Assembly (NCBI GenBank): GCA_964527965.1
Contig: CAZGPH010000006.1
Location: 175 to 64,174, forward strand
DNA: 64,000 bases
Source: an uncultured Marinoscillum sp.
GTDB taxonomy: Bacteria; Bacteroidota; Bacteroidia; Cytophagales; MED-G16
Direction: 5' to 3'
Part shown: positions 1 through 64,000 of the stretch, piece after piece
Position numbering within the stretch: the first letter of the stretch is position 1
Layout of the letters: the number at the start of each line of letters is the position of its first letter
The notes under the pieces: model-generated
What the model was told of the DNA's origin: nothing
Seen by the model: the letters and a program-made list of their open reading frames with translations, nothing else
Database searches by the model: none
Program-made: the position numbers and the translations under genes

Positions 1-378
1 ACTCTCTAACCAATCGAAATCCATGATTACATTTCCTGAATCTGTCTCTACCAAAAATTTACCAACATTTCTTAATGAGGCATGTGCGGAATTTTTATCA
101 ATATCTATCTCAAAGTCTGATAACTCCCAATTATCTTCTAGGGTTTTAAAAGTGCTCACAAACTCAATAAACTCTTCCATCGTATACTTCTTCTGATTTT
201 CAAAAATGAAATAATCATCAGTTACCAATTCATAGAGTTTGTTTTTATCTGGATTATCTACTGACAAAACTCCAAAAAATTCATCAAATTTATCTTTAAC
301 TTCTTGTTCAGTAATATCAGTTTGATTTGATGAATTGCAAGAAAAAATAAAGAATATTAAAAGGAAAAAATATCTCAT
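1..378 (-). CDS. Lipoprotein with probable NTF2-like/DUF4440-type fold (partial; 3' end runs off the window)
   Basis: Not in the ORF track; translated by hand from ATG at 378: MRYFFLLIFFIFSCNSSNQTDITEQEVKDKFDEFFGVLSVDNPDKNKLYELVTDDYFIFENQKKYTMEEFIEFV..., open to position 1. Lipobox-like FSC. Helix/strand pattern resembles NTF2-like domains. Confidence 0.7.
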   Translation of the reverse strand, partial: MRYFFLLIFFIFSCNSSNQTDITEQEVKDKFDEFFGVLSVDNPDKNKLYELVTDDYFIFENQKKYTMEEFIEFVSTFKTLEDNWELSDFEIDIDKNSAHASLRNVGKFLVETDSGNVIMDFDWLES

Positions 379-420
379 GTGTACTAGTTTAAAAGTTTAA
401 TTATTTAATATAAAAGTAAT

Positions 421-603
421 TTATTTTTCTTTTCTTGAAAAATACTCTTTATAAGTGTTGAAATTCCAAAAATTAATTCCAAGAGATAATAGGAAAGGGA
501 TCAATGCCTCAAACCACAGACCTTTAAATAAAAGATATAATAGCACAACAAATAAAGATGTGTCAATAAGTAATAGAATGCTTACTTTCTGTTTTAAATT
601 CAT
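421..603 (-). CDS. Small hypothetical membrane protein (60 aa, two hydrophobic segments)
   Basis: ATG start, fills the gap between co-oriented genes, two TM-like stretches and a basic C-tail. Confidence 0.6.
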   Translation of the reverse strand: MNLKQKVSILLLIDTSLFVVLLYLLFKGLWFEALIPFLLSLGINFWNFNTYKEYFSRKEK

Positions 604-657
604 ATTACAATCTTAAAAAAATACTATCTAGAAATGAAATAATGATAATTAAGAATA

Positions 658-1560
658 TTAAAAAAATATTTCTTGAGCTAGCCTGAAGGTGTTTGAGTGA
701 GCTTCTATAATATTCTTAAGCTCTAAAGAATATCCTCCGCCCATACTTACTTGTACGGGGATAGAATTTGTTTTACAAAGGTTCAGCACATATTTATCTC
801 TCTCTTTGCATCCATTAAGAGTTAAAGATAATTTTCCAAGCTTATCATTTTCCATAATATCAACTCCAGATAGATAGAAAACAAAATCAGGCTCAAAATC
901 ATCGATTACCCTTGGCAATATTTCTTTAACTTTTCTTAAATAGTACTCATCTCCTACGCCATCTTCTAATGCTAAATCAAAATCACTATCTTCTTTCTTA
1001 AATGGATAATTATTTTTACCATGGAAAGAAAGTGTAAAAACATTTTTAATTCCTTTAAAAATAGAGGCTGTTCCATTTCCCTGATGAACATCAAGATCTA
1101 TTATTAATATTTTTTTACATAATTTATTTTCTATTAAATAATTAGCAGAAATCGCCTGATCATTTAACATACAAAATGCTTCCCCTCTGTCTTTGAAAGC
1201 ATGGTGAGTGCCTCCTGCTATATTCATAGAAATCCTATTTTTCAGAGAGTATAATGTAGAATCAATTGTTCCCTGTGATATTATTTTCTCTCTATTCACA
1301 AGTTCTCTACTCATAGGAAATCCTATTGGTCTTAACTCCGATTTTGTTAAAGAAAGAGAAACCAACCTATCAAAATAATCTCTTTCGTGAGTTAGCAATG
1401 CATCTTTATCAGAGATCTGTTTTGGTATAAAAAAGTTATCATCAACACAACTACCTTCTCTTAGTAGCTGCTCAGGGATTAGCTCATATTTAATCATAGG
1501 AAATCTATGATTTTTCTCTAGTGGATAAATATATGTTTTATCAAATGCTATTTTTAACAT
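658..1560 (-). CDS. Histone deacetylase family (Zn-dependent deacylase) protein
   Basis: HRFPMIKY, GGTHHA, DLDVHQGNG, SGVD and GGGY motifs of the HDAC/AcuC family. Confidence 0.93.
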   Translation of the reverse strand: MLKIAFDKTYIYPLEKNHRFPMIKYELIPEQLLREGSCVDDNFFIPKQISDKDALLTHERDYFDRLVSLSLTKSELRPIGFPMSRELVNREKIISQGTIDSTLYSLKNRISMNIAGGTHHAFKDRGEAFCMLNDQAISANYLIENKLCKKILIIDLDVHQGNGTASIFKGIKNVFTLSFHGKNNYPFKKEDSDFDLALEDGVGDEYYLRKVKEILPRVIDDFEPDFVFYLSGVDIMENDKLGKLSLTLNGCKERDKYVLNLCKTNSIPVQVSMGGGYSLELKNIIEAHSNTFRLAQEIFF

Positions 1561-1578
1561 TAAATATTAAAAAAGAAA

Positions 1579-2493
1579 TTATCTCAAACCATTTATATCA
1601 AATTTGGAAAAGAAATTCCAAATTAAAACATTAGTATCTATATCACCATTGTCCCATCCTTTATTATCTGCCTCTGATGATGGCCATGAGTGCCCACCTC
1701 CTACAACCTTATAATGATCAACTTCAACTCCATTTGCGCCGTTTTTCCAAGAATAATATTTAACAGTACTTCCATCCGATGTATTTATATCATCTATATC
1801 CGTAATAATAGGTTCAGAATCTGTGCTATTAAATAAAGTCCAATAATTATTAGAATCATCTACTGATAGGTAGTAAGAAGCTATTCCTTGGTAATTGTCT
1901 TCAGTTCCATTTACAGATAGAAAAGGAGTTGGATGTGTTGGAGAACAATCGTTATATGTATCTATAAACATATGTCCTGCTACAGAAGCAAAAGCCGCAA
2001 TTTTATTACTCAGTTTACAAGCCAATTCAAATGAGAGATATGCTCCATTAGAAAATCCCGTTACATAAATTCTATCTTGATCTACAGAATAAAAATTAGA
2101 AATTTTTTGTATAAGATGAGAAATATAACCCACATCGTCTACATCAGTTGCTTTAGAATTAACACCACCAAGATTCCAGGTAGGTATTTCATTAGAATCA
2201 CTTGTTGCCTGAGGATAAACTAATATAAAATATCCAGTCTCAGATAGACTCCTCATGTCACTAACACTATTCATCTGCTCTTGGGCAGTATCGCCTCCCC
2301 CGTGAAGATTAAATACAATTGGTATATTTTGGTTTTCATCGTATGCTTCAGGAACATATAATATATAATCTCTACTTAATCCATCAAAAAATGTAGACTG
2401 ATAGTATAGTCCTTTATTACCTGTTATCTCCTCGCTTTCATTAGAACAAGATATAATTAATAAAAGGCAGAGAATGGATTTAATTTTTTTCAT
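1579..2493 (-). CDS. Lipoprotein alpha/beta-hydrolase, PHB-depolymerase/LpqC-like esterase
   Basis: Lipobox IISC, LHGGG oxyanion motif, VYPQA, DDVGYI, nucleophile elbow GFSNG, GGGHSWP. Confidence 0.85.
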   Translation of the reverse strand: MKKIKSILCLLLIISCSNESEEITGNKGLYYQSTFFDGLSRDYILYVPEAYDENQNIPIVFNLHGGGDTAQEQMNSVSDMRSLSETGYFILVYPQATSDSNEIPTWNLGGVNSKATDVDDVGYISHLIQKISNFYSVDQDRIYVTGFSNGAYLSFELACKLSNKIAAFASVAGHMFIDTYNDCSPTHPTPFLSVNGTEDNYQGIASYYLSVDDSNNYWTLFNSTDSEPIITDIDDINTSDGSTVKYYSWKNGANGVEVDHYKVVGGGHSWPSSEADNKGWDNGDIDTNVLIWNFFSKFDINGLR

Positions 2494-2527
2494 AAAGTTT
2501 GTTTTTAAAATAACTAAATTTAGGACT

Positions 2528-3031
2528 ATGAATTTAGAATACGTAAAAAAGAAAATTGAGTTTTATCAAGACTTTCCTATTGAAGGAGTAGAGTATATTG
2601 ATCTAAACCCAATATATAAGGACCCAAAGGCTAGAGATATACTTGTAGAGAAGTGTATTGAATTGATAAAAGACTTAGATTTTGATTACTTAGCTCTAAT
2701 AGAGTCTAGAGGTTTTCTTATAGGATCAATTTTAGCTGATAAATTAAATAAAGGAATTATTCTTTGCAGGAGTAAGAAAGACAGATTACCAGGAAAAATA
2801 CAGACTGTTAGACATAAACTTGAATATGGTGAGGCAGTGATGCAGGTTCAAGAGGGAGAAGGTAAAGTACTAATTTTTGATGATGTCCTTGCAACTGGAG
2901 GGACAGCGAATGGAGCTTTTAGGGTATTAAATCGAGGAGGATATACACCAGTTCATTCACTTTTCTTAGTAGAACTATCACAATTTGATGTAAAATGTGA
3001 TACTAAATTCAATAGTGCGATTGTACTATAA
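2528..3031 (+). CDS. apt: Adenine phosphoribosyltransferase
   Basis: DFPIEGVEYID, ESRGF, LEYG and PRPP-binding DDVLATGGT. Start moved to ATG 2528 because the track start at 2474 overlaps the divergent gene. Confidence 0.88.
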   Translation: MNLEYVKKKIEFYQDFPIEGVEYIDLNPIYKDPKARDILVEKCIELIKDLDFDYLALIESRGFLIGSILADKLNKGIILCRSKKDRLPGKIQTVRHKLEYGEAVMQVQEGEGKVLIFDDVLATGGTANGAFRVLNRGGYTPVHSLFLVELSQFDVKCDTKFNSAIVL

Positions 3032-3113
3032 ATTCAATTATAGGGATTCCTATTTATTCAAATAAATTTAGTAGAATAATAGTAATGATTAAATAATTAT
3101 TTAGAAGGAAAAT

Positions 3114-3203
<90 letters not shown>

Positions 3204-3215
3204 ATAATTTAATGG

Positions 3216-3223
3216 CAAATATA
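3216..3223 (-). promoter_or_regulatory. Bacteroidota -7 promoter box (TATATTTG) for tRNA-Ser
   Basis: Exact TAnnTTTG match ending 13 nt upstream of the tRNA 5' end. Confidence 0.7.
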
Positions 3224-3296
3224 ATTACATCATCTTCATGTCATAAATTTTTTTAATTTTTTCTAAATGTGAAAAAGGGTTAAATACTCAACGAAC

Positions 3297-3329
3297 TTTG
3301 TCTAAAAAAAATTCATTTTCTTAGTTTTG
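3297..3329 (+). promoter_or_regulatory. Bacteroidota housekeeping promoter TTTG-N21-TAGTTTTG for the VWA/TPR/purC operon
   Basis: TTTG at 3297-3300 and TAnnTTTG at 3322-3329 with canonical spacing; ATG follows at 3333. Confidence 0.75.
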
Positions 3330-3332
3330 CTT

Positions 3333-4304
3333 ATGAATTTTTTAAAATCACTTGATTACAGTGAGTTAAGTTTATTTTTTTTATTTGTAATCTTCTATAG
3401 TATATATCTAATAAGAGTATTTAGAATAAATAAAAAAATTGAAGTATCGATAAAAAAAGTTATCTATAAATTCATTTTAAGATCTCTTTACTTTTTTCTT
3501 ATGATTGTAGCTTTACTTGGACCTACATTTGGAGATAATAAAAAAGAGGTTAATATAGTTGGCAAAGATATCATGATTCTTGTTGACTTATCTGAATCAA
3601 TGAATGCAGATGATATTAAACCAACTAGATTAGAAAAAGTAAAATTTGAAATGAAGAAAATTATTAATCAATTTTCTTCAGATAGAATTGGGATAATAAT
3701 GTTTTCAAGTGAAGCTTATGTCCAGTGTCCTCTAACATACGACAAGAATGCTCTAAATTTATTTATAGAAACTTTAAATACTAGTCTGGTTCCCAACTCA
3801 GGAACAGACTTCGGGCCAGCTCTTGAATTAAGTTTATCAAAACTAGAAGATGAAACATCTAATAATAAAGAGATCAATTCTAAAGTAATAATTTTAATAT
3901 CTGACGGAGAAGATTTTGGAGAAGACACAGGATCATCATTAGAACAAATTAAGAGCTCATCTATCAAATTGTTTTCAGTAGGAATCGGTAGTACTCAAGG
4001 AAGTAAGATATTATTAAGAAATGGAAAATTTAAAAAAGATAATGAGGGAAATGATGTTGTCACCAAACTAAACTCTAATTCACTAAAGGAAACAGCATCA
4101 TATACTGGAGGAAAATATTTTGAGATTTCAAATGAAATGAATCAGACTGATAATTTGATTTCAGAGATAGTAAATATAAAAGGAGATTATATTGAGTCAA
4201 AGACTGTTGATGTGACAGAAAATAAATATTTTTATTTTTTATTTTCAGCACTAATTTTAATGCTGATAGATTTCACATTTAGTTTTAAAATTATTTCTAT
4301 ATGA
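3333..4304 (+). CDS. VWA-domain membrane protein, BatB-like
   Basis: N-terminal TM pair, MIDAS DLSESM, RLEKVK, DRIGII, GTDFG, ISDGED, C-terminal TM. ATG 3333 preferred because the TTG at 3327 lies inside the -7 box. Confidence 0.85.
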   Translation: MNFLKSLDYSELSLFFLFVIFYSIYLIRVFRINKKIEVSIKKVIYKFILRSLYFFLMIVALLGPTFGDNKKEVNIVGKDIMILVDLSESMNADDIKPTRLEKVKFEMKKIINQFSSDRIGIIMFSSEAYVQCPLTYDKNALNLFIETLNTSLVPNSGTDFGPALELSLSKLEDETSNNKEINSKVIILISDGEDFGEDTGSSLEQIKSSSIKLFSVGIGSTQGSKILLRNGKFKKDNEGNDVVTKLNSNSLKETASYTGGKYFEISNEMNQTDNLISEIVNIKGDYIESKTVDVTENKYFYFLFSALILMLIDFTFSFKIISI

Positions 4305-5053
4305 TTTACATACTAATATTAATTCTTTCAATATCATCAATAGACAGAGTTGATAACATAAATAAATTGACTAAATCTGCTGAAAAATCTTTCATAGAAA
4401 AAAAATATAACGAGTCGATAGAAAGTTATAAGATATTAATTGACTCATTTGATTATAAGAATGAGAAGATATACCTAAACCTTGGGCATTCGTACTTACT
4501 ATCAGGTGATACACTTAATGCTATTGAAAGTTATAATTATGCCTCTCTCACTGAAAATAAACGAGTAAGATCTATTGCTTTCCAACAACTTGGTAATATC
4601 AATGAAAAAAATAATAAACTAGAAGAGGCATTAAATCTTTACAAAAGATCCATCATCTCTGATAATAGTAATGATGACTCAAAATTTAATTATGAGCTTG
4701 TAAAGAAAAAGATGGATAAGGAAAAAAATAAAGAAGAAAATAAGAAGGATAACCAAGATCAAAAAGATAATAAAAAAGAAAACTCTGATAATAAAAAACA
4801 GGATCAAAAAGGCAAAGAAGAGAAAGAAGAAAAAGAGCAGAAAAATGAGAAACAAGAATCTCAAAATAAAGAAGAAAATAAGAAGAAGAAGAGTAATGAA
4901 GAGTCTATAGAAGAGAAATTAAAGAAAATAAATATGAGTAAGAAGAAAGCTGAAATGATATTAGACGCATTAAATAATAATGAATTTCAGTATATTCAGC
5001 AGTTAAAAAGAAAGCCTAGTAAAAAATTAAATAAAAATAAACCTGACTGGTAA
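4301..5053 (+). CDS. TPR protein with K/E/Q/N-rich linker, BatC-like
   Basis: TPR-like repeats (YLNLGHSY, AFQQLGNI), low-complexity charged linker, C-terminal KPDW; ATGA-coupled to the VWA gene. Confidence 0.8.
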   Translation: MIYILILILSISSIDRVDNINKLTKSAEKSFIEKKYNESIESYKILIDSFDYKNEKIYLNLGHSYLLSGDTLNAIESYNYASLTENKRVRSIAFQQLGNINEKNNKLEEALNLYKRSIISDNSNDDSKFNYELVKKKMDKEKNKEENKKDNQDQKDNKKENSDNKKQDQKGKEEKEEKEQKNEKQESQNKEENKKKKSNEESIEEKLKKINMSKKKAEMILDALNNNEFQYIQQLKRKPSKKLNKNKPDW

Positions 5054-5988
5054 TGGGAAGCGCCATACAGAATACAGACTTTAAATTTGACAACCTACTA
5101 AAGAAATATACTGGTAAGGTAAGAGATGTATATCACTTTGATCAAAAATTAGTTATGGTAGTAAGTGATAGGATCAGTGCATTCGATGTGGTACTTCCAA
5201 AACCAATACCTTTTAAAGGCCAAATTCTTAATCAAATAGCTGAGAAATTTCTTAAACTAACAGAAAATATTGTACCTAACTGGATAGACTCAGTCCCTGA
5301 TCCTAATGTGACAATAGGAAAAAAATGTGATACATTTCCTGTTGAAATGGTAATTAGAGGTTATCTCACTGGACATGCTTGGAGAGAATATAAGGAAGGG
5401 AAAAGGATTTTATGTGGAGTAAAAATGCCTGATGGGATGAAGGAACATGATAAGTTCCCTAACCCTATAATTACCCCGACAACCAAGGCAAAAGTTGGTC
5501 ACGATATAGATATTTCGAGAGAGGATATTATTTCATCAGGAATAGTTAGCAAGGCAGATTATGAAAAACTTGAAAATTATACATGTCAGCTATATAAAAA
5601 AGGCACAGAATACGCACTCTCAAAAAATTTATTATTAGTTGATACTAAATATGAATTCGGAAAATATAAGAATGATATTATTTTAATAGATGAAATTCAT
5701 ACTCCCGACTCTTCAAGATACTTTTATGCAGATACATATCAAGAACTTCAAGATAAAAATCAGGGTCAGAGACAATTATCTAAAGAATTTGTAAGACAGT
5801 GGTTAATTGAAAATGGATTCCAAGGAAAAGAAAATCAGGAAGTTCCTCTAATGAGTGATGAAATAGTAAATTCAATATCTAAAAGGTATATTGAATTGTA
5901 TGAAAATATAACTGGAGAAGATTTTATAAAAAGAAAAACGGAAAATATGATGAAAGATATCGAATCGAATATTAAAATTGCATTATGA
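5053..5988 (+). CDS. purC: Phosphoribosylaminoimidazole-succinocarboxamide synthase
   Basis: GKVRDVY, SDRISAFDV, PVEMVIRGY, VDTKYEFG, DEIHTPDSSR, LSKEFVRQW. Confidence 0.97.
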   Translation: MGSAIQNTDFKFDNLLKKYTGKVRDVYHFDQKLVMVVSDRISAFDVVLPKPIPFKGQILNQIAEKFLKLTENIVPNWIDSVPDPNVTIGKKCDTFPVEMVIRGYLTGHAWREYKEGKRILCGVKMPDGMKEHDKFPNPIITPTTKAKVGHDIDISREDIISSGIVSKADYEKLENYTCQLYKKGTEYALSKNLLLVDTKYEFGKYKNDIILIDEIHTPDSSRYFYADTYQELQDKNQGQRQLSKEFVRQWLIENGFQGKENQEVPLMSDEIVNSISKRYIELYENITGEDFIKRKTENMMKDIESNIKIAL

Positions 5989-6350
5989 AATATGAAATAG
6001 AAAAGAATGATTTGTACTATGTACTTACACCTAAAGAAGAGAAAATAGATTCTGTTCTAGCACCAACATTAAAAGCAGACTTAATTACTTATGAAGTTGA
6101 AGGAGCAAAAAATATAATTCTTGACCTTAAAAATGTAAAGTTTATGGATTCATCAGGCCTTAGTGCTATGCTTGTTGGAAACAGAACATTTAGAGAAAAA
6201 AATTGTTCTTTTGTGATATGTAATGTAAATAATCATATCGAAAAAGTACTTAAAATATCTAAGCTAGATACTGTTCTTGATATTTTACCAACACTCCAAG
6301 AAGCTATTGACTCAATCCAATTGGATGAAATAGAAAAAGGGATGAATTAG
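5985..6350 (+). CDS. STAS-domain anti-sigma-factor antagonist
   Basis: ILDLKNVKFMDSSGLSAML with the conserved phosphorylatable Ser. Confidence 0.9.
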   Translation: MKYEIEKNDLYYVLTPKEEKIDSVLAPTLKADLITYEVEGAKNIILDLKNVKFMDSSGLSAMLVGNRTFREKNCSFVICNVNNHIEKVLKISKLDTVLDILPTLQEAIDSIQLDEIEKGMN

Positions 6351-6360
6351 CATCTACCTA

Positions 6361-7116
6361 ATGAGTGTACTCAAAATAGAAGAAAAAAATAAGTTAAATA
6401 ATATTTTCATAATCCTTACAGGGATTTTTATCACGAACGCAATTATTGCTGAAATCTTAGGAACTAAAATTTTTGATTTTTCATTTGTAAAAAACTTTAG
6501 CTTATCAGTCGGTGTTCTTATCTGGCCAGTAGTTTTCATTACAACAGACATAATAAATGAATACTTTGGAAAAAGTGGTGTAAAAAAAATATCATACTTT
6601 ACAATCATCCTAATCTTATATGTATTCTTAATTGTTTTTCTTTCAACAAAATTAATTCCTAATACATATTGGCTAAATATAAATAGTACTGATAACTCTG
6701 GAAACCCATTTAATATAGATTATGCATACAACACAATATTTCTTCAGAGTACAGGTATAATAATAGGTTCTGTTTTTGCTTTTCTAATAGCACAACTTCT
6801 AGATGTATTCATTTTCCAAAAAATTAAAAAAATAACTAAGGGGAAATTCATATGGTTAAGAGCAACTGGATCAACTTTAATATCTCAATTAATTGATAGC
6901 TTCGTAGTTCTTACCATAGCATTTTATTTTCTTGCTCCTGAGGGAAAAGAATGGTCTATAAACCAAGTTTTTGTAGTTGGCTTTGATAATTATACATTTA
7001 AATTTTTTGTGGCTATTATTATAACTCCTTTTATTTATTTAGCTCATTACCTAATCGATTCCTATCTTGGAAAAGATTTAGCAGAAAAAGCTAAAGAGCA
7101 TGCTCTAAAAGATTAA
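6361..7116 (+). CDS. Queuosine precursor transporter (YhhQ/VUT family)
   Basis: TTDIINEYFG, AQLLDV, WLRATGSTLISQLIDS; multiple TM helices. Confidence 0.9.
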   Translation: MSVLKIEEKNKLNNIFIILTGIFITNAIIAEILGTKIFDFSFVKNFSLSVGVLIWPVVFITTDIINEYFGKSGVKKISYFTIILILYVFLIVFLSTKLIPNTYWLNINSTDNSGNPFNIDYAYNTIFLQSTGIIIGSVFAFLIAQLLDVFIFQKIKKITKGKFIWLRATGSTLISQLIDSFVVLTIAFYFLAPEGKEWSINQVFVVGFDNYTFKFFVAIIITPFIYLAHYLIDSYLGKDLAEKAKEHALKD

Positions 7117-7140
7117 ACTTTTAATTTTTATATTTACACT

Positions 7141-7383
7141 ATGAGAAGCACTTTTATAATCATATATAAAATTTTAGGGTTTCTTCTTCTATTTTTTTTA
7201 CTCGGCACGTTATTTGTGTTTATAGAGACAGTCGCAATAGAAGATCAAACAAAATCATTTATAGATGAATCTGGTATTCTTCAGAATAAATATGAAAAGA
7301 GTTTAATTCCAATTTTTGCTTCTTTATTATTTTCATATCTTTTGGCATTTCAGATACCATGGTTCAGAAAAAAAGAAAGTTAA
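7141..7383 (+). CDS. Hypothetical two-TM membrane protein (80 aa)
   Basis: ATG start preceded by a TATATTTA box, two hydrophobic helices, fills the gap. Confidence 0.65.
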   Translation: MRSTFIIIYKILGFLLLFFLLGTLFVFIETVAIEDQTKSFIDESGILQNKYEKSLIPIFASLLFSYLLAFQIPWFRKKES

Positions 7384-8114
7384 TTGTTTATAATATTATC
7401 TAATATTATCCCACTTGACACAGATACATTCAGAGACTCAGCTTTTCCATCTCCTTTAATGGAAAGCCAACCTTGAATATATTTTTTTAAATCATCTCGG
7501 ACTCCATTTGATTCACTTCCAAACAAGACAATTCCTTCTTTGATAGATTTTGGATCTATACTCCCCTCCATTTCAGATTTAGTGCCATAAATTTTTAATT
7601 GGCTTCTCTGAAATATTTTTGATAAATCATCATAAAAGACGTTAACTCTTGTAAAAGAGCCCATACTTGACTGAATTGTTTTAGGGTTATATAATTCAAC
7701 AGTATTTTTAGAACATATAATATTCTTAACTCCAAACCAGTCTGCATTTCTAATTATAGTTCCTAAGTTACCAGGGTCATTTATAGAATCTAAAGCTATC
7801 ATTAGTCCATTAATTTTAGAATTAGAAAAAATATTAGACTTAGACTTTACTACAGATAGTCCAATTTTATTTTTTTTAAGGTTACTTATTTTTTCAATTT
7901 CCTCTTCCTCTAGAATAAATATATTTTCAGAGGGAAGATAAGATTTGTTGTAATTGAATACTTTTCTAGAGATTACAGTAAATAAAATATCATAGGTAGA
8001 GTTATTGACTTCTATTATTCCTTTTAATCCCTCAACAATGAAAAGATTTAAACTTTCTCTACTCTTCTTATTCTTAAGTGATTTAATTAATTTAAGTTTA
8101 GATTTAGATAGCAT
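7380..8114 (-). CDS. TrmH/SpoU family RNA methyltransferase
   Basis: FIVEG, DPGNLGTIIRNADWFG, FGSESNG, ESLNVSVS SPOUT motifs. Confidence 0.93.
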   Translation of the reverse strand: MLSKSKLKLIKSLKNKKSRESLNLFIVEGLKGIIEVNNSTYDILFTVISRKVFNYNKSYLPSENIFILEEEEIEKISNLKKNKIGLSVVKSKSNIFSNSKINGLMIALDSINDPGNLGTIIRNADWFGVKNIICSKNTVELYNPKTIQSSMGSFTRVNVFYDDLSKIFQRSQLKIYGTKSEMEGSIDPKSIKEGIVLFGSESNGVRDDLKKYIQGWLSIKGDGKAESLNVSVSSGIILDNIINN

Positions 8115-8146
8115 AATCTTGAATTTAAAAAATAAATTTAATCATA

Positions 8147-8692
8147 TTGTTTGAATACATTAAAGCTTTAGATAGAGAGATAACTATTTTTTTAAATAAT
8201 TTATCTCATGAATATCTAGATATCATAATGATAATTCTAAGTAATAAGTTTGTATGGATTCCATTATACTTATTCTTGATATTGTGGTTATGGCATTATA
8301 ATAATAAATTTTTTATTAGAAATATCATATTATGTATTTCTGCAGTTCTTATTTCTGACTTTATAACAAGTTCAATGATGAAGCCTTACTTTGAAAGATT
8401 AAGACCATGTAATGACCCATTAATATCAGAGTTTATAAATATAGTATCTGGTTGTGGAAGAAAATTTAGTTTTGCTTCATCTCATGCATCTACAACTTTC
8501 TCATTAGCTACCATAATATATTTATTATCAGATAAAAAAATCAAATATCTTTTTTTATGGAGTATAATGATTGGATATAGCAGAGTTTATCTAGGCGTTC
8601 ACTTTTTTATGGATATTATTTTTGGTTTTATTGTAGGCTTTTTAACATCAATAATTATTTATCGTATATCTAAAAAAATTCACTCGTTTTGA
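8147..8692 (+). CDS. PAP2 family phosphatase
   Basis: KPYFERLRP, SFASSHA, SRVYLGVHF; TM helices. Confidence 0.9.
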   Translation: MFEYIKALDREITIFLNNLSHEYLDIIMIILSNKFVWIPLYLFLILWLWHYNNKFFIRNIILCISAVLISDFITSSMMKPYFERLRPCNDPLISEFINIVSGCGRKFSFASSHASTTFSLATIIYLLSDKKIKYLFLWSIMIGYSRVYLGVHFFMDIIFGFIVGFLTSIIIYRISKKIHSF

Positions 8693-9321
8693 AATTACAT
8701 ATTTTATTAATCTTCATGTCATCATTAATTTCTTGCAACCAAGAAATAAAAAAGCTGCCAATTTACGGAAGGAATGAAATAACTAAAAAAGTTTTAAATG
8801 GTGAGATCGTTATTGATACAATAAATCACTCCATAAAAAATTTTTCTTTCTATAATCAGGATAGTACTAAGGTAACAAGAGATACATTTGATAATGCAAT
8901 ATATGTAGCTGACTTTTTTTTCACTACGTGCCCTACAATCTGTCCAATAATGCAAAATAATTTACTTTTAGTCTATAATGAATTTTCAGAAAATAAAAAC
9001 GTGAAATATCTTTCTCATACAATTAACCCAGAATATGACAATACCAAAATACTAAAAAAATATGCTGAAAGGTTAGGAGTAAGTTCGGATAGATGGCACT
9101 TTGTTACAGGAGAAATAGAACATATTTATAAAATAGCTAAAGACAGTTACATGGTTAGTGCACTTGAAGATAAAAATGAACCCGGTGGGTTTTTACATAG
9201 TGGTACTTTTCTACTCATAGATACCAACAAAAATATAAGAGGAATATATGATGGAACTAGTGAGGTAGAGATGTATAGGCTTATGAGTGATATAAAAATA
9301 TTATTAAAATCTAATTCTTAA
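8689..9321 (+). CDS. SCO family copper chaperone lipoprotein
   Basis: Lipobox ISC, CPTIC motif and distal His (FLHSG). Confidence 0.93.
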   Translation: MKLHILLIFMSSLISCNQEIKKLPIYGRNEITKKVLNGEIVIDTINHSIKNFSFYNQDSTKVTRDTFDNAIYVADFFFTTCPTICPIMQNNLLLVYNEFSENKNVKYLSHTINPEYDNTKILKKYAERLGVSSDRWHFVTGEIEHIYKIAKDSYMVSALEDKNEPGGFLHSGTFLLIDTNKNIRGIYDGTSEVEMYRLMSDIKILLKSNS

Positions 9322-9895
9322 GAATTTTATTAATATACTTTCCTAAAATATCAAATTCTATATTTACTAATTCACCAATATTAATTAAGTTAAAATTTGT
9401 AAACTCATACGTATGAGGAATTATAGCCACTGTGAACTCATCATCATTAATATTATAACATGTTAAACTAACTCCATTTACACATATACTTCCTTTCTCA
9501 ATAATATAATTTGAAAAATCTTTAGATATTTTAAAAGTATATAACCAGCTATTTGATTGGTCTACTATATTAATACATTTTGCAGTATCATCTACATGAC
9601 CTTGTACTATATGACCATCTAACCTCCCATTAGCCTTCATACTCCTCTCTAAATTTAAAAGAGAACCTACTTTTACATTTGAAAAATTAGACTTTTTCAG
9701 AGTCTCATCTACTAACGTAACTTTGTGTGATTTAGAATTGAATTCTGTTACAGTTAAGCATACACCATTATGAGAAATGCTTTCATCTACTCTGAGCTCA
9801 CCGCTAATTGGACTTAAAATTTCCATATCAATATTCTTCTGATTTTGAACTATTGATTTTATTTCTCCTACAGATTCGATTATTCCAGTAAACAT
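9311..9895 (-). CDS. ribE: Riboflavin synthase alpha chain
   Basis: N-terminal MFTGII, NGVCLTV, GHIVQGHVD, KGSICVNGVSLT, VNIEFD. Confidence 0.97.
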   Translation of the reverse strand: MFTGIIESVGEIKSIVQNQKNIDMEILSPISGELRVDESISHNGVCLTVTEFNSKSHKVTLVDETLKKSNFSNVKVGSLLNLERSMKANGRLDGHIVQGHVDDTAKCINIVDQSNSWLYTFKISKDFSNYIIEKGSICVNGVSLTCYNINDDEFTVAIIPHTYEFTNFNLINIGELVNIEFDILGKYINKILKN

Positions 9896-9917
9896 TCCTT
9901 AATATAATATTACTTTG

Positions 9918-9938
9918 CAAAAGTAAAAGTTAAATTTG
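9918..9938. promoter_or_regulatory. Back-to-back -7 boxes: TACTTTTG (minus, 9918-9925, ribE) and TAAATTTG (plus, 9931-9938, thioesterase)
   Basis: Two exact TAnnTTTG matches in a 57-bp divergent spacer. Confidence 0.65.
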
Positions 9939-9952
9939 TTAGATAAAATAAA

Positions 9953-10471
9953 TTGATGAAAGATAAAAAAATTGCTTGCGAAAAAACTAAAATTAGTATA
10001 AGTGAGATGGTTCTCCCAAATCATACAAATAACCTTAATACTTTATTTGGTGGTAAATTGATGTATTGGATGGATATGGCAGCTGCAATTTGTGCACATC
10101 AAAACACTAAAAAAGTTGCGATAACTGCTTCAGTTGATAATATTACTTTTAAGTCCCCAATCTATAAAGGAGACATAGTAACTATTAATGCTTTTATTAC
10201 CAGAGTTTTTCAAACTTCAATGGAAATATATATTGAAGTTCTTACTCAAAACACTAAGAAAAAAACTTCAATAATTACTAATAATGCATTTTTTACTTTT
10301 GTCACGCTAAACGATAAAGGGAAACCAGTAAAATCTATTGAAGTAACTCCTAATTCTGATGAAGAAAAAAAGTTATACGATGGGGCGTTGAGGAGAAGGC
10401 AGTTAAGATTAATTTTAGCAGGAAAAATGAAACCTGAAGAAGCTGACGAATTAAAGTCAATATTTAATTAA
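9953..10471 (+). CDS. Acyl-CoA thioesterase (hotdog fold, YciA-like)
   Basis: NNLNTLFGGKLMYWMD, TASVD, FTFV. Confidence 0.92.
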   Translation: MMKDKKIACEKTKISISEMVLPNHTNNLNTLFGGKLMYWMDMAAAICAHQNTKKVAITASVDNITFKSPIYKGDIVTINAFITRVFQTSMEIYIEVLTQNTKKKTSIITNNAFFTFVTLNDKGKPVKSIEVTPNSDEEKKLYDGALRRRQLRLILAGKMKPEEADELKSIFN

Positions 10472-11579
10472 ATACCTCTTGTAACTTATTATATAAATTA
10501 ACTCCTCTAAGCTGAGTGTCTTTTGCAATAATTTCACCAGAAGGATCTAACAAGAAAGCACTAGGTATTTTATTGATATTATATAATTGAGCAGCCTCAG
10601 ACTGATAATATCTTAAATCTGAAACATTTACCCATGGTAACATATCTTGTTTGATACCTCTAACCCAATCTTTTCTACTTCTATCCAAAGAAACCTGAAA
10701 AACTTCAAAACCTCTATCTTTAAAAATTTCATAATTTTTTAAAATATTTGGGTTTTCTTCTCTACAAGGTCTGCACCATGCAGCCCAGAAATCCAGAAGA
10801 ACATATTTACCTCTAAATGAAGAAAGAGATACAGGATTACCAGTTGTATCATTTAAAATAATTTCTGGAGCTATACTTCCTACTGAGACTGCCTTTAACT
10901 TAATTAAATCTGATTCAAATTTTTTGAAATATGAATTAGTCTCAAATTCAGGGAGATATCTTTCATATATTTTCTCCCAAAAAGAAATATTTTCTCCTAT
11001 AGGCAAATAACCTGCTGTAACTAAGACTGCTAATGAATTATCTACATTATCTAAATAGTTTTTTAGTGATAACTCAAATTGATTTCTTTTGAAAGAAACT
11101 TCTTCTCTAATACTATTTATTTTTTGTATATCTTTTTCGTTATTAGCATCAATAAATGCCATGTTTAGTTCTCTGATTTCTGATCTATAGGTTGAAATTT
11201 TATCACCAATCCCAATTAACACATCTGTATCTGGAGAATCTAAAATTTTGGTAGTAAAACTAGAGTTTTTGTCATCTATCAATATCTTAATATCTCTGTC
11301 TTTAAGAATAACATCAACACTTCTTTTACCTAAGATATCAATCCTATATAAAGCTGATTCATCGTTATATACATCAAATTCAATTTCATTATCAATAAAA
11401 TTACCTGATTTAATCAATTCAATTGAGTAATCTGAATTGACCTTCTGAAGTCGGACTTCACCAGAGTTGTCACTCCCCTCAATTTTGATTAATATATTTA
11501 TTTCTTTATCGGATGAATTAGAGGAACTACAAGAGTAGATAAGTACAATAAAAAGTAATTGAATTAGATTTTTAATCAT
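10464..11579 (-). CDS. TlpA disulfide reductase / AhpC-TSA family lipoprotein
   Basis: Lipobox IYSC, C-terminal thioredoxin fold DFWAAWCRPC, IPSAFLLD. Confidence 0.9.
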   Translation of the reverse strand: MIKNLIQLLFIVLIYSCSSSNSSDKEINILIKIEGSDNSGEVRLQKVNSDYSIELIKSGNFIDNEIEFDVYNDESALYRIDILGKRSVDVILKDRDIKILIDDKNSSFTTKILDSPDTDVLIGIGDKISTYRSEIRELNMAFIDANNEKDIQKINSIREEVSFKRNQFELSLKNYLDNVDNSLAVLVTAGYLPIGENISFWEKIYERYLPEFETNSYFKKFESDLIKLKAVSVGSIAPEIILNDTTGNPVSLSSFRGKYVLLDFWAAWCRPCREENPNILKNYEIFKDRGFEVFQVSLDRSRKDWVRGIKQDMLPWVNVSDLRYYQSEAAQLYNINKIPSAFLLDPSGEIIAKDTQLRGVNLYNKLQEVFN

Positions 11580-11643
11580 GTTAAATTTTTTACAAAGAAA
11601 AGAATATCAATTCTTTTTCAATAAAAGAAAACGTTAAATTCTA

Positions 11644-14277
11644 TTAATTGTTTAAAACTTTATTAAAATAAGACTGACCTTCTTCTAAAACACTTTTCAA
11701 ACCTTCTATTTTCTTACCTCCAGCTGTAGATAAGAAATCTTGACCACCACCTGAACCTTCTATATATTTTGACAAATCTTTAATTATAACTCTAGCATCA
11801 AGTTTAAATTCTTTTAAAATAATTTTAGAAATTAAAAGTACAATAGAAGGCTTATTATTCAATTCTGTAGTAGCTAAAAATATAATATTCCCAAACTCTT
11901 TCTCCAACTCAAAACCAATTTGCTTAATAAAGTCCACTTTCTCATCCTTAAAATGATGTAATATTATATTTGAATTATTTACTGAATTAATTTTCTTTTT
12001 AATTTCATCTTTAACAGAATTTTTCCTTAAAATATCAAATTTGTTAATCTCAGCTTCTAAAATTTTATTTTTCTTTAACAAACTACTAACAGATTCTACT
12101 AAATTATTTGATTTTAATAATTCTTTTAAACTAGTTAAATCTTTAGACTGCCTATCAGAATATGATTTAAGTTCTTTTGAGGTTAAAGCTTCAATTCTTC
12201 TTATCCCCGAAGAAATTGATCCTTCAGAAATAATCTTAAAAAGTCCTATTTCAGATGTATTTGATACGTGAGTACCTCCACATAATTCAGTTGAAAACTC
12301 TTTATCAATAATCACTACTCTGACTTTATCTCCATACTTTTCACCAAACAATGCCATCGCTCCCATTTTTTTTGCTTTATCTATTGATAAATCATTTAAT
12401 ATCTCAACACTTATATTTTCAAATATTTTGTTATTAACTATATCACTAATTCTATTTAGATCATTATCAGAAATTTTTGTAAAATGAGAAAAATCAAACC
12501 TTAAAATCTTATCATTAACAAGTGAACCTTTCTGAGTAACATGATCTCCCAAGACTTCTCTTAGAGCAGAATGAAGTAAATGTGTTGCAGAATGATTTTT
12601 TGATATTAATCTTCTTCTAAAAGAATTTAATGAAAGTTTAAATTCAGAATTTAAATTAGATGGTATTCTATCAGCTAGATGAATAATTAATTCATTTTCT
12701 TTAAAAGTATTTTCAATATTTATTTTTTCTTCTCCATAACTAAAATGACCAATATCACCAACTTGGCCTCCTGACTCTGCATAAAAAGGAGTAGCTGAAA
12801 AAACAATATGATATTTTTTAATGTTGTCAGAATTAACTTCTCTGAACTTAACTATCTTAGACGTTAGTGTATTTTTTTCATAACCATGAAATTCAGATTC
12901 TAAATTACTGTTTACAATCTGCCATTCATCCAAAGATTTTTCTGAGCTTTTTCTTGATCTTTTTCTTTGTTCTTCAAGATAATTGTCAAATGACTTTTTA
13001 TCTATTTGTAAATTATTTTCTCTTGCTATGAGTTCAGTTAAATCATAAGGAAAACCATATGTGTCATATAATTCAAAGACAATTTCTCCAGGTATTAATT
13101 TCTTTTTATCATCTAATTCCTCTTTGATTTTATTAATCTTCTTTAAACCATTTTCTAATGTTTTTAAAAATGTTTTTTCTTCTTCTAATATTAGGTTTAA
13201 AATAAAGCTTTCTTGGGTCTTTAAATTTGTAAATACATTATTATATTCTTCTATCACAGATTTGGCAAGTTTGTGAAGAAAAGGAGAATTAATTTCTAAT
13301 GTTGAAAAGCCATACCTCACAGCTCGCCTCAAAATTCTTCTAATAACATATCCAGACTTATTGTTAGATGGAATTGCACCATCAGAAATAGTAAAAACAA
13401 TTGCCCTTATATGATCAGATATCACTCTAAATGCAATATCATGCTTATCATTTTCACCATATTGTAAATTAGATAACTCACTTATTGACTTAATTATTGA
13501 TCTGAATAAATCTGTATCATATGTGGAATTAAGACCCTCTATTGCCATAGATAATCTCTCAAGTCCCATTCCTGTGTCAACATGTTTATTAGGAAGTGAT
13601 TCTAATGTACCATTACTTCTTCTATTAAACTCAATAAAAACTAAATTCCATATCTCTATAACTTCTGGGTGGTCTTTGTTAATAAGCTCAGAAGTAGGAA
13701 TTTTTTTAATTTCTTCTTTACTTCTAAGATCAATATGAATTTCTGAACAAGGTCCACAAGGTCCAGTATCTCCCATCTCCCAAAAGTTATCTTTCTTAGA
13801 TCCGTCAATAATTTTTTCATCATCAATTATCTCCTTCCATATATCTACAGCTTCAGTATCCTTCTTCAATTTTTCTATTTTGTCTCCACCAAATACAGTG
13901 ATATACAATCTTTTAGCATCAAGTTTGTAATGATTTACTAATAGATCCCAAGCCCAGTGGATAGCATCTTTTTTAAAATAATCTCCAAAAGACCAATTTC
14001 CTAACATCTCAAACATGGTGTGATGGTATTTATCAATACCTACTTCTTCTAAATCATTATGTTTTCCGCTTACTCTTAAACACTTTTGTGTATTTGCAAC
14101 TCTTTTTGTTTTGGGAGTCTCGTCACCTAAGAATATATTCTTAAATTGATTCATTCCCGCGTTAGTAAACATCAATGTAGGATCGTCTTTTACGGTGATT
14201 GGAGCTGATTCTATTATTTTGTGTCCCTTACCTTCAAAATAATCAAAAAATATATTTCTAATTTTTTTAGAGTTCAT
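11644..14277 (-). CDS. alaS: Alanine--tRNA ligase
   Basis: LMFTNAGMNQFK, HHTMFEMLGNWSFGDYFK, DTGMGLER, editing HSATHLLH and ELCGGTHV, C-Ala domain GGG. Confidence 0.99.
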   Translation of the reverse strand: MNSKKIRNIFFDYFEGKGHKIIESAPITVKDDPTLMFTNAGMNQFKNIFLGDETPKTKRVANTQKCLRVSGKHNDLEEVGIDKYHHTMFEMLGNWSFGDYFKKDAIHWAWDLLVNHYKLDAKRLYITVFGGDKIEKLKKDTEAVDIWKEIIDDEKIIDGSKKDNFWEMGDTGPCGPCSEIHIDLRSKEEIKKIPTSELINKDHPEVIEIWNLVFIEFNRRSNGTLESLPNKHVDTGMGLERLSMAIEGLNSTYDTDLFRSIIKSISELSNLQYGENDKHDIAFRVISDHIRAIVFTISDGAIPSNNKSGYVIRRILRRAVRYGFSTLEINSPFLHKLAKSVIEEYNNVFTNLKTQESFILNLILEEEKTFLKTLENGLKKINKIKEELDDKKKLIPGEIVFELYDTYGFPYDLTELIARENNLQIDKKSFDNYLEEQRKRSRKSSEKSLDEWQIVNSNLESEFHGYEKNTLTSKIVKFREVNSDNIKKYHIVFSATPFYAESGGQVGDIGHFSYGEEKINIENTFKENELIIHLADRIPSNLNSEFKLSLNSFRRRLISKNHSATHLLHSALREVLGDHVTQKGSLVNDKILRFDFSHFTKISDNDLNRISDIVNNKIFENISVEILNDLSIDKAKKMGAMALFGEKYGDKVRVVIIDKEFSTELCGGTHVSNTSEIGLFKIISEGSISSGIRRIEALTSKELKSYSDRQSKDLTSLKELLKSNNLVESVSSLLKKNKILEAEINKFDILRKNSVKDEIKKKINSVNNSNIILHHFKDEKVDFIKQIGFELEKEFGNIIFLATTELNNKPSIVLLISKIILKEFKLDARVIIKDLSKYIEGSGGGQDFLSTAGGKKIEGLKSVLEEGQSYFNKVLNN

Positions 14278-14302
14278 TTAAGCTTAAGTCAATGAATATT
14301 TT

Positions 14303-14330
14303 TATTTTTGCATAGCAAAAAACAAAATTA
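14303..14330. promoter_or_regulatory. Face-to-face -7 boxes: TATTTTTG (plus, 14303-14310, M23 gene) and TAATTTTG (minus, 14323-14330, alaS)
   Basis: Two exact TAnnTTTG matches in the 71-bp alaS/M23 spacer, arranged so that the two promoter regions overlap. Confidence 0.6.
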
Positions 14331-14348
14331 GGCTATTTTAATGTAATT

Positions 14349-15335
14349 ATGAGCAAACATAAATATTATTATAATCCTGAAACGTGCAGGTACGAAAGAA
14401 TTAAAAAAACTAAAAAAGATATCTTTTTAAGGTTTTCTATATTCACTTTAACAGTATTGTTTTCAAGTTTTATATTATTAAATATTTATGATACATACTT
14501 TGAATCTCCAAAAATAGTGATGCTTAAAAAAGAGAATGAAGAACTTCAGACTCATTATGAAATACTAAACAAGGAAGTAAATATTGCTTATAAAATGTTA
14601 GATAACTTAGAGGAAAGAGATGATAATGTTTATAGAATTATTTTTGAAGCTGAGCCAATACCATCTACTATCAGACAAGCAGGAATTGGAGGAATAAATA
14701 GATATAAAGAGTTGATTGAGGGTAATTTAGAAAGAGAAGATCTTATTATTGATAACTATGCAAGAATTGATGAATTAAAAAGAAAGTTATATATACAGAC
14801 AAGATCTTATGATGAACTTCTCGATATGGCTAATAATAAAGAAGAATTAGTTGCTGCAATACCTGCAATTCAGCCTGTATCTAATAAAGATCTTAAGAGA
14901 ATATCATCAGGTTATGGAACAAGAATTGATCCTTTTCTTAAAGTTAGAAGAATGCATTATGGTCAAGACTTCTCCATAAAAAAAGGAACTCCAATATATG
15001 CAACAGCTGATGGCAGGGTAAGTATCGTAAAATCTTCATTTGGAGGATTAGGTAAATACATCTACTTAGACCATGGAAATGGGTATAAGACAGTTTATGG
15101 TCATTTAGATAAATTTAATGTCAGAAGAGGACAAAAAGTAAAAAGAGGGGAACTAATCGCTTATAGCGGTAATTCTGGAAGATCAACAGCCCCCCATTTA
15201 CACTATGAAGTACATAAAAATGGTAAAAAATTAAATCCAATAAACTTCTTTTTTAATGATTTGACTCCAAACGAATATGAAGAGGTAATTAAATTAGCAT
15301 CTGTTGAAAATCAAGCTCTAGGCTCTACTTTTTAG
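14349..15335 (+). CDS. M23 family metallopeptidase
   Basis: N-terminal TM, coiled coil, HYGQD and PHLHYEV Zn motifs. Confidence 0.93.
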   Translation: MSKHKYYYNPETCRYERIKKTKKDIFLRFSIFTLTVLFSSFILLNIYDTYFESPKIVMLKKENEELQTHYEILNKEVNIAYKMLDNLEERDDNVYRIIFEAEPIPSTIRQAGIGGINRYKELIEGNLEREDLIIDNYARIDELKRKLYIQTRSYDELLDMANNKEELVAAIPAIQPVSNKDLKRISSGYGTRIDPFLKVRRMHYGQDFSIKKGTPIYATADGRVSIVKSSFGGLGKYIYLDHGNGYKTVYGHLDKFNVRRGQKVKRGELIAYSGNSGRSTAPHLHYEVHKNGKKLNPINFFFNDLTPNEYEEVIKLASVENQALGSTF

Positions 15336-15339
15336 ATTT

Positions 15340-15669
15340 ATGCCTTATAAAGAAAGAGAAATTAAAAAAAAATACTATTCTATAGGTGAAGTGTCTGGTC
15401 AGTTAAGCTTAAATGCTTCTCTAATTAGGTATTGGGAATCAGAATTTGAAGTATTAAGTCCAAAAAAAAATAAAAAAGGATTAAGAAAATACACTAAAAA
15501 AGATATTGAGATTTTAAAAAAAATCCAATCTCTTTTAAAAGACGATGGCTACACCATTGAAGGAGCAAAAAAACATTTAAAATCAAAAGTATTAAATGAT
15601 GAAATCAAAATAATATCTGAACTTGAAAATATAAAGAAAAAACTAATTGACCTTAAAAGAAAGATTTAA
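15340..15669 (+). CDS. MerR family transcriptional regulator
   Basis: YSIGEVS...SLIRYWESEF...PKKNKKGLRKY...GYTIEGAK. Confidence 0.92.
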   Translation: MPYKEREIKKKYYSIGEVSGQLSLNASLIRYWESEFEVLSPKKNKKGLRKYTKKDIEILKKIQSLLKDDGYTIEGAKKHLKSKVLNDEIKIISELENIKKKLIDLKRKI

Positions 15670-16721
15670 TCAATTCCTAAGATATTTTTAATGGATTCAT
15701 CATCAGATCCAGAGTCAGCAAAATCATCAAAAGTCTTCTCTGTAACTTGTATTATATGATCTGAAATAAATTTTGAACCCTCTAATGCCCCCTGTTCATT
15801 ACTTTTAATACAACACTCCCATTCTAATACAGCCCATCCATCAAAACCATACTGTGTTAATTTAGAGAATATAGATTTAAAGTCAATTTGTCCATCACCT
15901 AAAGATCTAAATCTACCTGGCCTATCCTTCCAATCAGCATAACCTCCGTAGACACCAGCCCTTCCAGTCGGATTAAATTCAGCATCTTTTACATGAAACA
16001 TTTTTATGTATTCATGATATATATCTATATGATTTAGATAATCCATCTGCTGTAAAAGGTAGTGACTTGGATCATAAAGCATTTTTACTCTATTATGATT
16101 TTTTGTAGACTCAAGAAATCTCTCAAAAGTTATTCCGTCGTGTAAGTCTTCACCCGGATGGATTTCATAACAAAGATCAACTCCATTTTTATCAAATTCA
16201 TTTAGTATTGGGAGCCACCTTTGCGAAAGTTCTTTAAAACCTAAACTTACAAGACCATTTGGCCTCTGTGGCCAAGGATATACATATGGCCAGATTAATG
16301 CACCTGAAAAAGTTACATGTGCGCTCAGACCTAGATTCTTACTTGCTCTAGCAGCTAGATTTAACTGATCAATAGCCCATTTAGTTCTTTCTTTTGGGTT
16401 ATTTCTTAAATTTTCTGGAGCAAAGCCATCAAACATTTTATCATACGCTGGATTTACAGCAACAAGTTGACCCTGAAGATGCGTACTTAATTCAGCAATT
16501 TCAATTCCATATGATTTAATTTTATCCTTATAATCCTTAGCATAAACTCTATCTGTAGCTACTTTTTGAAGATCAATACATCTACTGTCCCATGTTGGTA
16601 TCTGAATTCCTTTATATCCAAGTTTAGATGCCCATTTACACACAGAATCAATATTATTAAATGGAGGCTTATCATCCATAAATTGAGCTAAAAATATTGC
16701 AGGTCCCTTTATTGTTTTCAT
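15666..16721 (-). CDS. Sugar phosphate isomerase/epimerase family TIM barrel (IolE/xylose-isomerase-like)
   Basis: MKTIKGPAIFLAQF start (ATG 16721), YEIHPGED, YDPSH, FHVKDAEF, VLEWEC. Confidence 0.88.
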   Translation of the reverse strand: MKTIKGPAIFLAQFMDDKPPFNNIDSVCKWASKLGYKGIQIPTWDSRCIDLQKVATDRVYAKDYKDKIKSYGIEIAELSTHLQGQLVAVNPAYDKMFDGFAPENLRNNPKERTKWAIDQLNLAARASKNLGLSAHVTFSGALIWPYVYPWPQRPNGLVSLGFKELSQRWLPILNEFDKNGVDLCYEIHPGEDLHDGITFERFLESTKNHNRVKMLYDPSHYLLQQMDYLNHIDIYHEYIKMFHVKDAEFNPTGRAGVYGGYADWKDRPGRFRSLGDGQIDFKSIFSKLTQYGFDGWAVLEWECCIKSNEQGALEGSKFISDHIIQVTEKTFDDFADSGSDDESIKNILGID

Positions 16722-16726
16722 ATTTT

Positions 16727-17878
16727 TTAAATTTTTATCCAAGTAGAAGATTTTGATGATTCAATTACTGCGTCAATAAATTTCATTCCTCTATAACCTG
16801 CTTCTACAGTGGGATAATCAAATAGTGGATTATCTGACCTAGAGTTATGATAATTATTTACTGAATATGAAAAATTGCGATAAATGTTTGCAAAAGCTTC
16901 AATAAAACCTTCTGGATGACCTGAAGGTGTTCTACAATTTGATCTTGAAAACTCAGAAAGATATGAATTGTCAACTCCTGATCTATATATTTGATTTGGC
17001 TTGCCATTTAACTTTAAAAGTAATGTATTAGGAGTTGAGTGTTTCCACTCAATACCTCCACTATCACCCCAAACTCTAATTTTTAAATCGTTTTCTTCAC
17101 CAGTGGCTATCTGACTAGTCATTAAATTCCCTTCAATATTATCTTCTAAAGAAATTAGTACATTACCATCATCCTCAAGTAGTCTACCTTCAACAAAAAC
17201 ATTAACCTTAGACAATAATTTAATTATTTTTTTTCCGGTAATATACTCTACCATGTTCGCTGCATGAGTCCCAATATCACCCATACTTCCTCCCTTTCCA
17301 GATTTTTTTGGATCAGTTCTCCATGAAGCTTGTTTATTATCTGTTTTTTCTAAGCTAGATGTTAACCATCCTTGAGGATATTCTACAGCAACTTTTCTAA
17401 GTTTACCTATTTTACCTGATGATATTAAACTCTTTGCTTCTTTTACCATAGGGTAACCAGTATATGTATGGGTCACAGCAAAAGGTAATTTAGTTTCATT
17501 TACTTTATCTACTAATATTTTTGCTTGAGCAGAATCAAAAGATAAAGGTTTATCTATTATAACAGGAAAACCGTTATCTAATGCTTTTAAAGCAGGATCA
17601 AAATGAAGATGATTTGGAGTAACTATTGAAACTATATCCATCCTTTCATTAATATCTAATTTAGATTCATCCCTAATCATTTGCTCATAAGATTTATAAA
17701 CTCTTTCTGGGTTTAGATATAAATTTTTCCCAGTTTCTAGAGAATTATTATAATCTGAACTAAATGATCCACAAACAAGTTCAATACAATTATCAAGAAA
17801 TGCAGCATTTCTATGAATTGCTCCAATAAATGAGCCTAATCCTCCACCTATCATACCCATTTTTAACTTTTTCATCAA
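16727..17878 (-). CDS. Gfo/Idh/MocA family oxidoreductase
   Basis: GMIGGGLGSFIGAIH Rossmann motif, VTPNHLH, IIDKPL, DIGTHA, PSGHPEGFIEAFANIY. Confidence 0.92.
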   Translation of the reverse strand: MMKKLKMGMIGGGLGSFIGAIHRNAAFLDNCIELVCGSFSSDYNNSLETGKNLYLNPERVYKSYEQMIRDESKLDINERMDIVSIVTPNHLHFDPALKALDNGFPVIIDKPLSFDSAQAKILVDKVNETKLPFAVTHTYTGYPMVKEAKSLISSGKIGKLRKVAVEYPQGWLTSSLEKTDNKQASWRTDPKKSGKGGSMGDIGTHAANMVEYITGKKIIKLLSKVNVFVEGRLLEDDGNVLISLEDNIEGNLMTSQIATGEENDLKIRVWGDSGGIEWKHSTPNTLLLKLNGKPNQIYRSGVDNSYLSEFSRSNCRTPSGHPEGFIEAFANIYRNFSYSVNNYHNSRSDNPLFDYPTVEAGYRGMKFIDAVIESSKSSTWIKI

Positions 17879-17925
17879 TTTATTTTTTTAGAAATTAATA
17901 ATATTTTTTTAATGATGGTAATGAA

Positions 17926-20016
17926 TTAAAGAATAATTGATGCTTCAACTCTTTTAGAATTCATATTGTAAAACTCTTTGAAAATATCAAAATGATTATC
18001 ATCCGATTCTTTTTTTATATAAGAGCCATCTTCTTGCAAAATATAGGAATTACAGTTATCTCTTAAATTATAATTCAATATTGTTATAGCTTGTTTTTTA
18101 ATTTGATCTTCATTAATCTTAAAAAGAGATTCTACTCTTCTTTTAAAGCTTCTTATCATTACATCTGCACTTCCAGAATAAATAACTGGATCTCCCGAAT
18201 TATGAAAATAATATAACCTACTGTGTTCTAAATAATCACCTACTATTGATATCACTTCAATGTTTTGACTTAAGTCTTTTCTTGCAGGTCTAAGGCAACA
18301 TATTCCCCTTACAATCAAACAAATTTTAACTCCTGAATTACTTGCATCATAAAGTTTATTTATAACTTCCTTATCTTGAAGAGAATTTATTTTTATACAA
18401 ATTTTCGCTTCTTTACCTGCTTTTGAATTTTTGATTTCACCTTCGATCAATTCAATTATTTTATTTCTCATATAGATCGGGGCTGTTATTAAATTCTCAT
18501 AATCATCAGGGACTGAATGACCAGTAATAACATTAAAAAACTCTAAAGCATCTTTAGTATATTTTTGATTAGAAGTCATTAAACTAATATCTGTATATAA
18601 TCTAGAAGTTGTCTCATTATAATTTCCTGTACCCATATGGGCATAATTTTTCACCTTCTTTCCCTCCCTTCGTACAATTAAAAGAAGTTTAGTATGAGTT
18701 TTTAAAGAACCTATTCCATAGATAACATAACACCCTGCCCTTTCCAATTTATAGCCATTTTTTAAATTGTTCTCTTCATCAAATCTAGCCTTTACTTCAA
18801 ATAAGACAGACACATGCTTTCCATTCTCTGCAGCCTTTAGAAGAGCATCAATAACTCTTGAGTTTTTAGCAGTCCTATATAATGTTATTTTAATTGACAA
18901 AACATTAGGATCATCTGCAGCTTCATTTAAAAATTTAATGACCGGATCAAAGGAATTATACGGATGATGCAAAAAAACATCTTTTTCAGATAAAAGCTCA
19001 AAAATACTTTTATCTAAATTAGCTTCAATATCAATAGGATCTACAGGAGATGGGTATAAAGGAAGAAGATCTGAAAATTCATTAAATTCAATAATTTGAT
19101 TTAGAGAAGTAAGGTCCATTATTGCATCTGAAGATGACCTCATTATGTTAAAATCATCGATATTAAATCTTTCTTTTAATGACTCCAATAGATACTTATC
19201 AAATGTGTTACTAATTTCAATCCTAACTACCCTGCTAAATTTTCTATCTTTTAATTTTTGTTTTAACTCCTCTAAAAAATTAGTTTCAATATCTTCTGAC
19301 TCTTCTAATGTAAAGTCTCCATTTCTAATTATTCTAAATAGACTTACACTCTTAATAACAACACTCCTGAAAAACTTATGTATATATTTTTCAATTATTT
19401 TTTCAATTGGGATAAAACAGATATTATCTCCAACCTTATACTCAAAATAGCGTGGTAAGTTTACAGGTATTTGAATAAATGAAATTTTCTTTTTATTACT
19501 AGAATCATTTGACTTAGTTACTACTCCAAAAATTAAAACCTTATTCATCAATATTGGAAAAGAATGTAGGTTATCAAAGACCATTGGAGTTAACATCGGA
19601 AATATAGTCTTCTTAAAATATTTCTTTATTTTTTTTCTTCCCTCCTCATCTAAAATTTCAACATCGCCTATTATGATTTTTTCTTTTTTTAGGTCAGAAA
19701 CTAATTTTTCGGAAAAGTGGTTATTAAAGTCTTTATAAAATTTTTTTGATTCATTTAAAAGGTACTCTCTAAATGGATCCTCTCTCATCCCAGAGTAATC
19801 AATTCTCTTCTTCTTATTGTCTATATAATTATATAAACTACCAACTCTAACCTCAAAAAATTCATCAAAATTTGAAGCTACAATTGACAAAAACTTTAAC
19901 CTATCAAGAATGCTCCTTTTACTATTTTTAACTAAGTCTAAAACTCTGTGGTTGAAATTTAACCAACTTAAATCTCTACTAATTAAATTGCTATTATCTA
20001 TTTGTTTTATATCCAT
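17926..20016 (-). CDS. ppk1: Polyphosphate kinase 1
   Basis: SRDLSWL, NFDEFFEVRV, HHPYNSF, KARFDEENN, KTHTK, GTGNYN, LEHSR. Confidence 0.97.
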   Translation of the reverse strand: MDIKQIDNSNLISRDLSWLNFNHRVLDLVKNSKRSILDRLKFLSIVASNFDEFFEVRVGSLYNYIDNKKKRIDYSGMREDPFREYLLNESKKFYKDFNNHFSEKLVSDLKKEKIIIGDVEILDEEGRKKIKKYFKKTIFPMLTPMVFDNLHSFPILMNKVLIFGVVTKSNDSSNKKKISFIQIPVNLPRYFEYKVGDNICFIPIEKIIEKYIHKFFRSVVIKSVSLFRIIRNGDFTLEESEDIETNFLEELKQKLKDRKFSRVVRIEISNTFDKYLLESLKERFNIDDFNIMRSSSDAIMDLTSLNQIIEFNEFSDLLPLYPSPVDPIDIEANLDKSIFELLSEKDVFLHHPYNSFDPVIKFLNEAADDPNVLSIKITLYRTAKNSRVIDALLKAAENGKHVSVLFEVKARFDEENNLKNGYKLERAGCYVIYGIGSLKTHTKLLLIVRREGKKVKNYAHMGTGNYNETTSRLYTDISLMTSNQKYTKDALEFFNVITGHSVPDDYENLITAPIYMRNKIIELIEGEIKNSKAGKEAKICIKINSLQDKEVINKLYDASNSGVKICLIVRGICCLRPARKDLSQNIEVISIVGDYLEHSRLYYFHNSGDPVIYSGSADVMIRSFKRRVESLFKINEDQIKKQAITILNYNLRDNCNSYILQEDGSYIKKESDDNHFDIFKEFYNMNSKRVEASIIL

Positions 20017-20942
20017 TAAAGGTTTTCAAGAACAGACATTACTTCTTTTACATGTTTCCTTGACTCCTCAAGAAGATCTCTCTCGTCAGAATTCAACTTT
20101 AACTCAATAACTTTTTCTATTCCATTAGATCCAAGGACTACTGGAACACCCAAATAACAATCATCAATATTATATTCTCCTTCGAGTTTAATACATACTG
20201 GAAAAATTCTTTTTTGATCTCTTATAATAGACTCAACCATTTGAGCTGCTGCTGCCCCCGGAGCATACCAAGCAGATGTTCCCATCAACTTAACTAACTC
20301 TCCACCTCCAAACTTAGTTCTTTCAATAATTTCATTAAGTTTTTTTTCCTCAATCAGTTCAGAAATTGGTATACCAGATACAGTAGTATACCTAGGTAGA
20401 GGCACCATCGTGTCTCCGTGACCACCTAGGAGTAGCGCCTGAATGTCTTTTGGAGATACATTCAACTCCTCAGAGATGAAAGCTCTAAACCTAGCAGTAT
20501 CTAAAATTCCAGCCATGCCCATAATCCTATTTCTATCAAAATTTGAAGTAAGATGTGCCTGATAAGTCATAACGTCTAATGGGTTTGATACAATAATTAT
20601 TATCGAATCTGGTGAGTGCTTTACAATATTTTCTGTAACTGACTCAACAATCTTTGCATTAGTTCCAATTAAATCATCTCTAGACATTCCAGGTTTTCTA
20701 GGGAGACCAGAAGTTATCACTACAACATCAGAGTTTTTCGTTTTTAAATAGTCATTAGTTGATCCAATTGTTCTAGTATCATATAAATTAATTGGAGCTT
20801 TCTGAAAAATATCTAATGACTTACCTTCAGATAAACCTTCTTTTATGTCAACTAAAACAACTTCATTACATACTTCTTTATAAGCTAAAACATCTGCGCA
20901 TGTTGCTCCTACGTTTCCTGCTCCTACTACTGTTACTTTCAT
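20016..20942 (-). CDS. mdh: Malate dehydrogenase (LDH-like)
   Basis: VGAGNVG, GLPRKPGMSRDDL, VSNPLD, LDTARF, GGHGDTMVP. Confidence 0.97.
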   Translation of the reverse strand: MKVTVVGAGNVGATCADVLAYKEVCNEVVLVDIKEGLSEGKSLDIFQKAPINLYDTRTIGSTNDYLKTKNSDVVVITSGLPRKPGMSRDDLIGTNAKIVESVTENIVKHSPDSIIIIVSNPLDVMTYQAHLTSNFDRNRIMGMAGILDTARFRAFISEELNVSPKDIQALLLGGHGDTMVPLPRYTTVSGIPISELIEEKKLNEIIERTKFGGGELVKLMGTSAWYAPGAAAAQMVESIIRDQKRIFPVCIKLEGEYNIDDCYLGVPVVLGSNGIEKVIELKLNSDERDLLEESRKHVKEVMSVLENL

Positions 20943-20996
20943 AATATTAAATTTTATGTAAAATTAGATAATGAGTAATAAACTTTTGATTTTAAT

Positions 20997-22328
20997 TTAA
21001 ATTATTTCAAAATCTAAAATTGTTTTTGTACTACTTATAACCTTATATTCATCACTAATCTGATGACCGACTACCCAAATTATTTTCTTATTTGAATCTT
21101 CTATAATAAACTGATTGTTTTTTTCATACCATGAAACTTTAGCATCAGACAAGAAACTTGAAATTTTTTTATGCTTTTTCATGCCAAGGGGTATAAATTT
21201 TTCTCCTTTTTTATATTTCCTAAAAGTCAAAGGAAATAAAACTTTATCATAGTCTAATTGAGCATTAGATGTATTATTATTTAAAATAAAATTTTGTTTA
21301 TCGTATTTAGATAAAGACAATTTAATTCCCTCTTTGGAAATCTCACCTATGGATTTAATCTGGATATTAACTTTATTTTTAATATCTGAATTAACAATAA
21401 AAAATGAATACCTATCATTACACAAAGTATATTTTTTTGAGTAAAACTTTTGATTATTATTCTTCTTAATAATTTTAATGAACTGTGATATCTGATCATA
21501 GTTAAATCCATATTCTCTTAAAAAATCATAAATTAATAATTCATAATAACTGTCATTTAAAAATGATTTGTTTACCTCTACAAAATTAGAAGAATGATTT
21601 ACATATTTTTTAGTAAACTCATTTAGATGATATACCATAAACTCTTCAACTTTATTAATTCTTTTTGATGACTCTAATATAGATTTTCCTAAGGAGTTAT
21701 TTATCTCAGACAATAATGGGATAACTTTATTTCTAATTTTATTCCTTGAGTATTTATCATCTTCATTTGACGAATCATCTCTCCAACTTAATTTCTTATT
21801 TTTAGCATAGCTTATCAAGTCTTTTTTATCTAAGTCCAATAAAGGTCTAATAAGATTTTTTGATTTTTTTTGAATACCTGATATCCCCTTATAACCTGTT
21901 GTTTTTATGAAATTAAATAATATAGTCTCTATATTATCATCTCTGTGATGAGCGGTTACGATAAAATCGTATTTATTTTTTTTAGAAAGCTCATCAAACC
22001 ACTCATATCTTAACTCTCTTGATGCCATCTGAATTGAAATATTATTTTCTTTTGAATAACTCTTTGTTTCAAAACTTTTTTTATAAAATTTTATTTTATT
22101 CTTATCACAAACAGTCTTCACTAATAAAATATCATCATCAGATTCTTCAGATCTCAATAAAAAATTACAAGAACAAACTGAAAACTTAAAATTAAAAACT
22201 TGAAATAAATTTAGTAGTACCATGGAATCTACTCCACCACTAACTGCTAAGAGATATTTTTTATTTTTATCTAACTTTTCTTTTTCAAAGAAATCATTAA
22301 AATATAGTTCTATATCTTTCGTTTTCAT
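20997..22328 (-). CDS. tilS: tRNA(Ile)-lysidine synthetase
   Basis: PP-loop AVSGGVDS, TAHHRDD.IET, RPLL, DSSN, RNKIR, C-terminal TilS domain. Confidence 0.95.
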   Translation of the reverse strand: MKTKDIELYFNDFFEKEKLDKNKKYLLAVSGGVDSMVLLNLFQVFNFKFSVCSCNFLLRSEESDDDILLVKTVCDKNKIKFYKKSFETKSYSKENNISIQMASRELRYEWFDELSKKNKYDFIVTAHHRDDNIETILFNFIKTTGYKGISGIQKKSKNLIRPLLDLDKKDLISYAKNKKLSWRDDSSNEDDKYSRNKIRNKVIPLLSEINNSLGKSILESSKRINKVEEFMVYHLNEFTKKYVNHSSNFVEVNKSFLNDSYYELLIYDFLREYGFNYDQISQFIKIIKKNNNQKFYSKKYTLCNDRYSFFIVNSDIKNKVNIQIKSIGEISKEGIKLSLSKYDKQNFILNNNTSNAQLDYDKVLFPLTFRKYKKGEKFIPLGMKKHKKISSFLSDAKVSWYEKNNQFIIEDSNKKIIWVVGHQISDEYKVISSTKTILDFEII

Positions 22329-22332
22329 TTAA

Positions 22333-22340
22333 CAAAAATA
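22333..22340 (-). promoter_or_regulatory. -7 box TATTTTTG for tilS
   Basis: Exact match 4 nt before the tilS ATG. Confidence 0.6.
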
Positions 22341-22391
22341 ACTATTTGAAAATTGCATAACATAAAATAATTATCTATCTATTTTTACACA

Positions 22392-23936
22392 ATGAAAACT
22401 CTTTTTTTTAATTTAATTTTTCTGAGCATAATTTCTTTTGATTTAATTGGTCAAAAAAAAGAAAAAATAAATTATAGTGCTGATGAACTAAAGTTTAAAA
22501 GAGTTAATAAGGAACCCGTAAGAAAATTAAAATATAATGTTGTATTTACTCAAGGTGAGACTGAGATCAAGTGTGATTCAGCTAATTTTTATAATAGAAG
22601 AAACATACTCGAAGCATTTGGGAAAATTATAATTACTAACTCTGATTCCTCTATAATAGTAGCAGAGAAACTAACATATGATGGAGAAAGTAAGACAGCT
22701 AAGCTAAGAGATAATGTTATTTACAAAAAAGGTGATGAACAAATAAAGACAAATAATTTAGATTACTTCATTGAGATGAAAATGGGAATTTTCTTTGATG
22801 ATGGAGAGTTAAATGATGAGATAAATACTCTTTCAAGTAGAAATGGCATATTCTATGGAGACCAAGACCTATCAATATTTTATGATAATGTTAAGTTAAT
22901 TGGTGAAAATTATATCCTTTTATCTGACTCCATGACATATAATTCAATATCAAAAGAAGCAATTACATTTGGATTTACTAAAATTCAGTCCGAAGATAGC
23001 ATAATAATCGAGTCTGATGGTGGTTTGTTTAGACAAGAGACTAACTATTCTAAATTAAATTCTAGCAAAATTGAAACAGATCAATATATATTAGAAGGAG
23101 ATATTATAAACTTTGATGATGAGAACTCAATCTATTACGCAAGTAAAAATGTTAAATTAAAAATAAAAGAATCTGATTATTATGTTTATGGTGATGAGGG
23201 AATATATTCAAAGGAAAATAATACTACTAAAATCTTTGGAAATACTCTACTAAAAAAAATAATCGAAAATGATACATTCTATTTATCTTCCGACACAATC
23301 CTAGCCGTTGATAAAGAGAGTGAAATACAAAATCTGTTTGCCTATAAGAATGTTAAGTTTTATAAAAATAATTTTATCGGGAAATCTGATTCTATTTTAT
23401 TTAATATTAATGATTCATTAATAAAAATGTATAATGATCCTATCATATGGAATCAAAATAATCAAATAACTTCTGATACTATATCTTTTAAACTTATATC
23501 TAATAAAGTTGAACAGATGAATTTACTTAAAAATTCATTTATAATTTCTAAAGATTCTTTAGGAAACTTTAATCAGATAAAGGGGAGGAATATGCTTGCA
23601 ACATTTTCTGATGAAAATTATCTAAAAACTATAAATGTTAATGGGAATGGAGAAACAATTTATTTTGGACTTAATGAAGAATCAAATTCAATTTTAGGAT
23701 TAAACTATATTGTGTGTAGTGATTTAAAATTAAATTTTGAAAATAATGAAATAAATAACATAATTTTTTACAAAAATCCGATAGCAAAAATGATTCCCCC
23801 ACATGAGATAAAAGAAAAAGATTTATATATTAAATCTTTTGAGTGGCGGGAAGAAGATAAACCAAAAATTAGTGATGTAGTTTATTATTTTAGAAAAAAG
23901 ATATATTTGCGAAATGATTCAAAAATTAAAAACTAG
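22392..23936 (+). CDS. OstA-like (LptA/LptD N-terminal beta-jellyroll) protein
   Basis: Signal peptide followed by Q, repeated beta-strand units, NQIKGRNM motif, position upstream of bamD. Confidence 0.8.
   Translation: MKTLFFNLIFLSIISFDLIGQKKEKINYSADELKFKRVNKEPVRKLKYNVVFTQGETEIKCDSANFYNRRNILEAFGKIIITNSDSSIIVAEKLTYDGESKTAKLRDNVIYKKGDEQIKTNNLDYFIEMKMGIFFDDGELNDEINTLSSRNGIFYGDQDLSIFYDNVKLIGENYILLSDSMTYNSISKEAITFGFTKIQSEDSIIIESDGGLFRQETNYSKLNSSKIETDQYILEGDIINFDDENSIYYASKNVKLKIKESDYYVYGDEGIYSKENNTTKIFGNTLLKKIIENDTFYLSSDTILAVDKESEIQNLFAYKNVKFYKNNFIGKSDSILFNINDSLIKMYNDPIIWNQNNQITSDTISFKLISNKVEQMNLLKNSFIISKDSLGNFNQIKGRNMLATFSDENYLKTINVNGNGETIYFGLNEESNSILGLNYIVCSDLKLNFENNEINNIIFYKNPIAKMIPPHEIKEKDLYIKSFEWREEDKPKISDVVYYFRKKIYLRNDSKIKN
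23902..23909 (+). promoter_or_regulatory. -7 box TATATTTG for bamD (inside the 3' end of the OstA-like gene)
   Basis: Exact match 4 nt before the bamD ATG. Confidence 0.6.
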
Positions 23937-24726
23937 TATAATAGCTTCTTTATTCTTTTTAATCTTCTCATGCAGTGAGTATAGAAAGGTTTTGAAGACA
24001 GAAGGATATGAAAAAAAATTAAAAGCTGCTATTGAATATTATGAAAATGATGAGTTTTTCAAGGCCAGCACATTATTTAGTGATATAAAGCCTCTTGTGA
24101 AGGGAAGTGAAGAATCTGAAACTGTAGATTTCTATTTCGCATATACATTATATAAACTTAAACAATATGATAAAAGTGCAAAATACTTTAAAGGATTTAT
24201 TGAACTTTTTTCGAGAAGCGAGAAAGTTGTAGAAGCAGAATATTTATATGCAATTTCATTATACAAAACATCTCCAAATTCTAACCTAGATCAGTCAAGT
24301 ACAGTAGAAGCAATTTCTGCAGTTCAAAATTTTATAAATAAATACCCTTACTCTGAATACTCTATAGATGCAAATAATATAATTGACGAATTACAAGTAA
24401 AACTAGAGACCAAAAACTTTGAAAACGCAAAACAATACTACAAAACAAGAAACTATAAGTCAGCAATAATTGCTTTTAATAACTTTGAAAATGATTTTCC
24501 TGACTCTTCTTTTAATGAAGAAGGAGGATATCTTAAAATTCTATCTCAATATCTTATTTCAATCAACAGCTTTGAAAATCTTCAGAAAGAAAGATTTAAA
24601 GAAACTATTGATTTTTATATAGACTTTATAGATAAATACCCTAAAAGTCCCTTTCAATTACAAGCTGAAAAAATGTATGTTGAAAGTTTAAATTTATTGA
24701 CTAAGTTTGCAGAACAAAAAAAATAA
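23914..24726 (+). CDS. bamD: Outer membrane protein assembly factor BamD
   Basis: Lipobox FSC, TPR helices, LDQSST, FINKYPYSEY, AIIAFNNF. Confidence 0.9.
   Translation: MIQKLKTSIIASLFFLIFSCSEYRKVLKTEGYEKKLKAAIEYYENDEFFKASTLFSDIKPLVKGSEESETVDFYFAYTLYKLKQYDKSAKYFKGFIELFSRSEKVVEAEYLYAISLYKTSPNSNLDQSSTVEAISAVQNFINKYPYSEYSIDANNIIDELQVKLETKNFENAKQYYKTRNYKSAIIAFNNFENDFPDSSFNEEGGYLKILSQYLISINSFENLQKERFKETIDFYIDFIDKYPKSPFQLQAEKMYVESLNLLTKFAEQKK
24702..24709 (+). promoter_or_regulatory. -7 box TAAGTTTG for rpoZ
   Basis: Exact match inside the bamD 3' end, 22 nt before the rpoZ ATG. Confidence 0.5.
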
Positions 24727-24731
24727 CAGCT

Positions 24732-25058
24732 ATGAAAGTAAAATCTAAAATAACGCACTTAAATGTTGATGAAATAGCATCAAAGACCGGAAATATTTAC
24801 AAATCTGTTAGAGTAATAGGTAAAAGAGCTAGACAACTTTCTGCTACTCAGAAAGAAGAATTAAGTGAAAAATTAGCTGAATTTGCTTCTGATATAGATA
24901 ACCTAGAAGAAGTATTTGAAAATAGAGAACAGATTGAGATTTCTAGATATTTTGAAAGATTACCTAAATCAACTACTGTAGCATCAGAAGAATTAGTAAA
25001 TGACGAGTTATTCTACAGAAATCCAGAGGAAGAGGAAGAAAGTAGTAAATTAGATTAA
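24732..25058 (+). CDS. rpoZ: RNA polymerase omega subunit (Bacteroidota type)
   Basis: TGNIYKSV.VIGKRARQL, DNLEEVFENREQIEISRYFE. Confidence 0.92.
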   Translation: MKVKSKITHLNVDEIASKTGNIYKSVRVIGKRARQLSATQKEELSEKLAEFASDIDNLEEVFENREQIEISRYFERLPKSTTVASEELVNDELFYRNPEEEEESSKLD

Positions 25059-25072
25059 ATTTTAATTTTTTA

Positions 25073-25966
25073 ATGTTAAGAATTCTTTCTTTTCTAATAA
25101 TTCTATTCTCTCCATTACAAATTTATTCCCAAGAACTTAACACCAAAGTCCTAATTAACACTGAAAAACTTCAGTCTTCTGAATCTCTGATTTTTGAGGA
25201 GATGCAGAATTCAATTGAACAATTTTTAAATAATAAAATTTGGACAGAAGATAAGTTTGAAAGCGAAGAAAGAATAAACTGTAATTTTATTATTAATATT
25301 CTAAATGAACCTTCCTCAAATATATATGAAGCAACAGTTCAGATTGTTTCTTCAAGACCTATTTTTAATTCTTCATATGAAAGTATTCTTTTTAATCATG
25401 GTGATAGAGAATGGGTCTTTGAATATCTTCCATCACAAAATATTGAATTCACAGAAAATGGGTTTAATGATAATTTAACTTCTCTTATTTCTTTTTATGC
25501 TTTTATTATCATTGGAATAGATTATGATTCATTTGAAAAACTAGGTGGAGATGAAAGTTTTCAAAAGGCTTGGAAGATTTTAAATGAATCTCAGAATTCA
25601 GGTTACAAAGGATGGGATCAATTTGGGTCAAAGCAAAATAGATATTGGATTTGTGAAAATTTTATTAACCCAGAATTTAGGCCAGTAAGAGAAGCCATAT
25701 ATAATTATCATCTTAATGGGCTTGATTCTTTTTATTCAAACCCAGAGGAGTCTAGAGATACTATATTGAATAACCTAAAAGAAATAAATAAGGTTAATAC
25801 TAAAAATTTTAACTCAAGTATTCTTAACCTTTTTATAAATGCAAAATCTGATGAAATAACAAACATATTTAAAGAAGCTCCATTAAGTGTTAAAAGAAAC
25901 GCATATAATGTTTTGATGGAATTATCTCCATCAAATAGTGATTTATTTAACAAGATCTTAGAGTAG
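25073..25966 (+). CDS. DUF4835 family protein (PorD-like, T9SS-associated)
   Basis: Signal peptide + QELN, ERINCN, NLTSLISFYA, IIGIDYDSF, NRYWI. Confidence 0.85.
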   Translation: MLRILSFLIILFSPLQIYSQELNTKVLINTEKLQSSESLIFEEMQNSIEQFLNNKIWTEDKFESEERINCNFIINILNEPSSNIYEATVQIVSSRPIFNSSYESILFNHGDREWVFEYLPSQNIEFTENGFNDNLTSLISFYAFIIIGIDYDSFEKLGGDESFQKAWKILNESQNSGYKGWDQFGSKQNRYWICENFINPEFRPVREAIYNYHLNGLDSFYSNPEESRDTILNNLKEINKVNTKNFNSSILNLFINAKSDEITNIFKEAPLSVKRNAYNVLMELSPSNSDLFNKILE

Positions 25967-26164
25967 ATGTCATTTAAACAAAAGTTGATTCCTTTTTTTC
26001 TCAGAAAATACTTTAATTATTATCTTGAAAATGGCTTTAAAAAAACAGTAAAGAAATATGGCTGGAAATTATTTGCCATAATTTTTTTATATTATTTAAT
26101 TAGAGATTCGATACTTTATATAATAATTCCTTATTTTGCCTTAAAAGGAATATTTAATTTTTAG
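25967..26164 (+). CDS. Small hypothetical membrane protein (65 aa, KKYGWK...YYLIRD)
   Basis: ATG directly after the upstream TAG and 3 nt before fabI; basic amphipathic N-half plus a hydrophobic hairpin. Confidence 0.75.
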   Translation: MSFKQKLIPFFLRKYFNYYLENGFKKTVKKYGWKLFAIIFLYYLIRDSILYIIIPYFALKGIFNF

Positions 26165-26167
26165 ATT

Positions 26168-26968
26168 ATGTTACTTAAAGGAAAAAAAGGAATTATATCT
26201 GGTGCTTTAGATGAAAACTCTATTGCTTGGAAAGTTGCTGAAAAGTGTTTTGAAAATGGTGCAAAAATTACTTTAACTAATGCCCCTATTGCACTTAGAA
26301 TGGGAAAAATTAATGAGCTAGCTGAAAAGTGCTCATCTAAGGTAATCCCTGCAGACCTTACCTCAGTAGAAGATATAGAAAATCTTTACGATGAATCTTC
26401 TAATCTATTAGGTGATAAAGTTGACTTTATTTTACATTCAGTGGGCATGTCTCCTAACGTAAGAAAAAATAAAGAGTATGGTGACCTTAATTATGATTGG
26501 TTAAATAAGACTTTAGATGTTTCAGCTATCTCATTCCATAAAATGATGCAAGTTGCTGAAAAAAGAAATTTCTTAAATAAATGGTCTTCTGTTGTCGGAC
26601 TATCCTACATAGCTGCTCAAAGAACATTTCCATTTTATTCGGATATGGCAGAAGCAAAATCATTACTTGAATCAATAACCAGGAGTTATGGATATAGATT
26701 AGGTAAAATTTCAAAGACAAGAGTAAACACAATATCTCAGTCACCAACTGTAACTACAGCTGGAGCCGGAATTGAAGGGTTTAATGCTTTCTTCAACTAC
26801 GCAGAAAAAATGTCCCCACTTGGTAATGCTACTGCGGAAGAATGTGCAAACTATTGTATATTTTTATTTTCTGATCTAAGTAAAAAAATAACAATGCAAA
26901 ATTTATTTCATGATGGCGGATTTTCGAACACAGGAATATCTGAAGATATAATAGATCAATTCAGCTAA
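26168..26968 (+). CDS. fabI: Enoyl-ACP reductase FabI (Bacteroidota type)
   Basis: LKGKKGII.GALDENSIAW, Y..M..AK catalytic motif, RVNTISQSPT, TMQNLFHDGG. Confidence 0.93.
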   Translation: MLLKGKKGIISGALDENSIAWKVAEKCFENGAKITLTNAPIALRMGKINELAEKCSSKVIPADLTSVEDIENLYDESSNLLGDKVDFILHSVGMSPNVRKNKEYGDLNYDWLNKTLDVSAISFHKMMQVAEKRNFLNKWSSVVGLSYIAAQRTFPFYSDMAEAKSLLESITRSYGYRLGKISKTRVNTISQSPTVTTAGAGIEGFNAFFNYAEKMSPLGNATAEECANYCIFLFSDLSKKITMQNLFHDGGFSNTGISEDIIDQFS

Positions 26969-26970
26969 AG

Positions 26971-27774
26971 ATGTTTCTTTATCCAAATGCTAAAATAAAT
27001 ATAGGATTAAATATAATTAATAAACTCAAATCAGGATATCATGAAATAGAGTCCTGTTTTTGTCCTGTATCCCTATATGATATAATTGAAGTTAATACTT
27101 CTGATAAGGATCATCTAACAACTTCAGGAATTGATATAAATTCAGATATTTCTGATAATATCTTAATTAAATGTTTGAAGAAATTTAATTCTATTAATAA
27201 ATTCAGAATTCATCTACATAAAAAAATTCCTGTAGGAGCTGGTCTTGGAGGAGGATCATCTGATGCAGCTTTTTTTTTGAATTTTTTAAATAATAATACT
27301 CAAGGAAAGCTGACAAATAAACAATTGTTTCAAGTTGCAAATGAAATTGGAAGTGATTGTCCTTTTTTTTTAGAAAATAAAAAAAAATATGTAACAGGAA
27401 CTGGAAATATACTAAATGAAATTAAAATTGATATCAAAAATAAATTCATTCTAATAGTTGATCCAGAAGAACCTATAAATACTACAGAAGCTTATAATAA
27501 TGTAATACCAAATAAACCAAAGTATGATTTAAGAGATGTTCTATTTAATGAAAATATAGAAAATTGGTCAAAATATGTTAAAAATGATTTTGAGAATTTT
27601 GCTTTTAAAAAAATAAAAACATTAAATAAAATTAAGGAACTCTTGATTAGATTAGGAGCAGATTTTGTTAGTTTATCTGGAAGCGGTTCTTGTATTTACG
27701 GGATATTTAATACTGATTATATTAATGAAATTGACTTTCCTAAGAATTCATTTAAAGTAAAATTTATTGAATAA
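26971..27774 (+). CDS. ispE: 4-diphosphocytidyl-2-C-methyl-D-erythritol kinase
   Basis: AKINIGL, KKIPVGAGLGGGSSDAA, GSDCPFF, SGSGS. Confidence 0.96.
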   Translation: MFLYPNAKINIGLNIINKLKSGYHEIESCFCPVSLYDIIEVNTSDKDHLTTSGIDINSDISDNILIKCLKKFNSINKFRIHLHKKIPVGAGLGGGSSDAAFFLNFLNNNTQGKLTNKQLFQVANEIGSDCPFFLENKKKYVTGTGNILNEIKIDIKNKFILIVDPEEPINTTEAYNNVIPNKPKYDLRDVLFNENIENWSKYVKNDFENFAFKKIKTLNKIKELLIRLGADFVSLSGSGSCIYGIFNTDYINEIDFPKNSFKVKFIE

Positions 27775-28792
27775 AGTGGTCCCATCCCTGAGATTCTATA
27801 TCAACTTCCTTATTATTTTTTAAAATAAATAAATTCTTTTTTTTCTTAGTAAAATGTCCTATTGCTGTAATATCAATATTTGAGATATTCATTTTTTCAA
27901 ATACATCAACAGGTAGAGAGAATAATAACTCATATTCTTCACCTCCTTTTAAAGCTGCAGAGAGAGGTGATAGTTTAAATTTATTCATCATAGAAGTTAC
28001 TTCTAATGATATTGGAAGTTTTTCTTCATAAATTTTAAAACCTAATTTAGATGACTTAGAGAGATGAATTAATTCAGATGAGAGACCATCAGAAATATCA
28101 ATCATAGCATTAGGCCTTATATTATTATTATAAAAAAAATCAATAATATCATTTCTTGCTTTAGGTCTCAATTGCTTTTCAACTAAACTTTTATAATTAT
28201 CTAATGACGGTTGAATCTTGGGATTTTTTATAAAATTTTCCTTTTCTTTTTGTAATACTAATAAGCCGGCATATGCCCTACCTAGATCACCAGATACACA
28301 AATAATATCATCTGGTTTAGCATTTTCTCTTGTAACAATATTTTTTTTAGAATTATAACCTAATGCTGTACCTGAAATTATTAATCCTGATGTAGATGAG
28401 GTCGTATCTCCACCTATCAAATCAACTTTATAATCATCACATGCATACATTACTCCATCATAAAACTCATCCAAAGCTTCCACAGAAAATTTGCTACTAA
28501 GTGCAATATTTAAAAGAATTTGATTAGGATAAGAATTCATAGAATATATATCTGATAGATTTATAATAACTGACTTATAACCTAAATGTTTAAGTGGGGT
28601 ATATGATAAATCAAAGTGAATACCTTCAACAAGCATATCTGATGAGATCACTACATTTTCTTTTTCAGCCTTAGTTATAGCAGCGTCATCTCCAATTCCA
28701 ATTAAAGATGAATTACATTTATTTTTAAATTTAGAATTAATCCTATTTATTATTCCAAATTCACCTATTTTACTTAAATCAGTCCTATTCAT
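27764..28792 (-). CDS. thiL: Thiamine-monophosphate kinase
   Basis: GEFGII, GIGDDAA, EGIHFD, NLSDI, GGDT, DISDGL, GGEEYELLF. Confidence 0.96.
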   Translation of the reverse strand: MNRTDLSKIGEFGIINRINSKFKNKCNSSLIGIGDDAAITKAEKENVVISSDMLVEGIHFDLSYTPLKHLGYKSVIINLSDIYSMNSYPNQILLNIALSSKFSVEALDEFYDGVMYACDDYKVDLIGGDTTSSTSGLIISGTALGYNSKKNIVTRENAKPDDIICVSGDLGRAYAGLLVLQKEKENFIKNPKIQPSLDNYKSLVEKQLRPKARNDIIDFFYNNNIRPNAMIDISDGLSSELIHLSKSSKLGFKIYEEKLPISLEVTSMMNKFKLSPLSAALKGGEEYELLFSLPVDVFEKMNISNIDITAIGHFTKKKKNLFILKNNKEVDIESQGWDHFIQ

Positions 28793-28825
28793 AAAAATTT
28801 ATTGTAATAAATATATTTTAATATT

Positions 28826-28833
28826 TAATTTTG
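28826..28833 (+). promoter_or_regulatory. -7 box TAATTTTG for iscA
   Basis: Exact match 16 nt before the ATG in the thiL/iscA divergent spacer. Confidence 0.6.
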
Positions 28834-28849
28834 TAAATAATTAAACAAT

Positions 28850-29176
28850 ATGATTAAAATTACTGACAAGGCTGCAAAAAAACTTAAAGAATTAAGAGAA
28901 TCAGAAAATCATTCTCTAGAACATAATGTAAGAGTTAAAGTTAAGGGAGGAGGATGTTCCGGTTTACTTTATGATCTTAATTTCGATAAAGAAATTTCTG
29001 ATAAAGATGAATCTTTTGAAGACAATGGGATGAAAATTATTGTTGATAAAAAAAGTTTATTTTACGTTCTTGGAACAGAACTTGATTTTAGTGATGGATT
29101 AAATGGTAAAGGTTTTCAGTTTAAAAATCCAAATGCTACTAGAACTTGTGGTTGTGGAGAAAGCTTTTCTGTTTAG
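28850..29176 (+). CDS. iscA: A-type Fe-S carrier (HesB/IscA/SufA family)
   Basis: GGGCSG and NPNATRTCGCGESF. Confidence 0.95.
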   Translation: MIKITDKAAKKLKELRESENHSLEHNVRVKVKGGGCSGLLYDLNFDKEISDKDESFEDNGMKIIVDKKSLFYVLGTELDFSDGLNGKGFQFKNPNATRTCGCGESFSV

Positions 29177-31056
29177 TAGGCTCTTCCTTTAATTCCATCA
29201 CAATAATTCATAAAGGCTCTATTTGCTACTTTGTTACCTCCATGTGTAGGATAATTACCAGTAAAATACCAATCACCTAAGTTTTTAGGACAGGCTTTAT
29301 TTAAATCATCAATTTTTTGATAAATTATTTCTAAATCTGATTTAAAGTTTTTAGGCTTAACAATTTCGGTAATAGATTCAGATAATTCCTCATATGAGAA
29401 CATATCATATAATTCTTTTACATGATTATGAGCTTTATCAGAAGTCATACTTTTAATACATTTCTGATATATTTCTTTAATTTTTTTATCAGCTTTATTA
29501 ATTTTTAATAGTCTTATAAGGCCTCTAAATGCAACAAATTGATGCATTTTACTCATATCAATTCCATAACAATCAGGGTATCTAATCTGAGGAGAGGAAG
29601 AAACAAAAATTACTTTTTTTGCTTGTAGAGATGATAATAATGTCAATATACTTTTCTCTAAAGTAGTTCCCCTGACTATAGAATCATCGATTATTACCAT
29701 TGTATCTTTCTTTGGAGTTACAATACCACTTGTAGTATCGTAAATATTGGAGACTAACTCATTTCGACTATTATCATCAGTAATAAAGGTTCTCATCTTC
29801 ACATCCTTACTAACTAATTTTTCCATTCTAATTTTCAAAGAGATAAGATCATCTTTAGATCCTTTATATAATTTATTTTTAATAAAAACATCATTTTTTA
29901 ATAAATTAATATGATTTTTTAAACCATCTATCATACCATAGAAACAAGTCTCAGAGGTATTAGGAATATATGAAAATATTGTATTCTTTAAATCATTGTC
30001 AATAGAACTTAAAATTTTTGGTATTAATAACTTACCTAATTTCTTTCTCTCCTCATATATTTCAGGGTCATTACCTCTTGAAAAATAAATTCTCTCGAAA
30101 GAACAAGCCTTATCTTCTTTTTGTTCAACAAATTTCTCAATTGTATAGCTAGCATCTTTATTAATTATTAATGCGTGACCCCTCTCCACCTCATTAATTT
30201 CATTAAATTCACAACCAAATGCGGTTTTTATAGGTGGTCTTTCACTTGTAGCAACAATAACCTCATCATTAACATGGTAATATAATGGTCTAATTCCATT
30301 TGGATCTCTAGCTATAAAAGATGAACCATGGCCAATCATACCTGCCAATGCATATCCTCCATCAAAATCTTTAAATGAGTTTTGTAATATATTTTTTACA
30401 TTTATTTCTTCTTCTATTTTTTTAGAAATTTCTTTCTTAGATAATTTTTCGGAATACTTATTATAAATTCTATTATTTTCTTCATCTAAAAAATGTCCTA
30501 CTTTTTCTAAAATTGTTACAGTATCAGATTTTTCTTTTGGGCTCTGGCCAAGGTCTACTAAGACATTAAAAAGTTCATCAAGATTGGTCATATTAAAGTT
30601 TCCCGCAAAAATTAAATTTTTTGATCTCCAATTATTTTGTCTTAATGTAGGAGCACAATTTTCAATTGAATTACCTCCAAAAGTACCGTACCTAAGGTGA
30701 CCTAAACACTGTTCGCCTGTAAAAGCAATGTTTTCTTTGACCCATTCTTCCTTTAACTTATAATTAGGATTATCCTTTGCTTTGATAAATTTTTTATTGA
30801 TTTTATTGAAAATATCTTGGATAGAATCCTTTTTAACAGAACGGTATCTACTTATATATCTTTTACCAGGTTTTGTGTCTAGTTTTAAACAAGCCAAACC
30901 TGCTCCATCCTGACCTCTATTTCTTTGTTTATGCATCATCAAAAACATTTTATTTATAGCATAAGAAGGAGTGCCATACTTATCTATGAAATACTGAAGT
31001 GGTTTACGAAGACGAATGAATGCAATGCCACATTCATGTTTAATTTTATATTTCAT
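29173..31056 (-). CDS. purF: Amidophosphoribosyltransferase (long Bacteroidota form)
   Basis: HECGIA N-terminal nucleophile, NRGQDGAG, GHLRYGT, CSFERIYFSRG, DDSIVRGTT, YPDCYGIDM. Confidence 0.93.
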   Translation of the reverse strand: MKYKIKHECGIAFIRLRKPLQYFIDKYGTPSYAINKMFLMMHKQRNRGQDGAGLACLKLDTKPGKRYISRYRSVKKDSIQDIFNKINKKFIKAKDNPNYKLKEEWVKENIAFTGEQCLGHLRYGTFGGNSIENCAPTLRQNNWRSKNLIFAGNFNMTNLDELFNVLVDLGQSPKEKSDTVTILEKVGHFLDEENNRIYNKYSEKLSKKEISKKIEEEINVKNILQNSFKDFDGGYALAGMIGHGSSFIARDPNGIRPLYYHVNDEVIVATSERPPIKTAFGCEFNEINEVERGHALIINKDASYTIEKFVEQKEDKACSFERIYFSRGNDPEIYEERKKLGKLLIPKILSSIDNDLKNTIFSYIPNTSETCFYGMIDGLKNHINLLKNDVFIKNKLYKGSKDDLISLKIRMEKLVSKDVKMRTFITDDNSRNELVSNIYDTTSGIVTPKKDTMVIIDDSIVRGTTLEKSILTLLSSLQAKKVIFVSSSPQIRYPDCYGIDMSKMHQFVAFRGLIRLLKINKADKKIKEIYQKCIKSMTSDKAHNHVKELYDMFSYEELSESITEIVKPKNFKSDLEIIYQKIDDLNKACPKNLGDWYFTGNYPTHGGNKVANRAFMNYCDGIKGRAY

Positions 31057-31742
31057 CCGTAAATCTCTAATTTTATTTTTTTAGAATCAAATCCTAAATC
31101 TTTAAGGTTACCTCTAGCCTCTTTGATCATATCTCTCCATCCACACAAATAAAATATAGGATCTTCTAATTTATTATTTTTAATTAAGTCTAAGTACTGA
31201 TTATGAACATAACCGGTCATCCCTTCCCACTTTTCTCTGGATAATACTGGAATATATTTATAACCTTTTATTAAGTTCTCAAAATTTTTCATCTCTTCAG
31301 GATAGAGGATATCTTTTCTTTCTCTAGTCCCAAATATCAAATAAATGTTTTTATGATTTACTTTTTGATTAACTAAACTCTGAAGTATACTTCTAAAGGG
31401 AGCAATTCCAGTCCCAGTACATACAAATAAAATATCTCCACTAATAGTTTCTGGTAAGGTGAATTTACCTAAAGGTCCTTTAATCAGTATATTATCTCCT
31501 TCTTTAGCATGCTCAAATAGATAATTAGTCATTTTTCCACCTTCAAGCTTAACAATAATAAGTTCAAAAATATTTCCATCTATACCGTAGGAAGAAATAG
31601 AATAACTTCTAACTAAATCATTAACCTTAATCTGAACGAATTGACCTGGAATATATTTAAAATCAGAGTGAACTTTTATCACAAATTTCCATGTGATTTC
31701 TGTTTCTTTTTCTATAGAAATAAGAGTTGAGTCTTGCCACAT
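31053..31742 (-). CDS. FAD/NAD(P)-binding oxidoreductase, ferredoxin-NADP reductase-like
   Basis: PGQFV, RSYSIS, GTGIAPF, YLCGW, terminal EIYG. Confidence 0.9.
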   Translation of the reverse strand: MWQDSTLISIEKETEITWKFVIKVHSDFKYIPGQFVQIKVNDLVRSYSISSYGIDGNIFELIIVKLEGGKMTNYLFEHAKEGDNILIKGPLGKFTLPETISGDILFVCTGTGIAPFRSILQSLVNQKVNHKNIYLIFGTRERKDILYPEEMKNFENLIKGYKYIPVLSREKWEGMTGYVHNQYLDLIKNNKLEDPIFYLCGWRDMIKEARGNLKDLGFDSKKIKLEIYG

Positions 31743-31759
31743 TTTTTTTAAATGAACAA

Positions 31760-31767
31760 CAAATCTA
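31760..31767 (-). promoter_or_regulatory. -7 box TAGATTTG for the oxidoreductase-purF operon
   Basis: Exact match 17 nt before the ATG at 31742. Confidence 0.6.
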
Positions 31768-31961
31768 ATTCCTTAATTTTAGAAAAAAAACTTATTGTAC
31801 TTTTCAAAGATTTTTGAATATTAATAGTTTAAAATCTTAAAAAATCGAATGTTTTAAAAAGTCAATACTTGAAAAAATTTTTTTAATTAATAAAAATCAA
31901 TAATATTTGAATCCCTATTTAACAAATAGCAAATTTTATATAAACCACTAATTCTAATTTA

Positions 31962-33299
31962 ATGCAAAATAAGCATTGGGAAAACTGTTTGTCTTTAATT
32001 AAAAGTAAAATAAATATTCAGAGTTATATTACTTGGTTCAAACCTATAAAGGCTACTCAATTTAAAAATAAAACTTTAACACTTCAGGTACCTAATAAAT
32101 TTTTTTATGAATGGATTGAAGAACACTATATTGAATTATTAAATGAGGTTATAATTAAAGTTATTGGAAATGAAGGTAAAATTGAATACGAAATTTCTAA
32201 AGAACAGATACTCAATTCAGAAACAAATGAAATAAAAGAAATTGTAACTGATAAAAAAAATACGAAATCAAAATTTGACAATCTTAACAGAAAATTTAAT
32301 TTCAAAACTTTTATATCAGGTAAATGTAATAGTGTTGCAAAAGCGGCTGGAAAAAGAATTTCAAAGAGCCCAGGGAATAATCCGTTTAACCCTCTTATGA
32401 TATATGGAGGAGTAGGACTTGGAAAGACTCACCTATTACAATCTATCGGAAATAAAATCTCAAAGAATTGTAATTTATCTGTTTACTATATCACATCCGA
32501 AAAGTTTGCCAGTCAGTTTATAGATGCGCTTAAAGAAAATAAATTAAAAGATTTTACAACCTTCTACTCAAATATTGAATGTTTAATTATAGATGATGTA
32601 CAGTTCTTTAAAGGTAAGGTAAAGACACAAGAGGTATTTTTTCATATTTTCAATCAACTAAATCTTAATAGAAAACAAATTATTTTAGCTGCTGATAAAT
32701 CACCTGTAGAGCTAGAAGGTCTAACCAGCAGACTAATTAGTAGATTTAAATCTGGCTTAACAGTTGAGCTAGAAAAACCTGATTATGAGACAAGATTAGA
32801 TATTCTTAATCATAAAATAAGAGAAGAGGGACTCACTATTGAAAAGGATATAGTAGAGTTTATTGCTTTTCAAGTTGATACTAATATTAGAGAGCTTGAA
32901 GGCGTTTTAATTTCTTTATTAGCTCACTCCACTATTAATAAAAAAAGTATTGATATAGATTTAGCTAAATCAGTAATAAATAAAATTGTTAAGAATACTA
33001 AAATAGAAATTGATATTAAATATATTCAAGATGTAGTATCAAAATATTTCAATATTAGTATTGAGGACATGAAAGATAAAGCTAGAAAAAAAGAAATAGT
33101 TATTGCAAGACAAGTTGCAATGTACTTCTCAAAAGATTTTACAAATAACTCTTTAAAATCGATTGGTTTTCATTTTGGTGGTAGAGATCACAGTACCGTT
33201 ATTCATGCTGTTCAATCTGTTAATGATATGATTGACACAGACTCTATTTTCAGAAAAAACATCAAAGAAATCAACAGAAGAATTTCTGTAAGTAATTAA
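31962..33299 (+). CDS. dnaA: Chromosomal replication initiator DnaA
   Basis: TWFKPI, Walker A GGVGLGKTHL, IDDVQF, RLISRF, NIRELEG, domain IV RQVAMY and GGRDHSTVIHA. Confidence 0.98.
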   Translation: MQNKHWENCLSLIKSKINIQSYITWFKPIKATQFKNKTLTLQVPNKFFYEWIEEHYIELLNEVIIKVIGNEGKIEYEISKEQILNSETNEIKEIVTDKKNTKSKFDNLNRKFNFKTFISGKCNSVAKAAGKRISKSPGNNPFNPLMIYGGVGLGKTHLLQSIGNKISKNCNLSVYYITSEKFASQFIDALKENKLKDFTTFYSNIECLIIDDVQFFKGKVKTQEVFFHIFNQLNLNRKQIILAADKSPVELEGLTSRLISRFKSGLTVELEKPDYETRLDILNHKIREEGLTIEKDIVEFIAFQVDTNIRELEGVLISLLAHSTINKKSIDIDLAKSVINKIVKNTKIEIDIKYIQDVVSKYFNISIEDMKDKARKKEIVIARQVAMYFSKDFTNNSLKSIGFHFGGRDHSTVIHAVQSVNDMIDTDSIFRKNIKEINRRISVSN

Positions 33300-33329
33300 T
33301 CAAAAAAGTATTATTTATTTTTTGCATAT

Positions 33330-34850
33330 TTGAAATGCAAAATTATGTTTTCAAAATTTATAATTTCTTTTTTAAAAATATTGAAGTCTTTTGATAGGTC
33401 ATATTCTATTCAAAATAAAAATCAAAAACAGGCAAATAAAATCCAAAAAAATCTATTAAATAAACTAATTAAAAAATCCATAAAAACTGATTTTGGTATA
33501 GATCATGATTTTAAAAATATTAAAACTTATAATGATTTTAAGACAAATGTCCCAGTTAGAGATTATGAAGAAATAAAAAAATATATTAATAAAATAAAAA
33601 AAGGCGAAGATGATATTTTATGGCCTGGAAAACCTTTGTATTTAGCAAAAACATCAGGAACAACTTCAGGAACTAAGTATATTCCTCTCACAAAAGAATC
33701 TCTAAAGAATCAAATAAACTCAGCGAGCTATCTACTTATCAAGTATCTAATTAATAAAAAAAAATTGAGTGCTTTAATGGGAAAAGTTATGTTTATTTCA
33801 GGGTCACCTATTCTTGAATCAAAAAATAATATTATGACTGGGAGATTATCTGGAATAGTGAACTATCATGAGCCATTTTATTTAAAGCCAATAATTTTAC
33901 CATCTAAAAAAACTAATAGAATTAAGGACTGGGAAAAAAAAATTGATAAAATAGCAGATGAGACTATCGGAAGAGATCTAAGAATAATTGGAGGTATACC
34001 ACCATGGATTCAAATGTATTTTGATGTTTTAGAAAATAAAACTGGAAAAAAAATAATAAATATTTTTCCTAATTTAGAGCTTATTTGCCATGGAGGAGTG
34101 AATTTTGATCCATACAAAAACAATTTATTTAATTCTATAGGAAAAAAGATTGATACATTAGAGACTTTTCCTGCATCAGAAGGTTTCTTTGCCTATCAAA
34201 ATAAGATCGAAGAAGAAGATTTAATTCTTCAAATTAATTCTGGAATATTTTATGAGTTTATTGAATTGAGTGAATTAGAAAAAAATAATCCTAATAGGTT
34301 GATGGTAGGAGAAGTAAAATTAGATAAAAATTATGCTATGATTATTTCAACTAATGCTGGATTATGGTCATATGCTATAGGAGATACTATAAAATTCACA
34401 AACTTAAATCCATTAAAAATTAAGGTGACCGGTAGGACCAAACATTATCTCTCAACTTTTGGAGAACATGTAATTGTTGAGGAAGTTGACAAAGCATTAA
34501 ATAATGCATGTAAAAAATTTAATAATATTCAAATTGTAGAATACACAGTCGGCCCTAAAATAATTAATATAAAAGGAAAATCTCACCACGAGTGGTTAAT
34601 AGAATTTAAGAATACTCCTAAGAATATAGATTTATTTGAAAAAGAAATTGATAATAATCTTCGGAGTTTAAATCCTTATTATAATGATTTGATAAAAGAT
34701 GGAGTTTTAACTACTCTTAAAATTAAAATTATGAAAAAGAAATCATTTATTAATTTTATGAAATCAATTGGAAAGCTTGGTGGCCAAAATAAAGTCCCTC
34801 GAATCTCAAATGATAGAAAATTCATAACAAAAATATTAAATACAATTTAG
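33330..34850 (+). CDS. GH3 auxin-responsive promoter family protein (ANL-like adenylating enzyme)
   Basis: KTSGTTSGTKYIP, GRLSGI, ETFPASEGFF, YAIGDTI, GRTKH, GGQNKVPR. Alternative start ATG 33345. Confidence 0.9.
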   Translation: MKCKIMFSKFIISFLKILKSFDRSYSIQNKNQKQANKIQKNLLNKLIKKSIKTDFGIDHDFKNIKTYNDFKTNVPVRDYEEIKKYINKIKKGEDDILWPGKPLYLAKTSGTTSGTKYIPLTKESLKNQINSASYLLIKYLINKKKLSALMGKVMFISGSPILESKNNIMTGRLSGIVNYHEPFYLKPIILPSKKTNRIKDWEKKIDKIADETIGRDLRIIGGIPPWIQMYFDVLENKTGKKIINIFPNLELICHGGVNFDPYKNNLFNSIGKKIDTLETFPASEGFFAYQNKIEEEDLILQINSGIFYEFIELSELEKNNPNRLMVGEVKLDKNYAMIISTNAGLWSYAIGDTIKFTNLNPLKIKVTGRTKHYLSTFGEHVIVEEVDKALNNACKKFNNIQIVEYTVGPKIINIKGKSHHEWLIEFKNTPKNIDLFEKEIDNNLRSLNPYYNDLIKDGVLTTLKIKIMKKKSFINFMKSIGKLGGQNKVPRISNDRKFITKILNTI

Positions 34851-36005
34851 GTGAAAAAGATAGCAATCCTCGGGTCAACAGGCTCTATTGGCACTCAAAC
34901 TTTAGAAGTAATATCTCACATAAAAGGACTATTTAAAGTAGACCTTTTATCTGCATATTCAAATTATAATTTATTGATAGAACAAGCAAAAAAATTTAAA
35001 CCTAAAACGTTAATATTTGGAGATAGTTCCAAATCAAAAATTTTAGAAAAGAATTTAAAAAATGAAAAAATTGATATTTTATATGGAGAAGAAGCATTAA
35101 ATAACTTCTATAAATATTGTGATCCTGATATTGTCCTCACAGCCCTTGTAGGAAAATCTGGATTAATACCTACTATAAATGCAATTAATCAAAATATAAA
35201 TATAGCATTAGCCAATAAAGAAACTTTAGTTGTTGCTGGAGATATTATAACAAAATTATGTAAAGATAATAATGTAAATATATTACCAGTAGATTCTGAG
35301 CACTCTGCAATTTATCAGTGTTTACTTGGTGAAAAGAATAAAAATATTGAAAAAATTATACTCACAGCATCAGGAGGACCCTTTAGAGGAAAGAGTATTG
35401 AAGACTTGAAGTATATTAAAAAGGAAGATGCTCTTAACCATCCAAATTGGGATATGGGCAATAAAATAAGTATTGATTCTTCTACTCTAATGAATAAAGG
35501 TTTAGAAGTTATAGAGGCTAAATACTTATTTGATATCGATATAAATTCAATTGAAGTAGTTATTCACCCTCAATCAATAATTCATTCAATGGTTGAATTT
35601 AATGATGGGTCAATAAAAGCACAAATGGGTGAACCAGATATGAAATTACCTATTCAATTTGCACTTGGTTATCCAGAAAGATTAAGAAATAATTTCAAAA
35701 GATTTAATTTCTTAAAGAATAATACCTTAAACTTTGAGAAACCATGTCTCAAAACATTTAATAATCTTAAACTAGCATTTGAAGCTGGGGAAAAAGGAGG
35801 AAATAGTCCATGTATACTTAATGCATCTAATGAAGTAGTGGTTGAAGCTTTTCTTAATGAGAAAATTAATTATCTAGATATGACGAAATTTATTGAAGAT
35901 TCTTTAAATAAAATATCATATATTGCGACACCAAATCTGGAACAATTAATTGAGACAGATTTACTTACGAGAAGTTTTATTAATAAAAAAATTAAATCTT
36001 TATAG
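34851..36005 (+). CDS. dxr: 1-deoxy-D-xylulose 5-phosphate reductoisomerase
   Basis: LGSTGSIG, ANKETLV, PVDSEHSA, TASGGPF, HPNWDMG.KISIDS, NKGLEVIEA. Confidence 0.98.
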   Translation: MKKIAILGSTGSIGTQTLEVISHIKGLFKVDLLSAYSNYNLLIEQAKKFKPKTLIFGDSSKSKILEKNLKNEKIDILYGEEALNNFYKYCDPDIVLTALVGKSGLIPTINAINQNINIALANKETLVVAGDIITKLCKDNNVNILPVDSEHSAIYQCLLGEKNKNIEKIILTASGGPFRGKSIEDLKYIKKEDALNHPNWDMGNKISIDSSTLMNKGLEVIEAKYLFDIDINSIEVVIHPQSIIHSMVEFNDGSIKAQMGEPDMKLPIQFALGYPERLRNNFKRFNFLKNNTLNFEKPCLKTFNNLKLAFEAGEKGGNSPCILNASNEVVVEAFLNEKINYLDMTKFIEDSLNKISYIATPNLEQLIETDLLTRSFINKKIKSL

Positions 36006-36007
36006 AA

Positions 36008-37321
36008 ATGGATGGTATTATAATGGCAGCTCAAATGATTCTAGCATTATCAATTATAGTTGGTATTCATGAATTTGGTCATCTACTTGCTGCTAAACTT
36101 TTTGGGATGAGAGTTGAAAAATACTTTATCGGTTTTCCACCAAAAATATTTAGTTTCAACTATAAAGGAACCGAGTATGGATTAGGTTCAATACCCTTAG
36201 GAGGATTTGTTAAAATCTCTGGTATAATTGATGAATCAATGGATACCACTCATCTAAAAAAAGAACCTGAAGAATGGGAATTTAGATCTAAGCCTGCATG
36301 GCAAAGGTTAATTGTAATGTTAGGAGGAATAATATTTAATGTGATTACTGGATTAATAATTTTCACTTCTATTACATATTATAATGGAGAAATTTATCTT
36401 TCTAAAGATGAGATAAATAAAAATGGAATTCTGGCATTAGAGTTGGGAAAAGAAGCTGGTTTTGAAACTGGAGATAAAATTTTATTGATAAATGGAAATG
36501 ATTGGGAAAGAGATGCTGAGTTATTTAATCCAAATTTGTTTTTTGATGATAATACAATATTTAGAGTTGATAGAGAAGGTCAAGAAATAGATATTAAAAT
36601 CCCAGATAATTTTATTAATAAAATGAATAACAGAGAAGCTTTATCATCTTTTTTAAAAGCAAGAACTCCATTTATAGTAGATAGCGTTTATAATAATGCC
36701 CTTAAAGCTGGTATAATAAAAGGTGACAGGATAATTAAAATTGAAGAAAATTATATTGTTGATTTATATGAACTTAAATCAATTCTAGAAAAAAATAAAA
36801 GTTCAATAATTCAAGTCACTATCAAAAGAGAAAATAAAAATATTGAAAAGGTTGTTGAAATTTCAAAAGATGCAACAATTGGAATATTAGCATTAAATGA
36901 GCCTCTAATTTTCAGTGAAAAAAAATATAACTTATCAGAATCCTTCGTTCTAGGAACCAAAAAAGCTTTTGGTATTGTATTTCTAAATATTAGAGCTTTT
37001 GGCAAAATGTTTTCTGGTGATATTGACCCTTCAAAAAATTTAAGTGGGCCAATAGGTATCGCTCAGATATTTGGGTCAGAATGGGACTGGGGAAATTTCT
37101 GGAGAATTGTTGGGTTGTTATCAATGGTTTTAGCGTTTATGAATTTACTTCCTATACCTGCTCTTGATGGAGGTCATGCTACTTTTATTTTATATGAGAT
37201 GGTGTCAGGAAAGAAGCCAACAGAAAAGTTTTTAGAATATTCTACAAGATTTGGAGTTATTATACTACTTGGGTTAATGTCATATGTTATTCTAAATGAT
37301 ATTTATAAATTATTTATATGA
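36008..37321 (+). CDS. rseP: RIP metalloprotease RseP
   Basis: HEFGH Zn motif, PLGGFVKI, PDZ-like region, NLLPIPALDGGH. Confidence 0.96.
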   Translation: MDGIIMAAQMILALSIIVGIHEFGHLLAAKLFGMRVEKYFIGFPPKIFSFNYKGTEYGLGSIPLGGFVKISGIIDESMDTTHLKKEPEEWEFRSKPAWQRLIVMLGGIIFNVITGLIIFTSITYYNGEIYLSKDEINKNGILALELGKEAGFETGDKILLINGNDWERDAELFNPNLFFDDNTIFRVDREGQEIDIKIPDNFINKMNNREALSSFLKARTPFIVDSVYNNALKAGIIKGDRIIKIEENYIVDLYELKSILEKNKSSIIQVTIKRENKNIEKVVEISKDATIGILALNEPLIFSEKKYNLSESFVLGTKKAFGIVFLNIRAFGKMFSGDIDPSKNLSGPIGIAQIFGSEWDWGNFWRIVGLLSMVLAFMNLLPIPALDGGHATFILYEMVSGKKPTEKFLEYSTRFGVIILLGLMSYVILNDIYKLFI

Positions 37322-37325
37322 TAAG

Positions 37326-38243
37326 TTGAAATATATTTTTCAACAATTTCTTTTTTTAATTTCACTATTATTTTGTTTTAATTCCTATTCTCAAGAACAA
37401 AATTTAAGATTTTTAGAAATACACGATGATGCTCGAATTAACGCATTAGGTGGTAATAACATTTCGTCATTCAATGAGAATCCTTATTTTTTTTTAAATC
37501 CTTCATTTATTGGTGAAAAAAAAATATCAATCAATTACCTAAAATATATATTAGATATAAATTCCTCTAGTATATTATATTCTGATAGCATAAATTATAT
37601 CGGAAAATTTGGAGTTGGTATTAAATATTTTTCACATGGAAAATTCAAAGGATTTGATCATAGGGGTAATTATACTGGTGACTTTTTCCCAAAAGAATAT
37701 TTAATAAATTTTGGAAAATCTTATACATTTTCAAATATATCAATAGGTACAAATATTAAATTTTTTAATTCTAAATTATATGATGAGTCGTATTCTGGTT
37801 TTCTTATTGATGTTGGAATGAATTATATACCAGATAAAATAAATAATTTAACATTAGCTCTAGTATTATCTAATTATGGATTTTTATTAACTAATAATCA
37901 TACAGATTTACCTTCAAATATTAAAGTTGGATTAACGTTTAAACCAGAATATATGCCTTTAAGTTTTTCATTTACATTTTATCAACCTCAAAAAAATAAT
38001 TTTTTAAGTCAAAATATCTCATTGGGAATAGAGATTTTATTTTCTAAATATTTTAATATTTTGGTAGGATATAATCATAGAAATAATAAAAGCTTCAAAC
38101 TTAATACTGAAAAGTTAAGAGGAATATCCTATGGACTAGAATTAACACTAAAAAGAATTAATTTAAATTATTCTAGATTAATTTTGAATTCTATAAGTAA
38201 TTCAAATAATATCTCAATTAATTATAATTTGAAAAAAAATTAA
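37326..38243 (+). CDS. PorQ/PorV-like beta-barrel (type IX secretion-associated)
   Basis: Signal peptide + Q, ARINALGGNNIS, NP..., amphipathic strands, D.G.NY. In-frame TTG 37326 preferred over the ATG at 37296 inside rseP. Confidence 0.7.
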   Translation: MKYIFQQFLFLISLLFCFNSYSQEQNLRFLEIHDDARINALGGNNISSFNENPYFFLNPSFIGEKKISINYLKYILDINSSSILYSDSINYIGKFGVGIKYFSHGKFKGFDHRGNYTGDFFPKEYLINFGKSYTFSNISIGTNIKFFNSKLYDESYSGFLIDVGMNYIPDKINNLTLALVLSNYGFLLTNNHTDLPSNIKVGLTFKPEYMPLSFSFTFYQPQKNNFLSQNISLGIEILFSKYFNILVGYNHRNNKSFKLNTEKLRGISYGLELTLKRINLNYSRLILNSISNSNNISINYNLKKN

Positions 38244-38248
38244 ATTTG
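38241..38248 (+). promoter_or_regulatory. -7 box TAAATTTG for hslU
   Basis: Exact match 4 nt before the hslU ATG. Confidence 0.6.
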
Positions 38249-38252
38249 AAAT

Positions 38253-39638
38253 ATGGAAAAAATTAAGAATATGACTCCACAACAAATTGTCAATGAACTT
38301 GACAAATATATAATTGGTCAAGGAGATGCAAAAAGAAACGTAGCTATTGCCTTAAGAAATAGATGGAGGAGATTAAATGTTCAAGATGAAATCAAAAATG
38401 AAATTATACCAAATAATATTTTAATGATTGGTGCAACCGGTGTTGGTAAAACAGAAATAGCAAGAAGACTTGCAAAATTATCTGATGCTCCTTTCACAAA
38501 AGTTGAGGCATCAAAATTTACTGAGGTTGGTTATGTTGGAAGAGATGTTGAGAGTATGGTTAGGGATTTACTTGAACAATCTGTAAATCTTGTAAAAACA
38601 CTGAAAAAAGAAGAAGTAAAGTTAAGAGCTGAAGAAAGTGTAAATAAAATAATTTTAGATGTATTAATCCCTCCTGTAAATAAAGTCCAATCAAATATTA
38701 ACTTAAGTCTAGAAAAGAATAGTAATAATGATGACAAAGAAATTAATGAAAAAACTAGAGATAAATTCAAAGAAAAAATAAAAAGTGGTGAATTAGATGA
38801 TAGAAAAATTGAAATTATGGTTCAAAAACCATCTAATTCGGGTATCGGTATGGTTGGTGGTGGAATGATGGATGAGTCTTCTATGATTAACCTTCAAGAT
38901 ATGATTAGTAACATGATGCCAAAAAGAAATAAGAAAAGAAAAGTTACAATTGGAGAAGCAAAAAAAATTCTTTTAGAGTCTGAAGTCTCAAAACTTATTG
39001 ACATGGATGAAGTAAAAGAAGAAGCAATAGAAAAAGCAGAAAATACAGGAATTATTTTTATAGATGAAATTGATAAAATTAGTGGTAACTCAAATAAAGG
39101 AGGTGGTCCAGACGTAAGTAGAGAAGGAGTCCAAAGAGACTTACTTCCAATTGTAGAAGGTACAGCTGTCACAACTAAATATGGTATAATTAAAACTGAC
39201 CATATACTTTTTATAGCTGCAGGCGCATTTCATCTTTCTAAACCCTCTGATTTAATTCCTGAGCTACAGGGAAGATTTCCAATAAGAGTTGAATTAGACA
39301 CTTTAACTCAAGAAGATTTTCTCAAAATTTTGTGTGAACCAAAGAATTCATTAACTAAACAGTATAAAGCATTAATTAAATCAGAAAATGTAGAAATTAT
39401 TTTTAACGAAGACGCTCTTAAAGAAATCTCTCATAAAGCATTTGTAATAAATTCAGAAATTGAAAATATTGGAGCAAGAAGACTTCACACTGTAATGAGC
39501 AAGTTATTAAATGAAATTCTTTTTGATATACCAGAAAAAATAGGACCCAATGCTAAAATAGTTATCACCAAAAAAATGGTAGGAGAAAAACTTAATTCCA
39601 TAACTGAAAATAAAGATCTTAGTGAATATATATTATAG
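38253..39638 (+). CDS. hslU: ATP-dependent protease ATPase subunit HslU
   Basis: ELDKYIIGQ, GATGVGKTEIARRLA, TEVGYVG, IDEIDK, VQRDLLP, QGRFPIRVE, GARRLHT. Confidence 0.98.
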   Translation: MEKIKNMTPQQIVNELDKYIIGQGDAKRNVAIALRNRWRRLNVQDEIKNEIIPNNILMIGATGVGKTEIARRLAKLSDAPFTKVEASKFTEVGYVGRDVESMVRDLLEQSVNLVKTLKKEEVKLRAEESVNKIILDVLIPPVNKVQSNINLSLEKNSNNDDKEINEKTRDKFKEKIKSGELDDRKIEIMVQKPSNSGIGMVGGGMMDESSMINLQDMISNMMPKRNKKRKVTIGEAKKILLESEVSKLIDMDEVKEEAIEKAENTGIIFIDEIDKISGNSNKGGGPDVSREGVQRDLLPIVEGTAVTTKYGIIKTDHILFIAAGAFHLSKPSDLIPELQGRFPIRVELDTLTQEDFLKILCEPKNSLTKQYKALIKSENVEIIFNEDALKEISHKAFVINSEIENIGARRLHTVMSKLLNEILFDIPEKIGPNAKIVITKKMVGEKLNSITENKDLSEYIL

Positions 39639-40130
39639 TTTATAATCTTTTGGAAACTTAATCCATTCTAAGTCACCTTTAAAATCTAATTCTGATATTT
39701 TGTCCCATGATGTTATATCAAACTTGATTATAATAATCCCTGTTGTTGGTAAATTATATAAGTGGTGATTAGTTAAAAGATTAACTATATCTGTTAGTCC
39801 AGGATTATGTCCTAATACCATTAAAGAATTTATATCAGAATTAGTATTCTTAATTATAGAAATTATTTTTTTTGAGGAGGCATGATACAATTCATGAGTA
39901 AATAACTCACTTTTAAAATTGATTTTATTTTTAAAATACTCATATGTTAATTTTGTTCTTTTAGAAGAACTTGAGATTGCACAATCAATATTATCTAATC
40001 TTTCGGAAAGTTTTAGAGACATCATCTCTGCATCTTTATTTCCTCTAGAATTTAAAGGTCTTTCATAATCTGATAACTCTGGATAATCCCAACTAGATTT
40101 TGCATGTCTTAGAATAATAAGTGTCTTCAT
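39633..40130 (-). CDS. SixA-like histidine phosphatase
   Basis: RHAKSSW, RPLNSRG, RTKLT, GHNPG; start placed at MKTLI (40130). Confidence 0.9.
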   Translation of the reverse strand: MKTLIILRHAKSSWDYPELSDYERPLNSRGNKDAEMMSLKLSERLDNIDCAISSSSKRTKLTYEYFKNKINFKSELFTHELYHASSKKIISIIKNTNSDINSLMVLGHNPGLTDIVNLLTNHHLYNLPTTGIIIIKFDITSWDKISELDFKGDLEWIKFPKDYKL

Positions 40131-40134
40131 ATTA

Positions 40135-41112
40135 TTAAACACCATCAAATTTTAAATCTTTCATACATTTAAAATGACCTGCAGGACATTTAGAGTATCC
40201 TATTTTAGTACATGGTCTACATGATAAATTATTATTTTCAATAACCGAAAAAGAAGATCTAAAAGGGTAAAATCCTAAGTTAGAATGAGTTGATCCAAAT
40301 ATTGAAAAAATATTCTTTTTTAATGCAGAGGCTATATGCATAAGCCCAGTATCATGTGTAAAAACTTTATCTGATAAATTAATTATGTAAGCTGATTCTT
40401 CTATATTAAGCTTACCACATAAATTATAGATATGTGTCTTCTTATTTAGTTTGTCTCTTACTTTATCATCTGAATATTTAAAAAAACTTTCTATTTTTTT
40501 TGATACCGAAATCTCACTTTTTCCTCCAACTAAAACAATAGGTCCATTTATTTTATCACAAAGCTCAATAAGTTTTTTATAAGTTAATCGCTTTGTCTTA
40601 TGCTTTGCTCCTACTACTACTGAAGCAAACCCTCTATCATATATACTTGGCAAGTTAATTTCTTTTTTTTTCTCACTAAAATAAAATTCTAACCCCTCTC
40701 CATCATCATAAATATTTATTTTCGATAGAGTATCTATATATGATTTTGCAATATGTTTAATCTTTAAATTAATTTTTAGATTAGTAAGTAACCACCTTTT
40801 AAAAAAATATTTTTTATAAGTAATTGAGGTCTTAAATAAGAAAAGTTTTAAAAAATTAGATCTTAAATTATTATGAAGATCAACAACTAAATCATAGTTT
40901 TCACTTCTGAGCTTAGTTAAAATTTTTATAAGACTATCTTTAAATTTTATAACCTTATCAATATTTACATTGTTATCATAAATGTAACTATATTCATCTT
41001 TGGTTATGAAGTGTATATTTGATTTAGGAAATTTCTTTTTTAAAAGTCTAGGCACAGGAGTGGTTAAGACAACATCCCCCATAGAAGAAAATCTAATTAC
41101 TAAAATTTTCAC
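40135..41112 (-). CDS. Glycosyltransferase family 9 (heptosyltransferase-like)
   Basis: IRFSSMGDVVLT, DLHNNLRS, HDTGLMHIASA, FGST, CRPC..C..GHF.CM. Confidence 0.92.
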   Translation of the reverse strand: MKILVIRFSSMGDVVLTTPVPRLLKKKFPKSNIHFITKDEYSYIYDNNVNIDKVIKFKDSLIKILTKLRSENYDLVVDLHNNLRSNFLKLFLFKTSITYKKYFFKRWLLTNLKINLKIKHIAKSYIDTLSKINIYDDGEGLEFYFSEKKKEINLPSIYDRGFASVVVGAKHKTKRLTYKKLIELCDKINGPIVLVGGKSEISVSKKIESFFKYSDDKVRDKLNKKTHIYNLCGKLNIEESAYIINLSDKVFTHDTGLMHIASALKKNIFSIFGSTHSNLGFYPFRSSFSVIENNNLSCRPCTKIGYSKCPAGHFKCMKDLKFDGV

Positions 41113-42616
41113 TTTATTATCTGTATTTATTTTAATAACTCAAAATATAAAATCCCAAAGTAATTTAGAAAGTATTATCCATCAAAAAAAAAGAATTGAA
41201 TTTGAAATAAAATATTTAGATAGAAGCTATTGGACAAGTTCAAATATTGATAATTTGATCTTGATACAAGATCAAGAAACAGGAAAAAAATTAAATTGGA
41301 AAATAAATACTTATAATAGAGAATTAGAAAAAGTTAAGGATACCACATTCCAACTAGACAGATCATTTTCACTTCTAAAAATTATTTCTGAAAAATCAAG
41401 CTTTAAATTATTTTTCAAAAAAAATTATTCAAATGAAAAAAACTATTTAATAATTAATTATTTACCTGTTTCAAACTCAATAGAAATTAAAGAAATTAAA
41501 CTTCCTTTAAGCTTAAGTATCACAAATATTTTAACTCTTGAAGACAAATTGGTATTTAGTAGTAAAATGAAAAATGGAAAGACCCTACTTAGCATTTATA
41601 ATTTAAATAAAAATCAATTAGTTAATATTTATGAATACCTATATGGAGACAAAAACATTTTGAAATTAAAAAAAATTAATTCTAATTATTTTTCAGCTTT
41701 AACTTCTGTGAGAACAAAAAATAATTTTAAAAATATAGAGAGAGAGGTTTATAACCTTGAAGGAGAGAAGATTTATTCATATCAGATTAAATCTAATAAT
41801 CATTCAGTATTTGAAACTAAAATTATAGATTATAAAAATATATCTTATTCAATTTCACTTTTTGGAAATAAAAATTCTAATGAGGCTGTCGGAGTACAAT
41901 TTGATAAATTTAGATATGACTCACTTATATCGAGTGAGAGGAAATATTTTTTAGAAATTAATTCAATTAGAAATTTTATTTCAGTTTGGAAGAAGAAAGT
42001 AGTTAGAAAATTAAATAGTAAAAATATTGCAAATTTAAAATTTGGATATGAACTATACATTGATACTATTTTTATAGAAAACAATAACCTTAACTTTTCA
42101 TTAGAAAGTATTAAGGCAGAATACACTAATGATGGTTTTAGTAATTACTCATATGTCCCATTTTATAATACTTATTCAGGAACATACGATCGTAAGGTTA
42201 ATCCTAATTTTGGAGGGTATTCTCACGATATAAACTTATTTATGAAATTTAATCTTGATGGAAAATTAATCTGGAGTTCTATCTCAAAAATGAATAATTT
42301 TAATACATTTTCTAATAAAGCATATAATAATTATATCTTAAATGAGAACAAACTAATTAGCTTTTATATTAATAAAGGAGAAATATCTTATACAGAATCT
42401 TTCTTTAATGGGATAAATAAAACATTTAATGTTGATTTAAATTTAATTGAAGCAGAAGACATCAAGATAAGTAATGAGACAAATCCTGAGGGGACATTCC
42501 ATTGGTATTTAAATAATTATTATACAATAGGAGTACAAAAAATTAAAAATAATAAAGCTTTAGATAAAAAAAACAAAAGGGTCTTTTATATAACAAATTT
42601 TGAAATTCGTAATTAA
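41060..42616 (+). CDS. Secreted hypothetical protein, probable beta-propeller (start uncertain: GTG 41060, ATT 41096 or TTG 41000)
   Basis: Long open frame, signal-peptide-like ITKIFTLLSVFILITQNIKS-Q, beta-rich repeats. Confidence 0.7.
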   Translation: MVKTTSPIEENLITKIFTLLSVFILITQNIKSQSNLESIIHQKKRIEFEIKYLDRSYWTSSNIDNLILIQDQETGKKLNWKINTYNRELEKVKDTTFQLDRSFSLLKIISEKSSFKLFFKKNYSNEKNYLIINYLPVSNSIEIKEIKLPLSLSITNILTLEDKLVFSSKMKNGKTLLSIYNLNKNQLVNIYEYLYGDKNILKLKKINSNYFSALTSVRTKNNFKNIEREVYNLEGEKIYSYQIKSNNHSVFETKIIDYKNISYSISLFGNKNSNEAVGVQFDKFRYDSLISSERKYFLEINSIRNFISVWKKKVVRKLNSKNIANLKFGYELYIDTIFIENNNLNFSLESIKAEYTNDGFSNYSYVPFYNTYSGTYDRKVNPNFGGYSHDINLFMKFNLDGKLIWSSISKMNNFNTFSNKAYNNYILNENKLISFYINKGEISYTESFFNGINKTFNVDLNLIEAEDIKISNETNPEGTFHWYLNNYYTIGVQKIKNNKALDKKNKRVFYITNFEIRN

Positions 42617-42643
42617 GAATTAAACAAATTGTGAAAATGAATT

Positions 42644-42651
42644 TATATTTG
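42644..42651 (+). promoter_or_regulatory. -7 box TATATTTG for pyrR-pyrB
   Basis: Exact match 7 nt before the pyrR ATG. Confidence 0.65.
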
Positions 42652-42658
42652 TAAATAA

Positions 42659-43198
42659 ATGACGAATAAATCTAGATTGTTTAATAAAAAAAGACTAGAA
42701 ATAACAATCAATCGTCTTTGTCATCAGCTAATTGAAAATCACAAAACCTTTGATAACACCGTCCTTATTGGCCTTCAACCTAGAGGAATTTACTTTTTAA
42801 ATAGAATTGAAAAAAATCTAAATAAATTATTAGGGAAAAAAATAGATTCTGGAATTCTAGACACAACATTTTACAGAGATGATTTTAGATCTAATAATAT
42901 TCCCAAAGCAAAAGAAACTTTTATTCCTTTTTTAGTTGATGAAAAAGAAGTTGTAATAATTGATGATGTTCTTTTCACTGGGAGAACTGTACGATCAGCA
43001 ATGGAGGGTATTATGAACTTTGGAAGACCAAAAAAAGTAGAACTTTTAGTTTTAATTGATAGAAAGTATAGTAGAGATATACCAGTTGAACCAACATATT
43101 GTGGAATTAAAATAAATACTATTACCTCTGATAGAATAGAAGTAAACTTAGCTGAACAGGGTTTTAAAGAAGATAATATATGGATATCAAATGAATAA
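42659..43198 (+). CDS. pyrR: PyrR / uracil phosphoribosyltransferase
   Basis: GLQPRG, LDTTFYRDD, IDDVLFTGRTVRSA, LIDR. Confidence 0.95.
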   Translation: MTNKSRLFNKKRLEITINRLCHQLIENHKTFDNTVLIGLQPRGIYFLNRIEKNLNKLLGKKIDSGILDTTFYRDDFRSNNIPKAKETFIPFLVDEKEVVIIDDVLFTGRTVRSAMEGIMNFGRPKKVELLVLIDRKYSRDIPVEPTYCGIKINTITSDRIEVNLAEQGFKEDNIWISNE

Positions 43199-44120
43199 AT
43201 TAAAATCTAAAGACTTATTAGGGATTAAAAATTTATCGTTAGAAGAAATAAATTTAATTTTTGAAACGGCAGATAAATTTAAAGAAGTACTTTCTAGGCC
43301 TATTAAAAAAGTCCCTTCTCTAAGACATTTAACTATAGCTAATGTTTTTTTTGAAAATAGTACAAGAACAAAATTATCTTTTGAATTAGCTCAAAAAAGA
43401 CTTTCAGCAGATATAGTTAATTTTTCTTCCTCAGTAAGTTCTGTGAAAAAAGGAGAATCTTTATTAGATACAATAAATAATATACTAGTTATGAAAGTAG
43501 ATATGATTGTAATGAGACATCCAAATCCTGGTGCTCCTCATTTCATTTCTAAAAACATAGATGCTTCAGTTATAAATGCTGGAGATGGCACTCATGAACA
43601 TCCTACACAAGCTCTATTAGATTCCTATACAATTAGAGAGAAAACTGGTAATGTGAAAGGCAAAAAAGTTGCAATTATTGGAGATATATCTCATTCAAGG
43701 GTTGCTCTATCTAACATTTATTCTCTTCAAAAATTAGGAGCAGATATAATGTTATGTGGACCTTCAACTCTAATACCAAAATATATAAATAATCTAAATG
43801 TTAAAATTGAAAATGATATTAAAAAAGCTTTGGAATGGTGTGATATTGCTAATGTCTTGAGAATACAACTAGAAAGACAAAAAAATAAATTTTTCCCTTC
43901 TATAAGAGAGTACAGTTTATATTATGGAATAAATAAAAAACTATTAGATAGCATAAATAAAAATATTACAATAATGCACCCAGGGCCTATTAATAGAGGA
44001 GTTGAAATTAGCAGTGATGTAGCAGACTCAAAAAATTCAATTATTTTAGATCAAGTTGAAAATGGAGTTGCTATAAGGATGGCAGTAATGTATTTACTTT
44101 CTCTTAATCGAGATCAATGA
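43191..44120 (+). CDS. pyrB: Aspartate carbamoyltransferase catalytic subunit
   Basis: FENSTRTKLSFE, KGESL.DT, NAGDGTHEHPTQALLD, RIQLER, MHPGP.NRG. Confidence 0.98.
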   Translation: MNKLKSKDLLGIKNLSLEEINLIFETADKFKEVLSRPIKKVPSLRHLTIANVFFENSTRTKLSFELAQKRLSADIVNFSSSVSSVKKGESLLDTINNILVMKVDMIVMRHPNPGAPHFISKNIDASVINAGDGTHEHPTQALLDSYTIREKTGNVKGKKVAIIGDISHSRVALSNIYSLQKLGADIMLCGPSTLIPKYINNLNVKIENDIKKALEWCDIANVLRIQLERQKNKFFPSIREYSLYYGINKKLLDSINKNITIMHPGPINRGVEISSDVADSKNSIILDQVENGVAIRMAVMYLLSLNRDQ

Positions 44121-45427
44121 TAATCTTTTTTCATTTATCATTATCAGTTATAATTGTTATTATTCTTAATAGTAAATTAAAATTAAATCCGATAATTAGT
44201 CTTTTTATTGGGTCATTAATCTTAGGAATACTACTTGAGATGACTGTATCACAAATATTTAATTATCAAGTGACCGGATTTTTTTCTTCTATAAAAAATA
44301 TAGGTCTAATTATTTTTTTTAGCTGTTTGATAGGACAATTTCTTAAAGAAACAAAATCTATTGAAAAGTTTGGAAATTTACTACTAAATAATTTTCAGAA
44401 ACAAACCCTTCTATCAATTAATATGCTTGGCTTATTTATAGGAACAGTTGTCTTCTGTGACTCCGCTTTTTTAATACTTAATGGAATATCAAGATCAATA
44501 GCATCATCCAGTTCAATCTCTCTTACAAGTTTAAATTTATCCTTATCTGGAGGACTCTACTCTTCTCATACTCTAATTCCTCCTACACCTGGTCCAATAG
44601 CTACTATTAACAATTTTAATGTATTAGATGATATAGGGACTATAATGATTTTAGGGATTATTGTATCCATACCATCATCACTTATAGCATTTCTTTTCTC
44701 AAGGAGATTCATTAAAATAAATAAAAATAAAATAAATAAAAATTTAAATACTGGTGATAACGCATCAATAATTGCCTATTTGAGTATTCTTATACCATTA
44801 TTATTAATTAGTTTAAATACAATCTCTAATTTTTTTGATAATTTAAATGACACCTTACTTTTTAAATCAATTAAATTAATTGGAAACCCAAATTTCGCAC
44901 TATCAGTGGGTGTGATTTTATCGTTTTTTATTCCTCGTAAAAGTAGTAAAGTAAATAAAATATTAACCTATGCTATAAAAGATTTCCTCCCTATTATTTT
45001 TTTGACATCAATGGGAGCTGCATTTGGAAATATTATAAAAAATTCAAATATAACTGAAGTACTCCCTCTTTTTATAAATATTGAAGATAGAAGTATAATA
45101 CACATATGTGTAATCTCTTACATATTAAGTTTTATACTTAAGACTAGTCAAGGTTCTAGCACATCCTCTATGATTATAGTTAGCTCGATTATTTTCCCAA
45201 TAATATCTGACTTTAATTTTAATATCTTTGAAACTTCAATGATCATTCTATCAATTGGAGCAGGTTCTATGATGATTTCCCATGTTAATGATTCTTACTT
45301 TTGGATTGTAACTAAAAGGACAAGTCTAAATCTAAAAAAAGGTTTAAAATACTTTTCTATTATGACGATTTTACAAAGTACCGGTACTTTGTTATTTATT
45401 TTTATTCTTTTAAAAATATTTTCATAG
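44117..45427 (+). CDS. GntP family permease
   Basis: About 12 TM helices, VFCDSAF, IPPTPGPIA, LKTSQGSSTSS, SHVNDSYFW. Confidence 0.9.
   Translation: MIIFFHLSLSVIIVIILNSKLKLNPIISLFIGSLILGILLEMTVSQIFNYQVTGFFSSIKNIGLIIFFSCLIGQFLKETKSIEKFGNLLLNNFQKQTLLSINMLGLFIGTVVFCDSAFLILNGISRSIASSSSISLTSLNLSLSGGLYSSHTLIPPTPGPIATINNFNVLDDIGTIMILGIIVSIPSSLIAFLFSRRFIKINKNKINKNLNTGDNASIIAYLSILIPLLLISLNTISNFFDNLNDTLLFKSIKLIGNPNFALSVGVILSFFIPRKSSKVNKILTYAIKDFLPIIFLTSMGAAFGNIIKNSNITEVLPLFINIEDRSIIHICVISYILSFILKTSQGSSTSSMIIVSSIIFPIISDFNFNIFETSMIILSIGAGSMMISHVNDSYFWIVTKRTSLNLKKGLKYFSIMTILQSTGTLLFIFILLKIFS
44714..44743 (+). repeat. In-frame 15-bp tandem duplication (AAAATAAATAAAAAT x2; KINKN KINKN)
   Basis: Two exact adjacent copies read directly from the sequence. 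Confidence 0.85.
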
Positions 45428-45495
45428 TTAGCAAGTTTTAAAAACTATTGACATCTAACTGCGTATAACTCTGCAACTAAACTAATTTTTAAATT

Positions 45496-48006
45496 ATGAG
45501 GTTTTTTATACTTATATTCCTTCTATTAAGCCATATATCTATATCTCAAGATAGATCACAGTGGAGTAGAGGATCAAGTTCAAGTTTTCAAATGCCTAAT
45601 ATGTTAGTAAAAGGTAAGCTAATTGATACTGATTCAAATGATGGTTTATCTTATGCAACTATATCTATAGTAACTGAAGATTCCATTCTTATATCAGGTG
45701 GTATTAGTGATGAAAACGGGAAATTTAAAATTGAAATAAATCCTCAAAAGATGATGCAAAAAATAAGAAGCGAAAGACAAAGCACAAATGTAGGTAGAGG
45801 TATTTTTGCAGAAATAACTTATGTTGGATATAAAACTAAAAGAATTAAGGTTCCATTCGACAGAGAAAATAGAGAAATAGATTTAAAAAATATTAGTCTT
45901 GAATCAGATGCTACAGCACTTAGCGAAGTTACTATAAGAGCCGAAAAAAGTAGTTTAGAATTAAAATTAGATAAACGTGTTTTTAATGTTGGTAAGGATT
46001 TAAGTAACAAAGGAGGAACTGCAGAAGAAATTTTAGAAAATATACCTTCAATTGATTTGGATATAGAAGGAAATGTTAGTTTAAGAGGATCTCAAAGTGT
46101 TAGAATTTTAATTGATGGAAAACCAGCTAGTATGATGGGTTTAGATGGCCCCAATGCTTTTAAACAATTACAAAGTAACGAAATAGATAAGGTTGAAATT
46201 ATCACAAATCCATCTTCTAGATATAGTGCAGAGGGTTCTTCTGGAATATTAAATATTATATTAAAAAAAGAAAGATTAAAAGGTCTTAATGGATCAATTA
46301 ATATTAATACAGGCTATCCTACTCAAAATGGGTTATCAACAAATTTCAATTACAGAAGAAGTAAATTCTCAGTATTTGGTTCCTTAAATGTAAGTCAAAG
46401 AGAAACAAAAGGAGGTGGTTTCACTAATTCTGACTTTTTCCTAACTGATACAACTTATTCCTCAAACATAGTAAGAGATAACCTAAGTAATAGTAAATCT
46501 TTTGGTGGTAGAGTTGGTTTCTCATATTTCCCCAATAAAAATAATATCTTTAATTTCTCTTTGGGTACAAGAATAAGTGATAGAGATGGAGATAATAAAA
46601 ACTTTTACAAAGATTACTCATCTAATGGTGATCTAATTGGAGATAGTGAAAGATATGAATTGTCAGATAGAGACAGTGAAAATTTTAACTACAATATTTC
46701 ATATACAAAAAATTTTAAAACTAGAGGACATAGCTTAAAACTTAATTATTCCTGGAGTGACAATTTATCAGATAATATAGGCAACTATAATGAGCCTCTC
46801 ATTAATCTGAATCAAAGAACCAATCAAAATAGTGAAAGGTATGATCAAAATATTAGAGTAGATTACATACATCCCTTTAATGAAAATAAAGGCAAGTTTG
46901 AAATAGGTTATAAGAGAGATTATGATAAGATGAAAAGTTCATATGTAGCTGAACAACTTTTTGATGAGAGATGGAGAAATATTCCCCCTTCAAATACTTA
47001 TGATTATTACCAAGATGTGAACGCATTTTATATCCAATTAGGAAATAAATCTGGAAAGATATCTTATCAGGCTGGATTAAGATATGAGGATACTGACTTT
47101 TTCGCTAACCTTATTGATACTGAGGAGACGACTAGTCTTAAGTATTCAAACTTTTTTCCATCAGCTTTCTTAACTTATGAATTTACTGATAAAAGCTCAG
47201 TTCAAGTTAGTTATAGTAAAAGATTGAGAAGACCTAGATTTTGGGATTTAAATCCATTCTATGGTCTAGGTGATAGTAGATTTAATTTTGTTGGTAATCC
47301 GTTCTTAGACCCTGAGCTAACAGACTCATACGAGATTGGATTTTTAAATGAATTTAAAAAAGGTAATTTCTATATTGGAACATATTATAGACATACTGAA
47401 GATGTTATTGAGAGAATATTTGATGTAAATGATAATGGATATTCTGTTTTTAAACCAGTAAATCTTGGATTTACTAATGCATATGGTATTGAAATAAATG
47501 GATCAATTGACTATAATAAATGGTTGAAAACAACTGGGTCCTTTAATTTCTTTCAATCTGAGACAGAAGGAAGTTATTCGAATCAAAACTTTTATGCCAA
47601 ATCATACAGTTGGAGAACTAGGTTGAGCAACAATATCAAAATGTTTGATAATAAACTAGAAGGTCAGTTAACATTTGACTATAGAGGTCCTTCTGAATCT
47701 GCGCAGGGAAAAAACCTTTCCTCATATGGGTTGGATTTCAGTTTATCCAAAGATGTATTTAAAAATAAAAAAGGAACTATTTCACTTACAGTTAGAGATT
47801 TAACAAAATCTAGAGTAAGAAGATATGAAAGAGGAGGGAAACCTGAAGATAATTACTTTACAGAAGGTGAATACTCTTGGAGAAGAACTCAAGAGTTTAG
47901 ATTATCTCTTCAATACAGAATAAATCAGAATAAGAGAAGAGGTGGACAAAGAGGTGGGTTTGATCAGTCAGACTTCCAAGGGGGAAGTGGTATTTTTGGT
48001 AATTAA
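45496..48006 (+). CDS. TonB-dependent receptor-like outer membrane beta-barrel protein with N-terminal carboxypeptidase-regulatory-like domain
   Basis: Signal peptide + Q, VKGKLID..YATISI, plug motifs (LENIPS.D.D.EGNVSLRG, VEIITNPSSRY.AEG..GI.NI), YQAGLRYE, GNPFLDPE. Confidence 0.88.
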   Translation: MRFFILIFLLLSHISISQDRSQWSRGSSSSFQMPNMLVKGKLIDTDSNDGLSYATISIVTEDSILISGGISDENGKFKIEINPQKMMQKIRSERQSTNVGRGIFAEITYVGYKTKRIKVPFDRENREIDLKNISLESDATALSEVTIRAEKSSLELKLDKRVFNVGKDLSNKGGTAEEILENIPSIDLDIEGNVSLRGSQSVRILIDGKPASMMGLDGPNAFKQLQSNEIDKVEIITNPSSRYSAEGSSGILNIILKKERLKGLNGSININTGYPTQNGLSTNFNYRRSKFSVFGSLNVSQRETKGGGFTNSDFFLTDTTYSSNIVRDNLSNSKSFGGRVGFSYFPNKNNIFNFSLGTRISDRDGDNKNFYKDYSSNGDLIGDSERYELSDRDSENFNYNISYTKNFKTRGHSLKLNYSWSDNLSDNIGNYNEPLINLNQRTNQNSERYDQNIRVDYIHPFNENKGKFEIGYKRDYDKMKSSYVAEQLFDERWRNIPPSNTYDYYQDVNAFYIQLGNKSGKISYQAGLRYEDTDFFANLIDTEETTSLKYSNFFPSAFLTYEFTDKSSVQVSYSKRLRRPRFWDLNPFYGLGDSRFNFVGNPFLDPELTDSYEIGFLNEFKKGNFYIGTYYRHTEDVIERIFDVNDNGYSVFKPVNLGFTNAYGIEINGSIDYNKWLKTTGSFNFFQSETEGSYSNQNFYAKSYSWRTRLSNNIKMFDNKLEGQLTFDYRGPSESAQGKNLSSYGLDFSLSKDVFKNKKGTISLTVRDLTKSRVRRYERGGKPEDNYFTEGEYSWRRTQEFRLSLQYRINQNKRRGGQRGGFDQSDFQGGSGIFGN

Positions 48007-48019
48007 ATACAAATAAAAT

Positions 48020-48046
48020 AACTTTATACGATAACAGTATAAAGTT
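48020..48046. repeat. Perfect inverted repeat AACTTTATAC-N7-GTATAAAGTT overlapping the TTG start at 48045
   Basis: Arms at 48020-48029 and 48037-48046, read directly. Confidence 0.85.
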
Positions 48047-48641
48047 GTATTTATCCAAGCTTCATAAATTTATTTTAAAAACATCTTTTAAGAACCTATC
48101 TAAAGAGAGTTTAGGTCTAGAGTCTGATGCCATTCATAAGTTTTTACCCAAAAAAAAAGAGAAAGAAAAAAAAATTGATATAATTAATACATCAATAGAT
48201 CAACTTCTAGAGATAAAAGAGAATTCTATATCTAATTATAAAAAAGTTCCCGTCATAAGACTAGGAAAAATCGAATTGGATTCTAATACACATGCTCATA
48301 TATATTTTTATGAACCTATTATACATTTTTTTGGAGTTAAACCAAAAGATAAATTTATAGATGAAAAGATGAGTATACCTTTTAATATTAGCGAGAGAAG
48401 GAAAAGGTTTGAAGTAAAAAAAAGAAAATATATACGAAAGAGTGGAAATCATAAAAGAGGAGTCATTAGAGGGGAATGTAAATTTTTAAAAAAATCTAAA
48501 GCATCATTAAGCAGGTCTATTTCTAGTTTATTATCAAAAAAGTTAATTAGAAAAATATCTATAGTAGACTTTAATAATAAAGAGATTGGAATAGGATATA
48601 ATCTTACAAAGAATGGAAAAGATATAATAAATGCATTATAA
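48045..48641 (+). CDS. Hypothetical basic protein with C-terminal winged-helix-like segment
   Basis: 198-aa open frame filling the gap. SKASLSRSISSLLSKKLIRKI...GYNLTKNGKDII resembles the MarR/PadR recognition helix plus wing. Confidence 0.65.
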   Translation: MYLSKLHKFILKTSFKNLSKESLGLESDAIHKFLPKKKEKEKKIDIINTSIDQLLEIKENSISNYKKVPVIRLGKIELDSNTHAHIYFYEPIIHFFGVKPKDKFIDEKMSIPFNISERRKRFEVKKRKYIRKSGNHKRGVIRGECKFLKKSKASLSRSISSLLSKKLIRKISIVDFNNKEIGIGYNLTKNGKDIINAL

Positions 48642-49686
48642 TATTAAAATAATACTTATTGTTTTTATACTATTTTCCTGTGATAATAAAGGAAATAAAA
48701 ATTATAATTCTCCAAGAATTGTATCTCAGTTAAAAATAACCTCACCATCTTATAATGAAGTTTTTAAAAAAGGTGACTCAATCAAAATTGAAGTCTCTTC
48801 AAATTCTAAGAAAAATAAACTTATAGAATCGATATTTTATTTAGGAAATGATTCCATAAAGTTTTTAAATACATTAAATATATCTTCCGATGAGTTAGTA
48901 AGATATGGAAGATATAACTTTTCTATAGTATCAAAATTTGAAGAAGGATCAACTGAAAAAATAAATAAATCATTTCTATTATATCCTCAAAATAAGCCCG
49001 ATGAAAAAAATTATACAATAATTAAAATATTACCACATGACCCAAATACTTATACTCAAGGTCTTCTTTTAGATCAAAAAGATTTTTTAGAGAGCTCTGG
49101 CCAATATGGAAAATCCTTTATCAGAAGAATTAATTCTAGAACTGGTAAAGTTATTAATGAAATAAAAATTGATAAAAATTTATTTGCAGAAGGCATAACA
49201 ACATATGACAATAAACTGTACATGCTATCATGGAAAAGTAATAAAGGATTAATTTTTAATAAAAATAATTTTGAAATAATTGGTGAAATAGAGTATAATA
49301 CTGAGGGATGGGGCTTAACAACCTATGAAGATAATCTAGTAATGAGTGACGGATCTGAAAAGTTATATTTTAGAGACCCTATTACTTTTAAAACGCAAAA
49401 AATAATAGAAGTATATGATAATAATGGTAAAGTTGAAAATATAAATGAATTAGAATCAATTAACGGTAAAATTTACTGTAACATCTACGGGAAAGATATT
49501 ATATTAATAATTAATCCAGATACAGGTTTAGTAGAGAGCAGAATTAATCTAAATAATTTATTTAAAAGAGAAAACTATAATGATAAAGTTGACGTCTTAA
49601 ATGGAATAGCTTATAATATAGATAATAATTCTATTATTGTAACTGGAAAATGGTGGCCAAGCATGTATGAATTAAAAATAAATTAA
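48631..49686 (+). CDS. Glutaminyl-peptide cyclotransferase (type II, beta-propeller) lipoprotein
   Basis: Lipobox FSC, YTQGL, ESSGQYGKS, FAEGI, EGWGLT, SDGS, INELE, VLNGIAY, TGKWW. Confidence 0.93.
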   Translation: MHYNIKIILIVFILFSCDNKGNKNYNSPRIVSQLKITSPSYNEVFKKGDSIKIEVSSNSKKNKLIESIFYLGNDSIKFLNTLNISSDELVRYGRYNFSIVSKFEEGSTEKINKSFLLYPQNKPDEKNYTIIKILPHDPNTYTQGLLLDQKDFLESSGQYGKSFIRRINSRTGKVINEIKIDKNLFAEGITTYDNKLYMLSWKSNKGLIFNKNNFEIIGEIEYNTEGWGLTTYEDNLVMSDGSEKLYFRDPITFKTQKIIEVYDNNGKVENINELESINGKIYCNIYGKDIILIINPDTGLVESRINLNNLFKRENYNDKVDVLNGIAYNIDNNSIIVTGKWWPSMYELKIN

Positions 49687-49687
49687 A

Positions 49688-49987
49688 ATGGAATTAAAGG
49701 AAATAACAGAAAAAATAAAAAATATGTCAGAAAAGAATTCTGGTAAAATAGAATCTAAATTTAAATTCGTCTTAGATGATGGATGTATTTATATTGATGA
49801 TACAGTAAGTCCACCTAATATAAGCAATGATAATATTGAGGCAGATTGTACAATAACAATAAATAATGAAAATTTCAAAAAGTTATTAGATAAAGAAATT
49901 GATTCAATGCAGGCTTTTATGACTGGAAAAATGAAGATAGATGGGGAGATGACAGTAGCTATGAAGTTATCATCTATATTTGGTTAA
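49688..49987 (+). CDS. SCP2 sterol/lipid-binding domain protein
   Basis: ADCTI, MQAFMTGKMKIDGEM..AMKL. Confidence 0.92.
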   Translation: MELKEITEKIKNMSEKNSGKIESKFKFVLDDGCIYIDDTVSPPNISNDNIEADCTITINNENFKKLLDKEIDSMQAFMTGKMKIDGEMTVAMKLSSIFG

Positions 49988-49998
49988 ATAAAAAAAAG

Positions 49999-50084
49999 TG
50001 CGCATGAGAAGAGTCGAACTTCCACGACTAAATCTAGTCACTAGGCCCTCAACCTAGCGCGTCTACCAATTCCGCCACATGCGC
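49999..50084 (-). tRNA. tRNA-Leu(GAG)
   Basis: Reverse complement GCGCATGTGGCGGAATTGGTAGACGCGCTAGGTTGAGGGCCTAGTGACTAGATTTAGTCGTGGAAGTTCGACTCTTCTCATGCGCA: anticodon stem CTAGG/CCTAG, loop TT-GAG-GG, long variable arm; CCA not encoded. Confidence 0.96.
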
Positions 50085-50094
50085 AAAATAAAAA

Positions 50095-50793
50095 TTATTG
50101 TTTTCTTTTTGTCCAGATTTCATATTTAGGATCCCCTTTCGAGCTAAATCCTTTATGATGCCAATCCCCTTCTTTTATTTCATAATCAAACTCTAAAGAC
50201 TTACCAACTGTATTAGAATCTCTAGAGAAAAATTCAATATTTTCAATATATTTTCCGTCTACAGCGGTAAATGTACCACCACCTGTACCATAAAAGCCTT
50301 TCTTTGAAGTATCATAGGCAATCCACTGAAACCTTCCTCCTGCAAGCATTTTCAAGGTCTTTCTTGGCCTAGTCACATCTCTCATTCTCATCTCTCCTCT
50401 CCTCTCAATACCACTCATCAACCACGCCCCACTAAGATTATCTTTATTAGGGTATTTATTAAATTTTATCCCATCAATTATCATCTTACCTGAATCATTT
50501 TTGATATTAACTTTTACATTAGAATAATAAACAGTGTCTCCTACTGAAGTTGAATCAGATGAATTAAATTCTAATATTTCATAATATCCATTATCCCAAG
50601 AATATCTCCCTCCTTTTGTACTTATAAAAGTTTTATTATTTGAATCATACTTTGATACTACAAAAAACTTATCAGAATAAATTTTAACTTCTATAACTCC
50701 ATTAATATCTCTGTACCAAGATGAGTTTTCAATACCATTAGAAAGACTAGAGGTATTTAATATTAAAACAAATAAAATATTAAACATTGTCAT
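50095..50793 (-). CDS. Secreted protein with two tandem lipocalin-like (DUF4488-like) domains
   Basis: Signal peptide; internal duplication F..T.GG.(Y/F)...Y.E..EF.S.DS..VG occurs twice. Confidence 0.75.
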   Translation of the reverse strand: MTMFNILFVLILNTSSLSNGIENSSWYRDINGVIEVKIYSDKFFVVSKYDSNNKTFISTKGGRYSWDNGYYEILEFNSSDSTSVGDTVYYSNVKVNIKNDSGKMIIDGIKFNKYPNKDNLSGAWLMSGIERRGEMRMRDVTRPRKTLKMLAGGRFQWIAYDTSKKGFYGTGGGTFTAVDGKYIENIEFFSRDSNTVGKSLEFDYEIKEGDWHHKGFSSKGDPKYEIWTKRKQ

Positions 50794-51910
50794 TTAACAT
50801 TACTGGCATTACTAACATGGTTATTTCTTCATTTTCACCAACATTATCTGGAATAATTAAACCAGCTTTATTTGGTTCTGAGAGTTTTAATATAACCTTA
50901 TCAGAATCTACATTTGAAAGTAATTCAATCAGAAATTTGGCATTAAATCCTATTTCAATATCTTCCCCATCATGTTCACATGAAATTCTTTCGTTAGCTT
51001 CATTTGAAAAATCCAGGTCTTCTGCAGACATTAAAATTTCTGAACCAGTAATTTTAAGTCTAACCTGATTTGTAGTTTTATTTGCATAAATAGAAATCCT
51101 CTTGAGAGAGCCCAATATTTCTGATTTACTAAGAGTAACTAAATTTGTATTATCACTAGGTATAACATTATCATAATCAGGGTATCTCTCATCAATAAGT
51201 CTACAAACCATTTGTACACTTTCAAATGAAAAATATGCATTAGATGCATTAAATTCTAGTTTAACTTCTGAAGATTTATCTGAAGGTAAAATAGACCTAA
51301 GAAGATTTAACGATTTTCTGGGTAAAATCATATCATGATCAACCTCATCTCCCTTAATATCACTTCTAATATATTTGACTAATCTATGACCATCAGTAGA
51401 TACATATGTACAATTATTTTCAGATAATCTAAAAAACACACCCGTCATAGCTGGTCTTAATTCATCAGTACTAGTTGAGAAAATAGTATTAGAGATAGCA
51501 GAATTTAGTACTTCAGTATTTATAATTGTGCTATACCCATCAGATACTTCTGGTACCTTAGGGAAATCAGCTGAATTTTCACCTGCAAGTTTATATCTAC
51601 CGTTATCTGAATTTATTTCTATATTATAGTTTTCATCATCAATTGAAAATGTTACTGGTTGCTCAGGTAGATTTTTTAAAGTCTCAATCAAAATTTTAGC
51701 AGGTATTGCAACACTTCCATCTTCTTTTGACTCAACTTGAAGTTCTACCATTACAGATGTTTGCAAATCAGAAGCAGTTATAAGTAGATTACCGCTTTCA
51801 ATTTCAAATAAAACATTTTCTAAAATTGGGACAACAGGATTTGAGGTTATAACACCACCAATAGCATTAAGATTTTTAAGTAGATAGGAAGATGAGACAA
51901 TAAAATTCAT
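50780..51910 (-). CDS. dnaN: DNA polymerase III beta sliding clamp
   Basis: PILENVLF, ASDLQ, DELRPAMTGVF, STDGHRLV, YPDYDNVIP, IGFNAKFL, LVMPV. Confidence 0.98.
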   Translation of the reverse strand: MNFIVSSSYLLKNLNAIGGVITSNPVVPILENVLFEIESGNLLITASDLQTSVMVELQVESKEDGSVAIPAKILIETLKNLPEQPVTFSIDDENYNIEINSDNGRYKLAGENSADFPKVPEVSDGYSTIINTEVLNSAISNTIFSTSTDELRPAMTGVFFRLSENNCTYVSTDGHRLVKYIRSDIKGDEVDHDMILPRKSLNLLRSILPSDKSSEVKLEFNASNAYFSFESVQMVCRLIDERYPDYDNVIPSDNTNLVTLSKSEILGSLKRISIYANKTTNQVRLKITGSEILMSAEDLDFSNEANERISCEHDGEDIEIGFNAKFLIELLSNVDSDKVILKLSEPNKAGLIIPDNVGENEEITMLVMPVMLNDNV

Positions 51911-51950
51911 ACTAATAAAATTTTTGTGAGAGTAAATTTATAAATAAATA

Positions 51951-53372
51951 TCAATCTTCCTCATTAAAATCAAGAGTTTTAGCTCTGCCATCAGAGTCAG
52001 TATCATCATCAAGATTTATGTTTTTTCTTTTATATGCTGGTATAGCTAATTTCTGCTCAACAGAATCATCACCATAAATTTGGTTATTATGATTGTTAAT
52101 TCTTTTTTTTCTTTTTGTGACATACTCATTTTTTTTATTTGAAGAATCATAACTCTCAAGCGTATCAGTGTTATCTAATTCTTCAATTATTACCTCTTCT
52201 GTTTTATCATTTGTTTTAATCTTTTCATTAAGATTATCAAAATTATCTTCATATTCCTCATAATCATCTTCAATATTATGAATAACTTCCTCTTGAATTT
52301 CCTGTTCTCTCTTTTCAAACTCAATAGTACTATCTTCAAATAAATTAGTTTGTGATTTTTTTTCAGAAGAAATAAAATCTATATCATCTTTTTTATTTTC
52401 TTTTATATTAAATCCCGTTGCAATAATTGTGACTCTTACCTTATCATCTAATTCACCATCTATTGCCGTACCAAATATTATTTCAACATTTTCAGATGAT
52501 GATTCATTTACTAATTTAGTTATCGTATTTAACTCAATAGTTGAAAGTTCATTATCTCCTCCTCCTGATACGATATTTAATAATATTCTCTGTGCGCCTT
52601 CAATATCTCTATCATTCAATAAAGGAGAATTTATTGCATTTTCTATAGCTTCTTTAGCTCTACTTTCCCCTGAAGCTTCTGCAGAACCAAGTACAGAAGT
52701 TCCTGCGTCTTTCATAACTGTTTTAACATCCTCAAAATCAACATTGATCTGTCCAGGAACTGTTACAATCTCTGCTATGCATTTTGCACTTGTTGCTATA
52801 ATATCATCAGCCTTCTCAAATGCCTTTGATTGGCTAAGATCACCATAAATCTCGATCAATCTCTGGTTTAAAATTGTAATTACACTATCACAACCTTTCT
52901 TTAATTCTTCAACACCAATTAATGCCTTTTCCATTTTTGCTTTACCTTCAAATTCAAAAGGTAATGTAACAATACCAACGGTTAAAATATCTAATTCATT
53001 TGCAATTTGAGCAATAATAGGAGCTGCACCAGTACCAGTTCCTCCACCCATACCTGCAGTTATAAATAACATTCTAGTACCATCATTTCTAAGAAGTTCT
53101 CTTATCTCATGACTACTTTCAAGAGCAGCCTCCCTACCCTTACTTGGATTTGCTCCAGCTCCTAAACCCTTAGTTAGTTCCATTCCAATTTGAAGTTGAT
53201 TATTGACACTAGAAGAATATAAAGCCTGAATATCAGTATTACATATAATAAATTCAACATTTCTAATTCCAATTGAATTCATATAATTAACAGCATTACT
53301 ACCACCTCCACCTACACCAATAACCTTAATTATTGATTTGTGATGGGAAGGTAAGTCAAATTCAAACGGCAT
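51951..53372 (-). CDS. ftsZ: Cell division protein FtsZ
   Basis: GVGGGGSNAV, GLGAGANP, GMGGGTGTGAAP, NVDFEDV, SPLL, IIATGF; long acidic linker. Confidence 0.98.
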   Translation of the reverse strand: MPFEFDLPSHHKSIIKVIGVGGGGSNAVNYMNSIGIRNVEFIICNTDIQALYSSSVNNQLQIGMELTKGLGAGANPSKGREAALESSHEIRELLRNDGTRMLFITAGMGGGTGTGAAPIIAQIANELDILTVGIVTLPFEFEGKAKMEKALIGVEELKKGCDSVITILNQRLIEIYGDLSQSKAFEKADDIIATSAKCIAEIVTVPGQINVDFEDVKTVMKDAGTSVLGSAEASGESRAKEAIENAINSPLLNDRDIEGAQRILLNIVSGGGDNELSTIELNTITKLVNESSSENVEIIFGTAIDGELDDKVRVTIIATGFNIKENKKDDIDFISSEKKSQTNLFEDSTIEFEKREQEIQEEVIHNIEDDYEEYEDNFDNLNEKIKTNDKTEEVIIEELDNTDTLESYDSSNKKNEYVTKRKKRINNHNNQIYGDDSVEQKLAIPAYKRKNINLDDDTDSDGRAKTLDFNEED

Positions 53373-53378
53373 AATTAA

Positions 53379-54698
53379 TTATAAATTTTCATCTTTAAAT
53401 TCTGTAAGATCATCATCTTTAAGGAAACCCTTAATTCTTTCTGTGACTAGTTTACCAAAGTTATTTACTTTAGGCAATGACGATCCATCAAATGATCTTG
53501 AATCATTCCTGTTTTTAATTCCAGGAGAATTTACATAATCCCAAAGCAACAAGCCAACAGCTGTTGAGTATTTAGGATACTCAAGGTTTACTATATCTGA
53601 TTTTGTTAAATAAGATGAAGGGTATCCCTTCCTGACATCTAAACCAGTAATATATTTAACCTGTTGTTTTAAATTTAGAAGTTGAGAGCCTCCACCAGTT
53701 ATAACAATTCCGGCAGATAACTTTTCACTCATACCACTATTTAAAATTTCTTGATGGACTTTTTCAAAAATTTCTTCCATCCTCGCCTCAATTATTTTAT
53801 ATAAATTATCTAATAATATTTTTTTATCTTCTCTCTGGCCTTCACCCTTAATCTTGACATACTCCTTTACTGGTCTTTTAACATACAAAGCTTTACCAAA
53901 CTTAATTTTTAAAGCTTCTGCATGATGCCTAGGTAGACCTAAACCCTCTTTAATATCTTGAGTAACAATATCACCTCCCAGTGGGATAACAGCAGTATGT
54001 CTAATAATATTATCGTGAAAAATTGAGATATCTGTTGTGCCTCCTCCAATATCAACAAGGCAGATACCATCTTCTTTATCATTTTCATCTAATAGAGCTA
54101 AACTTGATGCAATAGGTTCAAGAATTAAATTACGGCATTTAACTTGTGATCTTTTAATAGATTCTTCCATTATTTTAATATCAACTTTATTAGCACTTAT
54201 TATATGGAAATCAGCCTCTAACTTTTTACCATACTCTCCAATTGGGTCTACTGAATCATGGTCTTCATCAATAGTAAATTTCTGATGCATACTATGAATT
54301 ATTTTATGATTAGTAGGTATCACAGCCATCTTAGATCTTTGTTCAAGTCTTTTGATATGAGAATGATTAATCTCAATAGGTTCATTTTCATTATTTTGTA
54401 GGCCTATAGAATGATGAGTACTAAAACTTCGTATATGTTTTCCGGCAATACCAACATTAACAAACTCTATAGGAACTTTTGCCATTTTTCCAGCTTCTTT
54501 TACGACATCTTTTATTTTTGATGTTGCTTTTATGAGGTTTTGAATCATTCCCTCTGAGACACCTTCAGAATCTGTTTCAGAAAAGCCAATAATTTTTAAT
54601 TTATTATTTTCAGTCTGTTCTGCAATAATTGCACAAATTTTTGAGGTACCTATATCTAATGCTGTAAAATATTTTTTTATAGGCTTATTCATTTTCAT
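53379..54698 (-). CDS. ftsA: Cell division protein FtsA
   Basis: LDIGTSKI, VGIAG.HI, LVDIGGGTTD, IEARMEEI, TGGGS, C-terminal amphipathic helix. Confidence 0.96.
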   Translation of the reverse strand: MKMNKPIKKYFTALDIGTSKICAIIAEQTENNKLKIIGFSETDSEGVSEGMIQNLIKATSKIKDVVKEAGKMAKVPIEFVNVGIAGKHIRSFSTHHSIGLQNNENEPIEINHSHIKRLEQRSKMAVIPTNHKIIHSMHQKFTIDEDHDSVDPIGEYGKKLEADFHIISANKVDIKIMEESIKRSQVKCRNLILEPIASSLALLDENDKEDGICLVDIGGGTTDISIFHDNIIRHTAVIPLGGDIVTQDIKEGLGLPRHHAEALKIKFGKALYVKRPVKEYVKIKGEGQREDKKILLDNLYKIIEARMEEIFEKVHQEILNSGMSEKLSAGIVITGGGSQLLNLKQQVKYITGLDVRKGYPSSYLTKSDIVNLEYPKYSTAVGLLLWDYVNSPGIKNRNDSRSFDGSSLPKVNNFGKLVTERIKGFLKDDDLTEFKDENL

Positions 54699-55420
54699 GC
54701 ATTTTTATCACAGATAATTTGATTTCTAAATTTAACATTGACTGTTTTATAAGTGTTCCATCCTTTTGTTGGAGCAATATTATTATAGAATAACATTATT
54801 TTTTTAAATTTTTCTTCCAAATTATCAGGATATCCAAAAATAAATTTTTGTTTTGATAATTGTGGATGAATAACAATATTTTTATTTGATTTTATTTCTA
54901 TCTCTGAAATTATTTTTGATAAAAAATCATCCCCATTAATAAAGTTTATCATGTTCATAAGATCCTTTGAAAATTTTAAATTTTTATTATTAATATCTAA
55001 GTCATTATTCATATGAATTAATATTACTCTCTCTGAAAAATTAGAAGATATAGGAAATAAATTACCCTGAGAATCAATATATTTTTTTGAGTTAATACCA
55101 GAAACAATTCTAGCAATAGGCTCAAATTGTTCAACCTCAACATTTATGTTACCAACTAAATCTTTATACACCTTAATATCTCTGACATGAGGGTTTGAAC
55201 TAAGTTTTTTTTCTAAATCATCTAGATCAACTAAAGATGAGTCAGAAGAAATCTGATCTTGAAGAAACACCTCTACAATATTTTTATTAAGAAATGTACT
55301 ATCAACTCTTACAATAAAATTATTTGAATTTATATCATTATTTCTAAACAATAATATTATTGAATACATTAAGAAACATATAAAAATAAATACAACTATT
55401 TTTGAAATTTTTTTTATCAT
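54695..55420 (-). CDS. ftsQ: Cell division protein FtsQ/DivIB
   Basis: N-terminal TM, POTRA-like LEKKLSSNPHV, C-terminal KGWNTY..VN.KF..QIIC; dcw position. Confidence 0.88.
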   Translation of the reverse strand: MIKKISKIVVFIFICFLMYSIILLFRNNDINSNNFIVRVDSTFLNKNIVEVFLQDQISSDSSLVDLDDLEKKLSSNPHVRDIKVYKDLVGNINVEVEQFEPIARIVSGINSKKYIDSQGNLFPISSNFSERVILIHMNNDLDINNKNLKFSKDLMNMINFINGDDFLSKIISEIEIKSNKNIVIHPQLSKQKFIFGYPDNLEEKFKKIMLFYNNIAPTKGWNTYKTVNVKFRNQIICDKNA

Positions 55421-56541
55421 ATCTCATCATAAATTTTAGAAACAATATTTTTAGCAGCATCAGGTTTCGCTAATTTTTCTAGAGATTTTTTCATCTTTAT
55501 TTTCATTTCTGAATTTTCTAGTAAAATAATTGCCTGATTTAACATATTATCTTTTGCATCTTTGTCTTCAACTAGTAAACATCCTCCATTCCTAAATATT
55601 TCATTAGCATTCTTTCTTTGGTGGTCATCAACTACATTAGGAGAAGGAATTAATATCAAAGGTTTAGAAATATAACTTAGCTCAGATATAGCTATTGCTC
55701 CAGCTCTAGATATAATAATATCAGCAACTTGATATGCTAAATCCATTCTTTTTATAAATGACTTAACTACTAAATTTTTTTCTTCAATATTTTTTGATAA
55801 AATATGATCATAGTAATAATCCCCTGTTTGCCATAATACCTGAAAGGAAGATTCTCTTATAATTGAAAGATTATTTAAAATACCTTCATTAATACTTTTT
55901 GCTCCAAGAGATCCACCTAAAACAAGTATTGTTTTTTTATCTCTATCTAAATTAAAATAATTAAATGGATCCTGGCTTATATTCTTGCTGTATTTTCTGA
56001 TAGGATTACCTAAGTTTAAGACAGTATTCTTATCAAAAAATTTTTCTAGATTATTATAAGCAACAAATATAAGCTTCACTCTTTTTGATAATAGTCTATT
56101 TGTATATCCAGGAAAGGAATTTTGTTCTTGGATTGCAGTTTTAAAATTCAAAATTGATGAAATTAATAGAAATGGCCCAGAAGAATATCCTCCAAAACCT
56201 ATTACGTAATCAGGTTTATATTTAATAAGTATATAAATTGACTTAACCGTTGAATAAAAAATTTTAAACGGTAAAAGAAAATTTTTAATTAGAAATGGAA
56301 TACCTAAAAAAAGAATATTCAATAAAAATGAAGACCTTTTAATTCCTGAAATCCAAAGTCCAATAATTGGATAATTATATTTAGGTACAATTTCCATTTC
56401 CATTCTATCACTAGATCCAACAAATAATATCTCATTTTTTAAATTTCTTTTTTTTATTTCATCAGCTATAGATATCATAGGAAAAATATGTCCACCTGTC
56501 CCTCCTCCACATAAAATAACTTTAATCTTTTTATCAAGCAT
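55417..56541 (-). CDS. murG: Undecaprenyldiphospho-muramoylpentapeptide GlcNAc transferase
   Basis: GGGTGGHIFP, GGYSSGP, QEQN, GGSLGA, RAGA..ISE, DHQ..NA; start placed at MLDKK (56541). Confidence 0.96.
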   Translation of the reverse strand: MLDKKIKVILCGGGTGGHIFPMISIADEIKKRNLKNEILFVGSSDRMEMEIVPKYNYPIIGLWISGIKRSSFLLNILFLGIPFLIKNFLLPFKIFYSTVKSIYILIKYKPDYVIGFGGYSSGPFLLISSILNFKTAIQEQNSFPGYTNRLLSKRVKLIFVAYNNLEKFFDKNTVLNLGNPIRKYSKNISQDPFNYFNLDRDKKTILVLGGSLGAKSINEGILNNLSIIRESSFQVLWQTGDYYYDHILSKNIEEKNLVVKSFIKRMDLAYQVADIIISRAGAIAISELSYISKPLILIPSPNVVDDHQRKNANEIFRNGGCLLVEDKDAKDNMLNQAIILLENSEMKIKMKKSLEKLAKPDAAKNIVSKIYDEI

Positions 56542-57649
56542 AACTCTTCTCAAAATTATTTTGTCTACTAACACTAAGAATTATTCCTAATGTAATACCT
56601 GTAAATAATTGAGATGTTCCTCCCATACTAATTAAAGGTAATGTTACTCCTGTTACAGGAAGAAGGCCGACTACAACACACATATTTGTTATAGCCTGAA
56701 TAACTAATGCAAAACTTAAACCAGCACTTAATAACCCTCCAAATGGCCTCTCAGAATCAATAAAAATTTTCATGCCTCTATACAATAGAATTAAGTAAAG
56801 TATAAGGATAGAAATACCCATTAGAAAACCATATTCTTCCACAATAATTGCATATATAAAATCAGAAGATGACTGTGGAAGAAAGTTTTTCTGATTACTA
56901 TTACCAGGTCCTTTTCCAAATAGCCCACCAGTAGATACTGCTATATAAGCTTGTTCTAGTTGATAAGGAATATTTTTTTTATTAATAAAATCTTCAACTC
57001 TACTTAAGGCAGTATAACCTCTCTGACCTGTTAAAAGTGCAATGCCTCCACTAAATAAAATAAATAAAATAAGTAATGAAAGATGTGAAATTTTAACTCT
57101 TGATATAAACATTAATAAAATAGAAGTAGCACCTAGAATTAATGCTGTAGATAAATTTGTTAGAGCAATACATAAACATATTAAACCAATCCACAAAAAA
57201 GGCATAAATAAAGTCTTAATATTATCTAAATCATATTGTTTTTTTGCAAGAAAACTTGAAAGGTAAATTATGAGAGAAAGCTTTGCCAAATCAGATGGTT
57301 GAAAAGCCATATTTATAATTGGGATACTTATCCATCTTGAGGCTTCATTAATATTTACTCCAAACTTATATGTAAAGATTAAGAGAGGTACTGAGATATA
57401 AAGACCAATTAAAGATATTCTTGAAAAATACTTGTAATCTACTCTATGCGAAAACCACATTGCAATAAAACTAAATGATATTAATACAAAATGCTTTACA
57501 AGGTAGAATTCAGTATTTCCTCCTTTATTTTGTAGAGCTAATAAACTTGTAGCACTATAAACTGAAAGTAAACCTATAACTGACAATACAATAGCAATTA
57601 TCCAAATGATTTTATCGCCTTGAATATTATCTTTTATCCAATTTACCAT
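56534..57649 (-). CDS. ftsW: SEDS glycosyltransferase FtsW
   Basis: RWI....FQPSD.AK, YQ..QA..A..GG..GKG.G.S, SDFIYAII.EE.G, P.TG..LP.IS.GGTS. Confidence 0.94.
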   Translation of the reverse strand: MVNWIKDNIQGDKIIWIIAIVLSVIGLLSVYSATSLLALQNKGGNTEFYLVKHFVLISFSFIAMWFSHRVDYKYFSRISLIGLYISVPLLIFTYKFGVNINEASRWISIPIINMAFQPSDLAKLSLIIYLSSFLAKKQYDLDNIKTLFMPFLWIGLICLCIALTNLSTALILGATSILLMFISRVKISHLSLLILFILFSGGIALLTGQRGYTALSRVEDFINKKNIPYQLEQAYIAVSTGGLFGKGPGNSNQKNFLPQSSSDFIYAIIVEEYGFLMGISILILYLILLYRGMKIFIDSERPFGGLLSAGLSFALVIQAITNMCVVVGLLPVTGVTLPLISMGGTSQLFTGITLGIILSVSRQNNFEKSYA

Positions 57650-57650
57650 A

Positions 57651-58859
57651 TTATCTAAGTTTTAAGGTTGCCAAAGTGACTATAGCTAACAATATACTTA
57701 TCATCCAAAATCTAGCAACAATTTTAGTTTCATGAATTCCTTTTTTCTGATAATGATGATGAAGAGGAGCCATCAAGAAAACTCTTTTTCCAACTCCATA
57801 TTTTTTCTTAGTATATTTAAAATATAGTACTTGAATTATAACCGATATGTTCTCTATTAAAAAAATTCCACAGAGAACAGGAATTAATAACTCTTTCTTA
57901 ATAATAATTGCTAAAACAGCAATTATAGCTCCAATTGATAAACTACCAGTATCTCCCATAAAAACTTGAGCAGGATAAGAATTATACCAAATAAAACCTA
58001 TACATGCTCCTACAAAAGCAAAAGAAAAAATAACAAGTTCACCAACCATTGGAATGTATAAAATATTTAGATAATCAGAAAATATTATATTACCAGATAG
58101 ATAGATAAATATTGATAATGTTATTCCAATTATAGCTGAAGTGCCTGCTGCAAGGCCATCTAAACCATCAGTAATATTTGCTCCATTTGATACAGAAGTA
58201 ATAATAAAAATAATAATCAAACTATATATGGCCCAAGTATAATCATCTAAAACACTAGGTAATAACCAATCATATCTAAATTGGTTATCCTTAACAAATG
58301 GAATTGTAGTAATTAATTCTTTAGTATCTTCATGATCAACTCCTCTTAATAGACTTTCTTGTGTTATAGGTTCAGTGAAATTTCTCACAACTACTGATTC
58401 ATTAGAAATTAATATAAATGAAACAAAAATTCCAATTAAAATTTGTCCAATTATTTTAAACCTTCCCTTCAACCCATCTTTATTATTATTTTTAATTTTC
58501 AAGTAATCATCTATAAAGCCTATTAAACTGATGAAAACTGTCACTATTAACATCATAATTATATAGATATTAGAAAGGTCTGCAAATAATAATGTTGGAA
58601 ATATTATTGATAAAACTATGATTAAACCACCCATAGTCGGAGTCCCTTTTTTTTCTTTCTGACCATTTAAATCAAGATCTCTTATTTTTTCGGATAACTG
58701 AAAATTTGTTAGAATACTAATTATTTTTTTACCAAAAAGAATACTTATTACTAAAGAAAATAAAGCAGCCATTCCTGCTCTAAATGATAAATATTGAAAG
58801 ACACCAGTCCCTGCTATATCGTAATTATTATTTAAATATTCAAATAGACTGTATAACAT
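57651..58859 (-). CDS. mraY: Phospho-N-acetylmuramoyl-pentapeptide transferase
   Basis: [38 protein letters not shown]. Confidence 0.98.
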
Positions 58860-58860
58860 A

Positions 58861-60300
58861 TTATAAAATTATTTTTTTTAAAATTTCCTTATCATCATGT
58901 GGAATAGATTTATCTCCTATAATTTGATATTTTTCATGACCTTTTCCAGCGACTAAAATTATTGAATCTTTTTTATAGTTCAAGCATGCCTCTTGTATTG
59001 CTTTTTTTCTATCAGAAATAATAATAAAGTTTTTTCTTACAGCTCCTTTTACTAAATCTGAAATAATATTTTCTTCATTTTCATTTCTTGGATTATCTGA
59101 AGTAAAGATAACATGGTCACTATATTGTGTAGCAATTTTTCCCATTTCAGATCTTTTAGACTTATCTCTATCTCCTCCAGCACCTACAATAGTAATCACT
59201 TTAGCTTCACTCTTAAATCTAGATATATTAATTAAAACATTTTCTAGAGCATCAGGTGTATGTGCATAATCAATTATACCAATTACATTATTTTTTCCAT
59301 GAATAAAATCCATTCTACCATTTGGTGTATTAAGTTTAGAAAGGTTTTTGAAAATAATATCAGATTCAATTTTTAAAACTTTTCCAACTGCAAATACACT
59401 CAAGAGATTGTATGCATTAAAATCACCGATGATTTTAAAATGAACATTTACATTATCAATCTTTATTTTAATACCATTAGTTCCACTTTCAACAATTTTT
59501 CCTTTTGAATCAGATATTTTTTTTAGTCCATATGAGAGAACTTTTGATTTTGTATTCTGAACTAGATATTCTGATCTTTTATCATCTGAATTTATAATCG
59601 AGTATGAGGTTTTAGGTAAATCATCAAATAATTTTTTTTTCGTATTAATATAATTTATAAATGTTTTATGGTAGTCTAAATGATCATGTGACAAATTAGA
59701 AAAAATTCCTATAAAAATATCTTTGCCCATTATCCTTTTCTGATCAATTGAATGAGAGCTAGCTTCCATAACACAATATTCACATGAACTTTTAATCATA
59801 TTATCTAATAACTCATGTAATTGAACAGGACTTGGGGTTGTGAGTTTAGACTTAACTTTCTTGTCTAATATACTATTCTCTATAGTTGATAACATCCCTA
59901 CTTTTATACCTAAAGAACTTAAAAAGTTATAAAGAAAAAAAACTATTGATGTTTTTCCATTTGTTCCAGTAACAGCAATGATTTTAATTTTTTTTGCAGG
60001 ATCATTATAATATTTTGAGGATATATCATAGACAGATTCTCTAATATTTTCTACTACTATATAGCATACAGCTGGAGTTATTTTATTTGGTAAATAAGAG
60101 CAAATTATAACTTTACATCCTTTTTGAATAGCATTATCAATATATCTATGTCCATCTAAAGAGATACCCTTTATAGCAAAAAACAAATAATTATGTTTTA
60201 CTAGTTTAGAATTATCAGTTATCCCCTCAACAGTTGTATTAATATCACCAACTATTTTTATAATTTTGACATCACTAATAATCTCTTTTAATTTTTTCAC
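58861..60300 (-). CDS. murE: UDP-MurNAc-dipeptide--meso-DAP ligase
   Basis: [40 protein letters not shown], meso-DAP-type DNPR, AGKGHE. Confidence 0.97.
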
Positions 60301-62381
60301 CCTAAACTTATACTAATTGATTTATATTTCTTAATTAATTTCCCTGGAGAAATATTCTGTTTTCTAACTCTTCCCTTACCTGAAAAAGTAACATTTAAAC
60401 CTCTTGATTCTAAAAGATATATTGCATCTTTTAAGGTCATCCCAACAACATTAGGAACTAAATGAATTTTTGAGTTTATAGACTCCCAATATATAGAGTT
60501 ATCGATAAGTTTTGTTCTAACCCACTCACTGTCAGATTGTGAATGATTAGATAAAGCCAAATTATTTGATAGGAATACAAGATCATCCTTATATCCTGCT
60601 CTAATTTGTGGAAAGGTAAATTTAAAATCTTCTTTCTTGATTTCTTGAAAATATTTCTCATCCGAAATAAATATCTTATCAGCAATTTCTTTAAAGACAG
60701 GAGCTGCTACATCACTACCATAAATTCTATATTTTTTAGGGTTATCAATAACTACAATACAACTATATTTTGGGGTTTCACTTGGAAAGAATCCTGCAAA
60801 TGAAGTATAATACCTATTAGCATACCTGCCGTTTACTACTTTTTTTGCAGTACCCGTTTTTCCTGCAATTTTATAATTACTATGTTTGATATTATCAGCG
60901 GTTCCATTTTCTACTACTCCTTCCAATAATTTCTTTACAGTATTAATTGATTTAATTCCTGCAATATTTTTAGTTTTTGAATTATCAAATTTTTCAATTA
61001 ATCTATTAGCACTCTTGACATTCTTTACTATTCTAGGTTGAACATATATTCCATTATTAGCAACTGCATTATAAAAAGTGAGAGTATGAAGTGGAGTTAA
61101 CATTAATTCATAACCATGAGCTATCCAAGGGAGAGAAACCTTACTCCATGTTGAATCTTTACTATTTTTTATTTGAGGTTTTGAAGAACCGAAGATTTGA
61201 AAATCAAAATTATTATTAAAACCAAATCTCCCTAAGTAGTCTAAAAAAATTTGAGGAGATCTATTAAAAGTCTCATCAATCATCTTAGCAACTCCTATAT
61301 TTGAACTTTTTTCAAAAACTTCTTTTATTGTAATTTTACCATAGCCTCCTGGCTTATGATCTTTCATTAATTCAGAATAAAACCTATATTCTCCCTCACC
61401 TGTATCTACAGAATCATATATTGAACTCTCTGTTTCCTCTAAGTATGCTAGCATACTAGCTAATTTAAAAGTTGAGCCAGGTTCATGCATTCCCTGAATG
61501 GCATAATTATAATTTTCGGTATAATAGCCTGATTTATTTTTACTAAAATTTGATATTGCTTTAATATCACCTGTCTCAACTTCCATTAAAATTACTGATC
61601 CATAATCAGCATCATTAATTTTTAATCCTTTTAATAGAGCTGATTCAGCTATATCCTGTAGGTTTACATTTATAGTTGTGACAATATCAAAACCATTCTT
61701 AGGTTGTATCTCATTACCATCATAAATTGGCCTCCAATAATTTCCAGCAATTTTTTGAGTGAGTATTTCTCCATCCTTTCCATTAAGAAATGAATTAAAA
61801 CTATACTCAATTCCTACAGTTCCTTTATTATTTTCATCCACAGAACCTATTGTCCTATAGCCTAATTTTGAGTATGGTCTGTACCTCTCATCCATTTTTT
61901 CAAAAATAACTCCACCATTCAATCTTCCCTCTCTAAAAATAGGCCATGTATTTAATATCTTTTTTTCTTGATATCCAATTTTCTTTCTATTTAATAAAAG
62001 GTATCTTCTCTTATTCTTTCTGGCACTTAAAATATTATTTTTATACTCATTCTTACTTTTATCTTTAAAAAAATATGATAATAATAATGCTAATGAATCT
62101 AGATCATTTTCTAATAAAATATTATTAGGTATTGAAGGATCAAAAGCAACTTTATAAAAAGGTAGAGAAGTAGCTAATATACTTCCATCATCAGATAAAA
62201 TATTTCCCCTACTTGCTTTTATTTTATCATATTTGAAATTAATATTTTCAGATTTTGATTTCCAATAATCACCCTCTGAAAATTGTAAATCAAAAATACT
62301 ATAGACTATGCCTAAACTTATAATTATTACCATCACGAAAGCTATCTTCACTCTCAATAAAATTTCTTTTTTAATATTCAT
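60297..62381 (-). CDS. ftsI: Division penicillin-binding protein FtsI with C-terminal PASTA domain
   Basis: RGNILS, EPGSTFK (SxxK), SSN (SxN), GKTGT (KTG), VPNVVGM. Confidence 0.95.
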   Translation of the reverse strand: MNIKKEILLRVKIAFVMVIIISLGIVYSIFDLQFSEGDYWKSKSENINFKYDKIKASRGNILSDDGSILATSLPFYKVAFDPSIPNNILLENDLDSLALLLSYFFKDKSKNEYKNNILSARKNKRRYLLLNRKKIGYQEKKILNTWPIFREGRLNGGVIFEKMDERYRPYSKLGYRTIGSVDENNKGTVGIEYSFNSFLNGKDGEILTQKIAGNYWRPIYDGNEIQPKNGFDIVTTINVNLQDIAESALLKGLKINDADYGSVILMEVETGDIKAISNFSKNKSGYYTENYNYAIQGMHEPGSTFKLASMLAYLEETESSIYDSVDTGEGEYRFYSELMKDHKPGGYGKITIKEVFEKSSNIGVAKMIDETFNRSPQIFLDYLGRFGFNNNFDFQIFGSSKPQIKNSKDSTWSKVSLPWIAHGYELMLTPLHTLTFYNAVANNGIYVQPRIVKNVKSANRLIEKFDNSKTKNIAGIKSINTVKKLLEGVVENGTADNIKHSNYKIAGKTGTAKKVVNGRYANRYYTSFAGFFPSETPKYSCIVVIDNPKKYRIYGSDVAAPVFKEIADKIFISDEKYFQEIKKEDFKFTFPQIRAGYKDDLVFLSNNLALSNHSQSDSEWVRTKLIDNSIYWESINSKIHLVPNVVGMTLKDAIYLLESRGLNVTFSGKGRVRKQNISPGKLIKKYKSISISLG

Positions 62382-62698
62382 TCTTTGTATGATATTTTTT
62401 CAGGTGGTAGTTTAGAGTTTTTCAGGCCAATTTCTTTTACTCTTTTTAGAATTTCAGACTCCTTTCTAGAAAACATATAATTATTATTAAGAGTTACATA
62501 ATCAGTTCTCAATTCTTCTACTTCTTTCTCTAACTTATTTATTTCTCTTATTTGTTTTTCAACTGAATGTTGATTACTGATGTAAATAATTAAAAATAAT
62601 AATAAATAAAATATCTTGTAAAAGTCAATATTTAAAGAACTAGGCAATTCTAATTTTAATGATTTTAAAATATCATCTATTTTATCCTTAACATTCAT
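62378..62698 (-). CDS. ftsL: FtsL-like cell division protein
   Basis: Single TM + coiled coil, IYISN.H, position between rsmH and ftsI. Confidence 0.8.
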   Translation of the reverse strand: MNVKDKIDDILKSLKLELPSSLNIDFYKIFYLLLFLIIYISNQHSVEKQIREINKLEKEVEELRTDYVTLNNNYMFSRKESEILKRVKEIGLKNSKLPPEKISYKE

Positions 62699-63597
62699 AT
62701 TTTTTCTCCAATTCTTAACTTTGCACTTCTTGATCTAGGATTTTCTTTTAATTCCTCTAATGAAGGAGTAAATGGTTTTTTATTTATCCTCTTAAAAAGC
62801 TCCACTTTTTTACCATATAAATCTTTTTCATAATCAGGTAAAAAATTTGATTTATTAATAAAATTTTTAACTAATCTATCTTCAATAGAATGATAGGATA
62901 TTATAACTAGCCTACCTTTTGTATTTAATTGATTTACTGTTTTTTTAAGCATTTCCTTTAATGAATTTATCTCATCATTTACTTCTATTCTTATAGCTTG
63001 GTAAAATTTTGACAAAAACTTAAATGATACTCTCTTACCAAAAATTTGATTTAAAATTTCAATCAAATCAGAATTTTTTTTTATTCTTTTTTTATTCCTA
63101 TAATTAATTATTTTATCGACTATAGATCCAGAATTTTTTATATCTCCATAATTAAATAAAATCTTTTTAAGATTACTTTTTTCATAATCATTGATAACAT
63201 CTTCTGCAGAAAGTTTAATTTCCTTACTCATTCTCATATCAAGCAAATAATCTCCTTTATATGAAAAACCTCTTTCTGAGTTATCTATTTGATGTGATGA
63301 AATACCAAGATCAGCAAGAATCCCATCAACTCTATCTATCCCTTTACTTTTAAGGTGATTATCAAAAAATTTAAAATTGCTTTGAATTAATTCAAAATTA
63401 CCCTGAGAAATTGGATTATTCTTAATTGCGTCTTTATCTGTATCAAAAGAAAATAATTTTCCTTTTTTACTTAATTTTTTTAAAATTAACTTGGAGTGAC
63501 CTCCTCCTCCAAAAGTAAGATCAACGTAGATTCCCTCTGGTTTTATACTTAATCCTTTTATTGATTCATTAAGTAATACAGGAACATGATATTTCAT
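62695..63597 (-). CDS. rsmH: 16S rRNA m4C1402 methyltransferase
   Basis: HVPVLL, D.TFGGGGHS, DLG.SS.Q, RGFSY, LDMRM, QAIRIEVN, YHS.EDR, NPRSRSAKLR. Confidence 0.98.
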   Translation of the reverse strand: MKYHVPVLLNESIKGLSIKPEGIYVDLTFGGGGHSKLILKKLSKKGKLFSFDTDKDAIKNNPISQGNFELIQSNFKFFDNHLKSKGIDRVDGILADLGISSHQIDNSERGFSYKGDYLLDMRMSKEIKLSAEDVINDYEKSNLKKILFNYGDIKNSGSIVDKIINYRNKKRIKKNSDLIEILNQIFGKRVSFKFLSKFYQAIRIEVNDEINSLKEMLKKTVNQLNTKGRLVIISYHSIEDRLVKNFINKSNFLPDYEKDLYGKKVELFKRINKKPFTPSLEELKENPRSRSAKLRIGEKI

Positions 63598-63603
63598 AAT
63601 TAA

Positions 63604-63999
63604 TTATACATCAAGATATTTTTGAGCCAACTTAGAGAACTCTTCAGAGCTACTAATCAAATTCTTTTTATAGATAACAGGGTTCCAAAGTTCAATAATA
63701 TTACCTACTCCAATAAGAATCACATCTTTCTCTAATTCACAATGAGAAATCATTGATTTTGGTATCAAAAATCTAGCATTTGAATCAAGATCAACCTGAG
63801 ATATGCTACTAAATAAATTTCTTTTTAATTTTCTTTGTTCAGAACTAAACTCATTAAGTGAATTAATTCTTGCATAAATATTTTGAAACTCACTTAAAGG
63901 ATATATAATAAGATTAGGCTCAAATCCTTTCCTAACAACTATGCTATTCTTAGAAGCTGAAGGTAAGACTGATTTTAACCTAGAGGGTAAAACCAATCT
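63604..63999 (-). CDS. mraZ: MraZ (partial; 5' end outside the window)
   Basis: R-LVLPSRLK, LIIYP, D..ARFLIP, IG.G..IELW. The frame stays open to the window edge, so the TTG at 63996 is not the real start. Confidence 0.92.
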   Translation of the reverse strand, partial: RLVLPSRLKSVLPSASKNSIVVRKGFEPNLIIYPLSEFQNIYARINSLNEFSSEQRKLKRNLFSSISQVDLDSNARFLIPKSMISHCELEKDVILIGVGNIIELWNPVIYKKNLISSSEEFSKLAQKYLDV

Positions 64000-64000
64000 C

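Follow-up and report, generated by a model that had tools for sequence, protein, structure and literature searches.

Ancient absence of murD and murC from the division and cell-wall operon of a marine Bacteroidota clade, with both genes most likely encoded elsewhere

The division and cell-wall (dcw) operon described here, which lies in a stretch of 64,000 nucleotides that was analyzed as a whole (hereafter, the window), contains neither murD between mraY and ftsW nor murC between murG and ftsQ, and this cluster variant is ancient and clade-defining. Its host is a free-living, streamlined marine Bacteroidota lineage, matching MAGs and SAGs that carry the label Marinoscillum or Flammeovirgaceae. 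We consider it quite probable that, in the ancestor shared by the clade, murD and murC either moved or gave way to copies at other sites.

The operon was delineated from open reading frames and family models. All of its genes lie on the minus strand, in the order mraZ-rsmH-ftsL-ftsI-murE-mraY-ftsW-murG-ftsQ-ftsA-ftsZ, followed by dnaN, and this is the collinear, single-strand order of a Bacteroidota-type dcw cluster in every respect save the murD and murC slots. At its head is mraZ (63604-64000; TIGR00242, 100.3 bits, above the cutoff), whose 5' end lies beyond the window and whose full-length product is 147 aa on other contigs, including L001 and L072. It is followed by rsmH, or mraW (62695-63597; TIGR00006, E=1.6e-96), by a Bacteroidota-type ftsL (62378-62698; PF19579 FtsL_2, E=6e-26) with a 4-bp overlap on each side, and by ftsI (60297-62381), which encodes a PBP3-type transpeptidase with a PASTA domain, as judged by PBP family matches and STFK, SSN and KTGT motifs. 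The sole Mur ligase gene of the window is murE (58861-60300; NF001126, E=4e-168), and it precedes mraY (57651-58859; TIGR00445, E=1.5e-97) and ftsW (56534-57649), which encodes a SEDS glycosyltransferase; TIGR02614 was the best match for the latter (E=1.1e-80), though its 271 bits fall below the equivalog cutoff of 337.5. The murG gene (55417-56541) begins with an ATG at 56541, shares 8 nt with ftsW and specifies a 374-aa protein with a GGTGGH motif and a TIGR01133 score of 266.5 bits, above the cutoff of 250.25.

The weakest assignment in the operon is that of the divergent ftsQ (54695-55420), for which the NF004039 match was poor (E=6e-4), the POTRA signal was weak (Pfam POTRA_1, E=0.008, 16.9 bits, below the 23-bit cutoff) and identity to ftsQ-slot proteins of other lineages was 24-32%. 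Its size, its N-terminal membrane segment and its position ahead of ftsA-ftsZ all fit FtsQ. Downstream are ftsA (53379-54698; TIGR01174, E=5.8e-98), ftsZ (51951-53372; Tubulin and FtsZ_C Pfam matches on the identical gene in L001) and, directly after ftsZ, dnaN (50780-51910). The window has a G+C content of 27% and is ~94% coding. A scan for promoters and terminators was uninformative, returning 101 sites against 94.5 expected.

Several features around the operon were recorded in passing. The dnaN gene adjoins ftsZ in every one of the eight clade loci long enough to show it, and in the window dnaA (31962-33299) lies ~18 kb away. In the six loci of other Bacteroidota that continue past ftsZ, the next gene is instead groEL, yqeY, thyA or one for a transketolase. 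A GH3-family protein (acyl-acid amido synthetase-like) is encoded at 33330-34850, between dnaA and dxr. In one relative, L008, ~270 bp of extra sequence (13160-13439) separates ftsA from ftsZ, which are ~6-10 nt apart in other members of the clade. Just downstream of the operon region, a tRNA-Leu(GAG) gene (49998-50084) showed a word depth in metagenome runs far above that of its surroundings, as is expected of sequence shared with other taxa.

At the first of the two empty slots, positions 55417-55420 read TCAT on the plus strand and therefore ATGA on the minus strand. The TGA stop codon of murG occupies 55419-55417 and the ATG of ftsQ, the first possible ATG of that ORF, occupies 55420-55418; the two genes thus show at 55417-55420 the stop/start overlap of coupled gene pairs. 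The first-pass annotation of this DNA had described a 4-bp ATGA overlap of murG and ftsQ with no murC between them, and the sequence bears out its coordinates and supplies the strand (minus), which had been left unstated. The second gap is also real, a single nucleotide separating the mraY stop from the ftsW start on the minus strand (57647-57653), with no murD between. In tblastn searches of the window, MurC and MurD queries hit only MurE.

The first-pass annotation had also taken the tightness of the overlap as a mark of special selection, a view that comparison with the rest of the window did not support. Overlaps of 4 bp are the norm in this densely coding genome; they are the commonest type of junction, found at 10 of 42 same-strand neighbouring gene pairs, and at 5 of the 11 junctions of the operon. 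Because of this frequency, the overlap itself cannot be read as evidence of any particular selection. The ATGA overlap fits general genome compaction, and from its sequence the junction probably provides ordinary termination-reinitiation coupling, as at neighbouring junctions.

We then considered whether the two empty slots stem from faulty assembly or binning, or from a recent deletion confined to one strain. Independent assemblies of marine metagenomes include at least 23 contigs that encode the exact 374-aa MurG, and the six of these that were compared all have an identical gene order. Furthermore, 16 marine metagenome runs contain the region at 0.78-0.98 of sampled words, and both junctions are spanned, with few or no differences, by Logan contigs from separate runs. 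One of these (X1 record 2; 2937 bp) covers 54065-57001 without differences, another (X19 record 12; 4563 bp) covers 54285-58847 and crosses both junctions, and X8 records 29 and 30 are further junction-spanning contigs. Since the independent contigs and the Logan contigs from separate runs agree, an assembly artefact is excluded, in keeping with the earlier judgment that the junction is not an assembly gap. We found no point in support of either an artefact or a recent strain-specific deletion, and the junctions are common to the independent contigs, to several run-level assemblies and to nine species; the chance that this explanation is correct is accordingly put at next to nothing.

To place the change in time, relatives were found by scanning one genome per species. 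This yielded nine related MAGs or SAGs, labelled Marinoscillum or Flammeovirgaceae, with MurG proteins 64-96% identical to that of the window. Their WGS prefixes are NZUF01, CAYXSW01, CAZKLB01, CAJWTC01, CACPHX01, NZYP01, NZKG01, CABYXZ01 and NZVP01. In all nine, mraY adjoins ftsW and murG adjoins ftsQ, at FtsQ identities that go down to ~50%. The geometry of the junctions was compared over ten clade loci: the spacing from mraY to ftsW is +1 nt and that from ftsW to murG is -8 nt in 10/10, and murG and ftsQ share the ATGA in eight, with a longer overlap in the remaining two. The spacing between ftsQ and ftsA, an old junction taken for comparison, is variable. The conservation of the ATGA across the clade confirms the age of the overlap.

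All eleven other Bacteroidota lineages seen keep the order mraY-murD-ftsW-murG-murC-ftsQ, with murD of ~1.35 kb and murC of ~1.4 kb in the slots, and several of those with both genes in place are equally AT-rich marine lineages. They are about equally distant from the clade (MurG identity of 37-47%), which makes the clade an isolated branch. As an observation apart from this comparison, one marine lineage carries between murD and ftsW an extra ORF of 154-165 aa with no Pfam match (L075, 7309-7773; L076, 7276-7773; L077, 624-1088).

On the shared gene order, both excisions took place before the clade radiated. The first-pass annotation had argued for an old change in preference to a recent deletion and had proposed a comparison of dcw synteny across relatives; the comparison upheld the argument, the two gene-less slots being shared by relatives whose MurG identity ranges from 96% to 64%. 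It had further named, as grounds for giving up its reading, close relatives that routinely have murG beside ftsQ and murC at another locus. Close relatives do routinely have murG beside ftsQ, but no murC at another locus was located among the matches listed.

The remaining genes of the pathway were next examined for integrity and constraint. In comparisons of the window with the relative L008, at 83-93% protein identity, dN/dS was 0.147 for murE, 0.051 for mraY, 0.044 for ftsW, 0.127 for murG and 0.054 for ftsI, indicating strong purifying selection. MurE is full length, its closest solved structures are MurE enzymes, and it contains the motifs GTNGKT, EASSH, DYAHTPD and DNPR; MraY contains an 11-residue motif and HHH, and no internal stops were found in the pathway genes checked. 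Among members of the clade, divergence is much more rapid in MurE (55-61% identity) and MurG (64-69%) than in FtsI, MraY and FtsW (73-83%). This faster divergence is seen at the same species distances, and dN/dS differs in parallel (0.13-0.15 for MurE and MurG vs ~0.05). Other genes encode an M23 peptidase, an OstA/LptD-like protein, a BamD-like lipoprotein and a TonB-dependent receptor, with PorP/SprF just upstream of the operon, and the organism looks free-living and Gram-negative.

These results bear on whether the lineage is wall-reduced, its remaining peptidoglycan genes being relics or repurposed. The sole point in favor of such pathway decay is that two genes are missing from the cluster. 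A wall-reduced lineage would show decay, or relaxed selection, in the peptidoglycan genes that it retains. Neither was found, as all of these genes have dN/dS values of 0.04-0.15 and every catalytic motif checked is present; moreover, the organism has the genes of a free-living cell and the cluster is conserved across nine species. Because the selection data show constraint, they contradict pathway decay, which we regard as very improbable.

The substrate of MurE, UDP-MurNAc-L-Ala-D-Glu, is the product of MurC and then MurD, so that a conserved MurE implies a supply of this substrate from upstream. The only salvage ligase known to us, Mpl, skips MurE as well, and we know of no pathway that avoids MurC and MurD yet retains MurE. 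Thus, the activities of MurC and MurD seem still to be needed, since the rest of the pathway has kept intact genes under purifying selection, and if both are required they should be encoded elsewhere in the genome.

We therefore searched for murC and murD outside the two slots. Within the window, neither a phmmer search with MurE nor tblastn searches with the MurC and MurD proteins of up to ten lineages detected any Mur ligase besides MurE. Same-strain contigs showed none in the 10 kb upstream of mraZ, and 80 related metagenome loci (805 kb in total, mostly syntenic) showed none in the ~9 kb past the other end of the window. Across the ~94 kb surrounding the operon, MurE is the one Mur ligase encoded.

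Homologue searches were read at the best 120 matches, which were filled by other lineages. With a Flavobacteriaceae-type MurC as the query, the best 120 matches were saturated by the family of the query itself and included no candidate from the clade; neither a profile of Cytophagales-like AT-rich MurC proteins nor a single-query search with P0214 gave a clade candidate among the matches listed. Representatives of 50%-identity clusters were then searched exhaustively with the Flavobacteriaceae-type MurC, an AT-rich query. The best 150 clusters were ranked by AT-rich amino-acid composition, and most of the AT-rich candidates were traced through cluster membership and encoding contigs. No clade candidate was present among these 150 representatives, from which at least ten other AT-rich Bacteroidota lineages were recovered. 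In other dcw proteins, the clade is ~40-47% identical to all of the query lineages, so a normal MurC could rank below the best 120-150. The absence of the clade from the best 150 clusters hints weakly that any MurC it has is divergent, foreign or merged into another cluster.

The candidates that were followed up were set aside for several reasons. P0285, P0271, P0219, P0213, P0260, P0450 and P0317 come from the normal murG-murC-ftsQ slot of other lineages. P0261 and P0159 are encoded by stand-alone murC genes on loosely packed contigs, that of P0261 with ankyrin-repeat genes, and do not belong to this clade. Two short proteins seen in Logan data only, P0125 and P0214, were dismissed indirectly on cluster membership and, for P0214, also by the follow-up search. 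The two stand-alone murC genes, with no dcw genes nearby, are those of L034 (10001-11410) and L035 (10001-11446), both AT-rich Bacteroidota contigs of 27-28% G+C; one of the genes lies beside ankyrin-repeat proteins, and the contig of the other is 506 kb long and loosely packed. Fusions were also seen among the MurC homologues: P0231 (802 aa), P0270 (826 aa), P0355 (816 aa) and P0195 (763 aa) comprise MurG-MurC fusions, one of them labelled Bacteroidales, and one protein that reads as a MurC-MurB fusion.

Finally, metagenome contigs were scanned for a hypothetical adjacent murD-murC pair and viral contigs for a MurC pattern, with no match in either. The identity of murC DNA between lineages is 65-78%; DNA patterns for MurC motifs built from AT-only codons missed every known AT-rich lineage, and a degenerate form would fit all Bacteroidota.

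These searches count against relocation to the extent that the clade's own MurC and MurD were found neither in the matches listed nor in the ~94 kb around the operon. The same results lend some weight to the idea that murC and murD are truly absent, with UDP-MurNAc-L-Ala-D-Glu made by non-homologous or unrecognisably divergent enzymes, especially as the other AT-rich lineages did turn up in the best 150; in addition, two separate clean excisions are unusual for one of the most stable bacterial clusters (PMC8871954). Nevertheless, only the best 120-150 matches were seen, among which a MurC from a clade this distant from the queries could rank lower or be merged, and the area covered was the surroundings of the operon together with the protein searches. 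True absence would also call for a route to the MurE substrate without precedent known to us, in a lineage whose murE, mraY, murG, ftsW and ftsI are intact and constrained, and we judge it improbable.

Altogether, our results indicate that murC and murD most likely reside at another genomic locus. According to this model of relocation or replacement, murD and murC would have been cleanly removed from their two slots in the ancestor of the clade, and the operon would have closed up cleanly, leaving mraY and ftsW 1 nt apart and murG and ftsQ joined by the ATGA. The copies elsewhere might be relocated and vertically inherited, or they might have been acquired, after which those in the operon could be dispensed with. 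Departure of such genes from the cluster has precedent, as in bacteria the dcw genes that most often lie outside it are murC, murB and ddlB (PMC8871954). The stand-alone murC genes of L034 and L035 are further instances.

Few gene arrangements in bacteria are as stable as the dcw cluster, and an ancient, clean removal of two ligase genes from it, the order of all the others being kept, is an uncommon variant, carried here by small-genome ocean bacteria that are planktonic and abundant worldwide. The first two peptide-addition steps, those of MurC and MurD, are classic antibiotic targets. If the two genes are simply elsewhere, the arrangement illustrates operon compaction and can serve as a synteny marker of the clade; their true absence would point to an unrecorded route for these first two peptide-addition steps of cell-wall synthesis.

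Compared with the canonical Bacteroidota dcw cluster (mraZ-rsmH-ftsL-ftsI-murE-mraY-murD-ftsW-murG-murC-ftsQ-ftsA-ftsZ), the operon is alike in the order, orientation and orthology of the other eleven genes, but murD and murC are gone from their slots without remnant and dnaN directly follows ftsZ, as it does in none of the six outgroup loci that reach past ftsZ. The murG-ftsQ junction resembles the ATGA pairs of compact bacterial operons, and the same arrangement occurs at nine other junctions in the window; the murG-ftsQ pair differs from those only in having arisen by gene removal and been conserved since. In Cyanobacteria, all dcw genes are dispersed yet present (PMC8871954), and such dispersed-dcw lineages show that a complete pathway is compatible with Mur ligase genes outside the cluster (PMC8871954), as we propose here. 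Unlike in those lineages, however, the rest of the cluster is perfectly intact in this clade and even more compact.

Follow-up and report, generated by a model that had tools for sequence, protein, structure and literature searches.

We find that the dcw cluster of an uncultured Marinoscillum sp. contains neither murD nor murC, and that the genes flanking the two expected sites lie one nucleotide apart in one case and overlap in the other. This arrangement is real and is fixed in the lineage. Very probably, the operon has been compacted, murC and murD lie elsewhere in the genome, and the peptidoglycan pathway still functions. Here, the window means the whole 64-kb stretch of DNA that was analyzed, which has a GC content of ~27%.

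A compact dcw cluster

On the minus strand of the window, the ORF listing, NCBIfam and Pfam give the order mraZ-rsmH-ftsL-ftsI-murE-mraY-ftsW-murG-ftsQ-ftsA-ftsZ-dnaN. The genes and the two junctions of interest are as follows:

63604–63996, minus strand: mraZ (Pfam MraZ on the identical gene in public contigs; ORF list)
62695–63597, minus strand: rsmH (mraW), 16S rRNA methyltransferase (Pfam Methyltransf_5)
62378–62698, minus strand: ftsL (Pfam FtsL_2)
60297–62381, minus strand: ftsI, class B PBP with a PASTA domain (NCBIfam PBP families; Pfam PBP_dimer, Transpeptidase and PASTA)
58861–60300, minus strand: murE, meso-DAP-type UDP-MurNAc-L-Ala-D-Glu ligase (NF001126, 560 bits against a cut-off of 373)
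57651–58859, minus strand: mraY (TIGR00445, 327 bits against a cut-off of 192)
57647–57653, minus strand: junction 1, the expected murD site, with the mraY TAA, 1 nt and the ftsW ATG (sequence read)
56534–57649, minus strand: ftsW, SEDS family (TIGR02614, Pfam FTSW_RODA_SPOVE and cluster position)
55417–56574, minus strand: murG (TIGR01133, 266 bits against a cut-off of 250)
55417–55420, minus strand: junction 2, the expected murC site, where the murG stop and the ftsQ start overlap by 4 nt, ATGA (sequence and ORF coordinates)
54695–55420, minus strand: ftsQ, divergent (weak NCBIfam FtsQ match, E = 6e-4; weak Pfam POTRA_1; conserved position)
53379–54698, minus strand: ftsA (TIGR01174, 328 bits, above cut-off)
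51951–53372, minus strand: ftsZ (TIGR00065, 370 bits, above cut-off)
50780–51910, minus strand: dnaN, which immediately follows ftsZ in the same direction (TIGR00663, 274 bits, above cut-off)

The 5′ end of the cluster (mraZ-rsmH-ftsL-ftsI-murE-mraY) is colinear and on one strand, and both this end and the 3′ end (ftsQ-ftsA-ftsZ, with ftsQ weakly recognized) follow the Bacteroidota-type dcw cluster. The mraZ ORF begins with TTG in the window; as public gene calls give mraZ 147 amino acids, its true start lies just past the window end. The murG ORF opens at a GTG at 56574, and public gene calls are of 374 amino acids with a start at about 56541. The ftsW gene scores 271 bits against TIGR02614, below the equivalog cut-off of 337.5, yet this is its top family match. 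Recognized weakly and by position, ftsQ is 54% identical to its counterpart in a sister single-cell genome, AG-435-C06 (L001; CACPJB01), where dnaN also follows ftsZ.

The initial annotation had claimed that murD and murC are cleanly missing from the cluster and that murE, mraY and murG are kept, and both statements hold. Read on the minus strand, junction 1 is ...TLKLR-TAA-T-ATG-MVNW..., in which the mraY TAA (57651–57653) and the ftsW ATG (57647–57649) are separated by the single nucleotide 57650, just as had been described. The window sequence has no murD, and no remnant of it, between mraY and ftsW, and likewise no murC or murC remnant between murG and ftsQ. When reference MurC and MurD (Belliella, L006) were searched against the 64-kb window with tblastn, weak paralogous matches appeared on murE alone, which is the sole Mur ligase of the window. 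Pfam annotation of the flanks revealed no further Mur ligase in the ~10 kb past either window end, which brings the part of the genome read to ~84 kb. The retained murE, mraY and murG all score above their NCBIfam equivalog cut-offs.

We compared this arrangement with 80 Bacteroidota loci retrieved via MraY. In 75 of them, murD directly follows mraY, and in those 75 murC lies between murG and ftsQ wherever the locus extends far enough. These loci confirm the canonical order mraY-murD-ftsW-murG-murC-ftsQ, which the initial annotation had given, and make the window a clear exception to it. The compact order was found at two loci (L001 and L059). In three more (L011, L058 and L071), the cluster breaks after mraY, with non-dcw genes following mraY in L058 and L011. 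No dcw cluster among the Bacteroidota loci examined contains murF.

The compact order recurs well beyond the window. An index of public assemblies contains the exact MraY protein in 66 blocks, from which 24 contigs were read. Each of the 10 places displayed, which come from TARA Oceans and other assemblies of marine metagenomes, has mraY-ftsW-murG-ftsQ. ERZ11848505 and the TARA_SAMEA26210xx assemblies are examples of assemblies with the window sequence. The same order is found in L001, a single-cell genome from seawater labeled Marinoscillum (26% GC) with an MraY 83% identical to that of the window and, as in the window, an mraY-ftsW spacer of 1 nt. It is also found in three relatives from another metagenome collection (L305, L306 and L307; MraY identity 96, 85 and 84%, respectively). 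A check of the junction in independent assemblies had been proposed with the initial annotation; once run, it located the junction in at least 10 contigs, in AG-435-C06 and in the three metagenome relatives. With identical junctions in all 10 displayed assemblies, the single-cell genome and these relatives, there is next to no chance that they arose as an artefact of assembly or binning. The next relatives by MraY are 66 to 69% identical, with L002 (69%) the nearest to keep a full cluster. Relatives with 83 to 96% MraY identity are compact and the next has the full cluster, and the compact state is thus fixed in a tight, long-branched lineage. No intermediates are on record between this lineage and the L002-type full cluster.

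Retained genes and the search for MurC and MurD

The genes that remain are conserved. Full-length identity between the window and L001 is 92% for FtsA, 86% for FtsW, 83% for MraY, 79% for FtsI, 68% for MurG and 62% for MurE. Such conservation of the retained dcw genes over substantial divergence is consistent with purifying selection. Against outgroups, too, conservation is lowest in MurE (43% identity to L002) and MurG (41%); the low conservation of MurE therefore indicates no special relaxation. When MurE of four members of the lineage was aligned with that of three outgroups, the P-loop VTGTNGKT, EASSH, HDHLxYH, DYAHTPDAL, the GGxRDxxKR stretch, TSDNPR and AGKGHExYQ were invariant. The window MurE has the P-loop GTNGKT, DHLDYH and DNPR, the last of which reads DDPR in the L-Lys enzyme of Thermotoga (4bub) aligned with it. 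The best PDB matches of the window MurE are MurE enzymes. Judged by motif, MurE is predicted to be of the meso-DAP-adding type. The meso-DAP DNPR motif was part of the original description, and it proves invariant across the lineage alignment.

Because the lineage keeps intact, conserved copies of MurE, MraY, FtsW, MurG and FtsI, UDP-MurNAc-L-Ala-D-Glu must be supplied, and we strongly infer that MurC-like and MurD-like activities exist in the cell. Among the ways of doing without the missing ligases that the initial annotation had raised, two suit the data poorly. A reduced peptidoglycan is at odds with the intact and conserved lipid II genes mraY, murG, ftsW and ftsI. Salvage of the Mpl type is at odds with a retained and conserved MurE, and the ~84 kb examined, by tblastn in the window and by Pfam annotation in the ~10 kb on each side, revealed no mpl gene.

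Genes in and beside the window code for DnaA, alanyl-tRNA synthetase, polyphosphate kinase, LptD, BamD and an M23 peptidase, together with a TonB-dependent receptor, PorP/SprF, a sulfatase and an amylase that ends in a T9SS sorting tail. The M23 peptidase, LptD, BamD and T9SS parts indicate an ordinary free-living Gram-negative envelope. The organism, which is abundant and has been recovered from many open-ocean metagenomes, seems to be a marine heterotroph, free-living and streamlined, that belongs to the Cytophagales sensu lato. The closest relatives sampled are labeled Roseivirgaceae, Reichenbachiella and Ekhidna. A dispersed lineage-specific repeat was sought, and none was found. The window also encodes a GH3-family protein (33330–34850), a family that is common in Bacteroidota. 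The unannotated ORFs that were checked have either unrelated domains or N-terminal hydrophobic, signal-peptide-like segments (by eye) that make them look exported, and they do not look like cytoplasmic ligases.

We searched for the two ligases elsewhere, with L002 MurD and MurC as queries, the closest available to the lineage. Against a database of 5.8 billion proteins, L002 MurD retrieved no MurD of the lineage among the best 120 matches, which extend down to ~56% identity. Against 1.84 billion 50% representatives, none of the best 150 matches, down to 39% identity, was attributable to the lineage. A vertically inherited MurD is expected to be ~40 to 45% identical to that of L002, in the same range as MurE (43%), and could therefore score near or below the ends of these lists. 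It may also be hidden within a 50% cluster of the representative set. The lack of a lineage MurD among the best 150 representatives is weakly informative and at most shifts the odds slightly toward there being no ordinary MurD. With L002 MurC, no protein of L001 or L059 was among the matches listed, to ~52% identity, in the protein database. DNA patterns in AT-rich codons for MurD (SSFQL-18-DHLxRY) and MurC (FQPHL...DIYPARE) were scanned across genome contigs (at least 120 rows each), and AG-435-C06 was not among the matches listed.

Filtering the MurD matches by amino acid composition left six moderately AT-rich candidates, all from sources other than the marine assemblies of the window. Three extremely AT-rich matches among the best 150 are likely insect endosymbionts, going by composition only. 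Two AT-rich MurDs (P0172 and P0180) were rejected as the MurD of the lineage, because the genes they share with the window show a different organism. Two others (P0192 and P0186) have no gene in common with the window and were set aside on source and GC only. A profile built from four AT-rich MurDs yielded two further candidates (P0367 and P0297) that come from other sources, namely a stand-alone gene adjacent to cdsA and a full dcw cluster. This profile search was swamped by generic MurDs, and two of its four seed proteins were not among the matches; candidate retrieval is therefore lossy. A search of genome contigs seeded with P0192 returned mostly unrelated genomes, via low-complexity peptides.

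Relocation, loss or decay

The initial annotation had left two alternatives, namely that the two genes moved or that they were lost. The first is favored, indirectly, by the intact downstream genes, by a second compact cluster and by stand-alone murD genes in other genomes; nothing found here supports the second. We infer that murC and murD are present elsewhere in the genome.

The second compact cluster belongs to L059, a Cyclobacteriaceae MAG with a 6.26-Mb contig (CBDCHR010000008.1) of 56% GC. Its order is the same, with a TAATG overlap between mraY and ftsW and a further overlap between murG and ftsQ. A large, GC-rich genome with the same cluster means that the compact state is not confined to reduced genomes. 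The MurE deletions specific to the window lineage are all absent from L059, and a rough neighbor-joining tree, itself unresolved, does not place L059 with that lineage. Given both observations, sequence comparison suggests that the event in L059 was probably independent of that in the window lineage. Random relocation gives no account of why the same two genes should be gone from two lineages that do not group. It is possible that the double occurrence goes back to a common ancestry that the tree does not resolve, or that the group had long carried both genes in a second copy.

Stand-alone murD genes were found outside any dcw cluster in five AT-rich Cytophagales-like contigs, next to cdsA (L097 and L181), sprA (L098), an FBPase gene (L179) or murE (L180). 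The dcw cluster looks scattered in all five. Comparison with the window points to different, more distant organisms for L179 (BamD 28% identical) and L180 (MurE 44% identical), and L097, L098 and L181 have no genes in common with it. These five genes indicate that murD can work outside the dcw cluster in AT-rich Cytophagales-like genomes. Low GC alone is not the cause of the deletion, because two marine Bacteroidota with 27% GC (L227 and L277) keep the full cluster.

If relocation is the correct reading, MurC and MurD function would first have gained a second locus, through duplication and relocation or through acquisition, so that the second copies would be either relocated native genes or acquired genes of canonical type. 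The murD and murC of the cluster would then have been deleted exactly at gene boundaries. Only deletions that end at stop/start boundaries would keep the downstream junctions tight, which would explain why no remnant is left. Such deletions would have left mraY-ftsW and murG-ftsQ tightly packed and possibly translationally coupled. The pathway would run from MurA/B through MurC and MurD, encoded elsewhere, to MurE from the cluster, then to MurF, and finally to MraY, MurG and FtsW/FtsI, again from the cluster.

It is improbable that the lineage has instead truly lost both ligases and replaced them, with no MurC or MurD homologue left and UDP-MurNAc-L-Ala-D-Glu, or an equivalent, made by an unrecognized route. 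The replacement could be a non-homologous ligase, a ligase with Mpl-like chemistry that attaches a ready-made dipeptide, or a paralogue of the Mur ligases diverged beyond recognition. True loss would agree with the lack of both genes in the cluster, in the 64 kb and in ~10 kb past each end, with the lack of a lineage-attributable MurD among the best 150 representatives (down to 39%), and with the disappearance of exactly the first two stem-peptide ligases, in L059 too. However, no candidate enzyme was seen among the unannotated ORFs checked, and the database negatives cover the best-listed matches only. We know of no free-living bacterium that has MurE, MraY and MurG without MurC and MurD. We consider it a long shot that a cosmopolitan free-living marine lineage, possibly together with L059 independently, lacks MurC and MurD and relies on an undescribed enzyme to build or attach L-Ala-D-Glu for MurE. 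If the two ligases were truly absent, this would overturn the assumed universality of MurC and MurD in peptidoglycan-making bacteria and would suggest that a pathway long targeted by antibiotics contains a new enzyme.

The very low GC content (about 27%), a genome that is apparently small and densely packed, and the departure of two pathway genes from their usual place could also be read as pathway decay. Peptidoglycan synthesis would then be in the course of being lost or reduced, with murE, mraY and murG as leftovers or in a minimal septal role, as is seen in certain obligate intracellular bacteria. We regard decay as highly unlikely, because every dcw gene that is left has its full length and is conserved over at least four species-level variants. 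Furthermore, the lineage was recovered from open-ocean metagenomes and a seawater single-cell genome; it carries TonB receptors, T9SS cargo, sulfatase and amylase, and so does not resemble a host-restricted symbiont; and other marine Bacteroidota of 27% GC have the full cluster.

Relation to known systems

Should murC and murD lie elsewhere, as relocation implies, a conserved operon has been remodeled by boundary-exact excision with its tight spacing kept, apparently twice in one order. This bears on the evolution of the dcw cluster and on genome streamlining, and it is not surprising.

Several known systems invite comparison. The murein peptide ligase salvage of E. coli (Mpl type) is a possible bypass of MurC and MurD. 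Mpl attaches the whole tripeptide and so skips MurE also. It would make MurE redundant, but MurE is conserved in the window, and the bypass therefore fits poorly. Peptidoglycan-deficient or reduced bacteria (Mollicutes and many endosymbionts) are marked by the loss or decay of several lipid II synthesis genes, whereas mraY, murG, ftsW and ftsI are all present in the window and are intact and conserved in its lineage.

The window shares 11 of the 13 genes of the canonical Bacteroidota dcw cluster, in the same order and orientation and with tight spacing; it differs in having no murD or murC and in the dnaN appended after ftsZ. L059 matches the window in its compact order, and its mraY stop overlaps the ftsW start, but its genome is large and GC-rich. 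The genomes with stand-alone murD place this gene outside the cluster, but their dcw cluster is scattered and that of the window is contiguous. In bacteria more widely, murC, murB and ddlB are often found outside the dcw cluster, and cyanobacteria keep all of the genes in a fully dispersed state (PMC8871954). As is probable for the window lineage, ligase genes in these dispersed cyanobacterial genomes lie away from the division cluster, and there the pathway is complete. In contrast to them, the window cluster is otherwise perfectly contiguous, with just two internal genes excised. Departure of dcw genes from their cluster is a known phenomenon, and the compact cluster is a variant of it that is particular to this lineage. 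Its boundaries are unusually clean, and it probably has a parallel in L059.

Stand-alone murD genes and search sensitivity

We found murD standing alone, outside any dcw cluster, in five AT-rich Cytophagales-like contigs (23-33% GC), which are listed by comparison locus:

L097, 1269-2582: stand-alone murD
L181, 10001-11338: stand-alone murD
L098, 10001-11332: stand-alone murD
L179, 10001-11365: stand-alone murD
L180, 10001-12822: stand-alone murD region

The neighboring gene is cdsA in two of the five contigs (L097 and L181), sprA in one (L098), and murE in another (L180). The source contig of L098 is 1.42 Mb long and is possibly a small complete genome.

A word-indexed protein search with a profile built from four AT-rich MurD proteins (P0192, P0186, P0172, and P0180) did not recover two of its own seeds, P0186 and P0172. 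This type of search can thus overlook even exact members, which weakens every negative result obtained with it.

Genes around ftsZ and dnaA in the window

ftsZ, 51951-53372: 473 residues
dnaN, 50780-51910, same strand as ftsZ: 40 nt downstream of ftsZ
232-aa ORF, 50095-50793: shares 14 nt with the end of dnaN
dnaA, 31962-33299
GH3-family (acyl-acid amido synthetase-like) protein, 33330-34850: immediately downstream of dnaA

Both in the window and in L001, a sister single-cell genome, dnaN follows ftsZ and looks like an extension of the dcw cluster. In the window it lies 17.5 kb from dnaA, and the usual dnaA-dnaN pairing is therefore split. Within the window FtsZ, the TIGR00065 match spans residues 11-331 of 473, and the C-terminal region is long, low-complexity, acidic, and Asn/Lys-rich. 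The 232-aa ORF, which is also present in public gene calls for the same locus, has a hydrophobic segment at its N terminus and a sub-threshold match to DUF4488 as its sole domain signal. The sole reason for mentioning the protein beside dnaA is that enzymes of its kind form amide bonds at the expense of ATP; all three GH3 domains are present (E 2e-41). The GH3 family is common in Bacteroidota, where it has no known function.

Interrupted and compact dcw clusters at comparison loci

L058, 11209-21206: mraY, then non-dcw genes
L011, 9947-17000: non-dcw genes around mraY
L087, 905-1790: rsmH as two ORFs (170 and 123 aa)
L090, 9558-10979: ftsZ as two ORFs (34 and 410 aa)
L059, 10001-14307: compact dcw region (CBDCHR010000008.1, a 6.26-Mb contig, 56% GC)

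The dcw cluster is interrupted directly after mraY in two Cytophagales MAGs (L058 and L011), and chimeric assembly may lie behind these breaks. L087 and L090 come from two different marine metagenome assemblies. The split genes lie in loci that are otherwise identical and may reflect either frameshifts in particular strains or faults in the assemblies.

In L059, which belongs to a Cyclobacteriaceae MAG with a large genome, the dcw genes follow the compact order of the window, and both murD and murC are absent. Its mraY and ftsW genes overlap as TAATG, and murG and ftsQ also overlap. On a rough NJ tree of low resolution, this compaction looks like an event separate from that in the window lineage.
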